In this document: positions 1 through 64,000 of the stretch, piece after piece
Numbering within the stretch: the stretch's first letter is position 1
Layout: each line of letters starts with the position of its first letter
Source: Candidatus Hydrothermarchaeum profundi
Lineage (GTDB): Archaea > Hydrothermarchaeota > Hydrothermarchaeia > Hydrothermarchaeales > Hydrothermarchaeaceae
Direction of reading: 5' to 3'
Assembly: GCA_002011125.2 (NCBI GenBank)
Contig: MTMF02000009.1
Span: 1,512,989-1,576,988, forward strand
DNA length: 64,000 nt
Notes under the pieces: generated by a model
Database searches by the model: none
The model's input: the letters and a program-made list of their open reading frames with translations, nothing else
Told to the model about the DNA's origin: nothing
Program-made: the position numbers and the translations under genes

Positions 1-1
1 G

Positions 2-769
2 ATTGTTTACGATTATGATTTTGAAGAGACATCTTCGGAGTTAGTTCAGGCTTCAATACAGGACGTATCAAATAGCTTGGAAAAGAGCAATGAAGGAGTG
101 GGGGTTTCTATCTCATCTGCAAGCAAAAGCATCCTGAATGCCTCTCTCGGAATAATGGATGCAGGGCAAAAGGTGAAAGACGCGGCTCAAAACGTTAGGG
201 CTACAGCTGAAGAACTTGACAGAACCTCTGAGGAACTGCTTTCAGCTTCAAAGTTCCAAAAAGATGCAAGCGAATATTTAAAAGAGGCTGCTTCTACCTT
301 CTCTTTATGGGCGGATGTATATAGCTATAATGGTAGCTCTCTGCCTGGAAAGAGCACGTTCCTTTCAGCTGTAGATAACATTGACAATGCTGCAGAAAAG
401 CTTGAGAGTTCTTCAATAAAACTAGCGGAGTCATCCGGCACCCTAACCTTAGCTACAAATAATTTAAAAAGTACTTCATCGAATCTCAATGGAACCGGTT
501 TATATTTAGCAACAACTGGAGAGAGCTTGGAAAAAACGGGTAATAGTTTAATGGGGATGCATAATCATTTAGGAGATTTCATGAGTTATATCTCCGCACC
601 AGTAAAAGAACTTCAGAGTAGTATGAGTATAATTTCAGATACCACAAGAAACATCAAAACAGTATCTTATGCTATTGTCGGGTATCTAATAATAGCCCAC
701 CTTATATTACTTGGAGTAGGTATAGCTATTATTATAATAGAAATGAATCTTTTTTATCCAGCTAGGTAG
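2..769 (+). CDS. Heptad-repeat coiled-coil membrane protein (5'-truncated)
   Basis: Frame is open from base 2 (IVYDYDFEE...) into ORF 77..769; Ser/Ala/Leu heptad repeats and a C-terminal hydrophobic helix. Confidence 0.6.
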   Translation: MVYDYDFEETSSELVQASIQDVSNSLEKSNEGVGVSISSASKSILNASLGIMDAGQKVKDAAQNVRATAEELDRTSEELLSASKFQKDASEYLKEAASTFSLWADVYSYNGSSLPGKSTFLSAVDNIDNAAEKLESSSIKLAESSGTLTLATNNLKSTSSNLNGTGLYLATTGESLEKTGNSLMGMHNHLGDFMSYISAPVKELQSSMSIISDTTRNIKTVSYAIVGYLIIAHLILLGVGIAIIIIEMNLFYPAR

Positions 770-782
770 GAGGTGTATTTCT

Positions 783-2162
783 TTGGAAAAAATAGGAGTG
801 TTACTCGTAAGCTATGGGTCTAGGGCTGCCTCGATCGCTGATGCACTGTGTAGAAGCGATAATTATGATGTTAGAATATATGATGCTGATAAACAACGCA
901 ATCCCTTTATTCTGAAGAGATCTGCGGACTACATAGTTAGTCTAGACCCTAGCGATATAGTTAATTTCGCAAAAAAACATAAAAATGAAATAGATTTCGG
1001 GATAGTTGGGCCGGAGGCTCCGATAATAGCTGGTGTGAGAGATCTCGTTGAGAAAGAAACCGGAATACCTATGATATGCCCTACAAAAGAGTTTGCTCTT
1101 GAGGGAAGCAAGGTAGCTCAGAGAAAGCTATTAGAAAAATGCTATCCAAAGGCGAATCCAAGGTTTAAGATATTTGATCCAGAAGAGTACTCTAATAAGA
1201 ATGAAGTGAAGAAGGATCTTTGGAAGTGGCTTGACGAAATGGATAATCAAGTAGCAGTAAAACCTGACAATCCTACTGCTGGGAAGGGCGTAGGAGTTTG
1301 GGGTGATCACTTTAGCAGCAGAGAGGAGTTATATGCTTTTTTCTTGGCAAATTTTGAGCATGGCAAAGTGATCGTTGAAGAAAAAATCGATGGAGAAGAG
1401 TTTAGCCTTCAATTTTTCTCTGATGGAAAACATTTAGTTGAGACACCCTGTGTAAGGGACTACAAAAGGGCTTTCGATGGGGATAGAGGACCTAATACAG
1501 GCGGTATGGGATGCTATAAAGATGTGAGCCATAAGCTTCCATTCATGTATGAGAGCGATTGGGAAGAAGGCTTGAAAATAGGCCGTAGAATATTTGAAGA
1601 ATTAAAAGGTGATGGCAGTAACCTAGGATTAAGAGGCATACCTTTATACATGGCTTATACTTGCGCAAAAGAAGGGGTTAAGGTTTTTGAAATAAATTCC
1701 CGTCCTGGCGATCCGGAAATAATGAATCTAATGCCAATTTTAGAGGATGACTTTGTGGACACATGCTTTAACATTATCGAAGGCAACCTAGCTAACCTTA
1801 GATTTAAATCTCTTGCGACTGTTATTACATACGCAGTACCAATGACTTATGGGGGATATCGCAAAAAATATTCTGGTGATAGGAAAGTGGATTTAACGGA
1901 CGCTTATAAGCTAATGGAAAAGTATAACGGTGCATTGAGAGTTTACCCCGGCTCTATGGAGCTACGTGATGACGGTAATAGCTATCTATTGGGCTCTAGG
2001 ACCGTAGGTTGCGTGGGAATTGGAAGAAGTATAGAAGAAGCGAGGGATATTTCTCTAGAAGCGATTCAAAGTATAGATGGGCCTTTATGGAATAGATGGG
2101 ATATTGGCTCTAAAGAACATATTGCCAGCAGTATAGAACATGTGAAAAGCCTGAGAAAATGA
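783..2162 (+). CDS. purD: Phosphoribosylamine--glycine ligase
   Basis: Motifs VGPEAP, LEGSK, GKGV, DYKRAFDGDRGPNTGGMG, EINSRPGDPE; SD GGAGGTG before TTG. Confidence 0.95.
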   Translation: MEKIGVLLVSYGSRAASIADALCRSDNYDVRIYDADKQRNPFILKRSADYIVSLDPSDIVNFAKKHKNEIDFGIVGPEAPIIAGVRDLVEKETGIPMICPTKEFALEGSKVAQRKLLEKCYPKANPRFKIFDPEEYSNKNEVKKDLWKWLDEMDNQVAVKPDNPTAGKGVGVWGDHFSSREELYAFFLANFEHGKVIVEEKIDGEEFSLQFFSDGKHLVETPCVRDYKRAFDGDRGPNTGGMGCYKDVSHKLPFMYESDWEEGLKIGRRIFEELKGDGSNLGLRGIPLYMAYTCAKEGVKVFEINSRPGDPEIMNLMPILEDDFVDTCFNIIEGNLANLRFKSLATVITYAVPMTYGGYRKKYSGDRKVDLTDAYKLMEKYNGALRVYPGSMELRDDGNSYLLGSRTVGCVGIGRSIEEARDISLEAIQSIDGPLWNRWDIGSKEHIASSIEHVKSLRK

Positions 2163-3058
2163 ACCTCATTTCAATATTAGATGTGAAGGACATTAGCCTT
2201 CTATTTGAGAGAGCTAAACAGTTTAAGAAGGAAAAGAGAATAGGTGTCTGCCATGAGTACCTCCATGGCAAAACCCTAGCTATGATTTTTGAGAAAGCAT
2301 CTACTCGTACTAGAGTATCCTTTGAAGTGGCGATGAATCAGTTAGGTGGACATTCTATCTATCTAGAATGGAAGACAATGCAGCTAGGCAGGGGGGAGTC
2401 TCTTAAGGATACAGCAAAAACTCTTAGTAGATATGTTGACGGGCTGATGATTAGGGCCTATAGACATAGTGATGTTGTAGAAATAGCTAAACACTCTGAT
2501 ATACCCGTAATAAATGGATTAACTGACCTAGAGCATCCTTGCCAAGCTCTTTCAGATCTCTTTACAATTCAGGAGCTAAGAAGTTTTGATGCAAAGCTTG
2601 CTTATGTTGGTGACGGAAACAATGTGTGCAACTCTTTACTACTGGGCTCCGCATTGGTTGGAATGGACATCTCAGTAGCCTGCCCTAAAGGATACGAGCC
2701 TCCTGAAAGCATTATCTCGATAGCAAAAGAGATAGCGGATACTACGGGATCTAAAGTATCTTTAACGCATGACCCGTTTGAAGCGGTAGCGGATTGCGAT
2801 ATAATCTATACCGATGTATGGGTTAGCATGGGGCAGGAAGAGGAGAGAAAAAGAAGACTTAAAGTTTTTAGGCCTTTTCAAGTTAATTCTGAGTTGGTTA
2901 AACACGGGAATGATCCCTTAATTATGCATTGTCTTCCAGCGAAGAGAGGAGAAGAGATTACTGATGAAGTAATAGATGGTCCTAACTCTATAGTTTTTAC
3001 TCAGGCAGAAAATCGATTGCATCTCCAGAAGGCTCTCTTATTTAGACTTTTAAAATAG
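2159..3058 (+). CDS. argF: Ornithine carbamoyltransferase
   Basis: Motifs STRTRVSFE, HPCQ, DVWVSMG, HCLP; ATGA overlap with purD. Confidence 0.96.
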   Translation: MNLISILDVKDISLLFERAKQFKKEKRIGVCHEYLHGKTLAMIFEKASTRTRVSFEVAMNQLGGHSIYLEWKTMQLGRGESLKDTAKTLSRYVDGLMIRAYRHSDVVEIAKHSDIPVINGLTDLEHPCQALSDLFTIQELRSFDAKLAYVGDGNNVCNSLLLGSALVGMDISVACPKGYEPPESIISIAKEIADTTGSKVSLTHDPFEAVADCDIIYTDVWVSMGQEEERKRRLKVFRPFQVNSELVKHGNDPLIMHCLPAKRGEEITDEVIDGPNSIVFTQAENRLHLQKALLFRLLK

Positions 3059-3313
3059 TCTCGTAGCTCTTACAACCGATACGTCCCCTACGCCGGGAAT
3101 TTTTTTTAGAGTTTCTTCAAGGTCGTCAGTTGCACCTTCTGTCTCTTGGACGACAAATGAGGATCTAAGCGCTACCAAGCCAAAAGCTATAGGTTCTTCT
3201 TCGATTTTATCCAGCCTTCCCTTTTTTACTTGCTTGATTTCTTCTTTAATCTTATTTATGTCCGTTTCTGCGCTTTCAGGCATTATTTTGATGGTTACTA
3301 ATACTTCTGCCAT
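3050..3313 (-). CDS. ef1b: Translation elongation factor 1-beta
   Basis: 87 aa; N-terminal KIMPES and EEEPIAFGLVAL signature. Confidence 0.95.
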   Translation of the reverse strand: MAEVLVTIKIMPESAETDINKIKEEIKQVKKGRLDKIEEEPIAFGLVALRSSFVVQETEGATDDLEETLKKIPGVGDVSVVRATRLF

Positions 3314-3315
3314 TT

Positions 3316-3477
3316 TTAGGGTCCCTCAAAACCGCACTTGCTTACATACCTTTTTCCAAGTTCACGACATCTTTTGCATCTACCAATAATTTCATCACAC
3401 TCTGGACACGGGAACCTTACAGCGCCTTTACCCACCTGTATATAGGTACCGCAGGATATACATGTTAGTCTTTCCAT
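3316..3477 (-). CDS. Small CPxCG-type zinc-finger protein (DUF1610/HVO_2753-like); not in ORF track
   Basis: Manual translation MERLTCISCGTYIQVGKGAVRFPCPECDEIIGRCKRCRELGKRYVSKCGFEGP (53 aa); SD GAGGTG; usual position upstream of EF-1beta. Confidence 0.9.
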   Translation of the reverse strand: MERLTCISCGTYIQVGKGAVRFPCPECDEIIGRCKRCRELGKRYVSKCGFEGP

Positions 3478-3517
3478 ATTACACCTCTAAGGGCATTCCT
3501 TTAATTCGTTTACATAT

Positions 3518-4330
3518 TTAAAGGCTACCTATGAAGAAGGATACCAATGCTGTTAGCATGCCTATTTTTATATTTTTCTGAAAGGATGTGGGACTTAGAT
3601 CTCTTAGGAATTTTATCGTAGAGTATAAGAAGATAGCATCAGCAATGGTCACTAGCGCAAGATATACTGTATTTAAGAACCCGAGGAGATATGGGAGAGG
3701 ACTGATTAAAAGAGCTATAATTACCAATATTGCAGCTATTTCCGACGAGCTTTTTAACCCTATCTCTGATGGTAGTGTCCTTATATATTTCCTATCCCCC
3801 ACGAAGTCCTCCATATCTTTGGCTATTTCTCTACTTGTGTTTACAATAAATGCAAGCAATGCTAGTAGTAGAGTCGGTAGGATATTACCCACAACAGCCA
3901 ATCCTCCGAATACGAATGGGGACGCTACTAAGTAACTTACTGTGAAGTTTTTGGTAATGCCCCCCCCTTTTTTTATTTTCCAGGCGTATATGTAGAGTAA
4001 TATTGAATTGAAAAAAGCTAGTAATAACGCGTAAATATTAATGAAAATTGACACAAGAATTCCTATCGCAAAAAGTATTAAAGAATAGTAGTAGGCAGTT
4101 TGTAGGGATATTTCGCCTGAAGGTAGTGGACGGGCAGGCCTATTTATCCTATCAATTTCTATGTCAAAATAGTCGTTAATGGCGTTTCCAGCGCCACAGA
4201 TTAGGAAAGTAGCGAGAAAAGCGAGAGCTACATCCCATGAAAGAGGGCCTAACGCAATACTTGCTCCAATTAAAACAGCGATTCCCGCCATCATGCAATT
4301 TAGGGGCCTTAGTAGCTTAAGGTAGGCCAT
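3518..4330 (-). CDS. UbiA-family prenyltransferase, likely digeranylgeranylglyceryl phosphate synthase
   Basis: LLRPLN start, NDYFDIEIDRINRPARPLPSG, REIAKDMED; start moved to ATG 4330 because the longer ORF overlaps the tRNA. Confidence 0.88.
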   Translation of the reverse strand: MAYLKLLRPLNCMMAGIAVLIGASIALGPLSWDVALAFLATFLICGAGNAINDYFDIEIDRINRPARPLPSGEISLQTAYYYSLILFAIGILVSIFINIYALLLAFFNSILLYIYAWKIKKGGGITKNFTVSYLVASPFVFGGLAVVGNILPTLLLALLAFIVNTSREIAKDMEDFVGDRKYIRTLPSEIGLKSSSEIAAILVIIALLISPLPYLLGFLNTVYLALVTIADAIFLYSTIKFLRDLSPTSFQKNIKIGMLTALVSFFIGSL

Positions 4331-4376
4331 ACTACCAAAATTTTTTTGTAGGTATTTATTAATGTTTATCCCATAT

Positions 4377-4449
4377 AGCCCGGTAGTGTAGTGGTCAATC
4401 ATGGGGGACTCTGGATCCCTCGACAGCGGTTCGAATCCGCTCCGGGCTA
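4377..4449 (+). tRNA. tRNA-Gln(CTG)
   Basis: Acceptor stem AGCCCGG/CCGGGCT-A, anticodon loop CT-CTG-GA, T arm AGCGG-TTCGAAT-CCGCT; 73 nt, CCA not encoded. Confidence 0.96.
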
Positions 4450-4627
4450 TACTCCAAGAATTTCATTGCTGATATCCTTTGGATAACCGTAGAGGATAAA
4501 TCTATTGATGAGCACTATAGAGGTTACCGTAATTATATTAACTCCAATAAGGAATAACTTTAATATTGGGGAAGATAATATCAAACCCAATTTTTTATAA
4601 TCATGAAGTAATAGGGGGTATCCCTAA

Positions 4628-4921
4628 GTGTACAAAGATGAGTTGATAGGTCTTCACCAATTGCTATACCATATATGCAAATTACTCCAGGATAATGGGG
4701 TCTCGTTAGACGATTTCCAGGAGTATATGAGCTTGGAAATCAGCCCCCATCACATCCACAAAAGGAAAGAAGAACACAAATGTGCAGTACTCTTACTTTC
4801 TAAATGCATTTCTAAAGCTCTGGCGGAACACTATATTATGCCAAAGGCGCTTCCAAAAAGCTTTGACACGTTGGCGCAACGATGTAAGAAAGAGGCTCAA
4901 AAAGCTATTCCTAAATCCTAG
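4628..4921 (+). CDS. UPF0058 family protein
   Basis: MYKDELIxLHQLL and ISPHHIHKxKxEHKxAV family motifs. Confidence 0.85.
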   Translation: MYKDELIGLHQLLYHICKLLQDNGVSLDDFQEYMSLEISPHHIHKRKEEHKCAVLLLSKCISKALAEHYIMPKALPKSFDTLAQRCKKEAQKAIPKS

Positions 4922-4932
4922 AAATCTTTTAT

Positions 4933-5005
4933 AGCCCGGTAGTGTAGTGGTCAATCATGCGGGCCTTTGGAGCCCGCGACAGCGGTTCGAATCCGCTCCG
5001 GGCTA
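4933..5005 (+). tRNA. tRNA-Gln(TTG)
   Basis: Same body as 4377..4449 but anticodon arm CGGGC-CTTTGGA-GCCCG. Confidence 0.96.
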
Positions 5006-5067
5006 TACTTTTTCATGCTTTTGTCACATAATATCTTTGAAACATTTTTATATTCGTGTGATTCCTT

Positions 5068-7782
5068 ATGAAAAATATGAAAAAACTGCTAATAATGGCG
5101 ATTTTTATCTTTTTTATCCAGCCTGCTTATGGTATATCTTGCCCGAAAAATGTTCATATGCTTACTCCGGATTATAACTTCGCTGATGGAGTCTTGGTAT
5201 TTAAGTATCTTGATATGGATGTGTCGGCAGGCGGCGTACAGGATAAAGTAACTACTAAGCCTAGTGAATTACTTACCGGAGAAGTAAATTGGATATGGGG
5301 CCCTAACTGTCCTGAATGCTTGGTATATGTCAATTCTTTTGGCTCATGGGATCTTACTTCCCCAGTAACCGAGATATTCTCAGGATATAAAGGTGGAGTT
5401 ACTTCTACAGTTAAGATTCCTTTCTCATTCAAAGCACCAGCTACTCCGGGCACATATAGATTTAGAATTATATTTGCGTTTGACAAGGGACCATCTAGTG
5501 ATTTCCATGCTTCAAATCTTTGCAGCCAGGTAGAATGTGAAGAAAAGGGGGAATGTCATATCCTCATTGCTGAAGGAGAGGTTATCGTTACTGAGCCTGG
5601 GGTCAATAATACTTTACCTCCTTCTATTGATATAATAAGTCCTATTTCAACTTCTGTTTCGGGAATAGTGACCACAGAAGTAGGATCAGTAATAACAATC
5701 AATGCTAAGGCAGATAAGCCTGTGAATTTTTCAGTTGAGATAGACGGCAATAAGGTTTCTGACATTCTGCCTTACAGCTGGAACACCTTTAATCTCTCAG
5801 AAGGAAGTCATACTATAGCGGTTATCGGTAGAGACAACATAGGGAATGTAGTAAGAAAGGAAATTACAGTAATTCTTACTAATACAACGTTATCGCTGGG
5901 CCAGCAGCCTATATTATTATGGAGCTATGAAGCAATTGGAGAAGTAAACTCTATTGATGTTTCACCAGACGGAAAGTATATCGCTGCAGGCACTAGTGTT
6001 GGGGTCTTTTATCTATTCGGAAATAATGGGGAAGTAATATTAGATTCCAAATTTCTAAGGGGAGTAAGAAAGACGGCTATATCCTCTGGTGGAGAATACA
6101 TAGCATTAAGTACGGAGAATGTTCTATATTATCTTCAGAAAAATGGAACGATCCTGTGGAACACTTCTTTTCCCGTAGCAGTAAACAGTATATCTATAAC
6201 TCCAGACGGAGAGTTTGTAGCAGTAGGATCTGGAAACATCATAAAATATTTTGATAAAAATGGAGTAGAACTTTGGAGCTATTCAACATCCAATAATATA
6301 AATGACGTTTCAATATCTTCTGATGGGGAATATATAGCCGCAGCCTCTGGCAATGTTATCTATTACTTAAAAGGAGACGGCTCGCTAGACTGGACTTTTT
6401 CTGCTTCAAGAGAACTTAAGGATTTATCAATTACGTCTGACGGGGCCTTTATTGCTGCGACAACTGAAAATACCCTATATTACTTAGACAAAGTTGCATC
6501 AATATTGTGGAATTATTCTGGAAATAATTTTAAAAGCGTTACAGTTGCTTCGAATGGAGAGATAATCACCGTTACCTCTGGATCAACAATAATTCTTCTG
6601 GAGAGAAGAGGCAGAGTAGTTTCTAGATTCCTAGCAGACGGTGAAATAACTCTTACAGATCTTTCTTCACAAGGGGATTATCTTGCTTATGCTTCCAGTA
6701 AAAAACTCTATTTTCTAGATAATTCAGGCCGGAGGATAGTCGCGACGCCCAGTATTCCTAGATACCTGTTGCCTACTGGAGTGGCAGTGCTTTTTTTAGC
6801 GATTGTAGTTTTACTACTACGCCGTAAGATGAGAGTGGTCGTCAAAAAAGAAGAGAAGCCATTAAAAATCGAGTCTAGTGAGATCAGAATATCTAAGGAA
6901 AAAGAGCCATTACGGGAGCAGTACGGCAAAGTTCTTGTAAAAGTTGTTAATTCAAGAACAAAAAAACCTATCCCCCTAGCTTCTGTTTCGCTTAGAGGTC
7001 TTGTAAAAACAACAGATGAGAGAGGAGAAGCGTCCTTTGAGAACGTGCCATTAAGAAGGGCAGAATTATCGGTTGTAAAAGAGGAATATGAAGAACAAAT
7101 TGAAGTATTTGACGTAGATATCGAGAATAAGATAATTATAGAAATGAACCCAAGAAGCATACTTACTCAAGAGCAACGTGAAGAAATCCAGAGGAGTCTA
7201 GAGATTCTTAAAGGTGCATATGAAAAAGTCTCAACGCTAGATACGTGTATACCTAACTATTATGTTTCAGTAGCCGAGAGAATAGCTAAGATAATTGAAA
7301 TGGCAGGTTATTCGCCTGAAGTTTTTAAGTCCGAGAAGGAGCTGGAAAAAGTACTTGATTATTTAATCACAAAATTTCAGGATATATGCAAAGAACTTTC
7401 TGAAATAATGGTAGATTGGAGGAATATAAAGATTTATAAAGCGGCCGGAAAGCTTGATCCTAGTAACTGTATGGCCGGAGAGATTGATGAGAAAGTTGAT
7501 GAACTTCAAGATCTCGACGCATTAGCTGGACGAGGATTACTGTATCTTAGGGAGGAGATACGGAGCGTAGACAAGCTTATTATATCAAAAATGGATGAGC
7601 TTACCGTTCTGCCTGTATCCAGTTTATGGAAGATTTCTAAATATCTGGCTGATGAAGCATCTAGTAAGGAGAAAGTTGAAAAAGCAATTAATGTATTTCT
7701 CTCCAAGATAATATTAAACTATTCCAAAGATATGTTAGAGAATGATTCCATCGTAAAGAGACTAAAATTTGCTCTTGTCTAA
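5068..7782 (+). CDS. Single-pass surface protein: Cys-rich N domain, Ig-like domain, about 7 WD40/PQQ-like blades, TM helix, large cytoplasmic region
   Basis: Signal peptide; repeats W-x-Y...V-x-I-S-x-D-G-x-Y-I-A; TM GVAVLFLAIVVLLL followed by RRK; then a carboxypeptidase-regulatory-like beta domain and a helical C terminus. Confidence 0.75.
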   Translation: MKNMKKLLIMAIFIFFIQPAYGISCPKNVHMLTPDYNFADGVLVFKYLDMDVSAGGVQDKVTTKPSELLTGEVNWIWGPNCPECLVYVNSFGSWDLTSPVTEIFSGYKGGVTSTVKIPFSFKAPATPGTYRFRIIFAFDKGPSSDFHASNLCSQVECEEKGECHILIAEGEVIVTEPGVNNTLPPSIDIISPISTSVSGIVTTEVGSVITINAKADKPVNFSVEIDGNKVSDILPYSWNTFNLSEGSHTIAVIGRDNIGNVVRKEITVILTNTTLSLGQQPILLWSYEAIGEVNSIDVSPDGKYIAAGTSVGVFYLFGNNGEVILDSKFLRGVRKTAISSGGEYIALSTENVLYYLQKNGTILWNTSFPVAVNSISITPDGEFVAVGSGNIIKYFDKNGVELWSYSTSNNINDVSISSDGEYIAAASGNVIYYLKGDGSLDWTFSASRELKDLSITSDGAFIAATTENTLYYLDKVASILWNYSGNNFKSVTVASNGEIITVTSGSTIILLERRGRVVSRFLADGEITLTDLSSQGDYLAYASSKKLYFLDNSGRRIVATPSIPRYLLPTGVAVLFLAIVVLLLRRKMRVVVKKEEKPLKIESSEIRISKEKEPLREQYGKVLVKVVNSRTKKPIPLASVSLRGLVKTTDERGEASFENVPLRRAELSVVKEEYEEQIEVFDVDIENKIIIEMNPRSILTQEQREEIQRSLEILKGAYEKVSTLDTCIPNYYVSVAERIAKIIEMAGYSPEVFKSEKELEKVLDYLITKFQDICKELSEIMVDWRNIKIYKAAGKLDPSNCMAGEIDEKVDELQDLDALAGRGLLYLREEIRSVDKLIISKMDELTVLPVSSLWKISKYLADEASSKEKVEKAINVFLSKIILNYSKDMLENDSIVKRLKFALV

Positions 7783-9800
7783 TCTTCGCCTATCACGACA
7801 TCGCCTACACTGGATTCTCTATCATCTTGTTTAAATCTCTGCATTCCAATAGTTACTCTGCCCATAAACCAGATAAAAGTTAAAACTAGAATACTGCCAT
7901 ATGCAACAAAAGCAATAAAAATCTGGTTCTTTTGTTTGTAAAGAATTTGTAGTTCTTCGGCAATGCGTTCTGCGTCTTTAATCTCGCCTGCTTTTCTATA
8001 CAGACTTTCCGCCGTTTCATAATTTTTTATTGCGCTTTCGTAGTTAGTAGAAACTTCATCATAGTCAAGAGGATTGTATACGAAATAAAATGTTCCTTCT
8101 CCCTCACCCAACTGGAACATCTTGCTTCTAGCATTACGTAACATTATTTCTGCCTTTTTAACATCTTCAGATGCAGAGAGCAATGATTTCTCATATCTAT
8201 CCTGCAATAACTGTTGTGTCTGTTGGTATTCTCTTGCTTTTTTCTCATCACCTGAATATTTAGAGATCTCTGACATTCTCTTGTATAATAACGATGCCAC
8301 TTTATAGTCGTTCTCCTTGGTTTCTGCGGCTTTATTTTCTAGATCCTTTAAGACATTCTTTGCAAATCTTTGCCAGAGATTTTGAGCTGCCGTCACGCTT
8401 TTACTTGATTGCAATTTGAGTTCTGCGTCCTCTAGGTTCTCATCTCCGATTCTAATCTTATTTAAAGCACTATTAGCTTTAATTATTGCATCAGCAGAAC
8501 TGATTAATTTTCCATCTATAAGATCTTTCTCAGAGTCTTCCAAATAACTTAGAAGTGACCTCACTCCACTATACACCGACATCACCATCGCGATCTTACG
8601 AATCTCGGTTTTCCCCTTAGCATTTTCGAGAAGGAGAAGGGTATCCTGTATTAGAGACTTCTCTTCTTGGCTATCCGTTGAAGCACTCAGATTTTTAAGA
8701 TAGCCGGTGGCTTCTTCAATTCCTGGAAAATAGACAGTGACATACAGATAAATGGTTTGTTTTCCAGCGTAGTGAGTTTTTAGGTCATATGCCCAGTCCT
8801 TATCCCCTAAACTGGCATCTGGAGGTAGAGTAATACTAAAGCTATAATTTTCAGATTCTCCTGGAGCTATATAATCATCGCCCTTAATGCTTACCCATCC
8901 TTTTGGACCATTGGTAAGAGAAAAACTTAATCCTTCTATGGGAGTAAATCCACCAACTTCGCTAATTGTTATTATTCTAGTAGTAGTGTCCTTTCCCGGC
9001 TCGAAGGTGATCTTACCCATATCTATTGTTTTTTTGCTTATTTCCATTTTCGGTTGTGGTATAGTATATTTAGCTTCTTGAGGCTCTGACGTGATCACAC
9101 TTGTAGAAGTAATGATTGGTTTAATATTATATGTGCCGGGTTTTAGTCCCTTTTGGGGTATAGTGACGTTTACTTGGATGTTTTTGGATTCAAGAGGATC
9201 AAGGTCCCCTATCTCCCCAGAGTATAGAAGTTCTGCAGGACCGATCTCCGCTATTAAGACTGTAACGTTAGAAGCGTTTTTATATCCATAATATTCCTCA
9301 ACTGTTAATATTCGTTTAAAGGATGTTCCAGCCTTGACATTCCCCCAGTCTACTTTGTCCCAGATAGCCCTTATTGTTGGATTGGGATAATTTATCTTTA
9401 CTGTGAATCCTGTAATATTCTGAGACGCTAAATTAGTGCCGGTTATTGAGAGAACTCCGCCAGTATATGTCTTTTCTTCCATAGAGGAAGATGCATAGAA
9501 TGTTACTGTTATATCCTTGTGCGTGTTTGGATTAAGATAGAAACTCTTTGAAGCATCATCTATTGAAGCCGTAATACCGTCAATACCATAGAATGATACG
9601 CTTAAATCCTGAATATTCCTACCAGATTCATTGCCTAAAGTTACTCTTATAACCCTCGTTAGCGAGAAAGTTTCCCCCTTTGGTTTATCAAAATCATAGA
9701 TAAGTTCTTTATCTCCTAGAAAACTTGCAGTTGCATCTGCATATGTAAGAGGAACTAACAAAAGGAAACAGAATAATATAATTAAATATTTAATACTCAC
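7779..9800 (-). CDS. Secreted membrane-anchored protein (Ig-like domains, helical region, C-terminal TM)
   Basis: Signal peptide, beta-rich N half, helical C half, TM IFIAFVAYGSILVLTFIWF, short tail. Confidence 0.7.
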   Translation of the reverse strand: MSIKYLIILFCFLLLVPLTYADATASFLGDKELIYDFDKPKGETFSLTRVIRVTLGNESGRNIQDLSVSFYGIDGITASIDDASKSFYLNPNTHKDITVTFYASSSMEEKTYTGGVLSITGTNLASQNITGFTVKINYPNPTIRAIWDKVDWGNVKAGTSFKRILTVEEYYGYKNASNVTVLIAEIGPAELLYSGEIGDLDPLESKNIQVNVTIPQKGLKPGTYNIKPIITSTSVITSEPQEAKYTIPQPKMEISKKTIDMGKITFEPGKDTTTRIITISEVGGFTPIEGLSFSLTNGPKGWVSIKGDDYIAPGESENYSFSITLPPDASLGDKDWAYDLKTHYAGKQTIYLYVTVYFPGIEEATGYLKNLSASTDSQEEKSLIQDTLLLLENAKGKTEIRKIAMVMSVYSGVRSLLSYLEDSEKDLIDGKLISSADAIIKANSALNKIRIGDENLEDAELKLQSSKSVTAAQNLWQRFAKNVLKDLENKAAETKENDYKVASLLYKRMSEISKYSGDEKKAREYQQTQQLLQDRYEKSLLSASEDVKKAEIMLRNARSKMFQLGEGEGTFYFVYNPLDYDEVSTNYESAIKNYETAESLYRKAGEIKDAERIAEELQILYKQKNQIFIAFVAYGSILVLTFIWFMGRVTIGMQRFKQDDRESSVGDVVIGED

Positions 9801-10767
9801 TTTGGCTCACCTGCACTAACTCGTTTCCCAAAAAATATTCGTAAGTATCTATGTTCCAAGCTTTTATTCTGTGTATGAGGTAAACTGTTATTATAATTAG
9901 TAGAACTGTAATTCCACTAAAATATGCTGCGAGTCCTAGAAGTAAAGAATTCATTTGTTTTTGGATTTCTACAAGATTATTCTCAACTTTTATTTCCCAC
10001 GCTGATTCATGGTGGTACTGGTAGTACTTTTGAGCTTCCTTGAATTTTATCAAAGCACTTCTGGCTAGAACATATGATTTTATTTTTGAAGGAAAATATC
10101 CCCCCCGGAGTTCTGCTGATTTTTTATATTCGTCTTCAGCCTGCGAAAAAAATGAATTTGCTCTTTGCATGTCTTTATCGTAGCTTTCTTTTAAACTCGC
10201 CTCTTTTATCCGATAATTTGTTGCCTCAAGGGTTTCGCCAGCGGCCTCAAAAGCTCGCGATGCAGCTCCGTAAAAATCTATCTTCCTTTTTGTAATTTCT
10301 GTTGTGTCAGCTTCCCTTACGTAGGCATTAGCTTGTGTAGTCAATAAGTCGATAACCGCCTGCCTAGCAGAGTTTACAAGGTCTGTGGCTTCAACTCCAA
10401 AGTTCTCTTTCATTCTATCCAATTGAGGGATATCCTCAGTTGCCAGCTTTTTGGCTATCTCAACTGATTTTTCATGATCCTCCGAGATATCCGACACTGC
10501 AAGGAGATACGCTTTATCAAACTGTAAAAGGAATTCTTTAGTGGCTATTGAAAAATCGGCCACATACTTAGGGCAGGAGGCTCTTTCTCGTCCGTATAAT
10601 ATTAGGAGAATGTCTTGTTTCACATCATTTAAAAGAGGATATTTATCGAATGCTTGAGATTGAAGTCCCCTTATCTCGGAAGCTAAGCTGGTACAACTCT
10701 GTGCAAAAACAGGGGATGAGAAAGTTAGAATTATCAATGCAAATGTTAAGATTATTTTAAGGTCCAT
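9790..10767 (-). CDS. Secreted membrane-anchored helical protein, paralogous to the C half of 7779..9800
   Basis: Start MDLKIILTF at 10767 after SD AGGTG; signal peptide ending VFA-Q; C-terminal TM and short tail. Confidence 0.7.
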   Translation of the reverse strand: MDLKIILTFALIILTFSSPVFAQSCTSLASEIRGLQSQAFDKYPLLNDVKQDILLILYGRERASCPKYVADFSIATKEFLLQFDKAYLLAVSDISEDHEKSVEIAKKLATEDIPQLDRMKENFGVEATDLVNSARQAVIDLLTTQANAYVREADTTEITKRKIDFYGAASRAFEAAGETLEATNYRIKEASLKESYDKDMQRANSFFSQAEDEYKKSAELRGGYFPSKIKSYVLARSALIKFKEAQKYYQYHHESAWEIKVENNLVEIQKQMNSLLLGLAAYFSGITVLLIIITVYLIHRIKAWNIDTYEYFLGNELVQVSQSEY

Positions 10768-10819
10768 ACACCTGAAAGCATTTATATTTAACGTCTTTAT
10801 ATAATTTAAGTGGAATTTC
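10768..10819. promoter_or_regulatory. Overlapping divergent TATA promoters
   Basis: 52-bp gap with GAAA-GCA-TTTATATTTA (+, about 10774-10790) and TTATATAA (-, about 10797-10804), each about 30 bp from a start codon. Confidence 0.55.
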
Positions 10820-12046
10820 ATGCCTTATGCATTTATAGGTGTAGGACAATGCGGCGGAGGTATAGTTGATGCCGCCTTTTATGACAAAAATATGTTTAAA
10901 GTAGCGGTTCCGATAGCTATAAACTCCGCCACAATGGATCTTCAAACGTTGAAACACATAGGGAGAGAATATTGGGTAGGGATGTCTAGGGATAGGGGTT
11001 TCATTGACGGTACTATAGATGGATTTGAACACTTTGTAAGTGGAGGATATGGTAAGAATAGAGCTAAAGCTTATGAGGACGCCTTAAAATATGAGGATAC
11101 AATAAGGGATATAATAATTGAGCGCGCAAGAGTAAAGGGTGCAACAGATGATAGAGGAGTAGGCATCCCTGTCGCCTTTATAGTTTTTGGGCTTGGGGGA
11201 GGTACTGGCAGTGGCGCCTCTCCCGTTATAGCTAAGGTCTTACGGGAGATGGGGATCCCGGTAATTGCTGTTGTGGTTTTGCCGGCTAGTCATGAGGGTG
11301 GGCTTACTGCTAAGAATGCAGTAGAAAGTCTTAATATTCTAGTAGAACATGTAGATTCAGTAGTTCTGGTTGACAATCAAAAATTGGCCTATGCTGAGAG
11401 CGCAGAAACCCTTTATCAACGTTACAATGAATATGTAGCGAGAAGCCTAAGGGATATTGTGATAGGTACTGCGCTTGAGAGGATAAATCCTGCAGATTTT
11501 GAGGGATATGCGCCTGTGATTGATTTGAAGGATATGATTGCCGCTACCTCTTTTACATTAGGTAAGAAGACTAAGCCTGGATTTGCGTGCCTTGGGAGAG
11601 CTAGTGAAAAGACTAGAGACCTACTGCACTATATACTACCAATAGGAGGCTATAAAGAAATAGACGTTATAAGTCTGCTTTATAGAGCTTTTATGAAGCT
11701 AACTGTCGAGGACGTTAGAGCTGAAGACGCTGAAAAGAATCTCGTGTTATTAAGATTACCACCTGTCTATATAACTAAATCTGGAAAGATTAATACTAGC
11801 ATGGCTAAGCAGGTTATGGAGGAGAGGTCCAGATTAGGGGAGACGCACTTCGGCGTTTCTCTCACTAAGAGGAATCTCGCTACGGCTACTGTACTTTTAA
11901 CTTATAGGCCAAACCAGATTGCAAGACTAAAGGTGCTCAGCCAGCTCGCAGGGCAATATACAGATATTTCTCTTAAAGTACTTGAGGAATATGAAAAGGA
12001 TTTTGCTCTCGAAGAGTTACCTGAGGAGATAGAGGTAGAAGAATGA
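10820..12046 (+). CDS. Tubulin/FtsZ-superfamily GTPase A (divergent, CetZ-like)
   Basis: IGVGQCGGGI, GGYGKN, GLGGGTGSG signature, VVLVDNQ, T7-like VIDLKD, acidic tail. Confidence 0.9.
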   Translation: MPYAFIGVGQCGGGIVDAAFYDKNMFKVAVPIAINSATMDLQTLKHIGREYWVGMSRDRGFIDGTIDGFEHFVSGGYGKNRAKAYEDALKYEDTIRDIIIERARVKGATDDRGVGIPVAFIVFGLGGGTGSGASPVIAKVLREMGIPVIAVVVLPASHEGGLTAKNAVESLNILVEHVDSVVLVDNQKLAYAESAETLYQRYNEYVARSLRDIVIGTALERINPADFEGYAPVIDLKDMIAATSFTLGKKTKPGFACLGRASEKTRDLLHYILPIGGYKEIDVISLLYRAFMKLTVEDVRAEDAEKNLVLLRLPPVYITKSGKINTSMAKQVMEERSRLGETHFGVSLTKRNLATATVLLTYRPNQIARLKVLSQLAGQYTDISLKVLEEYEKDFALEELPEEIEVEE

Positions 12047-13482
12047 ATGAATATGCTCTCGCTACTCTGACTATAATAATTATACTTGGAGCGGGATTTG
12101 GACTTTTGATTTATTTTGGTATTGATGTTGTGACATATTTTGGTGTAGGGCTTGTTGTCGCCTCTATCGTAGGAAGTGTTATCTATACATGGTGGAGAAG
12201 TCAGAGCGATAAGACTATTGAGCGTCTTAAATTGGAGATTTTGACAAAAATTAAAAGGGAATTGGAAGACGTTGAGAGCCTTGTTGAAGAGGCGTCAAAA
12301 ATCACAGATATGGCTCCTATCTCTACGAAATTAACACTCTTGAGAGAGAACCTAGTAAAGCAGAAATTTTTCGATAACCATTTCAATATCAATAAGACTA
12401 TAAGGAAATATACCCTTACTTTTATTGAGCAAGAGGCCAGAAAAGTAGAGCAGAGGCTTAGAAGCTTAGAAGCCCTAGCAGCGGGAGCATGTAGACCTGA
12501 GCTTGAGAAATTTATAAAGGACCTGCAATCCAAGCTTGAAAAACTTTTAGATGCGGGGTATGGTATTGAAGAAGATATTAGCGAGTTTAATATAATTGCT
12601 GCACAGCCATCGCAGAGTTTGAGAGAGATGATAGAGAAGAAAATGAGGCTCTCTGAAAAATTCGAGGAGGTTCTTGATAAATGCGTTGAAGAGGCGGTTT
12701 CAGTTGCTACGGCTAGCAGGAGATTCGGCGACACCTCGACCTTAGAGTCCAGCGTGCTAGAGGTAAAGAAGATGAAGAGCGACTTTGATAACGCAGTTTT
12801 TTTACTGGTTAAGGCGAGGAATGAGTTGAAGGATATTTTGAGAGATGTCTTCTCTAGGCAACATAGTAAGCTTATCTCACATGTTAAAGAGATTTATAGC
12901 CTCTTAAGCGCCAATCATGTAGGCGAGAAATATAAGACGGTCATTAGAGATATAAGAGACGAACTTTTATCTCTTAATGACCCAGGAAGAATTCAAGAGT
13001 TAAGGGAACTTGAAAGAGAATTCAAGAACAAAACAGCATACGTTGTAACCGATCTTTTCGAAGAAATGGTTGAGTTAGAAAAAAACATAAATATCTATAA
13101 ACCACATGAGAAAGTTTGGACTTCTGACAAGAAGATCCCCGAACTAGTTAACAAAGTAAACCCTTCAGACGAACTTGAAGTATTCGCAAAGAACGCTAGA
13201 AAAGCTCTCAAGTGCCTTGTGAATCAACTTGAGAAAGATGTCGGTTTTCTTAAAATAATAGAGAACTACGCTAAAGTGGAACCTATTATTAGTAGGAAAT
13301 TAAATGAGAGGGGAGTACTAACTATTTCAGATTTGAATGTAAAGTATGCAGACAAGTTTATGTTACTATACAGTCTGAAAAATGAGGATACAACCTATGA
13401 AGAGGATCCCCCCACATTAACTCTTAAATCTAAGGTGGCAGCAGAGTTGAAGAATAAGCTATTAAAGAAGAAAAGGTCTTAG
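12043..13482 (+). CDS. Membrane-anchored long coiled-coil protein
   Basis: Two N-terminal TM helices, about 370 aa of charged heptads, small C-terminal domain that may be a winged helix; ATGA-coupled to GTPase A. Confidence 0.75.
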   Translation: MNEYALATLTIIIILGAGFGLLIYFGIDVVTYFGVGLVVASIVGSVIYTWWRSQSDKTIERLKLEILTKIKRELEDVESLVEEASKITDMAPISTKLTLLRENLVKQKFFDNHFNINKTIRKYTLTFIEQEARKVEQRLRSLEALAAGACRPELEKFIKDLQSKLEKLLDAGYGIEEDISEFNIIAAQPSQSLREMIEKKMRLSEKFEEVLDKCVEEAVSVATASRRFGDTSTLESSVLEVKKMKSDFDNAVFLLVKARNELKDILRDVFSRQHSKLISHVKEIYSLLSANHVGEKYKTVIRDIRDELLSLNDPGRIQELRELEREFKNKTAYVVTDLFEEMVELEKNINIYKPHEKVWTSDKKIPELVNKVNPSDELEVFAKNARKALKCLVNQLEKDVGFLKIIENYAKVEPIISRKLNERGVLTISDLNVKYADKFMLLYSLKNEDTTYEEDPPTLTLKSKVAAELKNKLLKKKRS

Positions 13483-13484
13483 TC

Positions 13485-14837
13485 ATGGAGGATTATTCTA
13501 CTAGGTGGAGCATTATAGCCTCCGGCGAAGGAGCCAACCGCATCTCTTTCTTATATTACGCGAAATATAGAAATCCCGCAATTGAGGATAGGGTTCTTCT
13601 CCTTAATACAACTACGGCCGATGTAAAACCTGAAAAAACTTTTGAATATATGTTAACTAAGAACCCCCGATTTCAGGAAATCTATGAAAAGATAAAGCGA
13701 GAAAAGATATGTATTTTTGGTAAATCGCCTTCTGGAGCCGGAAATAACTGGAAAGTAGGTGAAAACGAAGCAAGAGACGATTTCGACACTATAAGAAGAT
13801 ACATAGAGAACCTTAAGCTTGGAGGGCGGGATGTAATATTCGGGATATCTACTCTAGGCGGCGGAACTGGTAATGGATCTCTACCCTTTATAATATATCA
13901 ACTGAAATATGGGAGTGAGGCTTTAATACTTGGGCAGAACAGTTTTATAGCTTTAGGGATAATGCCCTATGATTTCGAAGCTCCTCAGAGATTTTTTAAT
14001 ACCATCTGTGGCATCGCTCGGCTTTTAAAGTATGGTCCGAGGGGAGTGCAGAATGCGGATATGTTATTATTAGCTGATAACACTCAAATTGAGAGACTTC
14101 TCGGAATCACAGAGTCTTTCAAGGAGGAGAGATACTACAGAATAAATGAAGAGATAATTAAAGCCATAAACATGATGATAGCTCCTGGAGGTCCTGGGGC
14201 AAGGTCAACTATTGATGTAGCTGATTATTATCAGCTTCCAAGCAATATAGGAACTTATCATTTTACTCCTTGTATGAGTCTTGGAAATGATCCGGAAGTA
14301 TTTGGAATAGAGACCGCTTTGGAAACGGCTATGGATCGCCCTATGGCCCCGGTAGACCCAAAAACAGCTACTATGGCATATGTAATTGTTGTGGCACCTA
14401 AAAAATATGTTGAAAATGGCACCTTTACTCAGGAAGGGTTAGAGGATATAACGAGAGATTGGGCAGTCAAAAACTTAGCTGGGCGTAGAGGAGGTATTTT
14501 GAGATATTCCAGCCTGGTTGCCAGCAGAGAGATAGAAACCTTGGATGTTATGATATTACTAGGAGGCTTCAGTCTGAAGGACATATTCTCTAAAGCTCTT
14601 CAGAAATATTACGATTTTAAGGATAGCTTGGAAATAGAAGGAAAAGAAGTAGAGCTTGCTGACGAAAACAACCCAAGAATCAAGGTGAGAATAAATATCG
14701 ATGATATAGAAACTATAGAATCTCGGATAAAGGAGTATATTAGGCTTACAGAAGATAGAATTAAAAGAGCTAGAGAAGAAGAAATTGATTTAAAAGAAAA
14801 GCTCTTAGAGTGGGGATTTGGAAAATCCACTCCCTAA
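13485..14837 (+). CDS. Tubulin/FtsZ-superfamily GTPase B (tubulin-like motifs)
   Basis: GAGNNW, TLGGGTGNG, NADMLLLADNT, STIDVAD, YHF; degenerate first loop ASGEGA. Confidence 0.88.
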   Translation: MEDYSTRWSIIASGEGANRISFLYYAKYRNPAIEDRVLLLNTTTADVKPEKTFEYMLTKNPRFQEIYEKIKREKICIFGKSPSGAGNNWKVGENEARDDFDTIRRYIENLKLGGRDVIFGISTLGGGTGNGSLPFIIYQLKYGSEALILGQNSFIALGIMPYDFEAPQRFFNTICGIARLLKYGPRGVQNADMLLLADNTQIERLLGITESFKEERYYRINEEIIKAINMMIAPGGPGARSTIDVADYYQLPSNIGTYHFTPCMSLGNDPEVFGIETALETAMDRPMAPVDPKTATMAYVIVVAPKKYVENGTFTQEGLEDITRDWAVKNLAGRRGGILRYSSLVASREIETLDVMILLGGFSLKDIFSKALQKYYDFKDSLEIEGKEVELADENNPRIKVRINIDDIETIESRIKEYIRLTEDRIKRAREEEIDLKEKLLEWGFGKSTP

Positions 14838-14839
14838 TG

Positions 14840-15301
14840 TTACATTGCCCCAATTATGTCGCCTCTTGTTATGATCCCTACAAGCTTTCCTCTCTCTACA
14901 ACCGGGAGCCTGTTTATATTGTGAGATGACATCAGTCTAGCAGCCTCTTCTAGTGAGGCTGTAGATTTAATGGTGATAACTTTTTTAGTCATTATATCTC
15001 CTACCCTCATTGACGAAGCCTTCTTAATTTTTTCTAGAGCCTCCTTTAATTCAAGCTTCATTCGCACCGGAAGTTCAAGCAAGTCAAAGGGAGATGGCAA
15101 CAGCGTGGTTATACTCATGTAAGGTGGCTCTAACAGTTTCATTATATCTGTCTCGCTGATAACTCCTATTACTTTACTATTTGAGACTACAGGGGCTCCG
15201 CTTATTTTTTTCTTCCTTAATATTTTCGCTGCGTCGTAGATTGAATCTTCTGGAGTAAATACGACGACATGCTTATTCATAACATCTTTCACTTTAACCA
15301 C
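14840..15301 (-). CDS. CBS-pair protein
   Basis: Two CBS motifs (ISGAPVV...GVISETD; INRLPVV...GIITRGD); GTG start after SD GGAGGA. Confidence 0.9.
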   Translation of the reverse strand: MVKVKDVMNKHVVVFTPEDSIYDAAKILRKKKISGAPVVSNSKVIGVISETDIMKLLEPPYMSITTLLPSPFDLLELPVRMKLELKEALEKIKKASSMRVGDIMTKKVITIKSTASLEEAARLMSSHNINRLPVVERGKLVGIITRGDIIGAM

Positions 15302-15312
15302 TGCTATTCCTC

Positions 15313-16341
15313 CTAGGGGTGTATCCCTATGTTTCCTAATCCTTCCCACTCTTTGTATCCCATCATTATATTCATGTTTTGAACTGCTTGCCCAGAGGCA
15401 CCTTTAACGAGGTTGTCTAGGGCTGAAACTATTATGAGCCTCTTCCTCTCTTTATCTACTTCAAAGCATCCTATGTCGCAATAGTTAGATCCTCTAACAG
15501 CGCTAAGTCTTGGTATTTCACCTGCGCTTAATATCCTTATGAAAGGCTCATCATCGTAGAATTCTTGGTAAAGGTTTCTAATGGTTTCACTGTCAATCTC
15601 TTTCCGTAGAAAGCAGTGTATTGTACTTGAGATCCCTCTAATTACAGGGACAAGATGAGGGACAAAAGATAACTTTACTCTTTCATTAAATACTCTCAGC
15701 TCCTGTTCCATCTCAGGTAGATGCCGATGGTATATAACATTGTAGGGTAAGACACTTTCAGCTGCATTGGGGAAATGGGTCTTCTCCTTTGGAGATGCTC
15801 CTGCTCCAGAAATGCCGCTTTTAGAGTCTACAGCAATCTTTTCTACATCGATTATATTTTCTTTTATTATAGGAGCTAAAGCTAATATTACGCTAGTCGG
15901 ATAACATCCAGGGTTTGCCACAAAAGAAGATGCCTTTATTTTGTTGCGGTAAAGTTCAGGAAGTCCATAAACTGCTTTTAGTTCGGGATGCTCATGTTTA
16001 ATGCCATAGTACCTCTCATATATTCTGACATCTCTAAATCTGAAATCACCGCTCAGGTCAACGAATTTCGTTTCTAACTTTAAAAGTACACTTGCTAGTT
16101 TCATTGAGAAGCCATGCGGTGTTGCTAAGAAGACAAAATCACATTTTCTAGCTACTTCCTCTGGACTAAGGTTCTCAAATTTTAGGTCAAGTATGTCTCT
16201 CAAGTGAGGATGAACCGTATAAACCTTTTCTGTTGAAGTTCTTGAAGTTGCACAGGTAATTTCGCATTTTCTATGTTTTGAAAGTATCCTTAAGAGTTCT
16301 CCACCCGTGTATCCGGTTGCGCCTATGATTCCGACTTTCAT
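15313..16341 (-). CDS. argC: N-acetyl-gamma-glutamyl-phosphate reductase
   Basis: GATGYTG, ANPGCYPT, SGISGAG, DNLVKGASGQAVQNMN. Confidence 0.96.
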   Translation of the reverse strand: MKVGIIGATGYTGGELLRILSKHRKCEITCATSRTSTEKVYTVHPHLRDILDLKFENLSPEEVARKCDFVFLATPHGFSMKLASVLLKLETKFVDLSGDFRFRDVRIYERYYGIKHEHPELKAVYGLPELYRNKIKASSFVANPGCYPTSVILALAPIIKENIIDVEKIAVDSKSGISGAGASPKEKTHFPNAAESVLPYNVIYHRHLPEMEQELRVFNERVKLSFVPHLVPVIRGISSTIHCFLRKEIDSETIRNLYQEFYDDEPFIRILSAGEIPRLSAVRGSNYCDIGCFEVDKERKRLIIVSALDNLVKGASGQAVQNMNIMMGYKEWEGLGNIGIHP

Positions 16342-16445
16342 TTCACAGCCTTCTTCTTTGTGCTATTTAAGCGAGGTACTACCTTGAACAAAATTATTAC
16401 GACAAGGAGAATAACGAGAACCTCCTTTAGGCCGAATAATACCAT
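16338..16445 (-). CDS. 35-aa single-TM peptide with TatA-like N terminus; not in ORF track
   Basis: Manual translation MVLFGLKEVLVILLVVIILFKVVPRLNSTKKKAVK; SD AAGGTG; its TGA overlaps the argC ATG. Confidence 0.6.
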   Translation of the reverse strand: MVLFGLKEVLVILLVVIILFKVVPRLNSTKKKAVK

Positions 16446-16497
16446 TTTTACACCTTGCAAAGTTATTTAATCTGAAAGATATAAAAAAACCTTTGGG

Positions 16498-17817
16498 ATG
16501 CTAGGAAAGCTGAAAGATATCGTAGGCAAGGAGAATTTCTCTGCCTCAAAAGAAGATTTAATTTCTTATTCCAAAGATTTTTCGCATTATGAGGTACTCC
16601 CATTAGCGATAGTAAGACCGAAAAACGCCGAACAAGTTATCAAGATTGTTAAGTTTGCAAGGGATAATAGACTCTCGCTTATCCCTAGGGGTGCAGGCAC
16701 TAATACATGTGGGCAGACTGTAGGTAGTGGGATAATTATTGATATGACGCAGATGAACAAAATATTAGAAATTAATGAAAAGGATTTTTACTGCATAGTA
16801 CAACCTGGTGTGGTATTAGATGAACTCAATCGAGAGCTTCGGTTTAAGGGACTATTTTTTCCACCTGATCCTGCAAGTTCTAAAGCATGTACAATAGGCG
16901 GCATGGTAGCTAATAATTCTTCAGGACTTCATGCAGTTAAGTACGGCGTAACTAAGGACTATGTTTTGTCATTAAAGGTTGTTTTGCCTAATGGTGAGAT
17001 GATTAAGACAGGCTCCCTTGCTTCCAAATCTTCGTCGGGGTATAACTTAACCCGACTCCTTGTAGGAAGTGAGGGAACTTTAGGTATTTTTACCGAGATA
17101 GCTCTTCGAATACTTCCCCTGCCAGAAAGCTCTCGAACGCTCGTATTCGGTTTACATAGCGTAGAACAAGCGGAACCTCTAGTACAAGAAATTTTAAGAG
17201 AATCGAGTCCTGCCGCATTAGAAATTATGGACGAGATATGCGTCTTTTCTCTGAGAAAAAGATATAATCTAGACTTTTCTCGTGAGGTATTGCTTGCGGT
17301 AGAGTTTCAAGGCAGTACTGAAGAAGTTGAGAGAGGGATAAATTCGATAGAAAAACTTGGAAGCACTATAGAAATGCGTGAAGACATCTGGGAATATAGG
17401 AAAAAACTCGTACCGGCGCTTATGAATTATAGGAAGGGAGCCATCCCTTATGCGGTTACTGAGGATATAGGGGTTCCTATATCCATGGTAGTTGAAGCTA
17501 TACTAAAAATCAAAACAATATATAGAGAAGCTGGATTTGAAGTAGCTGTTTATGGTCATTGCGGTGATGGAAATCTTCATATGCGGGTTTTTTCAGATGA
17601 GAATGCGTTTCAAGAGCTTATTGAGATTTCAGGGAAAGTTTATGACTATGTTTTGAGTATAGGAGGCACGATAACAGCTGAACATGGAGTTGGGATGCTG
17701 AGAAGCGGATATTTAATAAAGGAACATGGCAAAGCTTATGGATTGATGAAAAAAATCAAGAAAGCAATAGATCCAGATAGCATTATGAACCCTGGGAAAA
17801 TCTTAGAGGAGGTATGA
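16498..17817 (+). CDS. FAD-linked oxidase, GlcD/D-lactate dehydrogenase family
   Basis: PRGAGT, FPPDPAS, TIGGMVANN, GSEGTLG, GHCGDGNLH, AEHGVG, MNPGK. Confidence 0.9.
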   Translation: MLGKLKDIVGKENFSASKEDLISYSKDFSHYEVLPLAIVRPKNAEQVIKIVKFARDNRLSLIPRGAGTNTCGQTVGSGIIIDMTQMNKILEINEKDFYCIVQPGVVLDELNRELRFKGLFFPPDPASSKACTIGGMVANNSSGLHAVKYGVTKDYVLSLKVVLPNGEMIKTGSLASKSSSGYNLTRLLVGSEGTLGIFTEIALRILPLPESSRTLVFGLHSVEQAEPLVQEILRESSPAALEIMDEICVFSLRKRYNLDFSREVLLAVEFQGSTEEVERGINSIEKLGSTIEMREDIWEYRKKLVPALMNYRKGAIPYAVTEDIGVPISMVVEAILKIKTIYREAGFEVAVYGHCGDGNLHMRVFSDENAFQELIEISGKVYDYVLSIGGTITAEHGVGMLRSGYLIKEHGKAYGLMKKIKKAIDPDSIMNPGKILEEV

Positions 17818-17818
17818 G

Positions 17819-18964
17819 ATGGTCAAGCAGAAGCTTATGATACCGGGACCTGTGAGTCTTACGCCTGAGGTACTTCAGGAAATGGCACGTCCCTTAATAG
17901 GGCATAGAACCCCAGATTTTGAAGAAATTTTAATCAAATGCTGGGACAACATGAAAGAGATAATGCGTACAAAAAATGATATAATACTTATAACCGGGTC
18001 AGGTACCGCCGGCATGGATGCCGCCATAGCTAGTACTATTGAGGAAGGAGATGAATGTGTATGTATAATGGGCGGCAAGTTTGGAGAGCGGATGGCAGAT
18101 ATTGTAAGAAGTTATGGCGGTATTCCAAGAGAGGTTAAAGTTGATTGGGGGAAAGGGGTTGACCCGGACGATGTCGAAAGAGTGGTGGAAGAGAGTGACG
18201 CAAAGGCGATAACCCTTACTCATAATGAGACCTCAACCGGAGTTATACATGATGCGAAGGCTATTGGAGAGATTGCACAGAAGCATGGGCTTCTCTTCAT
18301 AATGGATGGGATTACTTCGGTTGGCGGCGATTTAGTTGAGGTTGATAGGTGGGGAGTTGATATTTGTATCGTCGGCTCGCAGAAATGCCTTGCAGCACCC
18401 CCGGGTTTGGCTATGTTAAGCGTTAGTGAAGATGCCTGGGGAGTAATATCTAATAATAACACCAGAAATTTTTATCTTAATCTCGCTTCTTACAAAAAAT
18501 CACTTAAGAAGAATACGACTCCCTTCACCCCCTCAGTTAGTCTTGTATATGGGTTGTCTAAGGCATTAGATGCGGTTTTAAAAGAGGGCATGGAAAATAG
18601 AATACAGAGGCATAGAACTTTAGCTAAGGCCACAAGAGAAGCTGTTAAGGCGATGAACTTAGAGCTTTTCGCAGATGAAAAGGTTGCATCTAACACTGTT
18701 ACTTCTATACGGATACCAGAGAAGTTAACTGATGAGGATGTCAGAGGAAGAATGAAAAGAGAATTCGGAATTCTTCTCGCTGGAGGTCAAGCACAGGTTA
18801 AAGGAAAAATTTTCCGCATTGGACATATGGGTAACGTTGATTATTTGGATTTGTTGACAGTACTTTCGGCACTAGAGATAGTCCTAAAGAAATCCGGTCA
18901 TGGATTAGTGTTAGGTGAGGGAGTTAGCGCTGCCCAGGAGATAATTTCTAATGAAATCGGTTGA
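17819..18964 (+). CDS. Class V PLP aminotransferase (serine-glyoxylate/aspartate/phosphoserine type)
   Basis: LMIPGP, GSGTAGM, HNETSTG, GSQKCL (PLP lysine), FRIGHMG. Confidence 0.9.
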   Translation: MVKQKLMIPGPVSLTPEVLQEMARPLIGHRTPDFEEILIKCWDNMKEIMRTKNDIILITGSGTAGMDAAIASTIEEGDECVCIMGGKFGERMADIVRSYGGIPREVKVDWGKGVDPDDVERVVEESDAKAITLTHNETSTGVIHDAKAIGEIAQKHGLLFIMDGITSVGGDLVEVDRWGVDICIVGSQKCLAAPPGLAMLSVSEDAWGVISNNNTRNFYLNLASYKKSLKKNTTPFTPSVSLVYGLSKALDAVLKEGMENRIQRHRTLAKATREAVKAMNLELFADEKVASNTVTSIRIPEKLTDEDVRGRMKREFGILLAGGQAQVKGKIFRIGHMGNVDYLDLLTVLSALEIVLKKSGHGLVLGEGVSAAQEIISNEIG

Positions 18965-21128
18965 GATAACTGAAAAGAATCTTGAAGAGAAGTTTAGGAC
19001 TTTGGCTGAGGAGTCTCCGAACATGATTTTTATTAACCAGGGGGGCAGGGTGGTTTATGCTAATAGGATGTGTGAGGAGGTGATGGGTTATTCGAGGGAG
19101 GAGTTTTATTCTCCAGGCTTTGATTTTCTTTCGCTTATTGCCCCGGAGTCTCGTGACCTGGTAGTTGAGAATTTCCAGAGGCATATGCGGGGCGAGGAGG
19201 TCCCTCCCTACGAGTACACGCTTTTAACGAAGGACGGTAGAAGGATCATTGCGATTCATACTACGAAGCTGATAGAATATGGAGGTGAAAAGGCTATTCT
19301 CGGGATCATAACGGACATAACTGAACGCAAACAAATGGAAGATAAACTGAGAAAGTTGTCTGTAGCTGTTGAAGCTTCTATGGAGGGAATTGCTATCCTT
19401 AATAACAAGGGGGAATATATTTTTTTGAACGATGCTCATGCTAAAATCTATGGATACGAGAGTCCTAAGGAACTGATAGGAAAGACATGGCGGATTTTAT
19501 ACGATGAGAACGAACTTCGCAGGTTCGATAGAGAGATTATGCCTAGGCTCCTTAAGGAAAGGAGATACAGAGGCGAAGCTATTGGAAAAAAGAAGGATGG
19601 AAGTAGATTCTTTCAGGAACTCTCTCTAACTGTTCTGGAGGATGGAGGATTCATATGTATTGTTCATGATATAACTGATAAGAAGAGAGCGGAGGAGCTG
19701 TTAAAAAAATCTGAGAAAGAATATCGTGACCTAGTTGATAATGCTCCTATAGGAGTTTATAAAACAACGTTAGATGGTGAAATTTTATATGCAAATAGGT
19801 CCTTAGCTGAGATGCTCGGTTATAATTCTGTTGAAGATCTGCCTCGTAAGGTTGAGAAGGGATGCACAAACTCTGTAAAATGGTTGTCACTAATCGACCA
19901 ACTTAGGAAATCTGGACGTATTGATATGGCAGAGCTGGAATTAGTAAGGAAAGATGGAAAAACTATAACCGCGCTTTTTAGCGCAACTCTGAGTGGTTCT
20001 GTTCTTTCAGGCATGATAATGGATATAACCGAGAAGAAGAAGCTAGAACAGGAAATCAGAGATATTTTAAATGCTGCACCAGACGTGATACATGTGATTT
20101 CTCCAGAGATGAAGATCACTCATAAGAACGCAATGAGTCAGAGAGTCTTTCCCCAGATTAAGGTAGGCGATTACTGTTACTCAGTCAAAGGCAGGAACTA
20201 TATATGTGATGGCTGTGGAGTTAAGAAAGTTTTTGAAGATGGAAGAATGCATGAGCATGAGTCTATTTTTAAATTGAGTAGCGGTAAAGAGGTTATTATG
20301 CATTCCACTAGTGCGCCTGTCTTTGATGATAAAGGCGAAATAGTGGCTGCTGTAGAAATCCTTAGAGATATTACCGGCAGAAAAAAAGCTGAAGAGAATC
20401 TAAAAATAGCTTATGAAGAGCTCAAAGAATTGGATAAACTTAAGGACGATTTTCTTGGCACGGTTTCTCATGAGCTTCGCACTCCCCTTACATCCATAAT
20501 AGGTTCTTTGGATATACTAAAAGATGACTGTAAGAAAATCTTGAAAAAAGACCAGATGGAATTGCTAGAAATAGCCCTACGGGAATCTGAACGGCTTGAT
20601 TCTCTAATCAGTGATTTATTGGAAATGGTCAGAACGGAAAATAAGCTTACTAGGATGGCTAAAATGAAAATATCTACTAATGAGCTTTTGGAAAGTGCTG
20701 TCGAAGGAGTAAGAATGCAGGCAAATAAGAAGAAAATCAAGCTCCATGTAAGTATCGAAAAGGGATTACCCCAGATTATAGGGGATATCGATCAACTAAA
20801 GAGGGCTATTATTAATCTGCTTACAAACGCTATCAAGTTTAATAAGATCGGAGGGGAAGTTGTATTAGATGCAAGATCAACCGGCTCTAACCTAATTATT
20901 AGCGTTTCCGACACAGGGATCGGCATACCTAAAGGAGAACTCGATAAAATATTTGAGAAGTTTTATAGGGTAGAAACGGGTACAACTAGGTTACATGGTG
21001 GAACTGGTCTGGGATTAGCTATTGTTAAAAAAATTATACATGCCCATGGAGGAGAAATTAAGGTTGAAAGTAAATTAGGTGCAGGAAGTAAATTTACCAT
21101 AATTTTACCTTTGGAGGATAAAAAATGA
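18951..21128 (+). CDS. Cytoplasmic multi-PAS histidine kinase
   Basis: Four PAS/PAC units ending DIT(E); H box SHELRTPL, NAIKF, DTGIGI, GGTGLGL. Confidence 0.92.
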   Translation: MKSVEITEKNLEEKFRTLAEESPNMIFINQGGRVVYANRMCEEVMGYSREEFYSPGFDFLSLIAPESRDLVVENFQRHMRGEEVPPYEYTLLTKDGRRIIAIHTTKLIEYGGEKAILGIITDITERKQMEDKLRKLSVAVEASMEGIAILNNKGEYIFLNDAHAKIYGYESPKELIGKTWRILYDENELRRFDREIMPRLLKERRYRGEAIGKKKDGSRFFQELSLTVLEDGGFICIVHDITDKKRAEELLKKSEKEYRDLVDNAPIGVYKTTLDGEILYANRSLAEMLGYNSVEDLPRKVEKGCTNSVKWLSLIDQLRKSGRIDMAELELVRKDGKTITALFSATLSGSVLSGMIMDITEKKKLEQEIRDILNAAPDVIHVISPEMKITHKNAMSQRVFPQIKVGDYCYSVKGRNYICDGCGVKKVFEDGRMHEHESIFKLSSGKEVIMHSTSAPVFDDKGEIVAAVEILRDITGRKKAEENLKIAYEELKELDKLKDDFLGTVSHELRTPLTSIIGSLDILKDDCKKILKKDQMELLEIALRESERLDSLISDLLEMVRTENKLTRMAKMKISTNELLESAVEGVRMQANKKKIKLHVSIEKGLPQIIGDIDQLKRAIINLLTNAIKFNKIGGEVVLDARSTGSNLIISVSDTGIGIPKGELDKIFEKFYRVETGTTRLHGGTGLGLAIVKKIIHAHGGEIKVESKLGAGSKFTIILPLEDKK

Positions 21129-21511
21129 GTAAGATAATGGTAGTAGATGATGAAGAAAATATAGTAAAAATAGTTAAGACGATGTTAGAGAGCGCAGGAC
21201 ATGATGTGATTACTGCTAATAGTGGAAGAGAGTGTCTAGAAATATTAAAACATGAGAAGCCGGATCTCATCTTGATGGACGTGATGATGCCAGGCATGGA
21301 TGGATGGGAAACCTGCCGAAAGATAAAAGAAAATTCAGAGACAAAAGATATTATTGTATCCATGCTCACTGTAAAATCTGAGGATGAAGATAAGGTAAAG
21401 AGTTTCGATGAAGCTATAGCCGATTGGCATATCTCCAAGCCAATTAGAAAGGAAAGGCTTGTCCAGACAGTTGAATGGCTTCTGAAAAGGCCTTTTAAGC
21501 GGGAAGAATAA
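21125..21511 (+). CDS. Stand-alone receiver (response regulator)
   Basis: VVDDE, DLILMDVMMPGMDG, LT, KP; ATGA-coupled to the kinase. Confidence 0.93.
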   Translation: MSKIMVVDDEENIVKIVKTMLESAGHDVITANSGRECLEILKHEKPDLILMDVMMPGMDGWETCRKIKENSETKDIIVSMLTVKSEDEDKVKSFDEAIADWHISKPIRKERLVQTVEWLLKRPFKREE

Positions 21512-21548
21512 ACTCCAGAGAAGTTTGCTAGTTTCTCTTTAATATATA

Positions 21549-22757
21549 ATGAGACTTTTTATTATACTCTTTCTAATAATATCGCCTACTCTAGCTTATG
21601 CCTACGAAGTGGATGATATAATAACTTTTGCCGCTCCTGATTCAAGCTATTCTGCTTTAATTGAGCTTATTGATAATGCGAGTAGTATCTACATTAACGG
21701 ATATACTTTCGAGAGCACTTACCTATCGGAAAAGCTGATAGGCAAGGAGAAAGATGGAAGTGAGGTGATAATTATCTTAGAAGGCTCTCCAGTGGGGGGT
21801 TTATCCATTAATGAAAAGAATTTGTTAGAGGAGATGTCATCTTCAGGCGTTGCGCTCTTTTTTAACAGGGCCCTCAACATTAGCTTTAATCACGCTAAAT
21901 ATATAATAGCTGATAATAACACCGTTCTCATAACTACTGAGAATTTCGGCGAAACAGGATTTCCACGAGACGGTTCTCATGGAAATAGAGGGCTAGGGGT
22001 AATACTAGCTGACCGTAATTTAGCTATGTTTTTTGTAGAATTATTTTTTAGAGACCTTAATATGAGCAAAAGAATTACTGAGCTTTCTGGTTTTAAATCC
22101 GCCGAGTTTACGGTGAAAAAGAATTATAAGGCTGAATTCTCTACAGAACGCTACCATGGAAGATATACTGCTATACCGGTTGTTGCACCCGAAGACGCTG
22201 TAGAAGGCATAATACGGCTTATAGAATCAGCTAATGAGTCTGTATATATAGAGCAGATGTACATTTACAGGTTCTGGGGCTCTAAAAGGGAAGGATACCG
22301 CCCAAATAAGTTCTTAGAAGCTTCTATTGACGCGGCTAGGAAGGGGTGCGTGGTTAAAATTCTTATGGACTCCACCTGGTATAACATTTTAGAAGATGAC
22401 CCTCAGAGTAATCTCAAGACAGCCAAGTATGTAAACTCCTTGGCTAAAAGGGAGGGTTTAGATATTGAGGCTAGGCTAATAGACCTAGATAAGGCAGGCT
22501 TCGAGAAGCTTCACGCTAAAAGCGTGATAGTAGACGGTAAGATAGCTCTCATTTCAAGTATAAATTGGAATGAGCATTCACCGACGAAAAATAGAGAGGT
22601 TGGAATCATAATAAATGGAGAGCCTGTAGAGTTTTATAGAAGGGTATTCCTCTCAGACTGGGCTGTATCACAAGATAAAAAGTCTCCCAAACCGGTTCTA
22701 TTGATAATGGGGGTAATTTCTATAATAATTCTGATCGCCTGGTGGGAAAAGAAGTAG
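21549..22757 (+). CDS. Exported phospholipase D-superfamily protein
   Basis: Two HKD motifs (HAKYIIAD, HAKSVIVD); signal peptide and C-terminal TM. Confidence 0.87.
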   Translation: MRLFIILFLIISPTLAYAYEVDDIITFAAPDSSYSALIELIDNASSIYINGYTFESTYLSEKLIGKEKDGSEVIIILEGSPVGGLSINEKNLLEEMSSSGVALFFNRALNISFNHAKYIIADNNTVLITTENFGETGFPRDGSHGNRGLGVILADRNLAMFFVELFFRDLNMSKRITELSGFKSAEFTVKKNYKAEFSTERYHGRYTAIPVVAPEDAVEGIIRLIESANESVYIEQMYIYRFWGSKREGYRPNKFLEASIDAARKGCVVKILMDSTWYNILEDDPQSNLKTAKYVNSLAKREGLDIEARLIDLDKAGFEKLHAKSVIVDGKIALISSINWNEHSPTKNREVGIIINGEPVEFYRRVFLSDWAVSQDKKSPKPVLLIMGVISIIILIAWWEKK

Positions 22758-22767
22758 TATAAAAAAA

Positions 22768-24003
22768 TTAGAGTATCTGAGGGGATTTCCTACGTACAAC
22801 ACCGCGTATTCCATCACTATGTCTTCTGTTCTGCCAATTAGCTTTAGCTATTTCGAATCCCTCAAACAATCTCTTAAGATGTTCCTCCCAAGAATAACTC
22901 TCGATCTTTAATCTTGCGTTTCTACAGAGCTTTTCCCTGTATTCATCGTCTTGGAGCACCTTTACTATTTTTTCAGCGAGCTCATGATAATCCTTATTAT
23001 TTTCTAAGAATATGCAATTTTCCCCTTCTTTATAATATGTTAAATCGGATTCAGGCTCTGCTGGAACTATCACAGGCAACGCTGACGCCATAGCCTCCAT
23101 CACGACAAAAGCTTGAGATTCATGGAAGGACGGAAACACAAAAACATCTGCCATTGAATAATAGCTCGGAGTGTCTTCCCACTCTACCCATCCCGTAAAT
23201 ATGCAATGACTCTGAATCGCTAACCTCGTAGCTAACTTCTTATATTCCTCGAGCTTTGACCCTCCTCCTGCAAACACAAAATAGACCTCCCCAATTTGCC
23301 TAATAACTTCAGGAGCCGCTTTTATCACGGTTTCCACATTCTTTTCATGCGACATCCTACCTAAATTAAGAACAACTTTAGCATCTTTTCCTATCCCCAA
23401 AGTTTCCCTGAACGAATTATCTTTATTCGGAGAGAATTTTAATGTATCCACAGCGAAGGGAGCATATATTATTTTGTCATTTGGAATATTTATCCTTGTC
23501 AACTTTTCACGAAATTTTCGAGTGGCTACGAATATTATACTCGAGCATTTATAGTGCCTCTTAACAACTTCATCTACAAATCTCTTAAATTTCTGCTCCG
23601 GCAGTAGACGTTTACCATCTAGCTTGAATGCATTAGAGAGCATGACACTTTCATCGTGGTGGCAAAATAAGCTGATGGGTTTTCCCATTAGATAAGCTAA
23701 ACTCAGGCTAGCTGAACCTAAGGGGGCCAAGTCATTTATAAAGACTATATCGGCTTTTTTAATATGTTTAGCGAGCTTCAGGCTTGGTATAGCGGGATAA
23801 TAATTTGCTACTTCTATCGGTATGCACGGGGTAAGAACGACCTCAATACCCTCAACTAATGGTTCAACTCTCTCTGTGAATCGAGGAGCTATTAAAGTGA
23901 TATCATACTTATCTCTAAGGAGAGGAAGGATGCTCCTGAGATATGTTAAAACTCCATCTTTCTTTGGCGGATATGTATCAGCTACTACTACTAGCTTTTC
24001 CAT
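22768..24003 (-). CDS. GT4 family glycosyltransferase
   Basis: DTYPPKKDGV, GRMSHEKN, ESQAFVVMEAMAS; alternative TTG start at 24012. Confidence 0.88.
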   Translation of the reverse strand: MEKLVVVADTYPPKKDGVLTYLRSILPLLRDKYDITLIAPRFTERVEPLVEGIEVVLTPCIPIEVANYYPAIPSLKLAKHIKKADIVFINDLAPLGSASLSLAYLMGKPISLFCHHDESVMLSNAFKLDGKRLLPEQKFKRFVDEVVKRHYKCSSIIFVATRKFREKLTRINIPNDKIIYAPFAVDTLKFSPNKDNSFRETLGIGKDAKVVLNLGRMSHEKNVETVIKAAPEVIRQIGEVYFVFAGGGSKLEEYKKLATRLAIQSHCIFTGWVEWEDTPSYYSMADVFVFPSFHESQAFVVMEAMASALPVIVPAEPESDLTYYKEGENCIFLENNKDYHELAEKIVKVLQDDEYREKLCRNARLKIESYSWEEHLKRLFEGFEIAKANWQNRRHSDGIRGVVRRKSPQIL

Positions 24004-24013
24004 GTAAATCAAC

Positions 24014-24388
24014 TCATATAAGGTCTGTTAAACTACTTATTATGCTACTTTGAGTTATCAACCCTACCATCTTTTTACCCCTCACCACAGGAATTCTTTG
24101 ATATCCGGTTTCCACCATTAATTTCATAACCTCTTTCAATGGAGTATCTTCCTCAACTGTCATAATTTTCCTCGCCATTATCTCCTCTACTCTCAGATTC
24201 ATTGCATCATTACCTACGAGTATTATATCTCGATGCGTTATTATTCCCTTAAGTTCATCCTCCTCAACAACAGGCAAACCACCTATTCCTTGTCTCGTCA
24301 TTACAAGCTTAGCGAATGCTACGATGTCGGTAGGTTTTATGGTAACTACCTCTTTTAGCATTACATCTTTTGCCTTTAGTTTAATCAT
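24014..24388 (-). CDS. CBS-pair protein
   Basis: IGGLPVV...GIITHRD and YQRIPVV...GLITQ. Confidence 0.9.
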   Translation of the reverse strand: MIKLKAKDVMLKEVVTIKPTDIVAFAKLVMTRQGIGGLPVVEEDELKGIITHRDIILVGNDAMNLRVEEIMARKIMTVEEDTPLKEVMKLMVETGYQRIPVVRGKKMVGLITQSSIISSLTDLI

Positions 24389-24427
24389 AGTTATAAATAC
24401 TCAAGTTAATATAAAATAATTATCAGG

Positions 24428-25699
24428 ATGACTCAAATAGAATTAGCTAGGAAGGGAGCAACATCAAAGGAAATGGAGGAAATAAGCCAGAGGGAAGGAA
24501 TAGAAGTTGAAATACTTAGAAGAAGGGTAGCGTCAGGTAAAATAGTGATACCGCGAAATGTGGTAAGGGAGGATATTACTGCAATTGGCGTAGGATACGG
24601 TCTAAGAGTTAAGGTGAATGCCAATATAGGTACTTCTCCAGATCGCTCCTCGGCTGAAGAAGAGATAAAGAAGGCCGAGATAGCGGTTAGATATGGAGCT
24701 GACACGCTTATGGACCTTAGTACTGGGGGGGATCTGGATAAGATCAGAAGGAGGATAATGGAGATCCCGGTGCCTCTTGGAACGGTGCCTATCTACCAAA
24801 TTGCTGTTGAAGCTACGAGAAAAAAGGGGTCTATAGTTGAAATAACCGAAGATGATGTATTTAGCGTTATCGAGAATCAAGCAAAAGAAGGCGTTGACTT
24901 TATGACGATCCATGCAGGTATAACTAGTGATAGCTTACAGACCCTTCTTAATCAAAAAAGACTTACGGGTATAGTTAGTAGAGGAGGATCATTACTGGCT
25001 TCATGGATGCTTCACAATGATAAAGAGAACCCATTATATGAGGAATTCGATTATTTGCTAGAAATTGCAAAAGAATACGATGTGACCTTGAGCCTAGGGG
25101 ATGCCCTACGACCGGGGAGTATACACGACGCTACTGATAAGCCGCAAATACATGAACTCCACATCCTCGCTGAGCTGGTTGAGAAGTCGAGAGAGAAAGG
25201 TGTTCAGTGTATGGTAGAAGGACCGGGGCACATACCTATTAACGAGATCGAAGCTAATGTAATATTGGAAAAGAGAATATGTAAGGGAGCTCCCTTCTAT
25301 GTTCTTGGTCCAATAGTTACTGATATCGCTCCAGGATACGATCATATTACAGCTGCTATTGGCGGTGCCATAGCGGCCATGGCCGGAGCAGATTTCCTAT
25401 GCTATGTCACTCCTTCTGAACACTTAGCCCTGCCTGAAATTGAAGACGTCAAGCTAGGAGTTATAGCTGCAAAAATAGCTGCACATGCTGCTGACATTGC
25501 TAAAGGACTAGATCTCGAGAAAGACTATGAGATGTCTAAGGCTAGAGCGGATCTTGATTGGGAGAAGCAGTTTAAAGTCTGTATTGATTCTGATAAGGCA
25601 TCTAAACTAAGAAGAGAGCGTCATCCGAAAGATGAGAGAGTTTGCACGATGTGTGGCGAATTCTGCGCAATGAAGACCGTAAAAGAGTTTTTCAGTTAA
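24428..25699 (+). CDS. thiC: Phosphomethylpyrimidine synthase
   Basis: KVNANIGTS, SRGGS, EGPGH, YDHI, CYVTPSEHL, C-terminal CTMCGEFC. Confidence 0.95.
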   Translation: MTQIELARKGATSKEMEEISQREGIEVEILRRRVASGKIVIPRNVVREDITAIGVGYGLRVKVNANIGTSPDRSSAEEEIKKAEIAVRYGADTLMDLSTGGDLDKIRRRIMEIPVPLGTVPIYQIAVEATRKKGSIVEITEDDVFSVIENQAKEGVDFMTIHAGITSDSLQTLLNQKRLTGIVSRGGSLLASWMLHNDKENPLYEEFDYLLEIAKEYDVTLSLGDALRPGSIHDATDKPQIHELHILAELVEKSREKGVQCMVEGPGHIPINEIEANVILEKRICKGAPFYVLGPIVTDIAPGYDHITAAIGGAIAAMAGADFLCYVTPSEHLALPEIEDVKLGVIAAKIAAHAADIAKGLDLEKDYEMSKARADLDWEKQFKVCIDSDKASKLRRERHPKDERVCTMCGEFCAMKTVKEFFS

Positions 25700-27354
25700 T
25701 ATTCTATTATAACATAGATCTGATCCCATTCAAAGTCCTGGTTACCTGAGCCCCCATTTTCATATTTAACCTGTACATCTTGGATCTCTGTTGCATGAAG
25801 TGATGAGGATATAGAAGTGAAGTAGGAGGTTACGTCCAGACTATATATTGCATACGAGCTTGTTGCTTGTCCAGTAAAAGTACCCCACTCATAAGCAGAA
25901 CTATTCCCTACTGAGATAGTCCTTGAAGGGTTTCCTACAGTTCTCCTGTCTCTCCAGTAGACTACGCATGAGGTGATCTCTCCTATACTGCCAGTGGGGT
26001 CATCGAACTTCACGATTTCAATATCCCCGGGGTCAACGGTTATTATATTTGTACTCTCTGCATTGTCAAGCTCTGTATCAATTATATCTGAACTTCCGCT
26101 AGCATTTCCTCCGCTATAAAGTATCTCGGTCTTGTTTCCTTCTCCTACCCTACCTAATCGCATAAGGTTTGAGTCTTCGTTTCCAAAGGAGTCCTCTGCC
26201 CTCACAATATAATAATAGGCAGTAGTGCCTACACTAGAGTCATTATAGGATGTTGAAGTCGTAGTTGCTATTGGTGTAGCAGGAGTAAAATCGCTTGAAG
26301 TTCCCCTATATATCTTATAGGTTATGGGAGCACTATCATCCGTTGCCGGCTGCCATGACAAGATAACATACCCTGAGTAATCCTCTAATTTTTGCAAGCC
26401 ATTAAACCATGGCGGTGTAGTATCTAGGGCTTCAGCCGGAGAGAAACTACCTGGCATTACCACAGCTGAATTGTAGGTAGAGGATCCATAGACAAGCTCA
26501 ATACACCTGCTGCCTCCTCCACTAACTGAAACTTCAAGTTTAAGCATATCTCCATAGGGGATCGTCAGGCCAGCGGTATTAGTTATGGTAAACACATATA
26601 ATGTAGACTCGTTTAGCTTGTTTTCTGACTCTTTACCTATAGTAGTACCATTGTGCGATAGTTTTACTGTTACGCTTGGCTCATTTGTCGGATTTATCTG
26701 GAGGTATGTATCTATGTTTCCAGTTATATTAAAATCTCCTGTTGAATTCAGTGGATCAATTATCCATGAAACAGAACTACCCCCACAGATAGTTTCATTT
26801 ACTTGTGTAGTTCCCTCGTTAAAGCTTAGATTATGTCCTGTAACCAGAAAGAGCACCGCTTGGGGCATGGTTGCCTCTTGTTCTGATTGAGTCGCTTCTG
26901 TGGCGCAACTATCCGCTAGTTCTAGAGGCCCGAGCATCCCCTCGATTCGAGTGCTTAGTCCAGTTATATTTACAGCTATTCCTCGCGTAATATCGTTGAT
27001 ATTCCCTATTTTTATGATGTCCCCAGAGCTATCATAAGTCACATTAATCTCTTCTTCAGCTATTGATATATTAAATCCTGTATAGTTCTCTTCTATATAA
27101 GAGGCCCATTCCCCTGAGAGGTTGTTTTTAATTGCAGTAGTATCATTCCCATAGAGGAGGAAATAACTGCAGCCTGCTTTTTTAAAGCTGTTCTTTATGT
27201 CTTGATATGTATAGTATGTTGCATCTGCCTTAAGAAGAAGTAATGTGGCATCACTTCCAGATTCTGCCATGTGGATAAACGAGGCAGCTAATATAATAGC
27301 AGGAATTGTCAGCAGAAAAGCCATTGCACTAAACACAAAACCTCTATTATCCAA
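25696..27354 (-). CDS. Type IV pilin-like protein with FN3-containing C-terminal extension
   Basis: Class III-like signal MDNRG/FVFSAMAFLL; FN3-like LSWQPA...YKIYRG...YYYIVRAED. Confidence 0.65.
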   Translation of the reverse strand: MDNRGFVFSAMAFLLTIPAIILAASFIHMAESGSDATLLLLKADATYYTYQDIKNSFKKAGCSYFLLYGNDTTAIKNNLSGEWASYIEENYTGFNISIAEEEINVTYDSSGDIIKIGNINDITRGIAVNITGLSTRIEGMLGPLELADSCATEATQSEQEATMPQAVLFLVTGHNLSFNEGTTQVNETICGGSSVSWIIDPLNSTGDFNITGNIDTYLQINPTNEPSVTVKLSHNGTTIGKESENKLNESTLYVFTITNTAGLTIPYGDMLKLEVSVSGGGSRCIELVYGSSTYNSAVVMPGSFSPAEALDTTPPWFNGLQKLEDYSGYVILSWQPATDDSAPITYKIYRGTSSDFTPATPIATTTSTSYNDSSVGTTAYYYIVRAEDSFGNEDSNLMRLGRVGEGNKTEILYSGGNASGSSDIIDTELDNAESTNIITVDPGDIEIVKFDDPTGSIGEITSCVVYWRDRRTVGNPSRTISVGNSSAYEWGTFTGQATSSYAIYSLDVTSYFTSISSSLHATEIQDVQVKYENGGSGNQDFEWDQIYVIIEY

Positions 27355-27357
27355 AAT

Positions 27358-28179
27358 TTATTCCCTCCAGATTTTCAAGGTGACCCAGGCAAACTGCCGT
27401 TTTATAGCGTTAGAATAAGTAACCAAGTCTTGACCTATATTGCTTGGAGCTCTAATTACATAGAAACTGCCTTCTCTCTTTGGGTTTGCGGAGACCTTAA
27501 TATACACATAGTTGTCTTGTCCTTCTATTAGAAGGCTTTCGTCGAGTTGGACTTTCGCGTAGGTATCAGCTGCAGTCATAAATGAGGTCCAACTACCACC
27601 CCTAAGGTCATCACAGGTCTGCTGTGAACTATAAATTGCATACCATGCTCTCACACCTGCATCCTCAGCGATTCCCTCCAAATAATAGTTGAATTTATCA
27701 AAATCCCCAGATGCTATATAGAAGGAACTCTCATATATAGGAGGATTATTCCCATTTCTAGGGCAAAGTTCTTCTGCGACCGATGATCCACTATGGGACA
27801 CTTGGGCGATTACGCCGAGTAGTTTATATAACTTTATAAAGTCAAGTCTCTTTGCCACGGAAATATCCTTGGCCGCACTGAGGTTACCATGCGTCACATT
27901 AACTAATATGGAACCATTATATTCCAATTGATAGCTGTAATTATAATAGCTTGGTACCAAAGTTTGCAGTACCTGTGTTACAACACTTTCATTAGTCTCT
28001 TCAGTATTCTTTCTAGCAATCATAACTTCTAGTACATCCTGAGCAACTCTCTCCTCTCTTATAAGCCCCCATGAGTGTAGAGTCTCTGACCCGCCTATCT
28101 GCGATACCGCTGCAACTATAATAAAGACCGGTATGAGTGCCAGTACGGCATCCATGGTAAATATAAATGCCCTGTTCAT
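27358..28179 (-). CDS. Type IV pilin-like protein
   Basis: MNRA/FIFTMDAVLAL class III-like signal; C-terminal VTLKIW; TAATG coupling to upstream gene. Confidence 0.7.
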   Translation of the reverse strand: MNRAFIFTMDAVLALIPVFIIVAAVSQIGGSETLHSWGLIREERVAQDVLEVMIARKNTEETNESVVTQVLQTLVPSYYNYSYQLEYNGSILVNVTHGNLSAAKDISVAKRLDFIKLYKLLGVIAQVSHSGSSVAEELCPRNGNNPPIYESSFYIASGDFDKFNYYLEGIAEDAGVRAWYAIYSSQQTCDDLRGGSWTSFMTAADTYAKVQLDESLLIEGQDNYVYIKVSANPKREGSFYVIRAPSNIGQDLVTYSNAIKRQFAWVTLKIWRE

Positions 28180-30005
28180 TATTTCCACACATATACTTTT
28201 ATCTTACCTGTCTCTATACCTGTTAAGAAATCTGTTCTAGGCGTGCCTGATTGTATAAATACTCCTGTCCTTCTGTTATTTCTTCTAAACATCGGCCAAT
28301 CTGAACCACTGCCCATGGTATTAAATACGTAGAGGTAGTTGTCATTTGAGCCTACTGCTATGTCTAGTATGCCATCACCATCTAAGTCTGCTACCGCTGG
28401 AGAAGAGATAATTTGGCCTCCAGTAGCGTATCTCCATCTCAAGGTGCCATCATGATTGAGGATATATAGATAGTGGTCATTTGACCCTATAATTACTTCT
28501 AACTTACAGTCTCCATCTACATCGGCAATAGCAGGGGAAGACCTAACATCTCCTCCGGTTTCATAGCTCCATAGAAGGGAACCGTCCTCGCTGTTAACTG
28601 CGTAAATCTTATCATCATCTGACCCGAATATTACTTCCTTTTTTCCATCTTCATCTATATCTGCAAGCGCTGGTGAACTCCGTATCCTATCGCCCGCTGT
28701 GAAGTTCCATAACGAGCTACCGTCATCTCCATTTAATGCATAAAGAACATCGTTATCAGAGCCCACTATGACCTCTTTTATGCCATCGTCATCTACATCA
28801 TAGACTGCCGCTGAAGAGATTACGTCACTTGGAGTAGGTAAGGCAAAGCTCCAAATAGAAATAGGCGGCCAGCCATTGGTGAAGCCTTCAATATAGTCAT
28901 CAAAGGATCCCTCTCTCTCCCCTCCTACGATGATATCATAGTCACCATCATTACTTACATCTTCTAGTACTGGAGTTGCCACGATTTTTCGCTTCCACTG
29001 CGAATAGTTTTGCCCTGTCGTATTCAAAATAACTAACTTATCATCTTGTTCATAGGGTATGCTTGTATCCCCCGCCCCAATAACAATCCAAGTTTCTCCC
29101 CCTACATCGCCTACCGCTGGAGAAGAAAAGATAGGACTTCCAATCTCATAGCTCCATGCTAAGGAGCCGTCGTGATTGATTGAGTAGACATCTTCGTCGG
29201 TTGATCCTACAATAATTTCGTAAAATCCATCATCATCTAGGTCTGCATATGCAGGTGAAGATGAAGGGTAGTTATTCCCGCTGAACTCTACAGAGTAACC
29301 TTTATCTGAGGTGCTCCAGTTTTTTGTTCCGTCACTATTTAAGGCATATACATTGTTGTCATGAGATCCAAATACCACTTTATTTCCGTCACCGTATAAA
29401 TCAACGATCAAAGGAGATGACATTACACGTCCTCCTGTTTGATACTTCCATTTTAATCCAAAGCTGACATTGAGGAGACCAATTACCCTTTCCGCCACAT
29501 CTAGCCGTGTAGCTGAGGAGATATTAGAAGAAATGCTTGCACTATCATTAGTAAGAACAAGCTCTCCAGATTGATATACCCCCATTATATCAAGCTTTGT
29601 GTTTCCAGAGGAGTTTATTATCTGTATCCGTAGGTTATATCCCCCTGATAGCTTTTTTATAGATTCTTTTAGCTGAGAGCTACTAATATTACTTGAAATT
29701 GCTTCTAACTTTGCTGGATCGAGAATGTGGTTGAGAGTCGCATTTACATATTCACATGTGTCCATTTTAGATGCAAATCCTAATACCTCCACAGAGGTAC
29801 TATCCCATATCTCTGGCTTTCCAGGAGTTTTTATTAGAATATCAGCAATATCAGATGCGGTTCTATGACTTGAGAATATTAAAACATAATCTTGAACTTG
29901 AGTAGCTACACCTGACATAGCATTGGCTGACATGCCGAGAATTATCGTTATAGGGACTAAAGCTAAAAGAAGATCTAAAGTAAAGAGCTGGGCTCTATTG
30001 CTCAT
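28179..30005 (-). CDS. Type IV pilin-like protein with inserted FG-GAP/PQQ-type repeats
   Basis: MSNRA/QLFTLDLLLAL; DILIKTPGxPxxW; repeats SSPAxADxDxDGxxEVIxGS. Confidence 0.75.
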   Translation of the reverse strand: MSNRAQLFTLDLLLALVPITIILGMSANAMSGVATQVQDYVLIFSSHRTASDIADILIKTPGKPEIWDSTSVEVLGFASKMDTCEYVNATLNHILDPAKLEAISSNISSSQLKESIKKLSGGYNLRIQIINSSGNTKLDIMGVYQSGELVLTNDSASISSNISSATRLDVAERVIGLLNVSFGLKWKYQTGGRVMSSPLIVDLYGDGNKVVFGSHDNNVYALNSDGTKNWSTSDKGYSVEFSGNNYPSSSPAYADLDDDGFYEIIVGSTDEDVYSINHDGSLAWSYEIGSPIFSSPAVGDVGGETWIVIGAGDTSIPYEQDDKLVILNTTGQNYSQWKRKIVATPVLEDVSNDGDYDIIVGGEREGSFDDYIEGFTNGWPPISIWSFALPTPSDVISSAAVYDVDDDGIKEVIVGSDNDVLYALNGDDGSSLWNFTAGDRIRSSPALADIDEDGKKEVIFGSDDDKIYAVNSEDGSLLWSYETGGDVRSSPAIADVDGDCKLEVIIGSNDHYLYILNHDGTLRWRYATGGQIISSPAVADLDGDGILDIAVGSNDNYLYVFNTMGSGSDWPMFRRNNRRTGVFIQSGTPRTDFLTGIETGKIKVYVWK

Positions 30006-30156
30006 AATACCACTAATATAGAGACTAAACTATAAATGTGTCGTAAATAAATTACATATCTATATATACGCAGGGAATATAAAAGGTTCCGGTCATATTT
30101 TGCTCTGCTATTTTAGGCAATATGGTTTATATACGCTCTACCGCTATTCAGTAAGC

Positions 30157-30768
30157 ATGATAGCTGGAAGCGATGAAGCAGGGAAAGGAGACTATTTTGG
30201 TTATATCGTCGTTGCATGCGTTTGCTGTAAGGAATCTATACTCAAGGAAATGAGTATAAGAGACTCTAAATCGTTGAGTGAGAAACAAATTTTTCGTTTT
30301 GAAAAAAAAATTAAGGAGAAATGTGTTTGGAAAGTATTTTCCCTTTCGCCAAGGAGATATAATCAGCTTCATAAGGATACGGGAGGAAAATATAACTTGA
30401 ATCAAGTATTAGGATGGCTTCACGCTAAAGCTATTGAGGAGATTACTAAGAACTGCAGTCCTAAGCGGATAATTGTAGATAAGTTTGGTAAAGAGGATAA
30501 TGTACTACGTAACCTGAGAAAGAATATTAAAAAAAATATATATTTTTTAACTCGGGGAGAAGAAGATGCTGCTGTGGCCGCTGCCTCGATTTTAGCAAGA
30601 GCTGAGTTTCTCCGTAAACATAGGTACTTATCGAGAAAATATGGGATTGAGTTTCCCCTTGGCTCTGCTCATGTAAAAGAGGCAGCCTACAGGTTTATAG
30701 AATTATATGGGAAAGAGAGGTTGGTCGAAGTAGCGAAAGTCCATTTTAAGATTACGAGAGAGCTGTAG
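30157..30768 (+). CDS. rnhC: Ribonuclease HIII (catalytic domain only)
   Basis: GSDEAGKGDYFG, IRDSK, VDKF, AVAAASILAR, VAKVHFK; ATG 30157 lies about 24 bp after TTTATATA. Confidence 0.8.
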   Translation: MIAGSDEAGKGDYFGYIVVACVCCKESILKEMSIRDSKSLSEKQIFRFEKKIKEKCVWKVFSLSPRRYNQLHKDTGGKYNLNQVLGWLHAKAIEEITKNCSPKRIIVDKFGKEDNVLRNLRKNIKKNIYFLTRGEEDAAVAAASILARAEFLRKHRYLSRKYGIEFPLGSAHVKEAAYRFIELYGKERLVEVAKVHFKITREL

Positions 30769-30806
30769 AAAAGTTTATTTAAAAAAGCTTGCATACATTC
30801 ACCTAT

Positions 30807-31385
30807 ATGAAGGTTATTAGCAAGTCACACAGTAGCGGTGATGTTAGTAAGGCTCTAGACGATACTATACATGACATTAATGAGGAATTGAAGAAAGTGG
30901 ATGGACTGATTACAAAACTTGACTGCGAGATATCCGCTGGCCCTTCTGGTGCCTGTGTTGTTATTACTGCCGTGGTTAATGGGAACCAGCCAAGGCACAA
31001 AGAAATAGTAGGCGTGAATGTAAGAGGAGTAAGTAGAGACCATTCAATAAAGAAAGCATCTGATAGGCTCAATCAGTTACTAGGAGATAGAAATGGAGAA
31101 ATAGTCGATATTTTTTCGAAAACTATTGTCACACCACTTCCAGGAAGGGTTTACACTACGATGGTGGCTGCTGTTAATGAAGAAGTAATGGAAGAAGTTG
31201 GTGATGCAAATATTAGAAGACAAAGATTAAAGAAGACTTTAGAGTTGCTTAATAATGACCCATCCGCTATAAATATTGCGAAGGTAGCTGAAGTTTTTGG
31301 TGTATCTAGAAGCATGATATATAGGGATCTTGAGATACTCGGTTTTCAAAGAGTTTCAGAAGGGGCTCCCGTGCTTAAAAAGTAG
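30807..31385 (+). CDS. Putative transcription regulator: duplicated small alpha/beta domain plus C-terminal HTH
   Basis: C-terminal INIAKVAEVFGVSRSMIYRDLE HTH; two similar N-terminal units. Confidence 0.65.
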   Translation: MKVISKSHSSGDVSKALDDTIHDINEELKKVDGLITKLDCEISAGPSGACVVITAVVNGNQPRHKEIVGVNVRGVSRDHSIKKASDRLNQLLGDRNGEIVDIFSKTIVTPLPGRVYTTMVAAVNEEVMEEVGDANIRRQRLKKTLELLNNDPSAINIAKVAEVFGVSRSMIYRDLEILGFQRVSEGAPVLKK

Positions 31386-31401
31386 CTGAGATGTGCATTA
31401 G

Positions 31402-31944
31402 ATGATAATTCTTTTAACCGGAACCCCTGGAACGGGTAAGACTACAGTTTCAAGGTTATTTTCTAAAAAATATGGTTTCCGGAAGATTAGCATTAATGAT
31501 ATTGCTACCTCGGAGGTCTGTGAAGGCGTAGAAAAGGGAAGCAGACTAGTTAATATTGAAAAGTTATCTGATAAAATCTCTCAAATAGTCTCAGGAGATG
31601 CAATAATTGAGGGGCATTTATCTCATTATTTACCTTATGGGGATATTGTAATAGTTTTAAGGACAAGACCAGATGTGCTTGAGAAAAGGCTGATTAAGAA
31701 GGGATTTGATAAGGATAAAATCGCTGAAAATCTTGAGGCTGAGGCTCTCGATGTATGTCTAATAGAGAGTATTGAGAGGCATAGAAAAGTTTATGAGATA
31801 GATACTACAAAAAAAAAGGTTCCAGATGTCGTAGCTGACATGAAGAAGATATTGGAGGGAAGATGGGAGGAATTTGTTCCGGGGAAAATTGACTGGAGTG
31901 AAAATTTTTTCGACGTTAAACGTAATAAAAAAAAGGTGATGTAA
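31402..31944 (+). CDS. AK6/hCINAP-type adenylate kinase
   Basis: TGTPGTGKTT, IEGHLSH, RLxxKG...KIAENLEAE, EIDTT. Confidence 0.9.
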   Translation: MIILLTGTPGTGKTTVSRLFSKKYGFRKISINDIATSEVCEGVEKGSRLVNIEKLSDKISQIVSGDAIIEGHLSHYLPYGDIVIVLRTRPDVLEKRLIKKGFDKDKIAENLEAEALDVCLIESIERHRKVYEIDTTKKKVPDVVADMKKILEGRWEEFVPGKIDWSENFFDVKRNKKKVM

Positions 31945-31945
31945 T

Positions 31946-32896
31946 ATGATGTTGCAATTGAGGATGTATCTGTTGCTTGGTATAATGTTCGCTATAGTAT
32001 ATGCGCTGATAGTGGTTATTCTGCCGCCGGCAGACTTTTTGACGTATGGTATCCTTGCCTCTGGGATGATGTTTATCCAGTACATGATAGGACCAAAGAT
32101 GGTAGAGTTATCGATGAGAGTTAAATATGTCTCAGAGGAAGAAGCTCCCGAGTTGCATCAGATGGTTGAAGAGCTTGCTAGGGCCGCAAATATACCTAAA
32201 CCTAAAGTTGGAATTTCGCCAGTCCAACTTCCTAATGCTTTTGCTTTTGGAAGATCAATAAGTGATGGCCGTGTCTGCGTAACTGAGGGTATCTTAGGTC
32301 TATTAAGTAAAGATGAGCTTAGGGCGGTTCTCGGACACGAAATATCCCACTTAAAGAATAGGGACGTGACTATTATAACAATGCTTAGTGTGATCCCAAC
32401 TATTTGCTGGTATATCGCATGGAGCACAATGTGGGGCGGCTATGGTAGGGATCGCAGGGGAAGTCAGGCGTATATTGGAATCGTGGCATTTATCCTCTAC
32501 TTTTTAACCAATCTTCTTGTGCTTTATGGGTCTAGGATAAGGGAGTACTTCGCAGATAGAGGAAGTGTCATGCTTGGTAATCCTCCTCATCATTTAGCTA
32601 CAGCACTCTATAAGCTCGTATATGGGAGTGCCAAGACTCCGAGAGAGTCTCTTAAACAGATGGAGGGATACAAAGCCTTTTTCCTTAATGATCCTTCTAG
32701 AGCTAGACAGGAGATAGCGGAGCTTAGCCAGCTTGACCTGGATCTTAGTGGAACTATAGACAAAGATGAGCTTGAGATGATAAGAAGAGGAAGGATCTCA
32801 CTTAGTACGACGGATAGGCTTATAGAATTATTAAGTACACATCCCAATATGCTTAAGAGGATAAAATATCTGTCAGAGCTGCAAAGCACCTCTTAA
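31946..32896 (+). CDS. htpX: Zinc metalloprotease HtpX (M48)
   Basis: PNAFAFG, GHEISH (HExxH), SRIREYFAD, STHP. Confidence 0.93.
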   Translation: MMLQLRMYLLLGIMFAIVYALIVVILPPADFLTYGILASGMMFIQYMIGPKMVELSMRVKYVSEEEAPELHQMVEELARAANIPKPKVGISPVQLPNAFAFGRSISDGRVCVTEGILGLLSKDELRAVLGHEISHLKNRDVTIITMLSVIPTICWYIAWSTMWGGYGRDRRGSQAYIGIVAFILYFLTNLLVLYGSRIREYFADRGSVMLGNPPHHLATALYKLVYGSAKTPRESLKQMEGYKAFFLNDPSRARQEIAELSQLDLDLSGTIDKDELEMIRRGRISLSTTDRLIELLSTHPNMLKRIKYLSELQSTS

Positions 32897-32936
32897 AGCG
32901 CATCTGTTAAATAGGATAACCTTCTTCTCGTGGAAT

Positions 32937-34217
32937 ATGGATGCCGTAGTTAGAAGAGTACAGAAGATACGAGGTAGTATAGTTGCTCCTCCCTCAAAAA
33001 GCTATACCCACAGAGCCTTTGTAGTAGCTTCTTTGGCGGAGGGTACTTCAGTTGTAAGGAATCCCTTACTGTCAGGAGATACCCTTTCAACTTTAAATGC
33101 AATTCAAGCCTTTGGGATTAGAGTTGAAGTGGAAAAGGATATAGTGATACATGGGAGAGGAGGGGATCTCGAGACTCCAACTTCCCCGATAGATTGTGAG
33201 AACTCTGGTACTACGATTAGACTAATAGCGGGAGTTGCATCACTTGATGCAAGAGTAACACTAACAGGCGATGAATCTGTCCAAAAAAGGCCTATGCAAC
33301 CTCTTTTAGATGCTTTAAAGCAGTTAGGTGTTTACGCCTATTCTGTTAAAAATGATGGAACTCCTCCTGTGGTTATTGAGGGGGGCAGTATTAAAGGCGG
33401 CTTAGTTAGAATTAGAGGAGATATAAGTTCACAGTTTATCTCCTCTTTACTTATTATATCACCATACGCAGAGAATGACGTTATACTGGAGATAACCACT
33501 CCTTTGAAGTCTCGCCCTTACGTTGATATTACCCTAGACGTTATGGAAAAATTTGGTGTCTTAGTTGAACAAAGAGAGAATAGATACTATATTCGCTCGG
33601 GTAAGAGGTATTCTCCTACGGAATATCATATTGAAGGAGATTACTCCTCTGCGGCATATTTTCTAGCATTAGCAGCTATGAGTAGCTCGGAAATTATAGC
33701 GAGGAACTTACGAAGGGAGTCAAAGCAAGGTGACAAAGTGATAGTTGATATACTCGCTAAGATGGGTGCTGAAGTTAGATGGGTTGAGGATGGGGTTCTA
33801 GTAAAAGGCGGTAAACTTAAAGCTATTAATATCGACCTAGGTGATACACCAGATCTCCTTCCTACTGTGACAGCATTGGCATGTTTGGCTGAAGGTACGA
33901 CCATAATTCGAAATGTAGAACATGCAAGATATAAAGAGACCGATAGGATTTCCGCATGTGCCAAGGAGTTTAGGAAATTTGGAGTGAGAATTGAAGAGAA
34001 AGAAGATGGACTTGTTATACATGGTAAAGAATCGCTTGCTGGTGCTATTGTTAAGTCATACGGGGATCATAGAATGGCTATGGCTTTAGCTATAGCTGGC
34101 TTATCTGCTGAGGGTAAAACTATTGTTAAAGACATAGATTGCGTAAGAATATCTTTTCCAGCGTTCTTTAATATGGTGAGAGACCTCGCCCCTTGGGGAA
34201 GTAGCTTAATTCGCTAA
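32937..34217 (+). CDS. aroA: 3-phosphoshikimate 1-carboxyvinyltransferase
   Basis: PPSKSYTHR, ENSGTTIR, SSQFISS, KETDRI, DHRMAM. Confidence 0.96.
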   Translation: MDAVVRRVQKIRGSIVAPPSKSYTHRAFVVASLAEGTSVVRNPLLSGDTLSTLNAIQAFGIRVEVEKDIVIHGRGGDLETPTSPIDCENSGTTIRLIAGVASLDARVTLTGDESVQKRPMQPLLDALKQLGVYAYSVKNDGTPPVVIEGGSIKGGLVRIRGDISSQFISSLLIISPYAENDVILEITTPLKSRPYVDITLDVMEKFGVLVEQRENRYYIRSGKRYSPTEYHIEGDYSSAAYFLALAAMSSSEIIARNLRRESKQGDKVIVDILAKMGAEVRWVEDGVLVKGGKLKAINIDLGDTPDLLPTVTALACLAEGTTIIRNVEHARYKETDRISACAKEFRKFGVRIEEKEDGLVIHGKESLAGAIVKSYGDHRMAMALAIAGLSAEGKTIVKDIDCVRISFPAFFNMVRDLAPWGSSLIR

Positions 34218-34473
34218 GGCTTGTTGGCTATTTTACTGGTTTTTAGACTTCTTTTTGTCCTTAATTCTTATTGTTAAACTAGAAAAAATAATTTTTACAA
34301 GGAAAAGATTAAAGTATGATAACCTTATTATTAATAAGAAATTTTCAAAAACTTAAATGGGGAATTGAGGGCGTCGGCATGGACGAAGTAGCTATCATAT
34401 ATTACACTATGATGATAACAAATGATGTTATTGGATGCAACTTTTTAGAAAATACTTGGGGGAGGTGCAAAAT

Positions 34474-35439
34474 ATGGTTATGGGATCATTATTCAAAAAA
34501 TTATCGGACAGTAAAAGAGTTATCGAGGAGAAGGGGGATTACACTAAAGTAATATTCGAAGGTCTAGAAGACCCTATTTTGCTAATCAATAAACGGTTTG
34601 AGATCGCAGGTGCGAATGAAGCGGCAGCTAGGTTCGCAGGCTGTCCTAAGAAAGAACTCATAGGAAAAAAATGTTATAAGAAGATACATCTTCAAAATTC
34701 GCCCTGCAGGTTTCCAACAGTATGCCCTGTTCGTAAAGTGATGAAAAAAAAGGAGAGTGTCCAGTTGTCACATACTCATTATGACGGTGAAGGTAACCCT
34801 CACTTGGTTGAGGTTCTAGCTCTACCCCTTAAAGATTCTTACGGTAGATGCACACTGGTAGTAGAAATATGCAGAGATATTACAGAGAAAGTTAAGCTCT
34901 ATGAGAATCTTCAGGCTAGTGAGGAGAGATTTCGTTCTATAGTCCATGATGTACTGGATAGTTCGGAGGTAGGAGTCTTCATCTTAGATAAGGATTTTCG
35001 AGTAGTTTGGATAAATACAGCTCTAGAACGCTATTTTGGTCTAAAAAGAGAAGACGTTATTGGAAAGGATAAAAGACAGCTCTTGCGAGAAAAAATAAAG
35101 AAGATTTTTGAGGATCCTGACGGATTCGAAAAAAGAGTTCTCGCTACTTATGAGGATAACACCTATATCGAGGATTTCGTATGTCATGTTCTACCAGAGG
35201 GCAATAGAGAGGAACGTTGGCTTAGACATTGGAGTCGACCCATAAAGATGGGTCTCTACTCTGGGGGTAGAATTGAACACTATTATGATATAACAGAACA
35301 GTATAAACTTATGCAGAGACTTGAGAAACGTGTTACAGACCTAGAACGCTTATATAAAGCTTTTATAGGCAGGGAATTACAAATGCGGCAGCTCAAAGAA
35401 GAAATAAGAGAGTTAAAGAAAAAGCTAGGTGAGAGATAG
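34474..35439 (+). CDS. Double-PAS protein with C-terminal coiled coil and no kinase domain
   Basis: Two PAS units ending RDITE and YDITE; tail GRELQMRQLKEEI; ATG after SD GGAGGTG. Confidence 0.8.
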   Translation: MVMGSLFKKLSDSKRVIEEKGDYTKVIFEGLEDPILLINKRFEIAGANEAAARFAGCPKKELIGKKCYKKIHLQNSPCRFPTVCPVRKVMKKKESVQLSHTHYDGEGNPHLVEVLALPLKDSYGRCTLVVEICRDITEKVKLYENLQASEERFRSIVHDVLDSSEVGVFILDKDFRVVWINTALERYFGLKREDVIGKDKRQLLREKIKKIFEDPDGFEKRVLATYEDNTYIEDFVCHVLPEGNREERWLRHWSRPIKMGLYSGGRIEHYYDITEQYKLMQRLEKRVTDLERLYKAFIGRELQMRQLKEEIRELKKKLGER

Positions 35440-35500
35440 GTCTGATTAAATTCTGGAGGTAGGAAAAATCCTCGGGAAAGGTTTAAAAACTCGAGTATTT

Positions 35501-37507
35501 TTGATTTTAGTATTAGTCTCGTTTTTGCCTGTTGCTATCGGAGGAATCTATGAATATCATAGGGATAAAGAAGCTTTAGAAAATCAGATTATTAGTGATT
35601 TAATTTTAATTAGTGAAACTAAAGCGGCTCATATTTATTATTTTATTAATATGTCAAAAGAACGTGTTGAAGACTTTGGCTCAGACGTTTTTATCCGTAG
35701 CTCTCTAGAAAAAATAGTGACCCATAATTTCAAATCCAATGAAGTGATCAAAGAATTAAATTTATACTTGATAAACAATAAATTGCCTTTAGATAATTCT
35801 ATTATTGGTATCATTGTCATTAGTAGAGATGGAAAAATAGTTGCCTCGACAAGTGAAACGGAATTAGGGAGAGACGAATCTAAGGATGATTATTTTAGGG
35901 AGGGTCTAAAGGGCATCTATGTGAGCGATGCTTTCTTTTCTCGCCATATTAAAGCTATTCCAGCTATAGTAGCTTCAGCTCCACTAACAAGCACTACTAC
36001 AGAAGAAACTATAGGGGTTATTTCTAATTTTATTAGTATAGATGAACTCAACTCTATATTATCAAGTGGAATTCCCGCGAGACTAACTTTACCTGATGTC
36101 CCGCCTGATAGGAAAAAACCCTTACGCGTATACTTAGTTAATGGTTCTGGGATACTGATAGCTGGTTCTAATTTAGAGAGAGGGGCTCCTTTAGAGACAC
36201 CTGTAACCTCTGGGCCTTTCAATAAATGTGGAACTAAAAGGGTGACATCAGGTATATACAAGAACTATCTTGACGAGACTGTTTTAGGGGCTTCTGTTTG
36301 CTTGTATGATCTTGGATGGAAGTTGGTAGCAGAAATCAATAAAGAAGAAGCTTTCACACCAGTTTATGTTCTTAGGAACAGACTTATTGTGTTTTGCACA
36401 TTCTTGATAGTTTTGATTGTGGGCATTTCATGGATACTTAGTGAGAGAATTGTAACGCCTATTGAAGAACTTGCTTCTGCCGCTGACAAGGTTGCAAACG
36501 GAGATTTTAATGTGCGAGTGTCTATCTCTGGACCTACTGAAATCGGGAAACTAGCTGCCATTTTCAATGATATGGTAGAGGATTTAAGGAGCCTATATGA
36601 AGAACTGGAAGATAAAGTGAAAGAGAGGACACTAAAACTTAAAGCAGCTAATAAACAGCTTGAAGATTATTCTAGAAATCTGGAGGAGAAGGTCAAGCAA
36701 AGAACTCAAGAATTAGAAGAAAGCAGGGATGCTCTTCTAAACCTTGTTGAGGATCTAGAGGAGTCTAGAAAAGAACTGGAAAAAACTCATAGGAATTTAG
36801 AGCTAGCGCATGAAGAACTTAAAGAAATTGATAAGATAAAGTCATATATCATATCTAATGTATCTCACGAACTTCGAACTCCACTCACTATTGCGAAGAG
36901 TGCTATAGACTTAGCGATGGAGGAAGAAGACCCTGAAGCTAGAAATGAGCTATTGAAGAAGGCTGTGAAAGCCCTAGCTAGGCAAAACGATGTTATTGAG
37001 GACTTGATAACTATTAGCAGGATACAGAAAAAGGAGATTAAGCTCGATTTGAAGATAACTAATTTAGTGGATATAATAAAAAGGTGTATTAAAGATAAAG
37101 AAGAGCTGGCTTCTAAAAAGAATGTTAAAATAACATTAGAATATAAGGAGATACCTTATATAAACGCGGATGAGAAGTATCTAAGGCACGCTATTTTAGA
37201 CTTATTGGACAATGCTATAAAATTCAACCGAGACGGAGGCAAGGTCTGGATCAAGGTAGAGAGGAAGAACAGCGAGGTAGAGGTAATAATTAAAGACACA
37301 GGTATAGGGATACCAGTAGATAAACTCGAAGAGATATTTAAGCCGCTCACACAACTAGATCCTTCTACCACCCGGAAGTATGGTGGTACTGGAATGGGAT
37401 TAACAATTACAAAGCGGATAATTGAGCTTCATGGTGGAACAATAAAAGTAAAAAGCAAAATAGGGCAGGGCTCAGAGTTTTCTTTTTCTTTAAAAGCAGC
37501 TGACTAG
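35501..37507 (+). CDS. Membrane histidine kinase (Cache-HAMP-coiled coil-HisKA-HATPase)
   Basis: Two TMs, HAMP EIGKLAAIFNDM, SHELRTPL, NAIKF, GGTGMGL; true start may be slightly upstream (see findings). Confidence 0.92.
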   Translation: MILVLVSFLPVAIGGIYEYHRDKEALENQIISDLILISETKAAHIYYFINMSKERVEDFGSDVFIRSSLEKIVTHNFKSNEVIKELNLYLINNKLPLDNSIIGIIVISRDGKIVASTSETELGRDESKDDYFREGLKGIYVSDAFFSRHIKAIPAIVASAPLTSTTTEETIGVISNFISIDELNSILSSGIPARLTLPDVPPDRKKPLRVYLVNGSGILIAGSNLERGAPLETPVTSGPFNKCGTKRVTSGIYKNYLDETVLGASVCLYDLGWKLVAEINKEEAFTPVYVLRNRLIVFCTFLIVLIVGISWILSERIVTPIEELASAADKVANGDFNVRVSISGPTEIGKLAAIFNDMVEDLRSLYEELEDKVKERTLKLKAANKQLEDYSRNLEEKVKQRTQELEESRDALLNLVEDLEESRKELEKTHRNLELAHEELKEIDKIKSYIISNVSHELRTPLTIAKSAIDLAMEEEDPEARNELLKKAVKALARQNDVIEDLITISRIQKKEIKLDLKITNLVDIIKRCIKDKEELASKKNVKITLEYKEIPYINADEKYLRHAILDLLDNAIKFNRDGGKVWIKVERKNSEVEVIIKDTGIGIPVDKLEEIFKPLTQLDPSTTRKYGGTGMGLTITKRIIELHGGTIKVKSKIGQGSEFSFSLKAAD

Positions 37508-37509
37508 AG

Positions 37510-37707
37510 CTATTTTACTCTGTGCAGGATATTAATAGCTTCCTCCACCCATTGAACATGTCGTATTTCATCTTCAATGATGTATTCTATTAATCGCTTG
37601 ATTTTCTCATCCTCAAGATCCAGTAATAGATCGCCGTAAAATTCTCTAGCACTCTTCTCAATTTCAGCCAGTCTTTCGAAATGAGGTATAATACTCCTAG
37701 AAGACAT
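37510..37707 (-). CDS. Small half-ferritin/rubrerythrin-like protein
   Basis: 65 aa; AEIEKSAREFY...IIEDEIRH (E...ExxH). Confidence 0.7.
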   Translation of the reverse strand: MSSRSIIPHFERLAEIEKSAREFYGDLLLDLEDEKIKRLIEYIIEDEIRHVQWVEEAINILHRVK

Positions 37708-37936
37708 TTTTGTTCTCTCTCTCTACATATCTCACCATTTCCTCAAACATCACCTTGTGTCTTCTTGAGTCGCTCTCTATTTTATCCAGTATCCATCTTA
37801 ACCTTTCTGCATTTTCATTAGGCAGATTTAAATAACTACTCTTTTTCTTCAAAATCTCAATAATAATTTCCGTATTCTCCTCTTCGAGATGTATAGCATT
37901 CTTAAGTTTTTTGACTAATTTTTCCTTTTTAGTCAT
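37697..37936 (-). CDS. Small half-ferritin-like protein
   Basis: 79 aa; AIHLEEE...IESDSRRH helix hairpin. Confidence 0.6.
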   Translation of the reverse strand: MTKKEKLVKKLKNAIHLEEENTEIIIEILKKKSSYLNLPNENAERLRWILDKIESDSRRHKVMFEEMVRYVERENKNVF

Positions 37937-37950
37937 CCTCTCCTCTCGAT

Positions 37951-38658
37951 TTAGGGGTATTCTAATACTAATTTTTCTGCTAGTTTAAATATATCTTTAG
38001 CTGCCTTTGATGAGGGATTTCTCATCAAAAGCACCTTCCCTTCCACCAATGATTTCTTTACTTCTTCGTCTTCTGCAACTTCCCCGATTACTTTAATGCC
38101 CATAATATCTTCTATGTATTTTGTTGGAATATCATAAGCACTTCCCACTCTATTTAGTACCAACCCGAGGACTTTCTTACCTAGCCTCTCAGCTACAACC
38201 TTCGTTTTAAGAGAGTTTGTAACTGAAAGTATGTCCGGCGTAGCCACAAGTAGCACAGCATCACATGCTGAGATAGCGGTTATAGCATCTATTCCAAGGC
38301 CGCTAGGAGCATCAACCAATACAACGTCATACTTCTCCATTAATTCTTTAATAAAATTCTTAAGAAGCTCTATGTTCAAATCCTTGAGATCTTCCACTCT
38401 AACGCTACCAATAGCTAGTTCGACACCATCAGCCTTTAACACGATATCTTCAACTCCTGCACTGCCAGATAAATATTCATGAATCGTCGGAACCTTGAAG
38501 TCTATCCCAAATATGAGGCCCATACTAGAGCCCTCGACATCTGCATCTACTATAGCAGTCTTATATCCTAGCTGGGAGATAGCTACTCCAAGATTAGCGC
38601 ATATAGTGCTCTTTCCAGAGCCTCCTTTACCAGAAGCTAGGCATACACTTACACCCAT
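37951..38658 (-). CDS. minD: MinD/ParA-family ATPase
   Basis: Deviant Walker A SGKGGSGKST, VDAD, VDAPSGLG, LVLNRV. Confidence 0.85.
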   Translation of the reverse strand: MGVSVCLASGKGGSGKSTICANLGVAISQLGYKTAIVDADVEGSSMGLIFGIDFKVPTIHEYLSGSAGVEDIVLKADGVELAIGSVRVEDLKDLNIELLKNFIKELMEKYDVVLVDAPSGLGIDAITAISACDAVLLVATPDILSVTNSLKTKVVAERLGKKVLGLVLNRVGSAYDIPTKYIEDIMGIKVIGEVAEDEEVKKSLVEGKVLLMRNPSSKAAKDIFKLAEKLVLEYP

Positions 38659-38661
38659 CAG

Positions 38662-39051
38662 CTATCGCTCCAAAACTTTTCTAGGAGGACTCTTAAGTAA
38701 CCAATCGACCATATCCAAAAGCTTGTCTTTATCGATGGGTTTAGAGATATGCCAGTCTGCTTGCTCATCCAAGCTTTTTATCTTATCTTCGTCAGATGAC
38801 TTAGCTGTCAGTATTGCGATTGTGATAGATTTCGTATCTTCTTTACTTTTTAGTATCCTTAAAATATCATATCCGTCGAGACCTGGCATCATGATATCGA
38901 GAAGAATTAAGTCCGGCTTCTCGGTCTTTACTTTCTCCAAGCATTCCTCTCCATTATATGCTTCTATTACTTTGTGTCCTCCTTTTTCTAGGATTTTCTT
39001 TATTAAATACACTATGTCTGGTTCATCGTCAACTACCAGAATCTTTCCCAT
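38662..39051 (-). CDS. Stand-alone receiver
   Basis: VVDDE, DLILLDIMMPGLDG, LTAK, KP. Confidence 0.93.
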   Translation of the reverse strand: MGKILVVDDEPDIVYLIKKILEKGGHKVIEAYNGEECLEKVKTEKPDLILLDIMMPGLDGYDILRILKSKEDTKSITIAILTAKSSDEDKIKSLDEQADWHISKPIDKDKLLDMVDWLLKSPPRKVLER

Positions 39052-39058
39052 TTAAATC

Positions 39059-39751
39059 TCATCCCTTAGGTAATTCAACGTAAAAAATGCTCCCCCCACC
39101 CGGATTATCTTCTACCCACACCCGTCCACCATGCAGGTCCACAATTCGTTTTACTATTGTTAGTCCAAGACCTGTTCCTTTAATCCCTTTTTTTTCGCCA
39201 GTTATGAATCTATAGAATATCCTTTCTTTGTATTCATCCTTTATTCCTACTCCCTGATCTTTCACTATTATTCTTATCTTTTCTCCAAGGTCCTCAGCTT
39301 CCACAGTAATTTTAGAATTCCCCGGACTATATTTTATAGCATTTGAAATTAGATTTAAGAAGACATTCTCAATTAACGGGGATATACAAGCAACATATTC
39401 GCCTTTAATCCTATTCTCTAAAAGGATATTTTTCTCCCTAGATTGAAACTCAAAATGCTCGAGTACTCTTTCTATTATAGGGGATATGTTTCTTATTTCG
39501 AACTCCAATTTTTTTTGATCAGCTAATTCAACACACATAGAGGCCTGATTTATAATTTCTTCAAGTTTAGAGGCATTCTTTTTTATCATCTCTATCTTCT
39601 CTCTTATTTCCGGAGATGAAACCTCTTCCTCGAGTAATTCAGCGACATTTTTTATCACACCTATCGAGTTAAGCATATCGTGCCTAAGGATGTCTATGAA
39701 GAGGTCCTTCAATGCTAACTCTTTCGTTAATTCATCCTTTGTTTTCTTCAA
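39059..39751 (-). CDS. Sensor-less histidine kinase
   Basis: LRHDMLN H box, NAIKY, DQGVGI, GTGLGL; no input domain. Confidence 0.88.
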   Translation of the reverse strand: MKKTKDELTKELALKDLFIDILRHDMLNSIGVIKNVAELLEEEVSSPEIREKIEMIKKNASKLEEIINQASMCVELADQKKLEFEIRNISPIIERVLEHFEFQSREKNILLENRIKGEYVACISPLIENVFLNLISNAIKYSPGNSKITVEAEDLGEKIRIIVKDQGVGIKDEYKERIFYRFITGEKKGIKGTGLGLTIVKRIVDLHGGRVWVEDNPGGGSIFYVELPKG

Positions 39752-39966
39752 AATTACTCACCTATAGTAGTGATATAGCTTCTACAAAATCACATTAATA
39801 TACGGCACATTTAAATGTTTTTATTTGTGAACTCATAATTCTCTTTATTATTTTTAGAAATTAGCTAAAATTTTGAAGTAAAAAAAGAAAATAAGTTTAT
39901 TGATTGTTTAAACCTTTACATAATTGCAAAAAAGTTAAAAAAGGATAGTAATGAAAGTAATAACTT

Positions 39967-40359
39967 ATGACAAAGATAATGGTGGTAGATGATGAGCCCG
40001 ACATCATCTTTCTAATCAGAAAGATATTAGAGAAAGCGGGATATGAAGTAACTGAAGCATTAAGTGGTGAGGAAGCTCTCGAGAAAGTTAAAAAAGAAAA
40101 GCCGGATCTCATCTTGATGGACGTGATGATGCCAGGCATTGATGGAGTAGAAGCTGCAAGAAAGATTAAGGAAGACGATGAAACAAAGCATATACCTATA
40201 ATCATGGTAACAGTGAAGACAGAAGAAGAAGATATGATAAGGAGCTTCCAACAGGCCCACTGCGATGCTCACGTTGGGAAGCCTATTATTCGGGAAAAAT
40301 TGCTTAAGACCATAGAATGGGTGTTAAAGACCAAAAAAAGGTGGGAGGGAGATAAATAG
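39967..40359 (+). CDS. Stand-alone receiver
   Basis: VVDDE, DLILMDVMMPGIDG, VT, KP. Confidence 0.93.
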   Translation: MTKIMVVDDEPDIIFLIRKILEKAGYEVTEALSGEEALEKVKKEKPDLILMDVMMPGIDGVEAARKIKEDDETKHIPIIMVTVKTEEEDMIRSFQQAHCDAHVGKPIIREKLLKTIEWVLKTKKRWEGDK

Positions 40360-40379
40360 AATTCCCGGCCAACTATACT

Positions 40380-41006
40380 GTGCTACTATACGGGCCACCA
40401 GGAGTTGGAAAGTTTGAATACTGTCTAACTTTAGTTAACCTTTGGCTAAGTAAGGGAGAAAGAGTGATATTTATTACAACTGAGAGGTCTCCCGACGAGA
40501 TAAAAGAAAGAGCTAGTGAATATGGCATTGACCTGGAGAGCAGAGAAGGGGATAGATTTCTATTCATTGACTGCTATTCGTGGAGTATTGGGAAGAGCTA
40601 TGAAAAGGGATTTACAATAGAAAACCCTGCAAATATAAACGAAATCAGTATTGTTATAGAAAAAGCTACTGGACAAATGGAAAAGCCATTGCGGATTGTT
40701 TTTGACTCTCTCTCACCACTATTTCTCCATAATCCTCCGGAAGCTATGTCTAAATTTTTTCAAGTCCTGAACTCTAGAGTTAAATCCGAGTACGGATTTA
40801 TTTTATACACTCTTCAACAAGGAGTACATGATCCACAGATTGTGAATACATTAATTTACCTTGTGGACGGATACTTAGAGATGAGATTCGCTGAAGAGGA
40901 GAAGCTTGAACGGATGTTCAGAGTCCATCATATGAAGGGGAGAACCGTGGATACTTCTTGGAAGAAGTTTGAGATAGGGGATAGGGGATTCGAGTTTTTA
41001 GAATAA
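40380..41006 (+). CDS. KaiC/RAD55-like single-domain RecA-superfamily ATPase
   Basis: GPPGVGKF (altered Walker A), FIDCYS, IVFDSLS, LVDG; probable ATA start at 40356. Confidence 0.85.
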   Translation: MLLYGPPGVGKFEYCLTLVNLWLSKGERVIFITTERSPDEIKERASEYGIDLESREGDRFLFIDCYSWSIGKSYEKGFTIENPANINEISIVIEKATGQMEKPLRIVFDSLSPLFLHNPPEAMSKFFQVLNSRVKSEYGFILYTLQQGVHDPQIVNTLIYLVDGYLEMRFAEEEKLERMFRVHHMKGRTVDTSWKKFEIGDRGFEFLE

Positions 41007-41008
41007 GA

Positions 41009-41398
41009 TTAGGGTTTCACATATACAATATAGCTAGCGTTTTCGACCAATTTTTTTTCCGCTCCCTCATAAACTACAATAGTTGACTTAAAAGCACCAA
41101 GAGCAGAAGGGCGAACCCTCCAGATCAATTGGAATCTCTTCTTGGTTCCTAGGTATATCGTGTCTTCAACTCTTTTAGCTCCATTAAAATACAGTACGTA
41201 TGTGTAAAGCTTTCTGCTATCCGAGGGATTATATATCTCCGCTCTACCTACTACTTCTTCTCCTATCTTTGCTACTGAGTGACTAGAGGTTATAGTCACC
41301 TCGCTTGTTATTTGCGAAGATAGCTGATGTACTACCAAGCCTGCCAGCAGAAAGAAAATCACTATAGATCCTAGATAGATTAATCTAAGGCGACGCAT
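41009..41398 (-). CDS. Membrane-anchored Ig-like hypothetical protein
   Basis: N-terminal TM then a beta-rich domain (YTYVLYFNG), similar to a domain of 47542..48258. Confidence 0.55.
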   Translation of the reverse strand: MRRLRLIYLGSIVIFFLLAGLVVHQLSSQITSEVTITSSHSVAKIGEEVVGRAEIYNPSDSRKLYTYVLYFNGAKRVEDTIYLGTKKRFQLIWRVRPSALGAFKSTIVVYEGAEKKLVENASYIVYVKP

Positions 41399-42329
41399 AC
41401 TTGAACACACTTCTGCGTAACAAGAAATATATTACTATAGGTAGGAGAGCTAGTCCCATGCCAAGTGAAAACTCTGGCACAGGAGGAGCTTGGAGATCAA
41501 ATTGATCATAAAACGTCCAAGTAGCTCCGCCGTCAGTAGACACATAAATAGTAGCTAATCCCGTAGCGGCTCCGGAAAGAGAACATCCTGTATCATAATC
41601 GGAGAAAGTCCCTGTAGCGCTAGCGGTTAAGCCAAGCTGAGTACAGATAGTAGATCCGTCAGAAGCATTTACCTTCATATCAATAACTTGGTTGCTCCTC
41701 CAGCCTGATCCACTTACATTTAACACTTCATTTGTATACCATGTACCTCCTGTGCTATTAGGTGGAGCAGGGTCTCTAGAATCATAGAGACTACCAAAGG
41801 TTACATTAACCCATATCTGAGTCACTCTATTTTCAGTCATGCCGCCGCTATTACTACTACGAGTACCGACTTGAAGGCTGTTGATGTCAGACCAAGTCCA
41901 GTTATTAAGGGTATTAGGATTAGTTGGCCAGCTCTCACTATACAAGACATAAGAAGTAGTGAGTGAATATTCTGTTCCGAGATACTGTGTTGCACCTGTA
42001 TAAATAAAAATAGTAGCCAATTCATTTCCGAGGGTTCTTAAATACTGATAGACAGTTACATTGGATATAAATCTAGTCTGGGTGGAATCCTCAATGTTTA
42101 GGTAGTAGTCACGATTTCCAGCGGAGGTAGTGTAGAGATATGTGGTATCGCCGTCTTGAACAGTTTCATTTACGCATTCATAATAACTCCCTGCCGTACA
42201 GCCAACTCCTCCTGACCATCCAAATGAAACTCCATCTGCATTAGGCCTAAGAGTTAACTCTTCAGCACCAACACCTTTTGGTAAAATAAAAATCATTATA
42301 AATACTAAAGCAAAAGCTAATTTTTTCAT
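41385..42329 (-). CDS. Surface glycoprotein with PEF-CTERM sorting signal
   Basis: Signal peptide, Thr/Ser-rich beta domains, C-terminal VPEF + TM + LRR. Confidence 0.75.
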   Translation of the reverse strand: MKKLAFALVFIMIFILPKGVGAEELTLRPNADGVSFGWSGGVGCTAGSYYECVNETVQDGDTTYLYTTSAGNRDYYLNIEDSTQTRFISNVTVYQYLRTLGNELATIFIYTGATQYLGTEYSLTTSYVLYSESWPTNPNTLNNWTWSDINSLQVGTRSSNSGGMTENRVTQIWVNVTFGSLYDSRDPAPPNSTGGTWYTNEVLNVSGSGWRSNQVIDMKVNASDGSTICTQLGLTASATGTFSDYDTGCSLSGAATGLATIYVSTDGGATWTFYDQFDLQAPPVPEFSLGMGLALLPIVIYFLLRRSVFKYASP

Positions 42330-42455
42330 TCTTTTTTAATTTTAATTTTTACTAATATTTATAAATATAAGCTGTGCTTTATATCTAAAATTAAGAAAGT
42401 CCGAGGTTGTAGGATGCTTTTTAAGTCAAAAGAAAAGAAGAATTTTGGAATTAGT

Positions 42456-45400
42456 ATGAGGAGGAGAATTACATTAAATGCAGGTATACTTTGTTTCATA
42501 TTGTTATTAATTATTCCCTTTGCTGTCTCCTCTAGCCCTCCAACTATCACCCTAATAAGCCCGGAAAATGGTACAAATTTTACAACTACGAATAATATTA
42601 CGTTTGTGATTACTGTTACTGATGACGAAAACTTAAAGAACATAACGCTCTACCATAATATTTCCGGGGAATTCAAGGAAAATCTTACAAAAAACTTTGG
42701 TGAATTTGAAAAAGATGACAATACGCTCCTACTTTGCCATTTTAATGAGAATTACACCTGCGTAGATGGAGAAGTTGGAGTCAATCTTTCAACTTCTTTT
42801 GCACCAGGTAAATTCTTAGAGGGAGTTCTTATTAATAACTCAGACAACTTAACGTATTCAACGAATGGAAATTTCAATAAAAGCCAAGGAACAATAGAAT
42901 TTTGGGTTCAACTAACAGCTAACGCTTCGGACATAACAGATGAAGCACATTTCTTTACAATCGGAGATCCGGCCGACCCTAACTACGCAAACATGTTCGA
43001 CATATACTTAACATTCGACTGGTCCTTATGGATTCCTTACATATACTTTAGTGTAACTGACTATACAGGCAGCTCAAAATACGTGAGACAATCTGTATCA
43101 AGTTGGAAAGCTGGCGAATGGCATCATATCATAGCTATATGGGACTTAGATAACAATGTCACACCTCTTGGCAGTCGGCTTGAGCTATTCTTAAACGGCT
43201 CTAACAAAGGAAACCAGCATTACTATGATACAAGCGATATATATCAAGACTCGACCCCACCTTACATATTTATTGGGAGCTGGGTAGACAGTACGTTGCA
43301 GGCAAACTCAGTTATAGATGAACTCCGTATATCCGACAAAATCAGAAACGCCTCAGAAATAAATCAATCCTATTACAACGGGATCAAAACATATACCAAT
43401 GAAACAATACGGTGGACAATAGAGAATATTCCAGATGGAAACTATATTTGGAATGCTATAACCTACGACAATGAGTCTAACTTTGATTGGGGAAATACAA
43501 ACTATTCGTTTACTGTAGATATAACGCCACCGACTATTACTAATGTTACTATAGCACCAAATACCTCCGACGATATTGACCCAGGAGTCACAATCAATAT
43601 AACAGCTAATGTCAGCGATAGGCATGGCGTAGGTACAGTGCTCCTTCAATGGAAAGAAACAGGAGATTGGAATAATGTTACTATGACCAATATAGGTGGA
43701 AACGGCTATAATGCTTCCTTTGATATAGACTCAACTGGTGGAGTGTACTATTATAGGATCTGGGCAAACGATACTTTTGGAAATTCTAATTACTCCTCCA
43801 CCAAGAACATAACAGCAGAATGGGACTACACATGGTTGAGAACTCCTTCTGACCTAGGGACAGTAAACGGCTCCATCTACTCCGAGAAGAGTATAGGAGT
43901 CTTTACAATAGAGAATACGGGGGATGATATTCTAAGCTTCCAGCTATCTAGCGATTGGCCCTGGGACATATCATATAACATAACATCTCCTTTTACACTT
44001 GGCGCAAAAGAATCAGTTAGTATAAATGTTACCATAAAATTCGCAGATAGAGACGAAGAAAGGGAGATGAAGATCAACATAACAGCGTCACACGGTACTG
44101 AAACACCCTCTCCTACGTCAGCAGTAGTAAATGCTACTATAATTACTTACAGTGGGGGACCTTTCTTAGTATTGGACATTACAGAATATTCGGCCTCAGT
44201 ATCACAGAGCCAGATTTTCAACTTAACTGCGAGATTGAAAAATCTAGGAAATGAAAGCGCCACTAACACATGGATAAACTGGACACTAGCAAGCGGATGG
44301 GAGAATATAACAGGAAACATTAATTACTCTATTGGAGATGTGAACAGCGGGAAAACAGTATTCAGCATTCTAACTACGACTGTGGATGCAAACTCAGGGG
44401 CACCGGGAATATATACTATAAACGTTAGTGCTAGTTGCGCCCAAGGCGTAAATGCCAGCGACTCAGTTGTAATCGCAGTAAGCTGTAACGACTCAGATAA
44501 CATCTGTGGCTATGGTTGCACATATTTAACAGATGACGATTGCTCACCTCCATCTAGAGGCGGAGGAGGAGGCAGAGCACCAGCACCACCACCTATAAAG
44601 ATAATCGAGGTTCCTCCCCCAACGTATAGTCCGACTCTACTGCAAAGAAAGCTACTCTTACAAAGTCTAGAAAGCTTTGAAATAGTTCGAGGGCAAACCA
44701 GTTCTTTCATTATAAATGTTACTAACCCCTTTCCAAACTCTACTTTAGAAAACATTACTATACTTATTGAGGGATTCATAGAAGGCTACCTTGAAGTAAA
44801 CCCGGTACCCGAAGAAAAATTAGGCATTATGTTAGCGACAGATGAAGCCGTCACAATACCCTATAACCACACTAGAAGCTTCGAGGTAGTCGTTACTGCA
44901 CCAACATACGCTGAAAAGGGAGAATACCCATTAAACATCACAATTCTCGGCAAGGTGGTCTATATTGATTACCCCGTCACAATAAATGAGACAAGCGGAG
45001 CACCAATAACCACGAAAAACTTTACGCTAGATATGATAGAAACAAAAGTAATCCGCCTATTTGTGCACGCAGTAAGCAGAGAAGATGCACTTACAGGAAT
45101 AAGTAAAGGCGAAACCGCAGTCAGATACCTAGAAAATGCAGGACTACCAATAAAGCGAGTAACAAGATTGATAGAAGAAGCGAGAAATGCTTTAGCTCAG
45201 GGAGATTATGAGAGAGCAAAAGAACTTGGAGACGAAATTGAAAGAATAAAAGACACAGCATTCTCGACAAAAGAAAAGATAGAGGAACTAAAAAGAAAAG
45301 TAGCTGAAGCCGAAAGCGATAAAGGATTAAAAGTAATCAAGACGAAAGAACTTATAGATCTCGCTATAGCAGCCTTTGAGAGAGAGGCTTATTCTACAGC

Positions 45401-45977
45401 CTTTGAGAGAGTACAAGAAGCTGAACTAGTTTACTCTCTCGAAACCAAAGGAAAAGTAAACTACGCTAAGTTCTTCTTAGACTACTGGTGGGCAATATTT
45501 ATGGCCGTAGGTATTATTCTCGCAGGAGGAGCAATAGGCTATAATAGATACCTCACATCAGTAATCTCTACCCGGATAGAAGAAATAGACCTTAAAGAAA
45601 AAGCTATCATAGACCATATGGTGGAGGCTCAAGAGAAATACTACTTAGACAGAATTATGAGCAGGTCAGAGTATGAGGACACAATGAATGAATATCGCAG
45701 AAGACTAGCTGACCTTAAACGAAAAAGAACACAGCTAAAAACCGAAAGGGCAAGATTGCTAACTCCTAAGAAAACTTTAGAGGACCTAATAAGAGAAGAG
45801 AAAATGCTTCATGATATGATTAAGGACATTCAAACACAGTACTATATGATGAAGGCAATGGGACCAGAGGAATACCGAGAAATACTTGAAGGACTCACAA
45901 TGAGACGAGCAGAAGTAGAAGAAGAGATAGCCCTCATGGAGGCTAAGGTAGCTAAAGAGGAGAGGAGCAAAAGATGA
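42456..45977 (+). CDS. Large surface protein (LamG-like and Ig-like domains, TM, cytoplasmic coiled-coil repeats)
   Basis: LamG-like GTIEFW...WHHI...IDELRIS; many NxS/T sequons; GGGG/Pro linker; TM YWWAIFMAVGIIL; start MRRR preferred over 42414. Confidence 0.75.
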   Translation: MRRRITLNAGILCFILLLIIPFAVSSSPPTITLISPENGTNFTTTNNITFVITVTDDENLKNITLYHNISGEFKENLTKNFGEFEKDDNTLLLCHFNENYTCVDGEVGVNLSTSFAPGKFLEGVLINNSDNLTYSTNGNFNKSQGTIEFWVQLTANASDITDEAHFFTIGDPADPNYANMFDIYLTFDWSLWIPYIYFSVTDYTGSSKYVRQSVSSWKAGEWHHIIAIWDLDNNVTPLGSRLELFLNGSNKGNQHYYDTSDIYQDSTPPYIFIGSWVDSTLQANSVIDELRISDKIRNASEINQSYYNGIKTYTNETIRWTIENIPDGNYIWNAITYDNESNFDWGNTNYSFTVDITPPTITNVTIAPNTSDDIDPGVTINITANVSDRHGVGTVLLQWKETGDWNNVTMTNIGGNGYNASFDIDSTGGVYYYRIWANDTFGNSNYSSTKNITAEWDYTWLRTPSDLGTVNGSIYSEKSIGVFTIENTGDDILSFQLSSDWPWDISYNITSPFTLGAKESVSINVTIKFADRDEEREMKINITASHGTETPSPTSAVVNATIITYSGGPFLVLDITEYSASVSQSQIFNLTARLKNLGNESATNTWINWTLASGWENITGNINYSIGDVNSGKTVFSILTTTVDANSGAPGIYTINVSASCAQGVNASDSVVIAVSCNDSDNICGYGCTYLTDDDCSPPSRGGGGGRAPAPPPIKIIEVPPPTYSPTLLQRKLLLQSLESFEIVRGQTSSFIINVTNPFPNSTLENITILIEGFIEGYLEVNPVPEEKLGIMLATDEAVTIPYNHTRSFEVVVTAPTYAEKGEYPLNITILGKVVYIDYPVTINETSGAPITTKNFTLDMIETKVIRLFVHAVSREDALTGISKGETAVRYLENAGLPIKRVTRLIEEARNALAQGDYERAKELGDEIERIKDTAFSTKEKIEELKRKVAEAESDKGLKVIKTKELIDLAIAAFEREAYSTAFERVQEAELVYSLETKGKVNYAKFFLDYWWAIFMAVGIILAGGAIGYNRYLTSVISTRIEEIDLKEKAIIDHMVEAQEKYYLDRIMSRSEYEDTMNEYRRRLADLKRKRTQLKTERARLLTPKKTLEDLIREEKMLHDMIKDIQTQYYMMKAMGPEEYREILEGLTMRRAEVEEEIALMEAKVAKEERSKR

Positions 45978-46753
45978 AGTATCTTGTAGCCCTACTAGTA
46001 ATATTTATCATAATCCCTAATGTATTTGCTCAAACCATAGCAGAAAATGCTGAAGAGGCCCTCAATAAAGCTAGAGAAGACATGCTAGAAATGGCTGGAC
46101 TCGGTTTTAGCATTGAATATGTTAATGACACTCTCCAAAAAGCAGAGAAAGCGATGGAAGAAGGAAACTATGAGCTAGTGATAGAAAATGCTAAAAAGAT
46201 AGCTGAGAGAAAGGAGGATGCACTACGCATAAGAGATTCTCTCAGAGCATTAGCACTCAGGATAACGGAAGTCAAGAATCTCGGTCTAAACACAAGCCGG
46301 GCAGAGGAATACTTTGAGAAAGCCGAGAGATCCTTTCAAAGGGAAAACTACGATGAAGCAGAAGACTGGATTTTCCAAGCAAATAAGTATCTTTATGATG
46401 TCGAGGCAGAATACACCTTACTTAGAGCCAGATATGATGCCGCAAAGGAAAACATATCTGTGTTCTTAAGCGAGAACGGGGGGAAGATTATCTTAGCTCT
46501 CATTATAGTGAGTACAATAACATTAGTATCTTACAGGTATATCCGGCGAGAGCGAAGCGAGAAAAAATTAAAAGACTTAGAACTGGAAAAAGAAGTCATT
46601 AAAGAGATGATAAAAAAGACCCAAGAAAAATATTTCAAAAAAGGAGAGATATCCCGCAATAGCTACGAAGCTAGGATAAAGAAATATAGGGAAAGGCTAC
46701 GAGAGATAGAAGAGGAAGTCCCAATATTAAAGAAACAACTAGGGCTAGCGTAA
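45974..46753 (+). CDS. Membrane protein resembling the C-terminal part of the upstream surface protein
   Basis: Signal peptide, helical repeats, TM, tail QEKYFKKGEISRNSY; ATGA coupling. Confidence 0.65.
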   Translation: MKYLVALLVIFIIIPNVFAQTIAENAEEALNKAREDMLEMAGLGFSIEYVNDTLQKAEKAMEEGNYELVIENAKKIAERKEDALRIRDSLRALALRITEVKNLGLNTSRAEEYFEKAERSFQRENYDEAEDWIFQANKYLYDVEAEYTLLRARYDAAKENISVFLSENGGKIILALIIVSTITLVSYRYIRRERSEKKLKDLELEKEVIKEMIKKTQEKYFKKGEISRNSYEARIKKYRERLREIEEEVPILKKQLGLA

Positions 46754-46771
46754 AGAATCCTTTTTCGATCC

Positions 46772-47506
46772 TTAGAATTCTCCGAAAACCTTCTGCGTGG
46801 GATAGACTACGATGCCTTTCTGGCTTATAATTTCCATAGGAACTATCTTTCTCTGAAATTTAGCTCCTCTCATCTTTAAGACTTCTATAGCGCTTTCTCG
46901 TCTCTCTCCCTTCCTTATATTGTATAAAACAATCACGCCGTCAGCTAAGAACTCTTCCACGCCGCTCCTACTATACCTTGTAGGATCGGTCTCTGTCTCA
47001 GTTATCAAGAATGATGTAGCATTCAGGCTTTCTAGATATCTAAAAAGTTGCTCTGCATACATCCTATAATTCCTTTCATTACCATAAAAAGCGGTAGAAA
47101 TCGATGACAGCGAATCAATCACTATCCGATCGGGCTTAAAGCCTTCTGGAAGGAAGACAGGATCTGCTTCAATTAGAAGCTCTTTTCTAGCTTTTTCAAG
47201 CAAAGCTTCCACTGTTCTACTAACCTCCAAAGGATCATAGCGCTTTATTACAAGGAGTCCTTTCTCCTCCAACTCTTCCGGATTCCAGCCGAAATCACGC
47301 ATATGCATTCTAAGCTTTTCCTCAGACTCCTCAAAACTCATGTACAGACATTTCTCGCCCTGTAATGCTGCATAATTCAATGTCTGAAGACAAAAAATTG
47401 TTTTACCGCTTCCAGGACCGCCTGCAACTAGAACGGATACTCCTTTAGGTATCCCCTTCTCAAAAAGTTCATCAAACCCAGGTACACCTGTTTTTATCCA
47501 ATCCAT
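46772..47506 (-). CDS. KaiC/RAD55-like single-domain ATPase
   Basis: IKTGVPGFDEL, GGPGSGKT, SFEE, IVIDSLS, EEFLADG, LKMRG. Confidence 0.9.
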   Translation of the reverse strand: MDWIKTGVPGFDELFEKGIPKGVSVLVAGGPGSGKTIFCLQTLNYAALQGEKCLYMSFEESEEKLRMHMRDFGWNPEELEEKGLLVIKRYDPLEVSRTVEALLEKARKELLIEADPVFLPEGFKPDRIVIDSLSSISTAFYGNERNYRMYAEQLFRYLESLNATSFLITETETDPTRYSRSGVEEFLADGVIVLYNIRKGERRESAIEVLKMRGAKFQRKIVPMEIISQKGIVVYPTQKVFGEF

Positions 47507-47541
47507 ATTTATTAAAAATCATACTTTATTTAAATCCTTTT

Positions 47542-48258
47542 CTACACCCAGCTCAATATCAAAGCAACTTGCGTAAATACCATAGCGATGAATATAATAA
47601 ATAATATAACCGAAACCCTAGTAAACCGTCTCCTAAGTCTACCAAGGATATGACGAGAATTCGTAAACGGTTCGGTAACCTCGACATGTATGAGTATTCC
47701 TATAAGCACGAGAGAAAATATAACTCCGACATTTATTATGTGTCTTGCCCCAAAAGCATCACTATAATAAGCCATCGATGTTATAGTAGTAGTGGTGGTA
47801 GTAGTGGTAGTAGAAACCATACCAGCCATAGAGGTCGAAAAGGAGGCAAACGATACAAAAGACGTCCAAACATGAGGATGGTATGGAGGCACTGAGATTA
47901 CCTTTTCAAAAGATTCCTCTGAATTCTCTGCTAGCAATGTAAAAGTAATCTGATCTCCCAATTTCACAGAGTCTGGATAGACATATCTGTAATCCCTTCC
48001 TGAGAAAGGTTCGAGAAGAACCTCGCCTTCTACAACTTTTTTTCCATTAGCAAAAAGTTTGAAGCTGTAAGGAACTGGATTTAGTTCATAGTTCTTAAGT
48101 TTAAAAGCGACTGTAATAGGCATTCCATCAGTTGGTACTTGTGGAAAAGTCATTATGCTTACCGGCTCCGCGAAATCATAAAGACTTACAGAAAAAATGC
48201 TTAAGATGCCTATAACAAGCCACAGCCCAGCAATCCTAAACAGTAGCTTTCTTGTCAT
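47542..48258 (-). CDS. Hypothetical membrane protein with Ig-like domain and Thr9 run
   Basis: N-terminal TM, beta domain, poly-Thr at 47785-47811, two C-terminal TMs. Confidence 0.65.
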   Translation of the reverse strand: MTRKLLFRIAGLWLVIGILSIFSVSLYDFAEPVSIMTFPQVPTDGMPITVAFKLKNYELNPVPYSFKLFANGKKVVEGEVLLEPFSGRDYRYVYPDSVKLGDQITFTLLAENSEESFEKVISVPPYHPHVWTSFVSFASFSTSMAGMVSTTTTTTTTTITSMAYYSDAFGARHIINVGVIFSLVLIGILIHVEVTEPFTNSRHILGRLRRRFTRVSVILFIIFIAMVFTQVALILSWV

Positions 48259-48413
48259 TCAGCCTCCTCCAAAAGCCCTTTATTTCTTAGCTCTTCAAAG
48301 ACTTCTAAAATTAGGCTTGCTGGAATTCCCATTTCCTCAGCTAAATCTGATGGGCTTACTTCTGCTTTCTCTGATAGTATCATTAACACTAAATCTTCTA
48401 AGCTTTTTGCCAT
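48255..48413 (-). CDS. 52-aa winged-HTH protein; not in ORF track
   Basis: Manual translation MAKSLEDLVLMILSEKAEVSPSDLAEEMGIPASLILEVFEELRNKGLLEEAE; ATGA overlap with the next gene, whose SD GGAGG lies inside it. Confidence 0.75.
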   Translation of the reverse strand: MAKSLEDLVLMILSEKAEVSPSDLAEEMGIPASLILEVFEELRNKGLLEEAE

Positions 48414-48551
48414 TAGTCTTCGTATATCTTTTTAGAAATTAACGTATATAAGCTTTATTTTGCAAAATATTACACATATATCCTATTTTTTAAAAAATGA
48501 TTTAGAATCGAATCGATTTATTCAAAAGAATTTCACAGACCCCTAGAATTA

Positions 48552-48569
48552 TGTGAAAAAAAATTCACA
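48552..48569. promoter_or_regulatory. Palindrome TGTGAA-N6-TTCACA, possible operator
   Basis: Perfect 6-bp inverted repeat in the intergenic region upstream of the small wHTH operon. Confidence 0.3.
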
Positions 48570-48606
48570 AAAACTAGAAACTAAATAGCTGTCTCCTTTT
48601 CAATTG

Positions 48607-49260
48607 CTACGCTATCTTCTCAAGAGTCTTTAAAGCCTCAGCTACCTTTCTTCCTTTCTCGCTAAGAGTATATTTTTTCTTAGAATCCTGCTGGACGATG
48701 CCTGCCTCCTTAAGTTTTCTCAAATGAAAGCTCAGCTTTGTATGATCTCCTACGCCCAATTCCTCAAATATACCCATAAAACTCGATTTACCTTGAAGGA
48801 GAAGATACTCTATAGCAGCTCTTCTAATAGGATTAGATAATGATGAGGCAATTTCCTGTATACTAGACTCCTTAGAAGTTGAAAGCCTCTCGCTGAACTT
48901 GGCCTCCTCCAATGCTCTTCGTACTGCAACTTGTACTTCGTTAAGCTTAAAAGGCTTTGAGATATAATCGCTAGCCCCTATCTTCATGGCTTCAACTGCG
49001 CTCTCGATCGTAGCGAAGGCGGTGATTACTATAACTCTTGTCTTTGGTTTAATTTTCATTACCTCCCTAAGAACATCCATACCGCTTATACCCGGCATCA
49101 TCAAATCTGTCAATACCACATCAAAATCTCTCTCCCGAATAAACTCCAATGCCTCTTCACCAGAACTAGCCGTTGTAATATTATATCCCTCACTTCTAAG
49201 CATCTCAGCAATATCATCCCGCATCTGAGGATCATCATCAACCACGAGTATCTCCGCCAT
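48607..49260 (-). CDS. Response regulator with C-terminal ArsR-like winged HTH
   Basis: Receiver VVDDD/TDLMMPG/TA/DYISKP; output LSNPIRR...LSFHLRKLKEAGIV...YTLSEKG. Confidence 0.9.
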   Translation of the reverse strand: MAEILVVDDDPQMRDDIAEMLRSEGYNITTASSGEEALEFIRERDFDVVLTDLMMPGISGMDVLREVMKIKPKTRVIVITAFATIESAVEAMKIGASDYISKPFKLNEVQVAVRRALEEAKFSERLSTSKESSIQEIASSLSNPIRRAAIEYLLLQGKSSFMGIFEELGVGDHTKLSFHLRKLKEAGIVQQDSKKKYTLSEKGRKVAEALKTLEKIA

Positions 49261-49263
49261 TTT

Positions 49264-51033
49264 TTATCCCTCTGCTGGCAGTTTAATAATAAATATTGTG
49301 CCTTTATTAACTTCACTCTCAACTTCAATCTTTCCTTTATGTGCATCCACTATCTTATAGCTTATCGATAAACCTAAGCCCGTCCCTCTTCCTACCTTGC
49401 GTGTAGTGAAGAACGGATCAAAAATCCTGCTAAGGTCCTCTTTTCTTATCCCCACACCTGTATCAGCTATTCGTATCTCTACTATGTTTCTATAAAATCT
49501 TGTTACTAAAGTTAATGTCCCTCCATTTGGCATAGCTTGACAAGCATTAGTTATAATATTTACAAAGACCTGTTGAAGCTGAATGGGATCCGCAAGTATT
49601 TCTGGAAGTTGCTTATCGTAGTCTTTTACTACTTTAACTTTTTTTAGCTCGTGTTTTGTAAGCTCTAAACTTCGATCAAGCAACAAGTTTACGTCAATAT
49701 ACTCCGGGTGGAACTCTGGTGCTCTTGAAAAGTCAAGTAAATTTCTGACAATCCTTGAAGCCCTCTGAACATTCTCCTCTATAACCTCCAATCTCTTAGC
49801 ATATTTCCCATTAACTTCTCTCATAAGCATCTGAGCGTTATTAGAAATATTCGTGAGAGGATTGTTTATTTCATGCGCTACACCTGCTGCAAGTTGCCCG
49901 AGAGAAGCTAGTTTCTCAGACTGAACTAACTGCCTTTGGCTCTCCTCTAAACTTTTAACCATCGAATTAAAAGCCGCCGCTAACTCTCCAATCTCGTCCT
50001 TAGACTTTACATTAAACCTGTATCTAAGGTTCCCTTTCCCAACCTCCTTAACGCCCTCAACAAGCTCCATTATCGGCTTTGTAATAGTAGATGTCAATAC
50101 AGGTATTAAAGCGAGCAGAGCAATGGTCAAAAACACGCCCATTTTAATCAGATTTTCCTTAAGCGAATTCGCAGGGGCAAAGGCTTCATCAGTAGCCATC
50201 TCAGCTAAGATGCACAGCTCTCTCTCAGGAAGCCACCTAAATGAGCCTAGTACCGATATTCCCTGGTGATTCTCATATATGCTCTGGCCACTATTGCCTT
50301 TAAGGCAGTTGTCTATCCCATAGCTATGAATTTCGCTAGTCAGCGGCCTACCAGATTTAAATTTAGGCTCAGATATTAGGTAATGATACTTGTTAACTAA
50401 ATATATCACCCCGGTTTCTCCGATTAAGGTCTTCTTGCGAGTTAGCTCATCAAGCATTTGAAGATCTAAGTCCGCAGCTATAACTCCTAAGGTTACTCCA
50501 TTACTATCAGCAAGGGGGGAAGCTATAACCATCGTGGGACTGCTTCCTTCTCTAGGAATAAAAATATTCTGAACATATGCCTCCTTTAGCCCCCAAATAA
50601 AATAAGGGTAGTTGGATATGTTTCTACCCTCCTCATTTTCAGAGGTAGATAATAATACTACGCCATCACGTCCTATCAGTGATATCCCATCAATGCCTGG
50701 CTGGGACTCAACGGTCCCACTAAAAAGATCCTTAACTTCTTCATAGGCTCTCATATATACGGGATCTGCTTTAATACGTGAAGTGGCTAAAATTGGAGCG
50801 TTCTTCTCCAATATCGGCGAGAAAGTAAGGAGTCTTAATGCATCTATATTCTTTCCAAGCCAGAGGTCCAATTCGCCCTCTTGCATCTGAGTAGCGGTAT
50901 CTAGGTAACTAAAGGTTTGTCTTTCTATTGCTTCCTTTCCATTTTCATATAATGCGTATCCTACAATGCTTAAAGGGAGTATAGATAAGCTTAAAAAATA
51001 TAACACAAGCTTAGATGTAAGCGAGATTTTCAT
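49264..51033 (-). CDS. Membrane histidine kinase (Cache-HAMP, NtrB-type core)
   Basis: [42 protein letters not shown]. Confidence 0.93.
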
Positions 51034-51045
51034 AGAACCCCCTCC

Positions 51046-52119
51046 TCAGGTACTGTCGCCTCCGGACTTCTCAAATCTTGCTATATCTTCTATACATTTT
51101 TTAAGGTCTGCAGAAAATTTTTCCTTTAAATTCTTATATGTCTCCTCGCTAATTTGCCCATCTATAAAGCGCTTTTCCAGCTTTTCCAGCGCCGTCTCAA
51201 TAACCTTCCTATTCGCACGGAGAACTACTAGCGGAGTAGGAGACGGCTGAAATTCCGGCTCCTCTTCCATGATAGGCTGCTCAACTTCTTTCCGCTTCTC
51301 CTCTATCTCTTTCTTTATTTCTTCCTTTTTCTCCTCAATAAGTTCTTCCAACTTCGTTTTTCTTTTCCTAACTCTAAAGAAGTCTCTTATTCTCCCTAAA
51401 ATTCCCGGTTTATATTCATACTCCAATATCCCAGCAATTCTAGCTCCAAGCCTCTTAAACTCTATCGCAGAGCCAGAATAAGGTTTATAAAATATAACAG
51501 GCACCCCCTCAGCAATAGCTTCTCTGACCTTGGGATCTTCAGGCACTGCCGCTAATATAGGTATATCGAATATGTCCCGGACCTCTTCATAGGGAAGCTC
51601 TCCTTTTTCATTTCTAATTCTGTTTAATACTACTCCCATTACTGGAACGTTTTTAAGCCGGCATAATTCAACAGCTCTTAATGCCTCAGTTACTGCCGGA
51701 ATCTCCGGATTAGTGACCACAAGCACTTCATCAGAAATCTCTAGAGTAGGATATATTTCTTTACCAAGACCAGGTGATGAGTCCACTAAAACAAACTCCT
51801 CATAAAGACGAAACAATGAAGATTTGATATTAGCGAGAGACACATCAGGGATATTCAGGGATATAGGCGCTGGAATTATCCTTAACCCATTAGGACATTC
51901 GCATATAGTTTTTTCTATAGGAACCTCACCGTTTAGAACATCTATTAAGTCATAGGGAGAACTATATACGCCGCATTGTAATCCCAGATTTGGGCCACTT
52001 ATATTGCCATCTATCGCGATAACCCTCTTCTTAAATAATGTCAAAGCCGCGCACAGATTAGCCACTGTAGTAGTTTTACCGACTCCGCCTTTCCCAGAAA
52101 TTACCGATATCACTTTCAT
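51046..52119 (-). CDS. minD: MinD-family ATPase with C-terminal coiled-coil/SHOCT-like extension
   Basis: SGKGGVGKTT, VDSSPGLG, VVTNPE, VPEDPKVREA; about 120 extra C-terminal residues. Confidence 0.85.
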   Translation of the reverse strand: MKVISVISGKGGVGKTTTVANLCAALTLFKKRVIAIDGNISGPNLGLQCGVYSSPYDLIDVLNGEVPIEKTICECPNGLRIIPAPISLNIPDVSLANIKSSLFRLYEEFVLVDSSPGLGKEIYPTLEISDEVLVVTNPEIPAVTEALRAVELCRLKNVPVMGVVLNRIRNEKGELPYEEVRDIFDIPILAAVPEDPKVREAIAEGVPVIFYKPYSGSAIEFKRLGARIAGILEYEYKPGILGRIRDFFRVRKRKTKLEELIEEKKEEIKKEIEEKRKEVEQPIMEEEPEFQPSPTPLVVLRANRKVIETALEKLEKRFIDGQISEETYKNLKEKFSADLKKCIEDIARFEKSGGDST

Positions 52120-52140
52120 AAATTTCTCCTCTCACCAAGT

Positions 52141-53766
52141 TTAAGGTTTAAGATTAGCATCGTATAAAGATTCATCCTCCTCTCGCTGGGAGCTTTTTTC
52201 CTCCTTATAACGGACTTCTTCCTTTAATCTCTTTAAAGTCTCGACTCTACTCTTTTTTCTCTTTGATGAAAACCTAAATACAGTGAATACTAAAATAACA
52301 AATAATAAGCCTAGCACAGTTAACAAGTCATAATTCCACATTCCTGGGCCCTGAGGGGGCAGTTCAACTTCAACTGGCCTTTTAACAGATATTTGCAGAG
52401 CAGAAACAGTAGCGAGATACATGTTGCCTTCCTCATCGTAATAACTTACATTAATTTCCGGAAGATAAAATGTCCCATTGGCCACTGCTTTAACATCATA
52501 AAAAAAAGTTTGAGAAACTTCTGGAGCAAGAGTTCCAGTCCAATAGGTCTCCCCTCCTATAATTTCAAGACCCTCTCCAAGGGACTCTCTAAACACGATA
52601 TTATAGGCATCCCCATTGCCTATATTCCGTAGTTCAACCGTGACTCTTGCGGTATCCCCTACCAACAAATTTGAGTTATTTATCGTCCTCACAACAATTA
52701 GTTCAGGAATTTTCAGCTGCACGGGTACAGGAAAAGCTTTCCTTATAAAGTAGACATTTGTATCATAAGAACCGGCTATAGTATAATTGCCATCAAAAGA
52801 CGTGGAGACAGCAGACATATAATACTCTCCACGATACCTACCCAAAAGATCTCCTGAAGAATTAAAAAAGTACACGTTATAATCTTTGGAGGCGGCTGCA
52901 ATTAAACTTCCATCTTTTGAAATAGATACGTCCCACACTTCGTCTCCAGACTTAAACTTCCATAGTAGCCTGCCACTCTTATCAAAGAAGTAGACATTAT
53001 TATCATAAGAACCAGCAACAACATAACCACCATCAGCAGAAACCGAAGTGCTTAACACGATATCATCGGTACCATATCTCCATAGTAGCCTGCCACTCTT
53101 ATCAAAGAAGTAGACATTATTATCATAAGAACCAGCAACAACATAACCACCATCAGCAGAAACCGAAGTGCTTAACACGATATCATCGGTACCATATCTC
53201 CATAGTAGCCTGCCACTCTTATCAAAGAAGTAGACATTATTATCATAAGAACCAGCAACAACATAACCACCATCAGCAGAAACCGAAGTGCTTAACACGA
53301 TATCATCGGTACCATATCTCCATAGTAGCCTGCCACTCTTATCAAAGAAGTAGACATTATTATCATAAGAACCAGCAACAACATAACCACCATCAGCAGA
53401 AACTGCCACTGACCATACTGAATCCTGAGTTTTATATTTCCACAGCAACTCGCCATCCATATTAAAGAAATAAACATAATTATCTTTAGAGCCTGCTGCA
53501 ATGTACTTTCCATTATCTGAAATGGCTACAGACCACACAGTATCATCTGCTCTATAACTCCATAATAATTGGCCCTCAGAGCTGAAAAAATATATATTAT
53601 CTCTAGCTCGAGTTGTGTTTGCAAAGGTTCCTGCGACAGCGTAATGACCATCTGAAGAAACCGCCACTGACCATACTCCTAACCCCGTATTGTAGTTCCA
53701 TAAAAGCTCCTGAGAGAATACTGCTACAGGCAAAAATAGAAATACTATAAAGAGGATTTTACGCAT
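52141..53766 (-). CDS. Surface WD40/PQQ-like beta-propeller protein (8 blades, BatD/DUF11-like domain, TM)
   Basis: 40-aa repeats LLW...VSADGGYVVAGSYDNNVYFF; start MRKILF after SD GGAGGAGG. Confidence 0.85.
   Translation of the reverse strand: MRKILFIVFLFLPVAVFSQELLWNYNTGLGVWSVAVSSDGHYAVAGTFANTTRARDNIYFFSSEGQLLWSYRADDTVWSVAISDNGKYIAAGSKDNYVYFFNMDGELLWKYKTQDSVWSVAVSADGGYVVAGSYDNNVYFFDKSGRLLWRYGTDDIVLSTSVSADGGYVVAGSYDNNVYFFDKSGRLLWRYGTDDIVLSTSVSADGGYVVAGSYDNNVYFFDKSGRLLWRYGTDDIVLSTSVSADGGYVVAGSYDNNVYFFDKSGRLLWKFKSGDEVWDVSISKDGSLIAAASKDYNVYFFNSSGDLLGRYRGEYYMSAVSTSFDGNYTIAGSYDTNVYFIRKAFPVPVQLKIPELIVVRTINNSNLLVGDTARVTVELRNIGNGDAYNIVFRESLGEGLEIIGGETYWTGTLAPEVSQTFFYDVKAVANGTFYLPEINVSYYDEEGNMYLATVSALQISVKRPVEVELPPQGPGMWNYDLLTVLGLLFVILVFTVFRFSSKRKKSRVETLKRLKEEVRYKEEKSSQREEDESLYDANLKP
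52959..53403. repeat. Perfect in-frame 120-bp tandem repeat (about 3.7 copies)
   Basis: Sequence lines repeat identically at a 120-bp period; each unit encodes one propeller blade. Confidence 0.97.
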
Positions 53767-53965
53767 CCCTCCTCCTCCTATATACGCCCCTATCAACTTT
53801 CTCAACTAGCTCTCTAGCAACAAGAATCTGGAGGGCATACCATACTGCCTGCTTGCTTATCTTCTGATTTTTCTTGTTAACTTCTCTAGCTATCATCTTT
53901 AAGGTCATTACGTCCCCTTCTTTAAGGACTTCAAGAACTCTGTTTTCAATAGAACCTAGGGACAT
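53759..53965 (-). CDS. Small winged-HTH protein
   Basis: IENRVLEVLKEGDVMTLKMIAREV...SKQAVWYALQILVARELVEKVDRGVY. Confidence 0.75.
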   Translation of the reverse strand: MSLGSIENRVLEVLKEGDVMTLKMIAREVNKKNQKISKQAVWYALQILVARELVEKVDRGVYRRRRDA

Positions 53966-54049
53966 AGTAAAACCCAACTTTATTTTATAAAATACAATAT
54001 AAAAAAGAGGCGGTTCATATATAATTGTTGTGAAACAAATCAGAAAACT

Positions 54050-56098
54050 TCAAAAAGCTTTAGATCCGAGCGAATAAAGTTTCAAAATGAGCTTAGAACG
54101 GGTGAGAAATTCTGGTAAAGAATATAAGCTTTGAACCTCTGCCTCTATCGCTTTCTCCAATCCCGCGGTAATTACGGTGACTTCCTTTCCATCTTTGGTT
54201 TTCTTGTGCTCAACTATATACCTTCTCACGGCATGGGGTATTTCATTTTTCTTTACATACAGGATAGGCGCCTTATATCTTTCTGCAATAATCGCGGCAT
54301 CAATGCTTGGATTCTCACCATCTGTGACTACAATAACTTCCGGATCCAGTTTCTTAGCCAATTCTACGGCAGTCTCATATCGCGTGGGGCCCCAAATTCT
54401 CTCTGTAGGGGCAATATTCTTCAATCTAGCTTCAACCTCTTCAGAAATCGCGACCTTGCCGCCGACAATAATTATTTTTTTAGGGTTTAAAGCCAATACT
54501 GCGTTGAATGTTAAATCTGGAAGCTCATTATGTTCAACCAGTAAAATAGGAGCATTAATTGACTTCGCGTATGCAATAGCAGCAAGTGAGTCGACAGGGG
54601 GCTCCCTAACAGATATAACTACTACGTCGGCCTTCTGATACTTCTTCAAAACCTTTCCGGTTACAAATTCATAGATATCCTCCACCGCCTTAGGACTTTC
54701 TAACCGTTTCCCCTTAAAAACCCTGAAAGGCTCTAATAGTATTTTTATAGGCTTAACAAGAATGCCCTGAACAAGAGGGTTCATCGGAGTGGGGTATTCG
54801 CCTGTCAAAACCAAAGCTGCTGCAACTGATAAAGGAACTGTCCAAAAACTTTTATCGTTTAACTTATAGTTTTGTATTATCTCTAAAAGCACCTGAGGAG
54901 TTAAGGAAATAACTCCTCCCTTGAATATAGGGGGCGGAGTAGTCGGGGCTGGAACTCCCCCACCCCCCGCCGCAGGGGGTACACTAACTTTTTCAGGTAT
55001 AAGGGAACCGCCTATTCCAAATAAGCCAAATGAGGATATATTAGCTTCTAAAAATCTTCCTGAAGTGTTCAAACGGGACCAAAACACGTAAGGTCCACCA
55101 ATATTAGAATAATTACTTCCAGTTTCAAGTACTTTCCAATTATCCGTGGAACAACTGAAACAATACCAATAAATCTTAAGAGTATTCTCATCTATATCGC
55201 CCGGGTCATCAGCATCTCCGTCCCCATTCGTATCCAATTCAGAGATAGCGTAGTAGATCCTTATGATAACCCATCTTATTTTCTTATCAAACTCTTTAGT
55301 GGCATTTACCTCCACACCTCTCTCTATACCATTTGGAGGGGGATTAACGGTCTTTTTCGATACATTCACATATCTTGTTACAGTTATCGTCACATTCGAT
55401 AAACTCGCACTAGGAGTTAAGTTTAAAGTAGCATTTGACAGCATATTTGCATCCAGGTAAACTGAGATGTCCATAGTAACGTCCATAGTGACATTAAAAG
55501 GCTCAGCTCGGGGATCAGTGCCTATTAGATACTCTTGCAGATTGTTTACCTCGTCGCTGTCTGCATCTTCCATAGCATCACTAGAATTCCATACAATAAA
55601 TCCGAATTCTACTTCAAATCCATCAGGCATCCCATCGCTATCAGTATCAGGCTTTGTAGGATCACCGCCGTTGAGATATTCATAGTAGTTTGACAACCCA
55701 TCTCCATCTGGATCTAAATCTGCATCATCGCTGAACTTATCCAACCCGTGAACCTCCTCCCATGGATCAGGTATCTTATCAAGGTCACTATCAAAATTTG
55801 ACAGACATGGATTCAAGCCCAGTCTATATTCCTCCGAGTTATTGATTAAATCGCCATCAAAGTCAAGGGCTGCGTCCCCAGGATCTGACTTATTCATCAT
55901 ACATGCCGTCCCTCTCCACCAGTTTCTGTCCTCCCACCAGTCGGGTATCCCGTCTCCGTCTGTATCTCCCGCCGGAGGAGCCTCGGGAGGAGGTACTTCG
56001 AAATTTCCAACGCCAAAATAGGAGAATACTATAGAGGGACTAATCAAAAGAGCAACTACAATTAATATAGAGACTTGTTTCAATTCTCTATCACCCAA
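54050..56098 (-). CDS. Surface protein with Ca-binding DxDxDG repeats and C-terminal cell-wall-binding repeat 2 (CWB2)
   Basis: Repeats DTDGDGIPDWWE / DPDGDGLSNYYEY; CWB2-like DSLAAIAYA...PILLV, IIVGGKVAIS, RIWGPTRYETA; no C-terminal TM. Confidence 0.82.
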   Translation of the reverse strand: MGDRELKQVSILIVVALLISPSIVFSYFGVGNFEVPPPEAPPAGDTDGDGIPDWWEDRNWWRGTACMMNKSDPGDAALDFDGDLINNSEEYRLGLNPCLSNFDSDLDKIPDPWEEVHGLDKFSDDADLDPDGDGLSNYYEYLNGGDPTKPDTDSDGMPDGFEVEFGFIVWNSSDAMEDADSDEVNNLQEYLIGTDPRAEPFNVTMDVTMDISVYLDANMLSNATLNLTPSASLSNVTITVTRYVNVSKKTVNPPPNGIERGVEVNATKEFDKKIRWVIIRIYYAISELDTNGDGDADDPGDIDENTLKIYWYCFSCSTDNWKVLETGSNYSNIGGPYVFWSRLNTSGRFLEANISSFGLFGIGGSLIPEKVSVPPAAGGGGVPAPTTPPPIFKGGVISLTPQVLLEIIQNYKLNDKSFWTVPLSVAAALVLTGEYPTPMNPLVQGILVKPIKILLEPFRVFKGKRLESPKAVEDIYEFVTGKVLKKYQKADVVVISVREPPVDSLAAIAYAKSINAPILLVEHNELPDLTFNAVLALNPKKIIIVGGKVAISEEVEARLKNIAPTERIWGPTRYETAVELAKKLDPEVIVVTDGENPSIDAAIIAERYKAPILYVKKNEIPHAVRRYIVEHKKTKDGKEVTVITAGLEKAIEAEVQSLYSLPEFLTRSKLILKLYSLGSKAF

Positions 56099-56285
56099 CG
56101 TGAATAAAAAATCTGTTTATCCTTTTATATAAGGGTTTTTTTGTAAAACACTTCACATATCCAGTGATTTGTTAAAAAAAGTTGTCATATCCTTTAATTC
56201 AAAAAAAAATATTGAGATACATGAACATATTAATATAAGTTAAAAATATTTAAGTTCATAGAAACCCTAACAGGGGGCATAAAAA

Positions 56286-56624
56286 ATGGTATTATGGATC
56301 CAAGTAATAGGCATAATTTTTGCTTTAGACATGCTATTTATCACTTTCTTCTATCATAAAAGGAGAGTTTTCCGTCCGCAAGAAACAGTAATATGGATAG
56401 TAGTATGGGCCGGGCTACTATTTGCAGTAACATTCCCTTCTACTTTAAACGTTATAATACAGCCTTTGCAAGTTGTCAGAGTTATGGATTTCATGATAAT
56501 CGTAGCGTTCTTTTTATCGTTTAGCCTGTTATTCATTGTGTACATAAAAACCAAATATAATGAAAAAAAATTAGAAAAGATGATTAGGGAGCTCACATTA
56601 AAGCAGCCTGAAGAAAAAGAATAA
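56286..56624 (+). CDS. DUF2304-like membrane protein
   Basis: Three TMs, W...W...FP...R..D pattern, charged tail; this family is usually found beside glycosyltransferases. Confidence 0.75.
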   Translation: MVLWIQVIGIIFALDMLFITFFYHKRRVFRPQETVIWIVVWAGLLFAVTFPSTLNVIIQPLQVVRVMDFMIIVAFFLSFSLLFIVYIKTKYNEKKLEKMIRELTLKQPEEKE

Positions 56625-56625
56625 A

Positions 56626-58317
56626 ATGTTAATTCTTGGTGTTAATGACGGCCACGATGCAGGTGCGGCACTAGTTGAAGACGGAAGAGTCATAGCAGCC
56701 ATTCAAGAAGAAAGACTCTTAAACATAAAGAACTACTCTGGTGCTCCGAAACTGTCTATCCAGAGGGTCTTCAAAATATCAGGCAAAAACCCGAGCGAAC
56801 TAGATGCCATAGCAATAGTAAGTCTAAATAGAGCATACGCTCCTTTAAAAGAACAGCCTCTCTCCATAACCTTATTTGAAAAACTCTCACCCATCCTCCA
56901 TAGCCACACTTTTTCCAAACTCTATGTGAAGGTCCTTCACAAATTTAGACGACTAAAACACCTGCAAAAGATTTTCAAGGAGCTTAAAATCGATGATAAA
57001 GAGGTAACCTTTGTTGAACATCATTTAGCACATGCCTCATGCGCATTCTATCAAAGGCCCTGGAACGACGAAACACTAATATTCACATTGGATGGTGCTG
57101 GAGATGGGTTAAGTGCAACCATAAGCATAGGCAGAGACTTCAATATCGAGAGAATAGCGTCCTCAACTTATTATGATAGCCCAGGAAACATCCTTTACAG
57201 CGAGATTACAGCTTATTTGGGAATGAAAAGGTGGGAGCATGAATATAAAGTGATGGGGCTAGCACCATATGGTAGACCTGAATACTGCATCGATAAAATC
57301 AAAAGAATAATCAAAATAAATCCTAAGAAGCCCCTTGAGTTCCAAAACATAAGCGGAGCATGCAATACTCAAATCCAAAAGAAGCTTAAAAAATGGCTTG
57401 CCGGAGAACGATTTGACAACATAGCGGCTGCAACACAGTATTATTTTGAGGAACTTGTCTCCACTTGGGTGAAAAATGCAATAAAGAACACAGGCATTTC
57501 TAAGATAGTCTGTGCAGGGGGCTCATTTTTAAATGTCAAGGCTAATAAAATCATAAGAGAAATGGAAACAGTAGATGAGGCTTTCTTTTATCCAGCTGCA
57601 GATGATGGAGGAACCCCTGTAGGAGCAGCTCTATTCACGTACTATTCTCTCTGTAAAAGAGACGGAATTAAGCCTAAACGTTTAGAGATTAGAGACCTCT
57701 ATTATGGAGAGGAATTTAATAATGAGTATATTGAGAGAACGCTCAAAGAAAAAGGGATACACGCAGAGTATGTAGATGACATTGAGGGGGAGATAGGGGA
57801 ATTACTAGCTAAAGGAAAGATTATTGCCCGGTTTGCTGGTAGAGGAGAATGGGGTCCCAGGGCTCTGGGAAATAGAAGTATTCTTGCAGATCCCAGAGAC
57901 ATTAGGATAGTGAAACGGCTTAATAGCGCTATAAAGATGAGGGACTTCTGGATGCCTTTTGCGCCATCTATCTTGGAAGAACGGATGAACGATTACTTAG
58001 TAGATGCAAAGCCTGCGAGATATATGATAGAAGCCTTCGATACTAAGGAAAAAGCTCAGAAAGAGATGCCAGCATGTCTTCATCCACATGATGATACAGC
58101 AAGGCCTCAGACAGTTAATGATTGGAACCCCCGGTTCAAAAGGATAATAGAGGAGTTTGAAACAATAACTGGAGTGGGGGGAATCCTTAACACTTCGTTT
58201 AATATCCATGGCAAACCAATCGCAGGCACTCCTGAGTTGGCATTTCATACATTTGAAAACTCTAAGTTAGATGGAGTCGTATTAGGTAACTATTTAATAA
58301 TGAGAGATAAAGTATAA
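56626..58317 (+). CDS. Carbamoyltransferase (NodU/CmcH/TobZ family)
   Basis: GHDAGAAL, EERL, EHHLAHA, DGAGD, EYKVMGLAPYG, GPRALGNRSIL, NTSFNIHG. Confidence 0.93.
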   Translation: MLILGVNDGHDAGAALVEDGRVIAAIQEERLLNIKNYSGAPKLSIQRVFKISGKNPSELDAIAIVSLNRAYAPLKEQPLSITLFEKLSPILHSHTFSKLYVKVLHKFRRLKHLQKIFKELKIDDKEVTFVEHHLAHASCAFYQRPWNDETLIFTLDGAGDGLSATISIGRDFNIERIASSTYYDSPGNILYSEITAYLGMKRWEHEYKVMGLAPYGRPEYCIDKIKRIIKINPKKPLEFQNISGACNTQIQKKLKKWLAGERFDNIAAATQYYFEELVSTWVKNAIKNTGISKIVCAGGSFLNVKANKIIREMETVDEAFFYPAADDGGTPVGAALFTYYSLCKRDGIKPKRLEIRDLYYGEEFNNEYIERTLKEKGIHAEYVDDIEGEIGELLAKGKIIARFAGRGEWGPRALGNRSILADPRDIRIVKRLNSAIKMRDFWMPFAPSILEERMNDYLVDAKPARYMIEAFDTKEKAQKEMPACLHPHDDTARPQTVNDWNPRFKRIIEEFETITGVGGILNTSFNIHGKPIAGTPELAFHTFENSKLDGVVLGNYLIMRDKV

Positions 58318-58322
58318 AATAA

Positions 58323-59330
58323 ATGGAAGAATACCCTGCAGTATCCATCGTAGTAGCCGCTTATAATGCTCAGGAGACTATTGGGGACTGCATACAATCT
58401 CTTTTAAGTGTAGATTATCCCAATAAAGAAATAATAATAGTAAATGATGGGAGCAAAGACGATACTGAAAAGATAGCTAGAAGATACCCCGTGAAACTGA
58501 TATCGCAACCCAATATGGGAGCCAGCTCTGCTAGGAATACGGGTCTAAGAGAAGCAAAGTATGGTATAGTAGCTTACACGGATAGCGATTGTAAAGTCGC
58601 AAAAGATTGGCTGAAAAAGCTGGTTAAACACTTTTCAGACCCGAAAGTTGGAGCAGTAACTGGGAAAACAATTTTTGAAACTAATGAGACCTGCACCAGC
58701 TATGTGAGAAGTCTAGACATAGAAGAAAGAAACCAGAAGAGAGGGAGATATACGAGACTAGCAAATGGCCCAAACTCTGCCTTCAGAAGAGAGGTACTCA
58801 GGATGGTAGGCGGGTTTAATCCAAAATGGTTCCATGCAGAAGATACTGAAGTCAGCTATGAAATATGGAAGGCAGACTACAGGATCGAATACGAGCCAGA
58901 AGCAATAGTTTTTCATTCTCCAGAAAGTAACTGGAAGAACTTTTTGAGAAAAAGGTTTCGAGATGCTAAAGCATTCACAAGGATGCTGTATTTTTATCCA
59001 ATGCAAGCATCGGTTAAAGATGACTTTGTGACTACTTCCATGAAACTCCAGCCCCCTCTCTTCCTCGCCATTACTATACTCGCAGTAATAGCATTAATCG
59101 GTTCTTTCATATCCCTGCCTACAAAGCTTATATATCTATGGGCTTTACTACTAGTTGTCGGTTTAGCTATAAACATGCCCTTTTCGATTAAAGTATGGAA
59201 AAAAAGCTCTAAGGCGTCATTCCTGCCTAAAGCGCTACTTCTAACAACTGCGAGAGGATTCTGCTGGGCCGCAGGACTCATAGTGGGAGCACTAGAGCAA
59301 CAGCCATATATTCTAGACAGGGAGATTTAA
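58323..59330 (+). CDS. GT2 family glycosyltransferase
   Basis: AAYN, VNDGSKD, ARNTG, TDSD, AEDTE; C-terminal TMs. Confidence 0.9.
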   Translation: MEEYPAVSIVVAAYNAQETIGDCIQSLLSVDYPNKEIIIVNDGSKDDTEKIARRYPVKLISQPNMGASSARNTGLREAKYGIVAYTDSDCKVAKDWLKKLVKHFSDPKVGAVTGKTIFETNETCTSYVRSLDIEERNQKRGRYTRLANGPNSAFRREVLRMVGGFNPKWFHAEDTEVSYEIWKADYRIEYEPEAIVFHSPESNWKNFLRKRFRDAKAFTRMLYFYPMQASVKDDFVTTSMKLQPPLFLAITILAVIALIGSFISLPTKLIYLWALLLVVGLAINMPFSIKVWKKSSKASFLPKALLLTTARGFCWAAGLIVGALEQQPYILDREI

Positions 59331-60247
59331 ATATTGTAATGAGGCGGCTCAGGATGCACTTTCTCAATAAACCTTTGATCAAATATATCTTCCTTCTTCA
59401 GAGAGCGCTTTATATACCCGAGATCTTTTAACACAGGAACAAATCTAAGAGTAGACCCTATAAATTCCTTGGAGAAACTCGCACAGTATTTCGGTGAGAT
59501 CCTACATACTTTTAAGACAAATTCATCGTCTACTACATCTAAAACCCTAGAAATAATCCTGCTAGCTTCCCTCGGACGCTCTCTCATTAGATTTGTTGCC
59601 TCTTCATGAATTTTAAGAAACCCCTCAATTATCTCAGGATTATCTTCTATTAATTTCTGAGAGGCAAGTATGCCGTAGCTAGGGTTATTAGGCCAGAGCA
59701 AAGAGGGAGGGATAGCCAGCTTAGCTATGTGTTCAGCAACAACGACAAGAGCAGGAGTCCCAACAGCTGCTTCAATCTCGCTTCTCTCCATAGCTTCTGG
59801 TATAAAATCAGCCCATTTGAAATTCTTGACTTCAATATCCAATCCATGTTTTTTCAATAAGTTCCTTATAATTACATCATGAATCGATTCTTTTGGCGGA
59901 CAACCTATAACACCATTTTCAAATTGCCTTAAAAATACTTCCTCATCACCCCCCATATCTTCTAAAGAATAATATTCCTTCCTGGCAATAAATACGGTTC
60001 CTTCAATATGCCCGCCAGCAATGCATTTTATTTGCACACCATTACTTATCCCAATCATAGAAGGTGGGAGTCCAATATAACCTAGATCAAGTTCACCTTT
60101 ATCAAGAGCCTGAACAATAGCTGGACCCCCGCCAAACAGCTCCCATTCTGGCTGCAGATCTAATTTCTTTTCCAGCCACCTAGCACCCATGATAAGTAAC
60201 GAAGTATGATATGCGGTTGAGAGATGCCCGATCCTTAGTACCCTCAT
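59327..60247 (-). CDS. SsuA/THI5-like substrate-binding-fold protein lacking a signal peptide
   Basis: LRIGHL at residue 4, GPAIVQAL..GELDLGYIGLPP, SIHD; no TM or lipobox. Confidence 0.75.
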   Translation of the reverse strand: MRVLRIGHLSTAYHTSLLIMGARWLEKKLDLQPEWELFGGGPAIVQALDKGELDLGYIGLPPSMIGISNGVQIKCIAGGHIEGTVFIARKEYYSLEDMGGDEEVFLRQFENGVIGCPPKESIHDVIIRNLLKKHGLDIEVKNFKWADFIPEAMERSEIEAAVGTPALVVVAEHIAKLAIPPSLLWPNNPSYGILASQKLIEDNPEIIEGFLKIHEEATNLMRERPREASRIISRVLDVVDDEFVLKVCRISPKYCASFSKEFIGSTLRFVPVLKDLGYIKRSLKKEDIFDQRFIEKVHPEPPHYNI

Positions 60248-61353
60248 CCTAGAACCCTCATAACTCTTTTTTTGATCTCTAATGGCGAGAGAGGTATATT
60301 AGGAACAGTAGCATTCCCTGGTAGAGCTACTACGTGAATAAAGTTAGGGCCATCACCCAGGTTATTAAAGACTTCTTTTAACTCCTTCTCATCTCCAGCT
60401 TTAAAGATTTTCTTAATCCCCATTGAAGAAGCGAGACATGCTAGATCTACGCATTCTGAGGTACCGGTCGGCTGATTTCCTGTAGAACCATATACCCCAT
60501 TATCAATCGCTATTATGGTAAGATTTCTTGGCTTCATAGCGGAGACAGTGGAAAGAGTTCCTGGATTCATTAATAAGCTTCCATCCCCCTCTATAACGAA
60601 TACCTCCTTCTCCGTGTTTAAAGATATACCCAAGCCTATTGGAGACGCCATCCCCATACTGCCTAACATATAAAAGTTCGAATCTTGATCCAAAATATTG
60701 TAAACCTCCTTGCTTGGAACCCCTAGATTAGAAACTACCACCTTGCCTCTCAAGTAAGGAGCTATATGTTGGATTATCTCATATCTTCTAAACTTTGGTT
60801 TTACATTCATAGACTTACATTTAGCTTTGGGAATTTTTCTTCTAACTGACCCAGTATACCTCACCATACTACCTTCCCAAGTCTTAGGACTGAGAAGAAT
60901 CCCATGGATAACGCTATTATCATAAGCATTATCCAGGACATCTCCTATAAGGGGGATATCCTCTTTTCCCTCTATGGTTGTATACGGTATGTCTAAGGCA
61001 TCGAATAATCGCGGTAAATACTTCCCCATGCATTTCTGAGCTTCTATCGGCTCTTTGTATACGCCCCGCCAGCTTATTAGCAGAGGTAAGGGCATCTCAT
61101 AGAATTTCGTTAGTGAGCAAAGAGCATTAATAGTATTGCCAACACCAGAACTCTGTATCAACATCGCGGGACGTGCTCCAGCAAGGTAGGCTCCAGCGCA
61201 TATGCCTACCCCCTCTTCCTCTCTTGTAAGCGGAACATATCTTAGTCTTTTATAAACAAGCCCAAAGAGTCCTTTCATCTTATCACAGGGCAATGTACAT
61301 ACAAAGTTTGCTTTTTCTTCGAGTATTTTAATTATTGCTTCCTCTGGATTCAA
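60244..61353 (-). CDS. comDE: Fused sulfopyruvate decarboxylase (alpha plus beta)
   Basis: Alpha part TLPCD, TREEEGVGICAG, QSSGVGN; beta part NFYMLGSMG and ThDP motif EGDGSLLM...DNG. Confidence 0.9.
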   Translation of the reverse strand: MNPEEAIIKILEEKANFVCTLPCDKMKGLFGLVYKRLRYVPLTREEEGVGICAGAYLAGARPAMLIQSSGVGNTINALCSLTKFYEMPLPLLISWRGVYKEPIEAQKCMGKYLPRLFDALDIPYTTIEGKEDIPLIGDVLDNAYDNSVIHGILLSPKTWEGSMVRYTGSVRRKIPKAKCKSMNVKPKFRRYEIIQHIAPYLRGKVVVSNLGVPSKEVYNILDQDSNFYMLGSMGMASPIGLGISLNTEKEVFVIEGDGSLLMNPGTLSTVSAMKPRNLTIIAIDNGVYGSTGNQPTGTSECVDLACLASSMGIKKIFKAGDEKELKEVFNNLGDGPNFIHVVALPGNATVPNIPLSPLEIKKRVMRVLG

Positions 61354-62606
61354 AATACCGCCTCCCTCAATTCCTCCGCCGTTGCATCTTTGCTAACAAT
61401 CACGTCAGGAGCAAAACTCTTTATGCCTATCTCTTCCTCGAGCTTTTTCTTTCCACCTCCTGTAATATTCAGAAGAATAAGTTCTCTATCCCCTACTTTA
61501 CCTTTTTCAACGGCTTGCATAAGTGATGCAACAGCGATTCCTGCGGCCGGGTGGATATCAATACCCTCTAACGACTTGAAAATTTTAGAGGCTTTAATGC
61601 CTTCACTATTAGTAACAGCATACATCTCGCCATTAGTATTCTTTAGTGCGTCATAGACTCCACCCCGAATACTATAAAGCGGGTACTTGGTGGATAGAAC
61701 TCTTGCAAATATAACATCAAGGATGTCCTCTCTCAAAGGATAATCTTCTCCAGGTATTATCTCTCTCCTTTTCTCGCTCCATGCTTTAACCATAGGTATA
61801 AATGGATAATTCTGGGAAAGATGGAGCTTAGGTAATTTTTTCCCAAAACGCCCATCTTCCAGTAACCGTAGAGAAGCCTCCCATACAGCTATTCCTCCCG
61901 TACCACTTCCGGCAGCTTGAAAATAATGATTAGGAAGTTTACCAGTTTTTCTCACCGCACTTAATAGCACAGTGCCTAAAGCATCTCGTCTAGCAATACT
62001 ATTCCCTCCTCCCTCATATGCTACTTCCTTTGAAGAAAGTTTTTTTGCAAGAGCAATGGCATCTGAATAATCCCCGTCTCCAACAGTGACAAGCTTGACA
62101 TATTCTCTATCTATACTTGGAGCCCAACAATCACATAGACATTTCTCTGGTACTAATATAACCACCGGAAACTTTTTCCTTGAGGCAATATATGCAAAAG
62201 CATTAGCAGTGTTACCCGCAGAGGCAATGATCAGTTTCTTAAAGGGGCTTCCCTGAGCATATTGGAACGTTACAACCGCCTCAAGTTCTTTAAATGTGCA
62301 TGTTTTGATTAAAGCGCCTATTTCAGGCCAGTATCCATTAAAGGCGATATAAAGATTTTTTAAGCCTAAATAGTCAGCGAGATGCTCGCTTTTATATACA
62401 ATTGGTCTACCTTCATAGCTATCAATTTTTTCGACCGGTAGCCAATCGTAAAACTCCCATATGCCTGGGAGAATTCTGAAGTTTAGATACCTGAGGTAGT
62501 ATGAGCTTCTAATTAAGGAATAATGCTTATCACAGCTAAATTTAAACTTTTCATGAATATCTAGTATCGTATTATCTTTAGCGCATCTAAGCACGTATTT
62601 GCCCAT
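61350..62606 (-). CDS. Cysteate synthase (threonine-synthase-like PLP enzyme)
   Basis: NGYWPE, TCTFKELEA, ASAGNT, YFQAAGSGTGGIA, LNITGGG; adjacent to comDE. Confidence 0.88.
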   Translation of the reverse strand: MGKYVLRCAKDNTILDIHEKFKFSCDKHYSLIRSSYYLRYLNFRILPGIWEFYDWLPVEKIDSYEGRPIVYKSEHLADYLGLKNLYIAFNGYWPEIGALIKTCTFKELEAVVTFQYAQGSPFKKLIIASAGNTANAFAYIASRKKFPVVILVPEKCLCDCWAPSIDREYVKLVTVGDGDYSDAIALAKKLSSKEVAYEGGGNSIARRDALGTVLLSAVRKTGKLPNHYFQAAGSGTGGIAVWEASLRLLEDGRFGKKLPKLHLSQNYPFIPMVKAWSEKRREIIPGEDYPLREDILDVIFARVLSTKYPLYSIRGGVYDALKNTNGEMYAVTNSEGIKASKIFKSLEGIDIHPAAGIAVASLMQAVEKGKVGDRELILLNITGGGKKKLEEEIGIKSFAPDVIVSKDATAEELREAVF

Positions 62607-62737
62607 GGTCCTAAGCCTTAATAATTTAACATTCTTTAATAGTTTTCTACCAGGATATGATGCGTTATAGCTATTCTATAACATTGTTATGTTTATATTG
62701 AAACAATTACACAACAAATGAAGAATTAACCCGCTAT

Positions 62738-63148
62738 TCACTTCTCGCTAAGATTTTTTACATAAGAAGTAATAGTATCTATTTCTTCCTCCGATAACCT
62801 TCCACTAAATGACGGCATAAGTGAAGCATATTCATCATACCTCTTTTCTTCATAGCCTCTCCCCTCTTGTATAACTTTTTTAATTTCCTCTAAAGTAGCT
62901 TCTTGAATCCAAGTATTTCCCTGAATAGCCGGAGCAATACCCGTACCACCTGCGCCCTCGCTTCCATGACATCCTTCACATACCGCAAATAGCTCCATAG
63001 CCTCTGTTGCAATAGGTGTTTCTACTTGAGTAGCCTCAGTTTGCTTTTGATATTTTTCACTTTCTACGGGAGTAGAAGATTCTTCACTCTGTTGCAAACA
63101 CGCTGAGAACACTCCAATTACAACCAAAATAATAATGATTCTTTTCAT
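62738..63148 (-). CDS. Monoheme c-type cytochrome lipoprotein
   Basis: Lipobox-like VFSAC, CEGCH heme motif, distal MPSF. Confidence 0.88.
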   Translation of the reverse strand: MKRIIIILVVIGVFSACLQQSEESSTPVESEKYQKQTEATQVETPIATEAMELFAVCEGCHGSEGAGGTGIAPAIQGNTWIQEATLEEIKKVIQEGRGYEEKRYDEYASLMPSFSGRLSEEEIDTITSYVKNLSEK

Positions 63149-63198
63149 TTTTATAACACAGTATCTAAGTTAAAATTTTATTCATCGTTTAAATTATT

Positions 63199-63453
63199 TT
63201 ACCTTATCTCAATCTTCTCTTGTTTCCTAAGATATCTCAACACAACCTCGGGCTGGTACCTACACTCCTTACAGTTCTCACCAAAATCATTTATTCCATT
63301 ACATTTTTCCCCGCCCATAGCATTCAAAATCACAGAACCGTCTTCCTCTTCTACTTGCTCTAATTTAAAAAAATAGTATGATCTCATAGCTACGAGATCC
63401 TCTTTTGTAACTCCATCCAGCTTTACTCTACATAATACCATACCATTTCTCAC
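63199..63453 (-). CDS. Small Cys-containing hypothetical protein
   Basis: 84 aa ORF directly after the CCG protein; C-x8-CxxC near the C terminus. Confidence 0.55.
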   Translation of the reverse strand: MRNGMVLCRVKLDGVTKEDLVAMRSYYFFKLEQVEEEDGSVILNAMGGEKCNGINDFGENCKECRYQPEVVLRYLRKQEKIEIR

Positions 63454-63454
63454 C

Positions 63455-64000
63455 CTAAAGCAGTTTCATAGCGTATTGCAATACATCATTAAATCTTATT
63501 CCCGCCTCATATTTTTTCCATTCCTCGCCATAAGGAGGAGCAATTCTTCTATGAACATAAACTGCATAACAAGCAGGACAGCACATAAGTAAGGTCTTAG
63601 CACCCGCATTCTTAGCGTCTTGTATAAGCAATTTCCCCATCTCCATGGCTAATTCAGGTTTATATAACCGTATTCCTCCTCCGGCACCGCAACACCTCGT
63701 AGTTTCTCCATGTCTTTCCATTTCAACGAACTCTACTCCGGGTAGGCTCTTTATAAACTTTCTAACAGTTTCAATAACAGCAGGTCCCTTTAGTCCCCTT
63801 GATAATTGACAGGGGTCATGAAAGGTTACCACGTCATCAATAGATTTACTGAACTCTAGCTCTCCGTTATCCACTTTCTCCCATGCAAACTGAATTACAT
63901 GCTCTACTTTAAAAGGCAGCTTACCACCATATACTTTAGGCCAAACAGCTCTCAACTGCTGAAGACAACATGGGCATGAGACAATTAACTTACTTATACC
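63455..64000 (-). CDS. CCG-domain Fe-S oxidoreductase (HdrD/GlpC-like), 5'-truncated
   Basis: Frame open to the window edge (GISKLIVSCPCCLQQL...), TFHDPCQL, RCCGAGGG, CCPAC. Confidence 0.87.
   Translation of the reverse strand, partial: GISKLIVSCPCCLQQLRAVWPKVYGGKLPFKVEHVIQFAWEKVDNGELEFSKSIDDVVTFHDPCQLSRGLKGPAVIETVRKFIKSLPGVEFVEMERHGETTRCCGAGGGIRLYKPELAMEMGKLLIQDAKNAGAKTLLMCCPACYAVYVHRRIAPPYGEEWKKYEAGIRFNDVLQYAMKLL

Follow-up and report, generated by a model that had tools for sequence, protein, structure and literature searches.

In EzrA, a membrane tether of FtsZ, an N-terminal transmembrane (TM) segment precedes a long cytoplasmic helical-repeat domain, and the bacterial divisome brings together a tubulin-family GTPase, membrane tethers and extracytoplasmic partners. 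Makarova and Koonin are said to have described in 2010 a system around FtsZl1, reportedly with a vWA protein, another GTPase and OmpA-type proteins as partners. We take Pfam Tubulin_2 (PF13809) to be the FtsZl1 family.

In archaea, CetZ has been connected with the shape of the cell and with its envelope (PMC9856176, PMC13556191), and the genes described around CetZ serve cofactor and nucleotide biosynthesis or belong to type IV pili (PMC9856176). Distinct roles have been described for CetZ1 and CetZ2 (PMC13556191), as well as for FtsZ1 and FtsZ2 (10.1101/2020.06.04.133736). In a survey, Santana-Molina et al. (2023; PMC9871819) reported tubulin paralogues from Halobacterota along with CetZ-like proteins from Altiarchaeota, and noted CetZ-like or 'Halo.Tub' paralogues with coiled-coil neighbours. 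This survey did not figure in the earlier note on the DNA analysed here.

We analysed a stretch of 64,000 nucleotides (the window) from a Hydrothermarchaeota genome, that of an uncultured hydrothermal archaeon. It encodes what we consider, with moderate confidence, to be a conserved archaea-specific module that specifies a tubulin-family cytoskeletal assembly across the membrane, and no ordinary set of FtsZ or CetZ paralogues.

Gene arrangement and distribution

The genes for TubA, CC and TubB form one unit on the plus strand, and S1 and S2 diverge from it on the minus strand. The features are as follows.

P: 5068-7782, plus strand, open reading frame of 904 amino acids
S2: 7779-9800, minus strand, open reading frame of 673 amino acids
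S1: 9790-10767, minus strand, 325 amino acids (open frame 9790-10821, start at the ATG at 10767)
Divergent intergenic region: 10768-10819, no strand, 52 bp with two TATA-like A/T runs
TubA: 10820-12046, plus strand, open reading frame of 408 amino acids
CC: 12043-13482, plus strand, open reading frame of 479 amino acids
TubB: 13485-14837, plus strand, open reading frame of 450 amino acids

The list of open reading frames contains TubA, CC, TubB, S1 and S2 where the earlier note had placed them; the S1 start was set at 10767 because orthologues carry conserved signal peptides there. The junctions bear out the tight coupling claimed for TubA, CC and TubB, with an ATGA overlap of the TubA stop and CC start followed by 2 nt between CC and TubB. 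The coordinates likewise give an 11-nt overlap of S1 and S2, which had been described as overlapping genes, and the 52-bp divergent TATA region is present as claimed. A/T-rich TATA-like runs occur in all 15 orthologous divergent spacers (53-140 nt), and the spacer at 10768-10819 is presumed to be a bidirectional archaeal promoter region. The five genes to which the module had been limited hold up as a unit, but a sixth conserved gene just outside them, P, had been missed. It is convergent with S2, and the stop codons of the two genes overlap.

TubA, CC and TubB keep the order of the window in all 20 Hydrothermarchaeales loci fetched, as far as each contig reaches, so the gene arrangement is not due to chance. 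Where the contig continues, S1, S2 and P also keep their order in most of these loci (P is syntenic in 9 of the 20). A search with TubB of a collection of 185,579 species yielded 51 loci, fewer than the 80 that it could list. In 47 of them CC immediately precedes TubB, and in 42 the locus includes TubA; P is found in 33, and S1 and S2 in 32 each. The earlier note had proposed a search for conserved synteny in other genomes, and these loci display it. With 51 loci among 185,579 species, 19 of them haloarchaeal, the distribution is sporadic.

Among 40 relatives, 23 encode TubB and the identical 23 encode CC. TubA was detected in 22, and the 23rd TubB/CC genome has a TubA fragment cut by the contig end; none of the three proteins was found in the remaining 17. 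TubA and TubB are each single-copy in the searched Hydrothermarchaeales genomes. Of 34 genomes from the same order, 11 gave no match to the module, among them all 6 of one family. Based on synteny and strict co-occurrence, we regard TubA, CC, TubB, S1 and S2 as a conserved functional unit. The module is more extensive and more widely conserved than the earlier note could see.

Other lineages vary in composition. Both genomes of one genus with TubA, CC, TubB, S1 and S2 gave no match to the helical domain of P. The genes for TubA, TubB and a protein with the P domain are spread over different contigs in an Altiarchaeum genome, where no CC was detected next to TubB. In 15 of the 19 haloarchaeal loci all six families lie on one strand, and Natrinema sp. 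74 carries one copy of the module on a 742-kb plasmid. The earlier note had missed the occurrence in Halobacteria.

Haloarchaeal loci have Tub3, TubA and TubB in a row, which resembles the 'Halo.Tub' report (PMC9871819). The 'Halo.Tub' and CetZ-like groups of that survey are likely to be TubA, TubB or Tub3, a match made by description since its text carries no accession numbers. In its available portions the survey differs from the present account, as these portions lack the six-gene module, P, S1, S2, the membrane topology and the occurrence in Hydrothermarchaeota.

Placement of TubA and TubB in the tubulin superfamily

TubA is a tubulin/FtsZ-superfamily GTPase with a CetZ-like insertion, and its orthologues in the Hydrothermarchaeales loci are 60-86% identical. 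It scores 86.5 bits against PF00091 (cut-off 33) and carries the motifs GVGQCGG, GGGTGSG and IDLKD. Within the CetZ structures (Haloferax volcanii CetZ1, 4b46, and CetZ2, 4b45; Methanosaeta CetZ, 3zid), CetZ1 is the closest solved relative and also the best PDB match overall (78.7 bits, E 5e-21, end-to-end alignment). TubZ (RepX) is a distant match (E 1e-4) and tubulins are weak ones (E about 5e-4). TubA shares with CetZ a T1 loop of the form GxGQxGG and an insertion that follows the T7 region. Unlike CetZ, it forms a clade of its own (SH-aLRT 100), has no CetZ_C domain and scores 4-9 times below true CetZ. The gene set of the module also differs from the CetZ neighbourhoods reported in the available text of PMC9856176.

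TubB is more divergent. Against PF00091 it scores 32.4 bits in hmmscan, just below the cut-off of 33; the genome scan gives it 34.4 bits. Its best PDB sequence matches are archaeal FtsZ (E 3e-8); Foldseek places CetZ1, FtsZ, CetZ and tubulins on top for the predicted fold with probability 1.0, from a model of mediocre quality (pLDDT 62). For TubA and TubB alike, tubulins score below FtsZ and CetZ in the PDB sequence search. The TubB motifs are SGEGAN, GGGTGNG and IDVAD. Like archaeal FtsZ, TubB has recognisable T3, T5 and T7 motifs (GAGxN, PxxFE, xIDxAD). Unlike FtsZ, it has a C-terminal extension with an extra hairpin and helix, and a tail ending in a conserved EWGF motif, whose WGF replaces the FtsZ C-terminal peptide. 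Its T1 loop, SGEGAN, is also altered and deviates from the G-rich consensus, so nucleotide binding by TubB is likely rather than certain. T1, T3, T4, T5, T6 and T7 are kept in both families across phyla. Since both retain the loops that bind the nucleotide and the acidic pair of T7, we infer that TubA and TubB are GTP-dependent polymerising GTPases.

Our tree covers 54 tubulin-superfamily proteins, drawn from 7 genomes and 6 further Hydrothermarchaeales loci; eukaryotic tubulin, artubulin, Odin tubulin, BtubA/B and TubZ lie outside its sampling. TubB (SH-aLRT 98), FtsZ1/2 (100) and CetZ (94) form clades next to that of TubA. The CetZ clade includes a Natrinema CetZ1 orthologue (692 bits to 4b46) and the CetZ that this genome itself encodes (360 bits). 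TubA groups with CetZ and FtsZ (SH-aLRT 89), apart from TubB, and the TubA and TubB subtrees contain the same lineages in a similar branching order. A sister-paralogue relationship of TubA and TubB was disfavoured by the AU test, as forcing them into one clade, a group named after the tree was seen, cost 10.3 lnL (p-AU 0.034). Only 166 columns align between the two families in hhalign. In these sequence comparisons TubA, which is CetZ-like, and TubB, which is more FtsZ-like, appear as old lineages of the tubulin/FtsZ superfamily that are distinct from each other. The earlier note had weighed the possibility that both fall inside the ordinary CetZ and FtsZ clades, and the tree places them outside. 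Its view that neither GTPase looks like a canonical division FtsZ agrees with this placement outside FtsZ1/2 and with TIGR00065 scores of 85.9 bits (TubA) and 35.4 bits (TubB), far below the cut-off of 295.2.

Members of these families carry database names such as 'cell division GTPase FtsZ', 'tubulin-like protein CetZ' and 'hypothetical protein'. These names, together with CetZ1 as the best structural relative of TubA, would suit ordinary CetZ or FtsZ paralogues lying by chance beside unrelated membrane-protein genes. This explanation is already contradicted by the synteny kept across several archaeal lineages and by the separate, well-supported clades, and we find it scarcely credible. The low TIGR00065 scores also speak against it, as do the 78.7 bits of TubA to CetZ1 compared with 360-692 for true CetZ. 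Pfam CetZ_C matches neither TubA nor TubB but reaches 97.8 bits in another protein of the same genome.

Like BtubA/BtubB and alpha/beta-tubulin, TubA and TubB are two tubulin-family proteins encoded in one operon and always co-occurring. They could be an obligate pair that copolymerises into mixed protofilaments, which is the central idea of the earlier note. Both are present in 23 of 23 genomes (counting the contig-cut fragment) and neither occurs alone in the other 17. They share a tightly coupled operon, each is single-copy, and the GTP-pocket and T7 motifs are complete in both, so each could complete the active site of the other. Unlike the subunits of those heteropolymers, though, TubA and TubB are not close paralogues, as the tree, the one-clade constraint and the short hhalign alignment indicate. 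CC is always encoded between them, and in Altiarchaeum their genes lie on separate contigs. In the multi-tubulin sets described from archaea the members have distinct roles (10.1101/2020.06.04.133736, PMC13556191). Overall, we regard an obligate heteropolymer as unlikely.

Membrane and surface proteins

CC had been described as a coiled-coil protein with two TM segments. The coiled coil is supported by a crude score of our own, with heptad-like windows covering 33% of residues, compared with 4% on average and 18% at most in 30 shuffles. The hydropathy scan calls one TM segment, and the second, at residues about 30-50, is a manual reading. The predicted architecture is an N-terminal TM hairpin followed by a heptad-rich helical cytoplasmic part of ~420 amino acids. 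In architecture only, this resembles EzrA, with an N-terminal membrane segment and a long helical cytoplasmic part; the CC gene lies between the two tubulin genes and is coupled to them. In sequence, CC is related to no Pfam family, not even that of EzrA.

Hydropathy gives P, S1 and S2 each a signal-peptide-like N-terminal hydrophobic segment and one later TM segment. P is predicted to be a single-pass membrane protein with a signal peptide and a TM segment at about 566-584. Its extracellular part would comprise an Ig-like region and a PQQ/WD40-like beta-propeller (PQQ_2, 51 bits; CarboxypepD_reg, weak), and its cytoplasmic part a beta-sandwich and a helical bundle of about 200 amino acids. 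AF2 models residues 590-904 as this sandwich and bundle with a pLDDT of 92. The region C-terminal to the TM segment is the conserved part of P, and 232 representatives out of 1.84 billion belong to the family of its helical domain.

S1 and S2 had been called secreted, C-terminally anchored proteins, and the hydrophobic segments at both ends of each are consistent with this. S1 is predicted to be a helical protein that begins with a signal peptide and has a TM anchor near its C terminus, followed by a conserved cytoplasmic tail (W-x2-D-x-Y ... LGNEL); its Atlas cluster consists of 147 archaeal 'hypothetical proteins'. The description 'helical anchors' suits S1 and the C-terminal half of S2, but the N-terminal half of S2 consists of predicted Ig-like beta domains (weak NEW3 and fn3_5 matches). 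These would be followed by a helical domain like that of S1, a TM anchor at the C-terminal end and a cytoplasmic tail. S1 aligns with S2 residues 373-664 in hhalign (probability 97.7, E 2e-12). Both tails carry conserved motifs; that of S2 is kept in all 14 aligned orthologues and is recognisable in haloarchaea.

In the predicted topology, the tubulins, CC and the C-terminal domain of P are cytoplasmic, and S1, S2 and the P propeller lie outside. This fits a membrane-spanning complex, in keeping with the trans-envelope arrangement proposed earlier. It fits poorly with DNA or plasmid segregation of the TubZ type, or another mobile-element function, which the patchy distribution across phyla, the plasmid-borne copy and the distant TubZ match of TubA might suggest. 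Four of the six module proteins are membrane or secreted proteins and none of the six matches a DNA-binding Pfam family. The module is flanked in the window by purD, a carbamoyltransferase gene, argC and similar housekeeping genes, PADLOC returned no matches, and the TubA and TubB subtrees share their lineages and branch in a similar way. A segregation role is thus very improbable.

A proposed cell-envelope assembly

We found no paper describing the six-gene module, which probably forms an uncharacterised cell-envelope skeleton. Polymers of TubA and TubB would lie at the inner face of the membrane, tethered by CC and by the cytoplasmic sandwich and bundle of P. The P beta-propeller and the C-terminally anchored extracellular S1 and S2 would form the outer part, which may be coupled to the inner part via the cytoplasmic tails of S1 and S2, both short and conserved. 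We infer polymerisation, every physical contact named here and the role in the cell. That role is most likely an accessory one, in which the module organises or remodels the envelope, the surface or the shape of the cell, rather than core cytokinesis.

Like FtsZ1/FtsZ2 with SepF, the module would employ two tubulin-family proteins in one process together with a membrane tether. Its combination of tubulin GTPases, tethers and extracytoplasmic partners recalls the logic of the bacterial divisome, and CC recalls EzrA, so a second, specialised cytokinesis machine, used as an alternative divisome under some conditions, might be considered. However, two true FtsZ proteins (451 and 397 bits; TIGR00065 cut-off 295.2), an FtsZ1 and an FtsZ2, and one SepF are encoded elsewhere in the genome. 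The module's absence from the 11 same-order genomes in which it was not found, its sporadic distribution and the Natrinema plasmid copy also argue against a division machine, which we judge improbable.

Like FtsZl1, the envelope assembly proposed here would involve a non-canonical tubulin-superfamily GTPase in a multi-gene set with predicted action at the membrane. Unlike that system, the Pfam search detected no vWA protein, other GTPase or OmpA-type partner in the module; TubA stays below the PF13809 cut-off (18 bits against 27, T4 loop only) and TubB has no match to this family.

A domain fusion in MAGs titled 'Micrarchaeota' also speaks for the proposed assembly. There, P is reduced to 285 amino acids (TM segment, sandwich and helical bundle) and its gene adjoins TubB. 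TubA is fused at its C terminus to a P-type beta-sandwich in these MAGs, and one such fused TubA matches Pfam PEGA.

Gene layout and conservation of the six-gene module

The earlier note described a set of five genes at 7779-14837, and the ORF list together with direct reading of the junctions places all five there. Two encode tubulin/FtsZ-superfamily proteins (TubA and TubB), one encodes a membrane protein and lies between them (CC), and two, divergent from TubA, encode secreted, C-terminally anchored proteins (S1 and S2). A sixth gene, encoding a single-pass membrane protein (P), adjoins the set, and we refer to the six families together as the module.

Genes of the module and the divergent spacer (window positions)
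5068-7782, + strand: P, 904 aa, just outside the five-gene set, convergent with S2
7779-9800, - strand: S2, 673 aa (ORF list)
9790-10767, - strand: S1, 325 aa; the ATG at 10767 is the conserved signal peptide start, the longest frame runs from 10821
10768-10819: divergent spacer, 52 bp, two TATA-like runs (sequence reading)
10820-12046, + strand: TubA, 408 aa (ORF list)
12043-13482, + strand: CC, 479 aa (ORF list)
13485-14837, + strand: TubB, 450 aa (ORF list)

The TubA stop codon overlaps the CC start (ATGA) and 2 nt separate CC from TubB, both junctions having been read in the sequence. The S2 and S1 genes overlap by 11 nt, and the stop codons of P and S2 also overlap. A/T-rich TATA-like runs recur in all 15 orthologous spacers extracted (53-140 nt), and those in the divergent spacer are candidate promoters.

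The host genome (2.19 Mb, 19 contigs) is 97.65% complete. Forty relatives were searched for TubB (orthologue threshold E below 1e-100), CC and TubA. TubB orthologues occur in 23 of them, all among the 34 genomes of the same order, and CC is found in exactly those 23. TubA was identified in 22; in the 23rd TubB-carrying genome the contig begins inside TubA. None of the three proteins was found in the remaining 17 relatives, among which are all genomes of family f8 (6/6) and of genus g3 (3/3), several being 96-98% complete. Named records with orthologous loci are titled Candidatus Hydrothermarchaeota, Hydrothermarchaeales or Pyrohabitans.

The order TubA-CC-TubB holds in all 20 loci fetched around TubB. 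S1 is present in 15 of these, the other five ending at contig edges, S2 in 13 and P in nine; two loci have no P although 1.5 kb or more of sequence follows S2. For these two cases the P helical domain was used as a search profile: P is encoded elsewhere in the genome in genus g12 (2/2 genomes), and the domain was not found in genus g5 (0/2 genomes, one of them 100% complete). The earlier note treated its five genes as one candidate system, and the gene-neighbourhood check agrees with this grouping, synteny being conserved in 20/20 related loci as far as their contigs reach, and also in loci across archaeal lineages.

TubA and TubB within the tubulin superfamily

TubA matches the GTPase-domain family PF00091 at 86.5 bits (cut-off 33). 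TubB scores 32.4 bits by hmmscan, just below the cut-off, and 34.4 in the genome scan; the TubB of Natrinema reaches 37.4 bits, and a precomputed PF00091 match is present in 120/120 TubB relatives among the matches listed. Both proteins carry the signature loops, GVGQCGG (T1), GGGTGSG (T4) and IDLKD (T7) in TubA and SGEGAN (T1), GGGTGNG (T4) and IDVAD (T7) in TubB, whose T1 loop departs from the consensus. The loops show little or no variation across 36 TubA and 41 TubB sequences (motif alignments first of 18 orthologues, then of 36-41), both families having retained the nucleotide loops and the acidic pair of T7. The first TubB alignment leaves out the rows of loci L020 and L024; the in-frame stops reported for these two genes are natural stop codons directly after the WGF motif, the C-terminal extension of TubB ending in EWGF. 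A CetZ-like insertion follows the T7 region in TubA and is absent in TubB.

The two-domain fold (GTPase domain, helix H7 and C-terminal domain) is found in both proteins. The best solved relative of TubA is Haloferax CetZ1 (PDB 4b46; 78.7 bits, aligned end to end), and the best PDB sequence matches of TubB are archaeal FtsZ (E 3e-8). An AF2 model of TubB from 18 orthologues (pLDDT 62) retrieved CetZ1, FtsZ, CetZ and tubulins in Foldseek, all at probability 1.0 over 366-443 alignment columns; the TM-scores to these matches are low (0.27-0.58) because the model is poor. Database names of members are 'hypothetical protein', 'cell division GTPase FtsZ', 'FtsZ/tubulin family protein' and 'tubulin-like protein CetZ'.

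Against the FtsZ model TIGR00065 (cut-off 295.2 bits) TubA scores 85.9 and TubB 35.4, whereas the two real FtsZ proteins of the window genome, encoded elsewhere, reach 451 and 397 bits; the view that neither GTPase is a canonical division FtsZ therefore stands. CetZ_C (PF21011) has no match in TubA or TubB at E <= 0.1, in contrast to another tubulin-like protein of the same genome (locus L006), which scores 97.8 bits. For Tubulin_2 (PF13809, cut-off 27 bits), the family considered for FtsZl1, TubA reaches 18 bits over residues 113-144 only, and TubB has no match. Unlike TubZ-type systems, which have an adjacent DNA-binding adaptor (TubR), the module encodes no protein with a DNA-binding Pfam family (0/6), and none of the six proteins matched a PADLOC defence model.

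Phylogenetic analysis places both families outside the FtsZ and CetZ clades. The tree comprises 54 proteins (a quick search, with long branches) from the window genome, five other TubB-carrying genomes (Natrinema versiforme, Halobiforma, an Archaeoglobaceae MAG, a 'Micrarchaeota'-titled MAG and an Altiarchaeum MAG), three proteins of one Haloarcula locus, and six Hydrothermarchaeales loci. Its groups are TubB (SH-aLRT 98), TubA (100), FtsZ1 plus FtsZ2 (100), CetZ (94) and 'Tub3' (100), a third tubulin-like protein of haloarchaeal loci. The CetZ clade is anchored by CetZ1 orthologues and includes a Natrinema protein with 692 bits to CetZ1 and the window genome's own CetZ (360 bits).

The earlier note proposed that the two GTPases may co-polymerise. 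Co-occurrence and gene coupling are compatible with such a TubA/TubB co-polymer, which would resemble the obligate pair of alpha/beta tubulin. Unlike alpha/beta tubulin and BtubA/B, TubA and TubB do not appear as close paralogues by duplication; they are separated in our tree, which is without eukaryotic tubulin, artubulin, Odin tubulin, BtubA/B and TubZ, and forcing them into one clade (a group named after the tree had been seen) gives a delta lnL of 10.3 and a p-AU of 0.034. That they are not sister paralogues argues mildly against an alpha/beta-like obligate pair, as does the dispersal of the genes in the Altiarchaeum genome, where TubA, TubB and a P-domain protein are encoded on different contigs.

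PF00091 matches seven genes of the window genome: besides TubA and TubB these are two FtsZ genes and a cluster of three CetZ-like genes. A second multi-tubulin locus in this genome (G000:C9:948-954 kb; L003, L004, L006) comprises a canonical CetZ (360 bits to CetZ1), a divergent tubulin-like gene 2 nt downstream (337 aa) and, about 1.8 kb further, a very divergent, CetZ_C-bearing third gene preceded by a gene with a weak DUF4398 match and a family-2 glycosyltransferase gene. In the Altiarchaeum MAG (G044:C60:8.7-11.8 kb; L095, L100, L101) three FtsZ-type PF00091 matches lie in a row, and one long open frame (706-832 aa) contains two of them, which suggests a tandem or fused FtsZ. Genes encoding CBS-domain proteins lie beside tubulin-like genes at three unrelated places, which may be chance: window 14840-15349 (- strand), convergent with TubB; L006:2635-3081 (- strand) in the same genome, convergent with the divergent CetZ-like gene; and L063:6230-7751 (- strand) in Altiarchaeum, with two such genes upstream of TubB.

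Occurrence beyond the order

A pattern scan with the TubB alignment, covering one genome per species for 185,579 species, identified 51 TubB loci: 23 of Hydrothermarchaeota type, 19 in Halobacteria, five in 'Micrarchaeota'-titled MAGs, three in Altiarchaeales and one in an Archaeoglobaceae MAG. The haloarchaeal loci include those of cultured Haloarcula, Halorubrum, Natrinema, Halorubellus, Halobellus, Natronomonas and Halobiforma species, among them Natrinema versiforme JCM 10478 and Halobiforma haloterrestris DSM 13078. HMMs of the six families were used to score the ORFs of all 51 loci. Immediately upstream of TubB, CC is encoded in 47 of them, the exceptions being one locus cut at the contig start and the three Altiarchaeales; TubA is present within the locus in 42, P in 33, and S1 and S2 in 32 each. 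In 15/19 haloarchaeal loci the six families are all present and share one strand, in the order TubA-X-CC-TubB-P-S1-S2. Gene X, between TubA and CC (419 aa in Natrinema, L077), has no Pfam family and no match in the window's genome. We considered it as a relative of CC and rejected this, as there is no real similarity between them.

The haloarchaeal versions are larger than that of the window (L077, L083, L078-L080, L089; G041:C41, G045:C13). 'Tub3' is encoded upstream of TubA in several of these loci, a bPH_2/zinc-ribbon protein is encoded upstream in Natrinema L077 (the one haloarchaeal locus scanned with Pfam), and two genomes (Natrinema and Halobiforma) have a fourth PF00091 gene, some 23-25 kb downstream of TubB. 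Natrinema sp. 74 has a complete six-family copy on its 742-kb plasmid p1 (L076, NZ_CP175699.1), consistent with lateral spread among haloarchaea.

Membrane and surface partners and a possible role

CC has no Pfam family. Its N-terminus is a hydrophobic hairpin, one segment of which was called by a hydropathy scan and the second read by eye, and a crude heptad score puts its heptad-like content at 33%, compared with a mean of 4% in shuffled sequences. The ESM Atlas gave no usable feature match for CC; its best structural neighbours, unnamed archaeal clusters (TM 0.62 by query), are no more than a lead.

The hydropathy profiles of S1 and S2 both show a signal-like segment at the N-terminus and a single TM segment at the C-terminus. 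In an hhalign comparison S1 is homologous to the helical, C-terminal half of S2 (probability 97.7, E 2e-12). S1 falls in its own ESM Atlas cluster of 147 archaeal hypothetical proteins, with TPR-like neighbours that are weak only. Behind the TM segment, S1 ends in the tail motif R-x3-W-x2-D-x-Y ... LGNEL and S2, in Hydrothermarchaeales, in R-[FW]-x2-D ... G-[DE]-[VI]-[VL]; related forms are recognisable in haloarchaea. Such conservation of predicted cytoplasmic tails on otherwise extracellular proteins would be expected if the tails bind a partner inside the cell.

In P, a signal-like segment is followed by Ig-like and PQQ/WD40-type propeller regions and by one TM segment at about residues 566-584; a basic stretch and some 315 more residues complete the protein. 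Across lineages it is conserved only after the TM segment, in a beta-sandwich (weak CarboxypepD_reg match) and a helical domain of about 200 aa. A model of the post-TM part from a 29-sequence alignment has a pLDDT of 92 and a pTM of 0.84; in Foldseek against the PDB it matched by its sandwich only (transthyretin-like carboxypeptidase domains, CnaB and similar), and the helical bundle has no PDB counterpart among the matches listed. The helical-domain profile retrieved 232 representatives (E <= 0.001) among 1.84 billion proteins. In each of the best 150 of these, no more than about 13 residues separate the domain from the C-terminus; 104 of the 150 are at least 700 aa long, and a fusion check found no TubA- or TubB-like domain in any of them. 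In the 'Micrarchaeota'-titled MAGs, P is encoded after TubB and reduced to 285 aa (TM segment, sandwich and helical domain), and TubA carries a C-terminal beta-sandwich, in one case with a precomputed PEGA match. The fusion suggests, indirectly, that TubA and the sandwich act side by side.

The analysis shows a set of co-inherited genes whose products have complementary topologies as predicted from their sequences: TubA, TubB, the helical part of CC and the C-terminal domain of P are predicted to be cytoplasmic, and S1, S2 and the P propeller to be outside. We read the module as an accessory envelope, shape or surface system and not as a core division machine, because the genome also encodes two true FtsZ proteins and SepF and because the module is missing from many relatives. 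A bolder reading, which we regard as doubtful, would make it an unrecognised archaeal trans-envelope cytoskeleton. Two tubulin polymers, neither FtsZ nor CetZ, would then transmit their GTP-driven dynamics via the dedicated bitopic proteins P, S1 and S2 to structures on the outer side of the membrane (S-layer, surface appendages or cell-cell contacts), which would thereby be positioned or remodelled. Such a system would be an archaeal counterpart of FtsZ-guided bacterial wall synthesis, old enough for sharing or exchange among Hydrothermarchaeota, Halobacteria, Archaeoglobi and Altiarchaeales-like lineages.

What the 'non-canonical' members of the tubulin superfamily do in archaea is a standing question. 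Passages in Santana-Molina et al. 2023 (PMC9871819) describe 'Halo.Tub' and CetZ-like paralogues in quasi-tandem copies with coiled-coil neighbours and conclude that the molecular systems of such paralogues are unknown; in the corresponding passages of Brown and Duggin 2023 (PMC9856176) such proteins are binned as 'non-canonical TSF', and in these parts of both surveys the bins are given no function. In the full-text literature, supplements aside, we found no description of the six-gene module, and related paralogues are mentioned only in PMC9871819. The superfamily itself is not new and its paralogues here had been noticed in passing; the module, its partners, topology and range appear undescribed. 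Two non-canonical lineages are now defined together with fixed partners, and their topology predicts how a cytoplasmic polymer could link to the cell surface. The presence of the module in cultured haloarchaea makes the idea testable beyond the uncultured Hydrothermarchaeota. The module also adds a data point on how frequently tubulin-family proteins are recruited with dedicated membrane adaptors.

Minor observations concern the secreted proteins. S1 orthologues have a conserved Cys 2-4 residues after the predicted signal-peptide cleavage site (e.g. AQxC), and a Cys after the predicted site is also seen in P orthologues (N-termini of S1 and P at window 10690-10767, - strand, and 5068-5150, + strand, respectively); it could be a disulfide or lipid-modification site. 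At window 2-769 (+ strand), the window start truncates an ORF for a protein rich in Ser, Ala and Leu that has a TM anchor at its C-terminus and an overall architecture like that of S1.
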